NCBI GenBank assembly: GCA_044892505.1
Contig: CM097884.1
Span: 7,564,001 to 7,628,000 of the forward strand
Source of the DNA: Schmidtea nova
Lineage: Eukaryota
Reading direction: 5' to 3'
DNA: 64,000 nt
Part shown: in pieces, positions 1-64,000 of the stretch
Position numbering within the stretch: the first letter of the stretch is position 1
Layout: every line of letters begins with the position of its first letter
The notes under the pieces: generated by a model
What the model saw: the letters and a program-made list of their open reading frames with translations, nothing else
What the model was told of the DNA's origin: nothing
The model's database searches: none
Program-made: the position numbers and the translations under genes

Positions 1-28048: not shown

Positions 28049-29797
28049 ATGGAAGCTGCACAAATTAAAACCCAACGCAAACCACAAAGTTACCAATCGA
28101 ATGTTGCAATTAAAAAGAACTCAAATCGTACGAAAGAATTCAGTGAGCACAAGAGGCGAATGAGACAATCAATCACCCCAGTTATTGCTACAAGCACAAA
28201 GATAGATATTTCTACCATTGATATTCCAGAGCGCATTAAAGGCAGCTATTTCATTAAGCGAAAGAAGATTAAATCTACTGTGAAACCTGATGATATATTT
28301 GCAGCTAAGAAAGAACAATTTGTTTTATTGAATATATTTTTTTTCTTCTTATTAAATTTATTTGCAGATACTAAAAATGGTGTCAGAAACCCTGATATAA
28401 TATATGAGGCAAACAGAATAGTTTTTATTACTAGTGGATTTTCTCAAAACTCAGCAACATCAACATCAACCGGGTTTACATTTGGACAATTACCGAGCGC
28501 AAAAATCGATTCACTTGAACCATTCAATCAAAATTGGATATCAACGGAATCAACACCGATTATGTTTTTGGTAAAAAAGAAATCAGATGCAATTTTTTCT
28601 TCAATATCAACACTGTCGTCATCGATGTCGTTAAAGTTCATACAGATATCTTCTATAAAGTTGCATATTGTCGTACCGAGCTCAATTTCGTCAAATTCAA
28701 CGATATTTGGTCTAATATCTAAAAGTGACTCAAAACAAGTAGCTGCAAACGTCATTACGAAATTCGCAAACACCAGCATCACTTTTGAACAATTGAGACG
28801 AGATGATTCGGGTTCTTATAAATGCGCTGTTAAAGGAACTACTGAGACCGGGTCAACAATGGAATTGGAAGCCTCGACATTTCAACCAGCCTCAGAAACT
28901 ACATTCTGTCAATCAGTAGAAACAGGAAAGCGTGAAAGTGTCAATTACAACAGGCAATCAGTTGAATACTCAGTCAACATTGTCTCATTACCTGAACAAT
29001 ATGTCATTGGTCAAAGATTTACCATGCAATGTAAAGTTTATCCTCAATTCAAAACTGCTAGTTACTCTTGTCCGTTGCGTAAACTCGACCTCGGCTCCTA
29101 TTCCTGTGTGATTCACAGTTCCACTAACGGAGCGGCGTTGCAGCTGGAAGCGTCTTTTTCTCAAAACAATTGCAACAGCTATTTGGGATTATCGGGCGAG
29201 CGGTATTTTCTATGTATTATTTATAATATTAAATTACATAATATATTATATTTATTTATATTATTTTTATTCATACTAAATTTTAAAATTATTTTTATTA
29301 TCTTTCTCAAAATTCACAAATACCTTGTCCAGTTTTTTGACACATTCAATACAAGTCACGCTCACAACCCCACTCAATCCACCATGTCCAACAACGATTC
29401 TATCGCCACTTTCCCAACATATGTCCTCACGCGTTTCAACCACAAAACACGCCAAATCCCCATTTTCACGGATCTGCGCACTGATATCGCCACCTCCCAT
29501 CTGATTAATAGGAATAAATTTTACATGACGTACAACGGTTTCCCAGTTTCCTCACTCACCGACATTCCACCTAATGCTATAATAGAAATTCATTGCCGCG
29601 TTTTAGGAGGCGTCCGACCCACTATAGAACCGCCTTATTCATCCACTTCACGCCCAATTTTGTTCTTTTTGGATCCCGACGGCACACCCTCGTCGTGGTT
29701 CCGCATTTTCGAATCGCGCACGTCTTCCTTTCCAAAATCACGCCCCGATTACCTACTCGACAGCCTACCATCTGAATTGATAGCCGAGCTTGCCTGA
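28049..29797 (+). CDS. LTR-initiated ORF: basic N-terminus, hydrophobic segment, S/T(FG)-rich region, Ig-like segments, hydrophobic segment, ubiquitin-like domain, Gag N-terminus
   Basis: Continuous open frame. DSGSYKC and DLGSYSC are Ig F-strand motifs. RVLGG is followed by DPDGTPSSWFRIFE (Gag). A frameshift at about 29795 separates it from the rest of Gag. Confidence 0.65.
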   Translation: MEAAQIKTQRKPQSYQSNVAIKKNSNRTKEFSEHKRRMRQSITPVIATSTKIDISTIDIPERIKGSYFIKRKKIKSTVKPDDIFAAKKEQFVLLNIFFFFLLNLFADTKNGVRNPDIIYEANRIVFITSGFSQNSATSTSTGFTFGQLPSAKIDSLEPFNQNWISTESTPIMFLVKKKSDAIFSSISTLSSSMSLKFIQISSIKLHIVVPSSISSNSTIFGLISKSDSKQVAANVITKFANTSITFEQLRRDDSGSYKCAVKGTTETGSTMELEASTFQPASETTFCQSVETGKRESVNYNRQSVEYSVNIVSLPEQYVIGQRFTMQCKVYPQFKTASYSCPLRKLDLGSYSCVIHSSTNGAALQLEASFSQNNCNSYLGLSGERYFLCIIYNIKLHNILYLFILFLFILNFKIIFIIFLKIHKYLVQFFDTFNTSHAHNPTQSTMSNNDSIATFPTYVLTRFNHKTRQIPIFTDLRTDIATSHLINRNKFYMTYNGFPVSSLTDIPPNAIIEIHCRVLGGVRPTIEPPYSSTSRPILFFLDPDGTPSSWFRIFESRTSSFPKSRPDYLLDSLPSELIAELA

Positions 29798-30513
29798 AAT
29801 TAGCCGACGCGCTTTACGCAGACAACCCGTATTATGATCTCAAATCCCTGATAGTGTCAAAATACACCTCATCACAAACTCAAGATCTCACAAAGCTTTT
29901 GGCACCACAAAATTACGCAGGACAACAACCAAGCCTGTTCCTAGCACAGATTGCCCGCTCCAACGACATCGCCATTCCAGATCTGTCCAAAAACATTCAA
30001 CTCTTAAAACACCAATTTCTCTCCGCTCTTCCATATAATCTACAAACCTCCCTCGCATTGGTAGACTCTGAAGACCCGTACCATCTTGCTAAAATAGCTG
30101 ATCGCATTTATGCACTCCAACCCCATAAACCGCGCGCTGATAATTACACACCACCACCGCCACCCTCCATTGTCAACGCAACACATTCACCCGAAAACCA
30201 CTACACCTGCAACGTCACAAAGTATTCCAACTATACACCTCCATTACAGCAAGCACAACGCCATAATCATCCACCTGTTACACGCACACAGAACATACAA
30301 CCCAGTAGCAGCGCAGCACTAATTTGTTTTTTCCACAGCCGATTCAAAAAACATGCACAGAAATGCTGCATTGGTGCCGCTTCCGAATTCCACAATCCTC
30401 ATAACCCAGTCATTCCAATCTGTATCTACCACCATCTATTCAAGAACGAAGACAAATCGTGCATAGATGGATGCACTTGGCACACGACCAGTTACCATCA
30501 TGCAAAAAACTAA
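29384..30513 (+). CDS. gag: UBL-Gag (one frameshift at about 29795)
   Basis: CCACCATG start, 76-aa UBL ending at 29611, NPYYDLK..., then duplicated CxxHxxFxxxxxxC motifs, ending HAKN*. Confidence 0.75.
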
Positions 30514-30558
30514 CTGAGTCATCGGATATTCCTGGACGCTCCGATGACTTCCTGCCAG
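30504..30558 (+). promoter_or_regulatory. -1 ribosomal frameshift signal between gag and pol
   Basis: A AAA AAC heptamer, 6-nt spacer, 10-bp stem AGTCATCGGA/TCCGATGACT. Loop CTGG can pair with downstream CCAG. Pol is in the -1 frame. Confidence 0.85.
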
Positions 30559-33500
30559 TGAACACTCTTCCTCACAGCAAACCACGTCCAGCGTACACAA
30601 TATCAACTCCTCCAGCAAACACCATTTCAGGCATGACCACTACTCACCACGCACGACAATTTCTTCGCACAGCTCAACTAACTACACCACTCAGCACAAC
30701 CCGCACAACACAAACACAAACGCCACCTACAACAAAAACACCATTCTCAGAACCGCCTGCATCATTACCAACATCAACGTGCATAAAACCACTAAAAGCG
30801 CCACTATCAATGCCACAAACACCACTCACCCCTCCTCACTACAAAATTCCCACAGACAACACGAGCATCCTACCACCACCGTTACCGACCACCACCTCCA
30901 CCATTAACAGAGCAACCCTGGCCACATCAATTTTAACCAGAACTCCCGGAAATTTCACCATCACCGCCGAACTGTTAGAAGCACACGGACAACCCAAACA
31001 ACGCACAATAACAGTCCTTATAGACACAGGTTCGTCATATTCAATTCTACCCACCACCTTCACTGCAGACACACCCTGCTCATCCTCCGCCATAGCCGCA
31101 AACGGTACGCACATAATGCTCTCCGGTACGAAAACAATCGAATTTCGCCTTCCCGGCCTTTCTAAACGTTTCACGCACTCATTTTACATTGCCGACACAA
31201 CATTCCCGATTCTAGGTCTCGATTTCTTAACTACCGAAGAAGTGAACATCGACTGTAAAAATAGAAAACTGTATCAACTCCCTCATCCAGTTTCCGCGAT
31301 AGTGTCGCCAAAAACAACAATCACTTTAACAACAGACAACGTAGAATCAGTCATCGCCACAAATTTCCCGAACCTCCTCACCAAGTCTACCACACACGTA
31401 CCCAGCAAATAATCCGTCCATTTCATCACCACTGTTCCGTGCACACCACAAAGCGCTCGTTCCAGGCCTCTGGCTATCAATAGACGACAGGCCGTCGAAC
31501 TAGAATTTTCCGAACTCAAAGACAAAGGCATCATTCGATGCACGTCCTCCCCATGGGCTTCCCCTATCCATGTAGTCACGAAAAAAGATGGCTCCTTCCG
31601 CCCTTGTGGTGATTTTCGAGCGTTGAACAGCGTAACGATTCATGACGCCTACCCTATGCCTCTCATTAAGGACCTATTTTCACGTTTTTCGGGGAATACA
31701 GTCTTTTCAACGATCGACCTCGCCAAAGCATTTCACCAGTTCCCTGTAAATCCAGATGACGTTCCAAAAACAGCTGTAACTACCCCTTTCGGCAATTTCG
31801 GATACTTGTTCATGCCATTCGGCCTTAGGAATGCCGCACAAACACTCCAACGCTTCATGGACATCACTTTCAGACATCTCAGCCACACCTTCGTCTATCT
31901 AGACGATATCATTGTCGCTTCTACTGACGAATCCTCACACGCAAGAGACTTAATACAGGTTTTTGAAGTCCTCGACAAAAATAACCTTCAGATTAGCGTT
32001 GAAAAATGTCAATTCTTCAAGTCGCGCGTCCGTTTTCTAGGACACATACTGTCTGCATACGGATGTGAACCATTCCCAGAAAGGCTAGACATTATCCGGT
32101 CATTTCCCAAACCGTCCACGGTCACAGAGCTTCGCAGCTTTCTCGGAACTGTAAACTTCTGCCACAGATTTATCCCAAACTCGTCCCGCATTACCGCACC
32201 ACTGTCAGCACTCAATCACGGCCCCAAAAAGGCTATAATAAAATGGTCCGACGAAACGGATCAGGCCTTCATCAACGTAAAAAACGCATTGACTAATATC
32301 TCAACGCTGTATTACCCACATAACGACCTGCCATTCACTCTAACCACCGACGCCTCGGACATAGCAGCTGGGGCTGTTCTCCATCAGATTTAAGACAACG
32401 TTTCCCGTCCCATCGAATTCTTTTCCCGTAAATTCTCATTAGCAGAAACAAGGTACAGTGCCTTCGACAGAGAGCTACTAGCCATCGTGCTGGCCGTGAA
32501 ACATTTCCGACACTTCCTAGAGGGTAGACATTTCACAATATTCACTGACCACAAACCTCTCCTACACTGCCTCACCATGAAAGATCCATCGAATAGGGTA
32601 TTTCGTCAACTAGCATTTCTATCATCGTTTGATTTCGTGATCAAACACATAGCAGGTGGAGACAACGTCATTGCAGACTGCCTTTCGCGCGCGATCATAA
32701 CCTCAATATCTTTTTCTCCTATCTTCTCGCTAGATATCCTTTCATCCACGCCTCCTTCTGAGAAAGATATTTCCAGGTTCAAAGACTCCCACAAACTCAT
32801 CGACGGTGTGCATTACGACACATCTTTCAACAATACGCTACGCCCCATTCTACACGAGTCACTTCGCAAAGAAGCGTTTTTCGCAGTTCACAACCTACAC
32901 CATCCCGGCATCAAATCGACATACGCACTACTACGCCAGAAAGTACGCCAGAAAGGTACGCCCTATTCAAAGACGTCAAACGATGGGTAAGTGAGTGTCA
33001 AGGGTGCCAGCAGCATAAAGTTCACAAACATGTCAAACCACCGCTCACCCCTTTCCCTACAGGCTCCCGCTTCGATATTTTGCACATTGATCTCGTGGGA
33101 CCACTTCCGGCGGACAACGGATTCTCCTTCATCCTTACAATGATAGATCGTAAGACGCGCTGGTTCGAAGCAGTACCCATACCCAATATCACAGCACCCA
33201 CTGTTGCAGACTACTTAGTGTCTACCTGGTTTTCCCGTTACGGTATCCCTACAACAATCATTACAGACCAAGGGCGCCAATTCGAATCGGACTTATTTAA
33301 TTACCTGACAAACGCGCTAAGCATTAAACACATACGCACCTCTGCCTATCACCCACAGACCAACGGTCTCGTCGAACGTGCCCACCGCACTATCAAGACC
33401 TCACTTCGTATTCTCGCATCCTCCTCCGGATGGACAAAGTCTCTGCCGTTCGTTCTACTTGGATGGCACAACACACCCAATCGCTCAAGTGGAGTCTCCC

Positions 33501-34048
33501 CGGCACAATTACTGTTCGGCGCTAACACACGCATGCCATCAGAACTTATAGAAACAGACTCCGAATCGTCTCTCCAACAAATAAACCAGGCCCGCAGCCA
33601 CTTCCTAGCTCTAGACTCAAATCCGTCCTTCACATACTCTACCTCTTACAAACCCTACATGCCGCATACTCTTACCTCAACCTCACACGCCTGGTTAAAA
33701 TGCATTGACTCATCCAGTTTGAAGCCCCGGTATAAAGGACCATATCCGATTATCAAAATACACAAAAACACGGCCGAACTATACATAGATGGTACAACAC
33801 ACATCATAAACCTGAACCGCCTAAAACCGGCTCTTATATTAGCGGATCAGGACAACGAACTTCCACTACACCACCAGTCAGATGAAGATCTAACCGAAGA
33901 CCCCACATTTGACCCAGACCCACAGGCTCACCAACCCTTTCCAATTCCGCAGACCGAAACATTTCGCAACCCATTGTCACACAATCGCATCCGCCGTCCT
34001 CCACAGTACCTCTCAGACTACCATCTCGATTTCCACTCAGATCCTTGA
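30504..34048 (+). pseudogene. pol: pol (protease, RT, RNase H, integrase) with two in-frame TAA stops and one frameshift
   Basis: LIDTGSS, YLDDII, TTDAS, DRELLA, HIDLVGP, TDQGRQF, GLVER, YKGPY. Stops at 31410 and 32391, and a TACGCCAGAAAG duplication near 32935. Confidence 0.93.
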
Positions 34049-37000
34049 ATTCGTTTTTTGCCTTTCCCATACGCTCCGCGTACTTCGGCGGGGGCTATTG
34101 TAGTGCCTCCGTTATAATTATATGTTATTATATTATTTAATTAAATGTCATATTATTTATATATTAAAATCAATTATCAATTTATTTATATAAAAAAAAT
34201 CAATTAGTTTAAATCACAAAAAAATCGCACTTTTCACCTTATTCAAAAAACGACAAGCAAGAAGCAATTTACAAAAAATGGAAGCTGCACAAATTAAAAC
34301 CCAACGCAAACCACAAAGTTACCAATCGAATGTTGCAATTAAAAAGAACTCAAATCGTACGAAAGAATTCAGTGAGCACAAGAGGCGAATGAGACAATCA
34401 ATCACCCCAGTTATTGCTACAAGCACAAAGATAGATATTTCTACCATTGATATTCCAGAGCGCATTAAAGGCAGCTATTTCATTAAGCGAAAGAAGATTA
34501 AATCTACTGTGAAACCTGATGATATATTTGCAGCTAAGAAAGAACAATTTGTTTTATTGAATATATTTTTTTTCTTCTTATTAAATTTATTTGCAGATAC
34601 TAAACTGCATTTTTTTTAAAATTGAAATTAAATTTTGAATTGGAGAAAAAATTTTATAATCTGAAAAATATAATTATTAATTATTTAACAAACAAATTTT
34701 TATTACAATGTTTTTTTCATAATAATTACATTTGAAATTTCGATTGCACTATAAAACATTTCTAACGTGAATACATATTGCTATATTATAATAAATTAAT
34801 TAAACTAACACTTTTAAATCAAGATTCAAAAACTATTTTAATATTAAAACAATCTTTTTGTTATATATCAATAATATATAAACCCCCTCTCTTAAGAATC
34901 ATCGGTACACATAGTTTTATATTTCTTATGGAACTTATTAGATATCTTTTCAAAAGTGGTCTTGTTCATACGCATGTTTACGGTGATCCAATAATCCTTG
35001 AATCACTTGGTATCGTTTTTATTTAGTTGTAGTTTCTCTGGAGCGTTCTTCCATTTTTTCTTTTTGTAGATAAGTCCATTTATTAATGAATGCTTGAATA
35101 GAAAAAGGAACATATTATTTTTAATTGGAACTTTAATCATTTTCTTTAGTAACCAACCTCAAATCGCCAATTTGAATCTGTTGATTTTTTGCATGTTTTT
35201 AAAGACTTTATTTGAATATCCTTCATATAATATTTATCATGCTCTAAAAATAAATCATCATATGTGATATCAGCATCCAACTGTACTAATTCCCTCTTTC
35301 ATCACTGCCCATAAGCCTCTCTCTGAATTTGATTAGGATTTTGAACGTGATTCATTGTAAATATTTACATTACGCTTCTTTTGTGGATCCGAGTGCAATA
35401 ATTAGCATTGTTCACATTGTGGTAGTCTGGGCAGGGCTTCTGCGTTTTAACGTTTCTTTCCCATTCGGTATTTAATTTCCATGCTATAAACCTTAAAATT
35501 CCGCTTTCTAAATAAAAAACTGAAAATTCTTTGGAGAATCCCACTTTTAAAACTATTTTAATGTTTGATGATCAGTTCGAATGACAAATTTTCTACCTAA
35601 AAGATAATATATAAAACAAATTTATAGATAATCAAAAGTTCTTTTCGAGTTATAAAATGTTTGCGCTGGGCTGTAGTCATGGATTTTGAGCCGTATGCTA
35701 TAAGCTTTTCTTCTCCATTTTGAATATAAGAAAGAACTGCTCTGATACAGTCATTAGAAGCATTTGTATCCAAATTTAAACCACTACTATGGGCTGGTAA
35801 ATTCAGAATAAGAGTTTCTGTTAGAGCCTCTTTTAACAAATAAAACGCCTCTTCAACTTGTGTATTCATAGAAACCCGTTTTCTTTTCTCAACATATTTT
35901 ATAGGGGTTCCACTTTTTTACCATAATCTTTGATGAACCTTCAGTAATATGGACACATCCTAGCAAATGTTTGTAACTCCTGAATATTCGCTGCTATATT
36001 TATTTTTCTTATTGACAGAATTTGTCCGGATCTATTAAAATATCAGCACCACTAATAATATGACCCAAATACTTTACTTCTTTATTATAAAAGTGCATTT
36101 ATCAAGTGCCAACTTTAAACTTGCTTCCTTTATCCTAGATAAAACTTGATAGAGCTTTTAATTATGTTTTTTCTAACATTCATCCAAATATAAAAACATC
36201 TACTAGATAGATTGCACAAGACTTTTAGTTCTCATTTTGCAAAATAATTGTCATCGTGTTCTGAAATGCTGAGGGTGCTGCACATTACCCAAACGGCGTT
36301 ATCATGCATTCAAACTCCCCACATCTAGTACTAAATGTCGTTTTTTGTACAACATTTTCATTTAATGGTACTTGGTAATATTCACTAACCATATCTAAAG
36401 TTGTAAAATCTTTAGCATCCTCGATGGAGTCAAATAATTTTGAGCTGCTAGATATGGCAAATATTGGTCTAGTTGTTTTGGAACTTATTAGATATCTCTT
36501 CACATATAACTTTAAGCTTCTCTCATCAACAATTTCAGCCAGAATAAAATACTTCCGGCATCTATGAGACACACTGTCTTTGACACAATAAAGTAAAAGA
36601 AGCGTTTCCGGACCGTTTCAGCATCCATTTCAACACCAGGCTACAATAATGTGGTACAATTTATAGGATTATCAAAAATACCATCCTTTTACATATATCG
36701 TAACTTTATGTAAATAATTGAAAATATATAATTAATTGTTTCAAAATTTGGTTGACAGTTTAACACCTATTTTTAGTTGCAGCAATATATTAGCGTAACT
36801 TTGCATTTCAGTTCCATTTATACAGTTTATTGGTAATTTTGGTTTAGTTTCCATAATTTTCTGAAAAATCTTTTTGCTCACTACGTACGTATCTTCTCTA
36901 GTGTCGAACATAATGCGTGTATTAATTCCTCACATTTAATCATTAATACACTTGCTTTCGCACATTAAAGGTTTCTATAATGTAAGTCAAAAATTACCAA

Positions 37001-38305
37001 TACCAAATTAACACTTACGTTAATGTTAAATTTTGATTTAACCTAGTTTAAAAGATTATTATGTGATTGACAATCTGTAAGAATAAATAAATTACACACA
37101 CAAACACAAGACACAATGAAAATTAAATGAAAATCTTTAAGGGTACATTTTTACGCGATTAAAAGGCCAATAATAAATTTATTTATTATTAAAATATGGT
37201 TTTTTGGTAAATATTTGGAATATTTCTTAGGACAGTTGTCGAACAAATATATAAATAACATCGTAAGTTTTATTTTTATGAATTTTAATATGAAATTTCA
37301 AATAATTCTGAAAATTATTTTGCAAAATGTTTCCGTTTTCAGTAGCCAATAAACTGTCTAATTTTTTTCAAATTATAAACAATTAAACATATTTACACTG
37401 CAATTTAGATCATTTTGAAGTCTCAGTAAATGCAGGACAATAAAATTTGACAATTTTTGAAACAAAAATTAAGCTTAATTAAATATCCTGAAATATATGT
37501 CAGAAATAAATAGAAAGTTTTTATTTAATAATAATTAATATAATAAGTCTTAGTTAAAATGATTTTTTAACTTACATTTTATGTAAATAATTACCAAAAT
37601 TATTTTAAAAAATCATGATTTCCTAAAAAGTATTCAAAAATAAAATTGTAGAACAACCATAATGGAAAAATTCGGTGACTGATTTATTTCATTAATAAAC
37701 TATTGTTAAAAAATATTTTTGCTTACGTTTAATATAAAATATTTCCAAAAACCTTTATTAAAATCATATTTTCTCACAAAGTAAATAAATATAAAATCAA
37801 AATAATATTATAGAATCAGGGGTGGGCTGCCAAATTTTGAACAACCGGCTCGCTATTATTTCGAAGAAAAAAGACGGTAAATGAGTACATTGTCTTCATT
37901 TATTTTTGTACATTATAAAATATATAATATATATGTAACAAAAAAAAACATTTATTGCATAAAATAACTGATAAATTCCAAATTTAACATACTATGCTAT
38001 GTATATGCATAATTAACTAATTAATAAATGTAGAGTCCATATGGAATATATTCTAGAGAAAACGAACAAATAATAAAAAAAATAAAGTTGCAACAAGTAA
38101 CGAAGGAAATAATAAAGCGGACGATACCGTGCGCAGTGTGCCGAAGCTTCACAACTTGTAACTCACTCACAAGCAAGAGCCAAGCACTTCGTAATTTACG
38201 TACGCACATGATATGCATGCGATTGTGTGTGGCACATCGGCGTAATGTGCATATTTTCCATAAACATACTATTAAAATGGATTATTATTTTGGTTTTACT
38301 TTTAA

Positions 38306-38538
38306 CCCTTTCGCACCGACTTTCCGCTAATGACACTATGCTAAATTTATATATTGGAACTTGTTAATATTGACCTAAATATGAAATATTCTCATTTTTG
38401 TAATCGTGGCGCTTCTGAATATCCTAGAAAGTCCTGGGGCTGAAAATAAACTTTAACACCGCAAATTGCTTTGAAAATATCCCAGTAGGATCACGATGAA
38501 AGTTTCTGGGACGTATTGTCCCAATAGGGGCGAAAGGG
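38306..38538. mobile_element. piggyBac-type MITE
   Basis: TTAA-CCCTTTCGC...GCGAAAGGG-TTAA. Confidence 0.85.
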
Positions 38539-39062
38539 TTAAACTACGAAAACTGGTGTAATATGTTAATTATTGGCCTTTTCCGTTAAATTTTCGATGA
38601 ACAGTTTAAAATCGTACTCTTTGGTTTTGTTGTTGAACTTACAATAGAATCTACATTTAGATCGGCTAATGAAGGTTTAAAGTTTATCTTAACCACTGCT
38701 CTTTTTATAGAATTTATTTCTAATGTAGATGATGTTATGATATTTAAATTCATCAAAAACTGTCTCATTAATTACTTTTTCTAAAGTTCTGAATTTGTTT
38801 GTGTATTTTCCATATAAGTAATTTGGTCTTTCGTTATTATTTAAAATCTTTGGACAAAATCTTTGAACATGGCCAAATGTTTTACATCGGTAGAATTGAA
38901 TCTCTCGTTTTCTAAATTGCAATTCTTTTTAAAATGACCCACATTGTCCCACTCAAATCATCGAATTTTGTTTGTTTATCTATTTTGTCATTTTTGGTTA
39001 TAAGCAATATATTTTCCAACTATAAATTTATATTTATAGTTTTGACTAATGTTCCATTAATT

Positions 39063-39182
39063 ATAATAGAAAAACGCCAACTAAGTAAATTCAACATAAA
39101 CGCGATATATACAATCAAAGTATATCGCCTTTATGTAGACTTTACTTAGTTGGCGTTTTTTCTATTTTTAAATCATTGCCAC
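39063..39182. mobile_element. 120-bp hairpin mini-PLE made of two inverted pLTR ends
   Basis: Arms match the 24190-24260 pLTR. 12-bp TSD GTTCCATTAATT at 39051-39062 and 39183-39194. Confidence 0.8.
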
Positions 39183-53543: not shown

Positions 53544-55799
53544 GTTACAAGATATGGAAAATGTTGAATTTTGTTAAGAACATGCTTTCCAACCATGATT
53601 CATGAAAAACCCAAAATAACACATCAATTTCAGACCATAAAAAGATAATATTAACGGTTTTCGTCGATTTTAATGGTGTTGTTCCTCATGAATTTCTTCC
53701 GAAAGACAAAATGGTCAATATTATGAAAACATCAAAGTGACAGGATTTATAGCCAAGTTAAATATAATGGTGTTAGCTAGTTTAATTTAATTATTTTTCG
53801 TCATAACGTTAATTTGTAACAAAAACTAATTTGCAGATATTATGTCATAATTTAACAAGATGGCAGGATATTGTTGATAAAAATGGAATGTTAAAATTAT
53901 TTGTTAACGTTATTTATTTTTATCAACTATTTGAACACTTATCATTCGGATACTATGGTATTATTTTGTAAAAATTAATTTACATTTTGGTTAAGTTTAT
54001 ATATTTCCTATAAATATTTATCTTTCGAAACAATAATAAAGGTTCCATGGGAAGAACATCAAATATTTTATATCCATACGATACATATACCCTCGGATCA
54101 TCATATCGGGTCTTCAAAGCCTACATTACACTAATAAATGACACCAATTTATCCCTTTTTAAAATAAAAAAATAATTTAGGTTTATATGGGATGGACTTT
54201 ACTATTCTAGAAACCGAAATTGGTATATTTGTACTAAAAACAATGCAAATATATTTTATGAAAACAGTGATATTCAGCATTGGTTTTTGTATAATTTACT
54301 TATTTTTCCTNNNNNNNNNNNNNNNNNNNNNNNNNNNNNNNNNNNNNNNNNNNNNNNNNNNNNNNNNNNNNNNNNNNNNNNNNNNNNNNNNNNNNNNNNN
54401 NNNNNNNNNNNNNNNNNNNNNNNNNNNNNNNNNNNNNNNNNNNNNNNNNNNNNNNNNNNNNNNNNNNNNNNNNNNNNNNNNNNNNNNNNNNNNNNNNNNN
54501 NNNNNNNNNNNNNNNNNNNNNNNNNNNNNNNNNNNNNNNNNNNNNNNNNNNNNNNNNNNNNNNNNAGAGTAGGATTCAGGATGCTAATTGCAGCAAATGT
54601 AACAAAAGAATATATTATCACCAAAACAATGATGCACTGTTAGATGAGTGAGAGATATTGAGAAGTGCATTAAAAAATTAAATAATTATATATTAATTTA
54701 ATGATTTTGAAAGAATATTTAGAATTTTTTAATTCAATAATTTTAATATTAATAATTGTAGTAGTAATTGCAGGTAAAATTCTTTTTTTGGTTGTTATGT
54801 ACATAAAATTTTGGCACAGCCTTTATCAAGTAAGTATACACACATACAAACATTAATATGGAAATTATTGAATTAAAAAAATTGGATCAGAGATAAAACA
54901 AAACAATAATTATAATATACATTCAACATTAATCGTTAATGAGTTGAGCTTATTCAGTGGATCCTACAGTAGGTAGATGTGTAAAGCCGGGAACAGAGAC
55001 ATTATGATTCATTAAGTGGGCGGGAAAAAAAAGAACAAAGACACCCCTCCCCAGGGAGTAAAAAATTGTTTTTATGACTCATCGATGACTAATAATTTTT
55101 TCGAAAAATTTTCTATTTTTTTAATCTTTTTTTACCCTTTATTTTCGAAATATTTTCTATCTTCTTTTTGAAATTTATTTTTTATTTATTTTTTTTACCT
55201 TTTTAAAATCTTTTTTATTATCTTTTTTTCGAAATATTTTCTATCTTTTTTAAAAATTTTCTTTTTATTTATTTTAATCTTTTTTAATCTTTTTTTCGGA
55301 AAATTTTATTTTTTTAAAAAATTTTTTATTTGACTAATCGATTACTCATCGATGACTTATCAAAAAATTCTATGACTCATCGAAAAATATGCAATTTTTT
55401 CTCAATTTTGATTATCTTGAATTATTTTTAGTTTTTATGACTCATCGATGACTCACCCGATTACACATCAATGAGTCATTTCAAATTTGAATTTTATGAC
55501 GTAATCGATGACTCATTCCAAATTGAAATAAATTTTTAAAATTTTAAAAGTACAAGTACCTAGGTAAAATTTTTCATGGTTCTCAAGGCATTTGCCAGAC
55601 GCACACGGTGATATTAATTTTGAAGGTGTCTGATCGAAAAAATAAACTTTTGTACCAAAAATTAAAAATTTTTAAAATTTCAAGTACCAAGGTTAAATTT
55701 AGTATCATTCGAACCGCCTTCGCTATATGAACACGATGCTATATAATTCCATATCTTTTTTAAACAACGACATATTTAACAAAGACATTGCCAAAATAA

Positions 55800-56853
55800 T
55801 GTTGAGGATACCTAAATTAGAAATAATATAATAAATAAACAAAATTACTTGGGGGAAAATTGTCATTGGGAATGACACGATTGATTGGAGCCTGGGAAAG
55901 AAAACGGAAATAAAAAAGGAATGAGAAATGAGAAGGGAAAACAAAAGAAAAGAAATCAGACAAGCAAAACGAAATAGAGGTCAGCACTAATTAACTAGTG
56001 CAAATAGGAAGAAATTCTAAAGTTAGGAAAAACAAAAACAACAACAATAATTTTATCTCGACAACCGGTCAGAGATAATGTGGACAAAAATCAAACAAGC
56101 CGGAGCGGCAAAAAGGAAAAAAACAGAGGTTATCTTGACAGCTGTCAAAGATAACTCCGTTGCTGAGAAGATGAATGGGAAATCATGTTGGAAAAAATGG
56201 ATTAACAGCTGAGAATTTTAAGTGCTACAAAGTGAAGAGGTATAAAAGGAGGACGCACTTCAGAAGATGACACGACATTGCATACAGAAGTTATTGGAGA
56301 GAACATTGTGGACAGAATATTTGAGAGACAATGTTTGAGACAGAACATTTGAGAGAACATATTTTGCGGAGAATATTTGTGTTTAAAGACTGAAGTCAGA
56401 GGATAACAGGAGAAATTTGAGGCAGAAAAACGTCCTGAGAAAGGTAAAGAAGAGTCAAAAGGAGAATCCAACAATTGAAACCAGAAACTAAGGGATAAGC
56501 AGCAGGAGCTTATTCAAGAGTTTGAGAAAATAAAACTAGTAAAATTCAGTGGGTAAATCCAAGTCAAACTAAGAAAACAACCAGCTAAGTTACCAATTGT
56601 TATACTCCCCAGTAGTGAGTGATTTCGAATATCGATTATACACTAGTGCTATTCTTCACTATTGTGTCGTAATAAGCACTGTATAATCAGCTGTAGTTTT
56701 GATATTGGTCAGTTCATTGTAAATTGAAATTATTTGTGATATTCAATAAAATTTCCAGCTGTCAGTTGTTATTGTAGGTGAATTAGGAGCACGTTTGGAG
56801 TCAGGAATATAATTTGTTAATTATAAAGTCACCAACAACCCAATAACTCAACA
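55800..56853 (+). mobile_element. Solo LTR inserted in the minisatellite
   Basis: TGTTGAG...CTCAACA inverted ends, 4-bp TSD ATAA, TATAAAA near 56241, AATAAA near 56745. Confidence 0.8.
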
Positions 56854-56857
56854 ATAA

Positions 56858-57720
56858 CTAAACAAAGACATTTCAATGCCAAAAAACTCAACAAAGACAT
56901 TTCAATGCCAAAATAATTAAACAAACATATTTCAATACCAAAAACTTAACAAAGACATTTCAAAGCCAAATATCTTAACAAAGACATTTCGATGCCAAAA
57001 CACCTAAACAAAGACATATCAATGCCAACAAACTAAACAAAGACATTTCAATGATAAAACACCTAAACAAAAACATTTCAATGCCAAAAAACTTAACAAA
57101 GACAATTCAATGGCAAATAAACTAAACAAAGACATTTCAATGCCAAAATAATTAAACAAAGACATTTCAATGCCAAAACACCTAAACAAAACATTTCAAT
57201 GCCAAAAAAATTAAACAAAGACATTTCAATGCCAAAAAAACTTAACAAAGACATTTCAATGCGAAATACCTTAACAAAGACATTTTGATGCCAAAACACC
57301 TCAACAAAACATTTCAATGCCAAAAAACTTAACAAAGACATTTCAATGCCAAAGAAATTAAACAAAGACATTTCAATGCCAAAAAAACTTAACAAAGACA
57401 TTTCAATACGAAATACCTTAACAAAGATATTTCAATGTCAAAATAATTTTAATACATTTCAATGCTAAAACAATTAAACAAAGGCTTTTTATTGCCAAAT
57501 TCCTTAACAAAGACATTTCATTGCCAAAAACCTTAACAAATACATTTCATTGCCACAAACCTTAACAAAGACATTTCATTTTCAATTTCCTTAAAAAAAC
57601 TATTCAATGCCAAAACACATAAACAAGACAGTTCAATGTCAAAGCACCTAAATAAAGACGTTTCGATGTTAAAATCCTTATCAAAGACATTTCAATGCCA
57701 ATATCCTTAACAAAGACTGC
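56858..57720 (+). repeat. About 30-bp minisatellite (AACAAAGACATTTCAATGCCAAAA...)
   Basis: Visible tandem array. Confidence 0.95.
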
Positions 57721-58130
57721 AATACTGTGCATTGAAAGCAACATGATTATCAAAGCAATTGCAATACATATGCAAGTTAACAAATACATTGCAATACAGA
57801 TACTAGTTAACAAAGATATATATGCACGNNNNNNNNNNNNNNNNNNNNNNNNNNNNNNNNNNNNNNNNNNNNNNNNNNNNNNNNNNNNNNNNNNNNNNNN
57901 NNNNNNNNNNNNNNNNNNNNNNNNNNNNNNNNNNNNNNNNNNNNNNNNNNNNNNNNNNNNNNNNNNNNNNNNNNNNNNNNNNNNNNNNNNNNNNNNNNNN
58001 NNNNNNNNNNNNNNNNNNNNNNNNNNNNNNNNNNNTATAGATCAAAATTTTTTTTTTAAACAATAACACAATATTTCGGCACAGCCTTTATCAAGTGTGT
58101 ATTTCTATCGTTTTATTTACTTAATCCTAA

Positions 58131-60906
58131 ATAGTAGCCTTAATTATTTTTTAATATTTTATAATGATTTTATTGGATGAAAAAATTTATTTTAATTTTT
58201 TTGTGCTAATTCAATGTTGATGGACGGTTTGTATTTTTTTATGAAAAAAGTCTCGGAAGCTAATCTTTGTAATGAATTTTTGAATCCCTCTTGTAGAATA
58301 TGGCATTTTGTTTCTTCTATAGATGGAGTTGTTTTATGTACTTTCTCCCAGTATTCGTAATAATTACTTGTTTTAATTTTAATGTGTTCATTAAGTCGGG
58401 TGCGAAAAGTTCTATGTGTTTCTCCTATGTAAGTAGCGTCACATTTTTGGCAAGAAAGTTTATATACTATATTTTTGGAAAAGCAAAAGCATCGGGTTGT
58501 GGAACGACAAAGACATTTATGTTTGGAGATGTTGGAAATTGGTGGCTTTCGGAGTTGTGATTTTAACGTTGCGGAGGTTATGAACGTTGGACGGATGTGG
58601 ATAGGCAAATCTGTTTGATTAAAAATGTTGGTGATTTTGTTGGCTGTAGTGTCATTTAGGAAAGGTAATCTTAGATATGTTGTGTGTTTGTTATTGTTAT
58701 TGTGTTTCTGGCGTTTTCTATTGTTGCGTTTATTGTGGTATGGTTCGTTAAGGAAGTATTTCTTTACAAATTCTTCAGGGTATCCATTTTGGAGGAATCG
58801 TGTTTTGAAGTTTTCTAATGTTTCTTGTATTTTGTTTGCGTCTGAACAGTTTCTTATGGCTCTTTTTCTTTCTCCTATTAGTAATGCGATTTTGCGTTGA
58901 AGTGGAACGTGGCTTTTCCATGGGAGGATATGACCGCTATGTAAACTTTTAGAATATAGCTCGGTGTTTGCATTTAGTGTATTTTGGCCTTTTGTGAAAC
59001 TTACTATGTTATCTAAAAACGGTATTTTACCTTCTGTGTTCGGTGTTTCAAAAGTGAATTGTATGTTGGTGTTAGTAGAATTTGCGTGTGATAGGATTTG
59101 ATTGAGAGGGATTGTGGAGACTATGAAGATGTCGTCGATGTATCGTTTCCAGAAAAGTATTTTGTCCCCAAAAAAAAGATATGTTCTTAGATTCTATAAA
59201 GTTCATGTAGAAGATGGCTAAGATGGGAGAAAGGTTATTACCCATGGCTAATCCATGAATTTGTTTGAATGGGTTTTCTTTAATTATGACAGTATCTGAA
59301 TTTATTGCTTATTTTAGAAGTTCTATAAAGTCTTGTTTAGTAAAGTCTGTGAGGTCAGTATTGGCTTTATGAGTTTCAAAGAAAGAAGCTGCGATGTCGA
59401 AAATATTATTCTCTCCGTGAAGAGGAATAGATCCGTAAAGATTGGAAACGTCAAGAGATCCCCAGAAGTACTGTTGTCCTGCGTTTAACGGAAGAGACGT
59501 ATTTGTAATTTCGGAGACGAATTCAGTTGTGTTTTCGTCTCCGAAATTACAAATACGTCTCTTCCGTTAAACGCAGGACCACAGTACTTCTGGGGATCTC
59601 TTGATGTTTCCAATCTTTACGGATCTATTCCTCTTCACGGAGAGAATAATATTTTCGACATCGCAGCTTCTTTCTTTGAAACTCATAAAGCCAATACTGA
59701 CCTCGCAGACTTAACTAAACAAGACTTTATAGAACTTCTAAAATTAGCAATAAATTCAGATACTGTCATAATTAAAGAAAAACCATTCAAACAAATTCAT
59801 GGATTAGCCATGGGTAATAACCTTTCTCCCATCTAAGCCATCTTCTACATAAACTTTATAGAATCTAAGATCATATCTTTCTTTGGGGACAAAATACTTT
59901 TCTGGAAACGATACATCGACGACATCTTCATAGTCTCCACAATCCCTCTCAATCAAATCCTACTAACACCAACATACAATTCACTTTTGAAACACCGAAC
60001 ACAGAAGGTAAAATACCGTTTTAGATACCATGGTAAGTTTCACAAAAGACCAAAATACACTAAATGCAAACACTGAGCTATATTCTAAAAGTTTACATAG
60101 TGGTCATATCCTCCCATGTAAAAGCCACGTTCCATTTCAAGGCAAAATCGCAATACTAATAGGAGAAAGAAAAAGAGCCATAAGAAACTGTTCAGACGCA
60201 AACAAAATACAAGAAACATTAGAAAACTTCAAAACACGATTCCTCCAAAATGGATACCCTGAAGACTTTGTAAAGAAATACTTCCTTAACGAACCATACC
60301 ACAATAAACGCAACAATAGAAAACGCCAGAAACACAATAACAATAACAAACACACAACATATATAAGATTACCTTTCCTAAATGACACTACAGCCAACAA
60401 AATCACCAACATTTTTAATCAAACAGATTTGCCTATCCACATCCGTCCAACGTTAATAACCTCCGCACCCTTAAAATCACAACTCCGAAAACCACCAATT
60501 TCCAACATCTCCAAACATAAATGTCTTTGCCGTTCCACAAACCGATGCTTTTGCTTTTTCAAAAATATAGTATATAAACTTTCTTGTCAAAAATGTGACG
60601 CTACTTACATAGGAGAAACACATAGAACATTTTGCACCCGACTTAATGAACACACTAAAAACAAAACCAGTAATTATTACGAACAATGTGAGAAAGTACA
60701 TAAAACAACTCCATCTATAGAAGAAACAAAATGCCAGATTCTACAAGAGGGATTCAAAAATTCATTACAAAGATTAGCTTCCGAGACTTTTTACATAAAA
60801 AATACAAACCGTCCATCAACATTCAATTCGCACAAAAAAATTAAAATTAATTTTTTCATCCAATAAAATCATTATAAAATATTAAAAAAATAATTAAGGT
60901 TACTAT
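58131..60906. mobile_element. Palindrome of two diverging 5'-truncated Penelope-like copies
   Basis: Arms 58131-59521 (-) and 59534-60906 (+) with a 12-nt spacer. GLAMGNNLSP, WKRYIDDIF, VYKLSCQKCDATYIGET. Confidence 0.92.
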
Positions 60907-61109
60907 AGTAGGTAGATGTGTGGAGTCAAACACAAAGAAATGAGTCATAATGCGTGGGCGGAAAATTTTAAACAAAGAACTTTTTTTCGGAACCCCCCCC
61001 GGGGGGGAAGGGGGGGGGGTCAAATTTTTTTTTTTTTTTTTTTTTCGCGCCAAATTTAAATTTGAAAATTTTTTTTTTGAAAATTTTTTCGCGCCAAATT
61101 TAAATTTGA

Positions 61110-61470
61110 AAATTTTTTAACATAAAATATTTTAACACAAATTTTTTTTTTTTTAACACAAAATTTTTTAACACAAATTTTTTTTTTTAACACAAAATTT
61201 TTTAACACAAAATTTTTTAACACAAATTTTTTAACATAAAATTTTTTAACATAAAATTTTTTAACACAAAATTTTTAAACACAAAATTTTTTAACACAAA
61301 ATTTTTTAACACAAAATTTTTTAACACAAAATTTTTTAACACAAAATTTTTTTAACATAAAATTTTTTAACATAAAATTTTTTAACACAAAATTTTTAAA
61401 CACAAATTTTTTCAACACAAAATTTTTTAACACAAAATTTTTTAACACAAAATTTTTTAACACAAATTTT
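61110..61470 (+). repeat. About 15-bp tandem repeat (AACACAAAATTTTTT)
   Basis: Visible array. Confidence 0.95.
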
Positions 61471-62351
61471 TTTTTCTTACAAATTTTTTTTTTTCAAAAT
61501 TTTTTTTTTTTTAAACAAAGAACTTTTTTATGCGTGGGCGTAAAAAATTTAAACAAAGAACTTTTTTCAATGCGTGGGCGTAAAAAATTTTTAAACAAAG
61601 AACTTTTTCGAGACCCCCCCCCGGGGGGGGCTAATTTTTTTTTGTTTTTTTTTTTTCAAAAATTATTTTTTCGCGCCAAATTTATAATTGTAAATTATTT
61701 TTTTTTTTTTTAACATAAATTATTTTAACAGAAATATGAGTCATAGAAAAGTTTGCAACACGCGTGCAACTTAAACAAAGACAATGCAATACACGTGCAA
61801 CATGAACAAAGACATTGAAAATAAAATTTATTTATAAATATATCGTTGTGTACGTGTACAAAATTTAGTTTCAAAATTATTTACATCTGAATTATTACTC
61901 GGAATATTATTCATAGGAATATTATTCATTGTAATATTATTCATCGGAATACTAGTATTTTTCGGAATATTATTCTTTGGAATATTTGACATCTTCTCCA
62001 ACCGTATGGATGCCGATAATATCATTATAATTATTAATATAAATAAACTTATATAATGTAATACAATGGCTGTATTTCATTTTCAACTGTTTGATTTTGG
62101 TATCTGTTCGTCTGTGTGTGCCTTTTGATTTTCTATTCGCATCTGTATGCGCTTAATTTTGAAACCTTATTTTGCTCGCGTCTGTGTGCGCGATTTTGTC
62201 TGGGTAATTTTTTAGATTGTTGTTGATTGAGTTTTTTATTGATTTTTAGCTTTAGAGGAATTTATTGTTAGATTGGTTGTTTTATTATTCGAGATTTTGA
62301 GGGAATTTAGATTTTTTTGATTCAAGAATTGAAATTAATTTAAATACAACT

Positions 62352-64000
62352 ATGAATGAAAGCGAAAACGAAGTAGAAAACGATGAAGTTAATAATACTG
62401 ATTTATCTGACGACGATTTAACAGAAAATGATGAAAAAGAAGATGATGATATGAATACAGATGATAATGAAAATAATCCAGCAAAAGAAGACACAATGCT
62501 TTCTGAAAACAAAGATAACAATTCTATAGAAGCTGATGTGGAAATCTCAGAAATTAACTCCCATATCAGATATCGCTTTCGCAATGATTCAAATGAACTC
62601 TTCAGATGTCGCTTTCGCAATGATTCAAATGAACTCTTCAGATGTCGCTTTCGCAATGATTCAAATGAACTCTTCAGATGTCGCTTTCGCAATGATTCAA
62701 ATGAACTCTTCAGATGTCGCTTTCGCAATGATTCAAATGAACTCTTCAGATGTCGCTTTCGCAATGATTCAAATGAACTCTTCAGATGTCGCTTTCGCAA
62801 TGATTCAAATGAACTCTTCAGACTGAACCTTCTTACACTGATTAATAATAAAATCCTTGGAATAGTGTTACTTTTTATCAAAAACATTAATTTGATTATA
62901 GCTCGAACATTTGGGCCTTTTGGTCAAATTTTCTGTGATTTTGGATCAAATCATGTAGTTATGAAAACAAATAAAGATTCTCACTCGGACGTTCAATCAA
63001 TGATTTACCATGGTAGCAGAGCGTGGTTCCCACCGGGGGGCCACGCACACTCTGGAAAGCCGTTAGTCGACCTTTTTATTAAACATTCTTTTATGCCTTT
63101 TGTAAAAATATTAAAATGGGTTAAATTTGTAATTGGAGTATGGACCAACATTCCCTCCCAGGCGCGTTTTGAATGGAAAGTGAAAGTTGGAATGGCTTGG
63201 CCACCGGATATTGTGAAAGACGGCTGCTATGGGCCCCAGCATTCTTTTAAATTCCGGGAAATGTTGCAACAAGATAAAATTTTGAAAGGCTTAGAACCTT
63301 TTGTAGGAATAAGGGGAGATAAAAGTAATCATAAAAAGTTCTATAATCAAATTGTTAAAAATATTAAATTGGGTAATCATGAAGACAGGGTAAATATGAA
63401 TAGAATAGGGAGATTATTGAGTTTTTATTCAATAGCAAGTGGTGATGAAAGGACAAGTCTAAAGGATAATAGTTCGCGAGTGAAAGAAAAGGAAACGGAG
63501 TCCACTTTACATTTTGTTTTGCGATTGAGACGTGGAATACAGATTTTTGTTAAGACTCTAACAGGTAAAACCATAACATTGGAAGTTGAACCGAGGGACT
63601 CTATTGAGAAAATAAAAGCCAGGATCCAAGAGAAAGAGGTAATCACGCCTGATCAACAGAGATTGATATTTGCAGGTAAACAATTAGGAGGCGAAAGAAT
63701 CCTGTCAGATTACCACATTCAAAAGGGGTCTACTATTCATCTGGCACTGAGATTGTGTGGAAGGAATGATGAAGAGGAGGAATTAGAGGAAGGATTGAGA
63801 AAGAAGAGGAGTGTCAAATATAGATTGACGAAATTAAGAAACAGGTGGATGAATGATATGTTGGCAGAAGATGCAACACATGTCCTTGATGAATATCAGG
63901 AAGCTATGGAAAGTGCCATAGAGAGTTTTGAAAGAATGGTGGATATTAGTAAAAGATTAGGAAGGTCAGATACAACAACGGGGCTAGAAGCGGACTTACA
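62352..64000 (+). CDS. Intronless mosaic ORF, open to the window end (at least 549 codons): acidic N-terminus, 7x [11 protein letters not shown](C), UBA1-like fragment, ubiquitin domain
   Basis: Manual translation shows no stop from ATG 62352. [17 protein letters not shown] near 62895, [13 protein letters not shown], then [19 protein letters not shown]...[11 protein letters not shown]...[12 protein letters not shown] (63537-63764). Not in the supplied ORF track, probably because it lacks a stop. Confidence 0.85.
62566..62822 (+). repeat. Seven near-perfect tandem copies of a 36-bp unit
   Basis: TCGCTTTCGCAATGATTCAAATGAACTCTTCAGATG repeated with no spacers. Confidence 0.97.

Follow-up and report, generated by a model that had tools for sequence, protein, structure and literature searches.

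The glyco-Gag of MLV (gPr80) is made with an 88-residue leader that starts at a CUG codon, and its Gag part takes the secretory path (PMC3042739). In cytopathogenic BVDV, an RNA virus, sporadic insertions of true host ubiquitin into the polyprotein act as a processing signal, where cellular hydrolases cut and an authentic N-terminus results (PMC8310069). The copia-type element Ty1 brings its RNA to the ER co-translationally, through SRP-dependent translation of Gag, nucleating particle assembly; the Gag itself passes into the lumen before it returns (PMC3945221). Among env-less Ty3/gypsy elements, the MDG1 group encodes a membrane protein upstream of gag, the separate and small FAST-like sORF2 (PMC11952523). 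The CsRn1 clade is described with a CX2HX9CX3C Gag motif, the order PR-RT-RH-IN and a tRNA-Trp PBS (TGGTGAG/CCCCGT/A; PMC2582038). Finally, the planarian gypsy elements Burro and GYPSM1 exceed 30 kb and have captured host domains; their polyprotein has Gag at the N-terminus and includes a Ubi2/SUMO-like motif, and the region that separates gag from pol holds env and the additional domains (PMC6431247).

We analysed a stretch of 64,000 nucleotides from Schmidtea nova (the window) and searched the genome, whose 283 contigs add up to 1.25 Gb. Inside the window is a Ty3/gypsy LTR retrotransposon of 6.7 kb in which LTRs, TSD, PBS and PPT are all present; its stranded features lie on the plus strand. 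The unstranded TSD CTGCA (27866-27870, second copy 34605-34609) encloses a 5' LTR at 27871-28375 and a PPT-like tract with the 3' LTR at 34087-34604 (the LTR itself 34099-34604). The two LTRs are near-identical and end in TG...AA instead of TG...CA. The 5' LTR contains a TATA-like run, a start codon and the first 109 codons of a leader. The PBS (28378-28388), which we take to be of tRNA-Leu type, is read through in frame. A UBL (ubiquitin-fold domain) and a Gag core (29612-30513) follow, and pol (30471-34048) lies in an overlapping frame with its domains in the Ty3/gypsy order PR-RT-RH-IN. The window copy is damaged: its Gag frame breaks near 29794, a break other copies do not have, and its pol has stops or breaks near 31410, 32391 and 32950. 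A form of about 3.9 kb without pol (L015 and others) retains both LTRs, leader and gag, and several elements stand in tandem arrays with shared LTRs (L045/L046, L099, L173, L175).

In the literature searched, with Repbase and subscription papers outside its reach, nothing that we found describes a leader-UBL-Gag precursor that starts in the LTR. The element shares its Gag motif and pol order with the CsRn1 clade; unlike there, the motif is doubled and the PBS reads TGGTGTCAGAA, and the CsRn1 passages mention neither leader nor UBL (PMC2582038). As with sORF2, a putative membrane protein is encoded ahead of gag in an env-less Ty3/gypsy element. Unlike sORF2, which is a separate small frame with an N-myristoylation start and one TM, the putative membrane part is here fused to Gag as a 445-residue leader that starts MEAA, with no myristoylation start (PMC11952523). 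The element resembles Burro and GYPSM1 as a planarian gypsy element with captured host domains and a ubiquitin-type motif, and differs from them in its small size and in carrying its extras ahead of Gag (PMC6431247).

The earlier note on this DNA had described a frame that stays open from 28049 across the LTR end and the PBS into the UBL, with 28049 as the first ATG downstream of a TATA box, and both observations stand: the frame is open from 27917 or 28049 to 29797, and the TATA-like run lies near 27959. When the 445 codons were resampled block-wise with local composition kept, a mean of 22.7 stops appeared and none of 2000 trials stayed open. ATG 28049 sits inside the 5' LTR, and the second in-frame ATG, at 29384 (CCACCATG), is Gag's own Met. 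In the window's family, here called C, the former is present in 52 of 55 copies and the latter in 55 of 56. The in-frame ATG at 27917 was rejected as a start, as it is not conserved among copies.

The idea that captured host fragments make up part of the leader is borne out by two intron-less pieces. Leader codons 1-92 (28049-28326) consist of three blocks that are 85-94% identical to the single full-length host RPL6 gene (L059). The piece begins at the host start codon, lacks a 45-nt intron and has an internal deletion of about 140 nt; the basic segment seen earlier is, by Pfam and PDB matches, host RPL6. Further on, 28775-29173 corresponds to the two final repeats of a secreted tandem-Ig gene of the host (L085/L086) with the intron missing, that is, a spliced 3' end that comprises the C-terminal half of Ig1 and an Ig2 with a 16-residue internal deletion. 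Because host introns are absent from both pieces, we infer from the sequences that they were captured at the RNA level. The host Ig gene has a signal-like start and no anchor at its end; L085, L086 and L087 are all secreted tandem-Ig genes built of near-identical exon-intron repeats of 372 or 375 nt.

The RPL6 pieces borne by LTRs (28049-28326 and 34277-34555 in the window) are an annotation trap. At least 149 Pfam Ribosomal_L6e matches come from LTR copies beside the one full-length gene (150 scored among 1207 candidates). A genome search with Pfam Ribosomal_L6e_N gave zero matches, and its controls were silent as well.

Between the RPL6 and Ig pieces lies an S/T-rich insert (28390-28770), common to the predecessor family G (L196-L199), with two N-glycosylation sequons in it or just beyond. 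For its donor, an antisense frame of 82 residues and a sense piece gave no matches, and all that the genome yielded were element-like copies. The nucleoporin-like impression left by its FG-like motifs is unsupported, because these searches gave no host match.

Hydrophobic segment 1 (28316-28372), repeated with the RPL6 start in the 3' LTR, is a predicted internal signal anchor at the position of the signal-peptide-like starts of sister families, with eight basic residues before it and three after. Over residues 90-108 its KD is 1.66 in the window copy, not above shuffles (P 0.34), and 2.25-2.67 in all seven other copies scanned; its variants within family C differ in sequence and retain hydrophobicity. 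Hydrophobic segment 2 (29201-29332), a predicted membrane span, reaches KD 2.92 over residues 402-420. When shuffled, it stays open in 2.7% of cases, and 2.0% of the open ones are equally hydrophobic. Of the two hydrophobic stretches proposed earlier, the second is strong, and the first is weak in the window copy and stronger in the seven others scanned. The membrane calls come from a hydropathy scale. The GT and AG ends of 29203-29332 are conserved, also in families A and B, and this piece may be an intron, as the earlier note considered. Segment 2 is foreign to the host Ig gene; reading it as that gene's anchor or intron was rejected, since the gene stops before it.

The two Ig-like pieces are of Ig origin as proposed, and both are partial by Pfam coverage and deletions. 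A complete Ig with its core Trp and both Cys is missing from the window copy, and the model of the deleted Ig2 has a pLDDT of 35-48, where that of the complete Ig1 in an older copy (L089) reaches 65-83. Functional Ig domains in the window copy are thus unsupported, and the Ig pieces are vestigial in family C, the youngest. In a small sub-lineage of C (eight element matches; L099-L103, L200) Ig2 is complete and agrees with the host gene at every position along about 105 nt, unlike in older and most current copies, which carry the Ig2 deletion. By sequence identity, this sub-lineage is likely a recent re-capture from host mRNA.

The UBL (29384-29611) starts at Gag's Met and ends RVLGG. In line with the UBL and GG of the earlier note, a ubiquitin fold is predicted ahead of Gag, with an RxxGG end. 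Residues 12-71 model as a beta-grasp (pLDDT 64-83, from a four-sequence alignment). With this model, Foldseek ranks ISG15 first, then SUMO and ubiquitin (probability 1.00, E 3.6e-4); Pfam gave no match to the UBL. Among motif reads, the RxxGG end occurs in 53 of 63 for C, 9 of 13 for D and 15 of 17 for E, and 21 of 37 A/B reads end exactly in HLRILGG. It also occurs in two of three outside relatives, the exception ending RARSG, and so persists while the rest of the UBL diverges. The Gag core carries two CHCC-type motifs and matches DUF7041 weakly. In L023, with two CX2HX9CX3C motifs, the Gag core contains no Met.

How firmly is the leader held in family C? We compared 36 copies chosen by DNA similarity and called variants shared when found in two or more of them. 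Tandem duplicates were left out, as was any copy whose alignment showed over 25 gaps. Copies with frames of at least 800 residues (23 of 55) were excluded from the statistics; a second batch had been picked for long frames. Shared leader variants comprise 32 synonymous, 50 nonsynonymous and no stop changes where 3.5 stops were expected (P 0.029, from copies that are not phylogenetically independent), and private ones 32, 124 and 6 (pN/pS 1.45). The pN/pS of shared variants is 0.58 in the leader and 0.28 in Gag; when 54 copies were used and a variant had to occur in at least three of them, the leader gave 0.75. Shared indels are triplet to non-triplet 3:1 in the leader versus 1:16 upstream of the ATG (Fisher P 0.012), and the comparison of shared with private leader indels gives P 0.13. 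Against families A and B, with L090, L091 and L104 left out, dN/dS is 0.62 in the leader, on few changes, and 0.14 in the Gag core.

The comparison of copies asked for earlier, for a preserved frame and triplet indels, thus comes out in favour for shared variants, and many individual copies are nevertheless broken. Of 39 copies, 14 have an open leader and 28 an open UBL-Gag; the leader breaks largely at a T-run near 28345, where slippage is frequent and in 2 copies affects both LTRs. On these sequences amino-acid constraint on the leader is weak (0.58-0.75 within C). Taken together, shared variants and breakage indicate that the frame is kept and its residues only loosely, and make a leaderless Gag plausible in C, probably from the conserved ATG 29384. 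Neutral captured DNA, the alternative of the earlier note, is disfavoured.

Older families of elements, about 80% identical, were uncovered through a search with an outside Ig relative, and both the preserved frame and the membrane-protein layout that the earlier note had suspected extend to them. Their LTRs are unlike those of C, yet finish with a Met and a hydrophobic core in the frame of the PBS. Of 75 copies examined, 68 had a located PBS, and 47 of these show such an ending (the copies are not phylogenetically independent). The signal-like starts belong to several unrelated sequence types, for example MNILIKYILCIGLLIF and MFIPYFVLLTFVLGVSA. The distance from PBS to Ig is in frame in most older copies and has two lengths, 126 nt apart. 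Beyond the PBS, families A and B have one complete and then one deleted Ig, the anchor that C also has, and the UBL. L089 has a natural signal-Ig-anchor frame of 344 residues, and in its model the complete Ig and an anchor helix fold and the deleted Ig does not. Family D has one Ig, also complete, and a different anchor region, and family F has a low-complexity, Q/M/G/N-rich ectodomain that is not an Ig. There are thus two unrelated anchor regions, one in A, B and C and one in D and F. In family G the LTR frame is reminiscent of a secreted protein's 5' end (KD 2.32).

In the Gag tree, families A-D and F form a group (100/100) within which C joins some A/B copies (98/99); therefore the signal-ectodomain-anchor layout is older than the RPL6 LTR. 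After the ectodomain, D and F show two or three hydrophobic peaks, and G has one extra weak peak, which means that Gag may not be cytosolic in every family and that the topology may vary. One mosaic copy (L177) joins a B-type signal, a C-type truncated Ig, the A/B/C anchor and a D-type UBL; judged from this sequence, modules recombine between families.

Outside this clade, the independent, related family E is young and abundant (L170-L175, L179-L189). Its LTR encodes part of a nuclear-receptor zinc finger, in frame with UBL-Gag. Translation would start at an ATG in the LTR and read the PBS in a different phase, and the frame runs into UBL-Gag in all 17 fetched copies, which had been chosen for long frames; the leader is weakly hydrophobic (KD 1.6-1.8), with a Met just before the GG. 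Among six metagenome loci, the single one that contains an LTR (L195) repeats the plan with yet another LTR-started leader in frame with UBL-Gag. In a library of 5.8 billion, none of 6264 candidates was a leader-plus-Gag relative of 455-1451 residues, which is weak evidence.

On balance, we lean towards a membrane-targeted Gag precursor whose UBL-Gag part would remain cytosolic and be cut after the GG by a host deubiquitinase-type protease. Ribosomes would start within the LTR, at the captured host start codon, and the precursor, in which Gag is the C-terminal part of one frame that crosses the PBS, is likely translated. A signal peptide (A, B, D, F, G), or in C an internal signal anchor behind the basic RPL6 stub, would target the RNA to the ER. 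The second hydrophobic segment would act as a stop-transfer and leave UBL-Gag on the cytosolic side, where a host deubiquitinase-type hydrolase likely frees the capsid. The element would likely benefit by having its genomic RNA and Gag brought co-translationally to a membrane where particles assemble. As the UBL would define the capsid's N-terminus anew, the leader would need only to stay open and hydrophobic, and because only these two properties would be required, its content could turn over by capture of host mRNA. Our best reading of the families is accordingly that frame and hydrophobicity are kept and the cargo is swapped.

Could the leader be a translated spacer without meaning, which ferries ribosomes from the LTR start past upstream ATGs to Gag and is removed by the UBL, its hydrophobicity a by-product of AT-rich DNA? 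Such DNA does encode hydrophobic residues by default, which counts against the membrane reading. There are 15 further ATGs between 28049 and 29384, and the loose constraint on leader residues, the weakly hydrophobic, nuclear-receptor-derived leader of family E and a segment 1 no better than shuffles in the window copy fit as well. We nevertheless consider this unlikely: several unrelated LTR types each place a Met and a hydrophobic core right before the PBS, one of them resembling the captured 5' end of a secreted protein, two unrelated anchor regions recur, and segment 1 stays hydrophobic in C while its sequence changes. It also seems very improbable that the leader of the window's family is simply a decaying capture with an inherited open frame, Gag being made from ATG 29384 on an RNA spliced or trans-spliced through the AG at 29332. 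That ATG is almost always kept, in strong context, and 36 of the listed A/B reads retain the acceptor AG; moreover, the leader is broken in 22 of 36 copies, and two copies each carry the same break in both of their LTRs. Against this stand the missing shared stops and the triplet-biased shared indels in C, the retention of ATG 28049, and an RPL6 capture that was itself joined in frame. In addition, splicing could not make Gag in most A/B copies, as they have no Gag Met (an in-frame ATG between anchor and GG is found in only 6 of 42).

A surface role, in which the Ig ectodomain is displayed outside with Gag inside and particles bud and pass between cells as an env stand-in, appears quite improbable. 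The complete Ig of A, B and D and the sub-lineage of C with its apparently re-captured Ig2 speak for it, and env-less elements can spread by means of a small membrane protein (PMC11952523). However, neither Ig domain is intact in the window's lineage or, five exceptions apart, in the C loci checked, the ectodomain of family F is low-complexity, and the host Ig donor is secreted and has no anchor. Nor did searches of Pfam, PDB and 1.84 billion proteins give any match to a fusion glycoprotein, which leaves the env-likeness raised earlier without support. Extending the precursor reading to a whole env-less Ty3/gypsy clade is possible, if doubtful: the capsid would be made as a membrane precursor of signal, swappable host-derived ectodomain, anchor, UBL and Gag, the UBL would serve as a host-cleaved adaptor for trying out captured mRNA pieces, and the Ig versions might be an env-independent route for budding and spread from cell to cell.

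Set beside the described systems, the membrane-targeted precursor resembles MLV glyco-Gag in that an upstream in-frame start extends Gag with an ER-entry signal, here a predicted one, and a second start, here probably ATG 29384, gives ordinary Gag (PMC3042739). The analogy drawn earlier is good for these two in-frame starts only, and only within family C, where 52 of 55 copies have the first and 55 of 56 the second; in A and B the second is mostly absent. Glyco-Gag is gammaretroviral, with a single signal and a Gag glycosylated along the secretory path. Here, by contrast, the leader is host-derived and has 445 residues instead of 88, its ATG lies in the LTR, it has two hydrophobic segments, Gag is predicted to be cytosolic in a topology that is itself a prediction, and a UBL intervenes as linker (PMC3042739). 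In older families, moreover, the leader is apparently the sole route to Gag. As in BVDV, a host-derived ubiquitin-type unit is a candidate processing signal of a polyprotein, and unlike there it is a diverged UBL, fixed ahead of Gag across a retrotransposon clade, with putative cleavage (PMC8310069). As in Ty1, the RNA of an LTR retrotransposon would reach the ER during translation; the element differs from Ty1, for which the abstract describes no separate membrane leader or UBL (PMC3945221).

If the precursor reading is right, it would constitute a new way to express and place Gag, by a start codon and targeting signal in the LTR, a membrane tether and release through a UBL. The families form a dated series within one genome, along which leader content swaps and frame, hydrophobicity and GG persist; therefore one could study directly how an intracellular element comes to use membranes, and by what mechanism host mRNA is captured. 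Each LTR copy also exposes a promoter-like run, a host start codon and a hydrophobic segment to host DNA.

The window contains further repeats. A second gypsy-like element lies on the minus strand at 49038-53418, with direct repeats at its ends. Two inverted copies of one transposase frame, presumably mariner-like, are found at 6937-7527 and 41598-42251. Frames of reverse-transcriptase or GIY-YIG-like type, which we assume to be Penelope-like, lie inside long inverted repeats at 22442-24246 and 58147-60889. Tandem arrays occupy 56806-57703 (units of 29/30 nt), 61021-61497 (15 nt) and 62530-62858 (36 nt).

Follow-up and report, generated by a model that had tools for sequence, protein, structure and literature searches.

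What kind of gene joins a piece of the E1 enzyme UBA1 to ubiquitin in one intronless frame? The question is raised by the end of the window, that is, the whole stretch of 64,000 nucleotides of Schmidtea nova DNA analysed here (the genome is AT-rich and 1.25 Gb in size). The frame is free of stop codons from the ATG at 62352 up to the window end at 64000, and its extension past the window, which had been proposed as a check, completes an ORF of 1,632 aa. An initial annotation, made from the letters of the window, took this frame for a mobile element's mosaic and supposed that it encodes a protein of a virus-like element. The mobile nature of the frame is borne out by long terminal repeats (LTRs), a target site duplication (TSD) and more than 500 copies, and the ubiquitin tail (LRLRRG) and full unit (LRLCGR) that had been described are both present in one open frame. 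The HSP90 piece, the LTR, the primer-binding site (PBS) and the Gag region had been missed (Table 1).

Table 1. Features of the retrotransposon and its insertion site, in window positions
Feature	Position	Strand	Remarks
Polinton/Maverick-like left terminal inverted repeat (TIR)	60900..62104 (start approximate)		retrotransposon inserted here
TSD GTATC, 5 bp	62100..62104	+	second copy after the 3' LTR
5' LTR, 906 bp, TG..CA	62105..63010	+	3' LTR of 870 bp at G000:C3:7631376-7632245, outside the window
Front of the ORF	62352..64000	+	order: LTR cargo, PBS read-through, HSP90 piece, ubiquitin, Gag and onwards
Acidic cargo with start ATG	62352..62567	+	longer version in the LTR of copy L128
Seven 36-bp tandem units (12-residue repeat)	62571..62822	+	unit number varies; length divisible by three
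UBA1 (E1) fragment	62883..62961	+	96% over 79 nt to host UBA1
AATAAA	62970..62975	+	about 40 nt before LTR end; candidate poly(A) signal
PBS TGGTAGCAGAGCGTGG	63011..63026	+	translated in frame as HGSRAW
HSP90 middle-domain fragment	63255..63497	+	Pfam E 2e-12; 27-nt in-frame deletion
Tail of upstream ubiquitin unit	63498..63536	+	ends LRLRRG
Full ubiquitin unit	63537..63764	+	Pfam E 6e-25; ends LRLCGR in the window copy, LRLCGG in the family
BEL/Pao Gag N-terminus	63765..64000	+	DUF1759 next, aa 602-746

A BEL/Pao retrotransposon inside a Polinton-like element

The frame in the window is no virus gene; it forms the first part of a Gag ORF, which belongs to a young LTR retrotransposon of the BEL/Pao type. 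The 5' and 3' LTRs differ by a single 36-bp unit and show 0 mismatches otherwise, which marks the insertion as very recent. An empty site with a single GTATC is found in the right TIR of the surrounding Polinton-like element and in loose ends of run contigs. Beyond the window, the 3' LTR is preceded by a polypurine tract. Ahead of the ORF start, at 62147, there is also a short frame with an ATG of its own. As expected of a BEL/Pao element, the window copy encodes a DUF1759 Gag, which in this element carries Cys-His knuckles, and an aspartic protease. The protease is followed by an acidic/coiled-coil insert with no usable match in the Atlas and only weak matches in Pfam, and a domain scan of the 1,632 aa found no RT, RNase H or integrase. 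The window copy is a very recent, RT-less, non-autonomous derivative with a rare change of Gly76. An ordinary spliced host gene, considered as a candidate, is ruled out by the 500 and more copies, the LTRs and the TSD.

The sister copy L062 has HSP90, ubiquitin, DUF1759, protease, RT, A17, integrase and DUF5641 in one frame of 2,234 codons, and its RT motif is matched at 143 places in the genome. Tandem arrays of copies that share LTRs, with a period of 6,988 bp, occur at G000:C1:453336001-453366000 (L032-L034) and in L063; each arrayed copy has an open frame of more than 2,300 codons. In the RT-less subfamily the whole 1,632-codon frame is open, and the insert (L021:4720-6247) is common to several other copies. 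Translation-coupled packaging or escape from nonsense-mediated decay is possibly what the open frame serves in this subfamily. In L043 (G000:C53:30143-33985) the tail of the window copy's ORF is joined in frame to a long N-terminal piece of HSP90, which exemplifies a second type of capture, internal to the element, among non-autonomous copies.

Over about 1.2 kb the left TIR matches, at 93.7% identity, an inverted copy situated about 17 kb past the 3' LTR. Between the TIRs are ORFs for a protein-primed polymerase (pPolB), an rve+chromo integrase, a candidate double-jelly-roll-like (DJR-like) capsid and a TBP-like protein. The virus genes that had been predicted thus exist downstream, and since the retrotransposon sits in the Polinton TIR they belong to its landing site. 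The alternative that the ORF is itself a Polinton gene was rejected: it has its own LTRs and TSD within the TIR, and other copies lie in simple-repeat flanks. The Polinton-like element spans G000:C3:7631000-7649300 (L021-L023) in addition to its part in the window. Its integrase is split across two frames, the match to an A32 ATPase is weak and the TBP-like ORF (Pfam E 5e-14) is on the opposite strand; PDB and phage searches gave no matches for the polymerase's N-terminal portion and for the capsid. Two inverted, partly broken Penelope-like RT/GIY-YIG copies, recognized by eye in ORF translations, adjoin the Polinton end at 58192-60866. Further upstream in the window are two broken Ty3/Gypsy-like elements (27917-34619 and 49558-53072). 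A long frame of the first, at 27917-29797, has its start repeated at 34194-34619 and may, like the ORF described here, start within an LTR.

Host mRNA pieces in the LTR and the Gag frame

Sixty copies were taken from the first 100 listed matches to a pattern at the ubiquitin-Gag junction, all on contig C1, with tandem duplicates skipped. Being picked by an intact junction and from contig C1 alone, this sample favours young copies. In these sequences the middle of the LTR is an exchangeable cassette made up of pieces from spliced host mRNAs. The LTR peptides vary among copies and include ThiF/UBA1, TCP-1 chaperonin (CCT), FKBP plus TPR, Dcc1 (DCC1), HECT and PAC1/PSMG1. Counted over 56 LTRs, FKBP-TPR occurs in 18, CCT in 15, PSMG1 in 10, UBA1 in six and HECT in three. 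A Pfam scan of 19 LTR peptides left six with no match and four with weak matches only, and many cargoes are mosaics of several pieces. The commonest cargo, FKBP-TPR, is found in L133, L092, L095, L104 and others, and its FKBP domain matches FKBP6 best (58.8 bits); the gene that donated it was not located.

Two cargoes were traced to their donor genes in the host. The sister copy L106 carries 212 UBA1 codons at about 99% identity, together with the host ATG and 17 nt of the 5' UTR exon, and lacks two introns of the host gene, of 83 and 44 nt; the PSMG1 cargo of L063 lacks one intron. Both cargoes end 49-55 nt from the LTR end. At the UBA1 junctions, words of 7 nt and 9 nt are shared (read by eye and without a null model). 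The host has two near-identical UBA1 genes, L080 and L081 (G000:C2:400.42 Mb and C1:277.91 Mb). The UBA1, PSMG1, CCT, FKBP and DCC1 cargoes lie within the LTR, as does the cargo of L062, which has a complete Pol; the internal captured pieces are HSP90 and ubiquitin only.

The UBA1 piece of the window copy, as had been proposed, is real. The peptide gives a weak match (phmmer E 0.004 against PDB), but at the DNA level the piece is 92% identical over 92 nt to the UBA1 gene of the same genome, and more so over its core (Table 1). It is the remnant of a longer capture of spliced mRNA, overwritten from its 5' side. The acidic segment ahead of it is probably another captured mRNA piece; its donor was not found among 40 scored matches, all of which are 100% identical and were taken as element copies. 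The AATAAA near the LTR end recurs in other copies inspected. The HSP90 piece is 76% identical in nucleotide sequence to host HSP90.

The PBS could be placed in 56 of the 60 copies. In 51 of these 56 the Gag frame stays open through at least 100 codons of the LTR upstream of the PBS; the other two frames do so in one and none, respectively. In 32 of the 60 copies a Met situated 100 or more codons within the LTR opens an unbroken frame that runs through the fetched start of Gag. The spacing between PBS and ubiquitin, measured in 52 copies, takes 23 distinct lengths, 17 of which are in frame; all ten lengths that occur in two or more copies are in frame, and the six off-frame lengths are each found in a single copy. 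Omega was estimated from changes common to three or more of the 36 copies (of the 60) that are open across the region. By this tree-free method, with its small counts and its sensitivity to recombination, omega is 0.88 for the leader (binomial p 0.34), 0.77 for HSP90 (p 0.23), 0.36 for ubiquitin (p 0.01) and 0.25 for the Gag N-terminus (p 3e-8). FKBP and CCT cargoes give 0.6-1.2 on few changes. When compared with the host, the HSP90 piece has a dN/dS of 1.1-1.4, and values of about 0.45 for PSMG1 and 0.6-0.8 for UBA1 include host-side divergence and ragged alignment ends. The spacer frames and the omegas together thus indicate that every part keeps the frame, while amino acids are preserved chiefly in ubiquitin and Gag: ubiquitin is constrained, and the pieces of the leader and of HSP90 look neutral. 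There is strong support for the view that a capture survives only when it leaves an ATG and a frame that is open into Gag.

The ubiquitin unit in the family and in its relatives

The full ubiquitin unit of the window copy is identical to a host unit in 56 of 76 residues. The initial annotation had described both di-Gly sites as destroyed and the I44 patch and K48 as retained. I44 and K48 are indeed kept in this copy, but V70 of the hydrophobic patch is replaced by Ala; Met1 is Ile. Met1 is Ile or Thr in all 23 copies tabulated. The proposed capture from a polyubiquitin transcript is judged right, as an upstream tail and a full unit are present. Synonymous sites of the unit are saturated with respect to all ten host units found (pS 0.68-0.94).

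The loss of both di-Gly sites is true of the letters of the window and does not extend to the family. A comparison of copies, which had been suggested, was made with a 28-nt junction pattern in which one base of one glycine codon was varied: 499 copies have C-G-G-N-D-E and four have an altered first base of the Gly76 codon, so the non-cleavable state is rare and is no family trait. Two of the four altered copies, the window copy and one other, have Arg and two have Trp. The ratio 499:4 speaks for the rarity of the loss only, as four changes at one site among 503 young copies are near what drift might yield. The codon is GGG in 19 of the 20 closest copies fetched, and contigs from four runs (type unrecorded) cover the element with G at 63762. 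The Gly-Gly that a fusion signal needs right before Gag is accordingly found in the family and is missing from the window copy itself. In the upstream ubiquitin tail, loss is frequent, the di-Gly being eroded in many copies to RRG, RSG, RRR or RGG.

Older or separate BEL/Pao families with ubiquitin before Gag are also found in this genome (L046-L048, L051-L053, L061, L076, L079), and some of them have two units and keep R74. The unit of one other such family is synonymously unrelated, which suggests renewed capture; a pattern for the R74-keeping sister family gave no matches.

When the HSP90-ubiquitin-Gag region was used to search the databases, polyubiquitins dominated the matches. By the Gag region, database relatives at 31-42% identity in Gag were obtained, and in seven of the top nine matches a Pfam ubiquitin stands ahead of Gag, while the other two start within the ubiquitin tail. 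PF00240 occurs in no Gag homolog outside the clade among the best 120 of 133 matches. The relatives, L062 and P0197 (which begins inside Gag) form one branch (SH-aLRT 98) in a tree of the RT region made by a quick method from 84 of 119 rows and without the Flow, Sinbad and Pao reference superfamilies.

Of 76 residues, the relatives' ubiquitin-like units have 18-59 in common with host ubiquitin, the lowest value being 24%. Leu-x-Gly-Gly is found at the junction in all ten clade members that cover the region (eight full and two truncated units). Among the eight full units L73, G75 and G76 are kept in all, K48 in five, R72 in four, I44 in three, R74 in one and V70 in none. The PBS is read through as GSRAW/C in four database relatives. 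Some of the relatives with ubiquitin before Gag have other cargo, namely kinesin plus Sec24, TRAF fingers or HSP90. The Sec24 cargo of P0126 is 69-79% identical to its best match in this genome, so at least this element resides in a different host. The leaders of P0125, P0126, P0128 and P0129 have in common a "YGP" stretch; the corresponding window segment 63228-63237, TATGGGCCCC, holds a palindrome, which could be an RNA dimerisation or packaging signal. Residues 25-65 of P0131, its N-terminal cargo, have no Pfam match; by eye, we take them to resemble a piece of a SENP8/Ulp1-type protease.

Proposed processing of the polyprotein and comparison with known systems

The reading that is preferred here, with a probability of roughly two in three, is that this BEL/Pao clade makes a polyprotein started in the LTR, with captured leaders and a ubiquitin-like processing signal at which a host deubiquitinase frees Gag. 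Gag, or Gag-Pol, would be made as one polyprotein with its translation start inside the 5' LTR, presumably at the cargo ATG because Met1 of ubiquitin has been lost. While copying the LTR, the RT would switch at short stretches of microhomology to spliced mRNAs of the host that are co-packaged, and would rewrite the middle of the LTR; only those captures would survive that leave an ATG followed by a frame open into Gag. A host deubiquitinase would cut after Gly-Gly, removing the leader and freeing a uniform Gag N-terminus, and the leader would thereby become exchangeable. The captured pieces would mostly be passengers that provide a start codon, a 5' UTR and an open frame; with the upstream part arbitrary, a ubiquitin-like unit ending in Leu-x-Gly-Gly would consequently be retained directly before Gag. 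Cleavage and expression of the polyprotein are what we infer from the sequences.

Against this reading stand the short ATG frame at 62147, ahead of the ORF start, and the poor retention of R72 and R74, arginines that matter to many deubiquitinases or are preferred by them; a UBL of 24% identity may also be a poor substrate. The drift of the relatives' units to this level, with R72 and R74 not conserved, and the protease encoded by the element itself would suit a ubiquitin that assists folding or solubility or serves as an insulating domain, either staying on Gag or removed by the element's aspartic protease, with Gly-Gly as a hinge or protease site. This is rather unlikely, given that L73-x-G75-G76 is exact and in register in 10/10 members and that the upstream di-Gly, which would make an equally good hinge, has eroded. 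The initial annotation's own suggestion, a virus-like protein in which a non-cleavable ubiquitin is a decoy or a proteasome-targeting UBL, agrees with the letters of the window copy and with the surrounding Polinton. It is nevertheless very improbable: the ORF lies between LTRs and a TSD of its own, the family keeps the di-Gly that a decoy should have lost, and the residues that a decoy would need, I44 and K48, drift in the relatives while the C-terminal Leu and glycines do not.

The cargo could instead be selected for its effect, the leaders or small RNAs disturbing the chaperone, ubiquitin or piRNA machinery of the host, or the host-gene sequence shielding the element from silencing. Proteostasis genes are abundant among the pieces, both in the LTRs and, as HSP90, internally, and the best match of the FKBP domain is to FKBP6; FKBP6/Shutdown and HSP90 act in piRNA biogenesis according to the accounts in PMC3463805 and PMC4231750. 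However, the pieces have been shortened, overwritten and exchanged, omega lies close to 1 for the leader and for HSP90 and spans 1 for FKBP and CCT, and DCC1, Sec24, kinesin and TRAF-finger pieces are captured as well, which makes this slightly less probable than a structural or self-cleaved linker. The least probable explanation of all is that the open frame is an accident of youth, a recent coding capture being open by descent without selection. Tan et al. explain young in-frame retrocopies in this way in their treatment of the subject (PMC5131818), and the UBA1 cargo of L106 is still nearly identical to the host gene. A captured piece is open in its own frame, but here many independent junctions and the 17 spacer lengths fit the Gag frame, and the read-through of the PBS recurs in distant relatives.

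The reading with a deubiquitinase-cleaved signal can be widened, in a form that is tentative and rather doubtful. The ubiquitin-like linker would uncouple Gag from its start, the LTR would be a rewritten and translated cassette, the leaders would end in Gly-Gly, and capture would be biased to chaperone, ubiquitin and piRNA mRNAs (FKBP6-like, HSP90), the reason being either that they are packaged along with the machinery by which the element is handled and silenced or that they act against it.

LTRs are regarded as control sequence without coding function, and an element that captures genes usually loses its autonomy. This family of more than 500 copies appears to have made capture a routine part of its life cycle, with ubiquitin as a removable linker. 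The prediction follows that a host deubiquitinase is an essential factor for a retrotransposon. The cargo would be a dated record of the mRNAs packaged in the element's particles, and hundreds of translated host-gene chimeras would be scattered across the genome. For annotation this is a hazard, as dozens of false UBA1, HSP90, CCT or PSMG1 paralogs may result.

Among known systems, the Polinton/Maverick elements are represented by the surrounding element, with its pPolB, rve integrase, DJR-like capsid and TIRs, which is the landing site only and does not own the ORF. The retrotransposon itself resembles the BEL/Pao elements surveyed by de la Chaux and Wagner (2011, PMC3118150) in its LTRs, 5-bp TSD, PBS, polypurine tract and DUF1759 Gag with Cys-His knuckles, and, in the sister copy L062, in the order protease-RT-A17-integrase within one ORF. 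It differs from the elements described there in that its ORF begins within the LTR and runs across the PBS and that a ubiquitin unit precedes Gag; the word "ubiquitin" is absent from the main text of that survey. The Burro giant Gypsy elements of planarians, as described by Arkhipova and Yushenova (2019, PMC6431247), are likewise LTR elements with a polyprotein in which host-like domains occur, one being a Ubi2/SUMO-like motif. Unlike the present element they are Gypsy elements of more than 30 kb with an N-terminal Gag and accessory domains behind it, and that description has no LTR-borne swappable cargo.

Extra domains in plant elements are already known (PMC9289625), as is capture by template switching in LTR elements (PMC5131818). 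No account of a ubiquitin-Gag BEL/Pao element or of in-frame capture inside an LTR was found in the literature searched, with Repbase reports and supplements outside its scope. In the LTR-mediated retroposition treated by Tan et al. (2016, PMC5131818; maize Bs1 and Pao BATUMI chimeras), the captured mRNA pieces are similarly partial, intron-less, in sense orientation and derived from several genes. Microhomology is reported there at the junctions; the 7- and 9-nt words seen here may be of the same kind. Those retrocopies are flanked by discontinuous pieces of the element and move as non-autonomous passengers. Here, in contrast, the cargo lies within the LTR, even beside a complete Pol, is in frame with Gag and is continually turned over in a family of more than 500 copies.

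The cytopathic pestiviruses (BVDV Osloss, CP Rit) have, in the accounts of PMC8310069 and PMC13517609, a captured cellular ubiquitin in frame before a polyprotein domain, often with a second unit or another mRNA piece ahead of it, as a signal cleaved by the host; in cytopathic BVDV, host ubiquitin C-terminal hydrolases (UCHs) cut ubiquitin from NS3 (PMC8310069). The pestivirus insertions are sporadic and occur in an RNA virus, whereas the module described here is an old, fixed and diverging part of a retrotransposon clade. The removable ubiquitin linker proposed for this clade would be the same device as that of the cytopathic pestiviruses.
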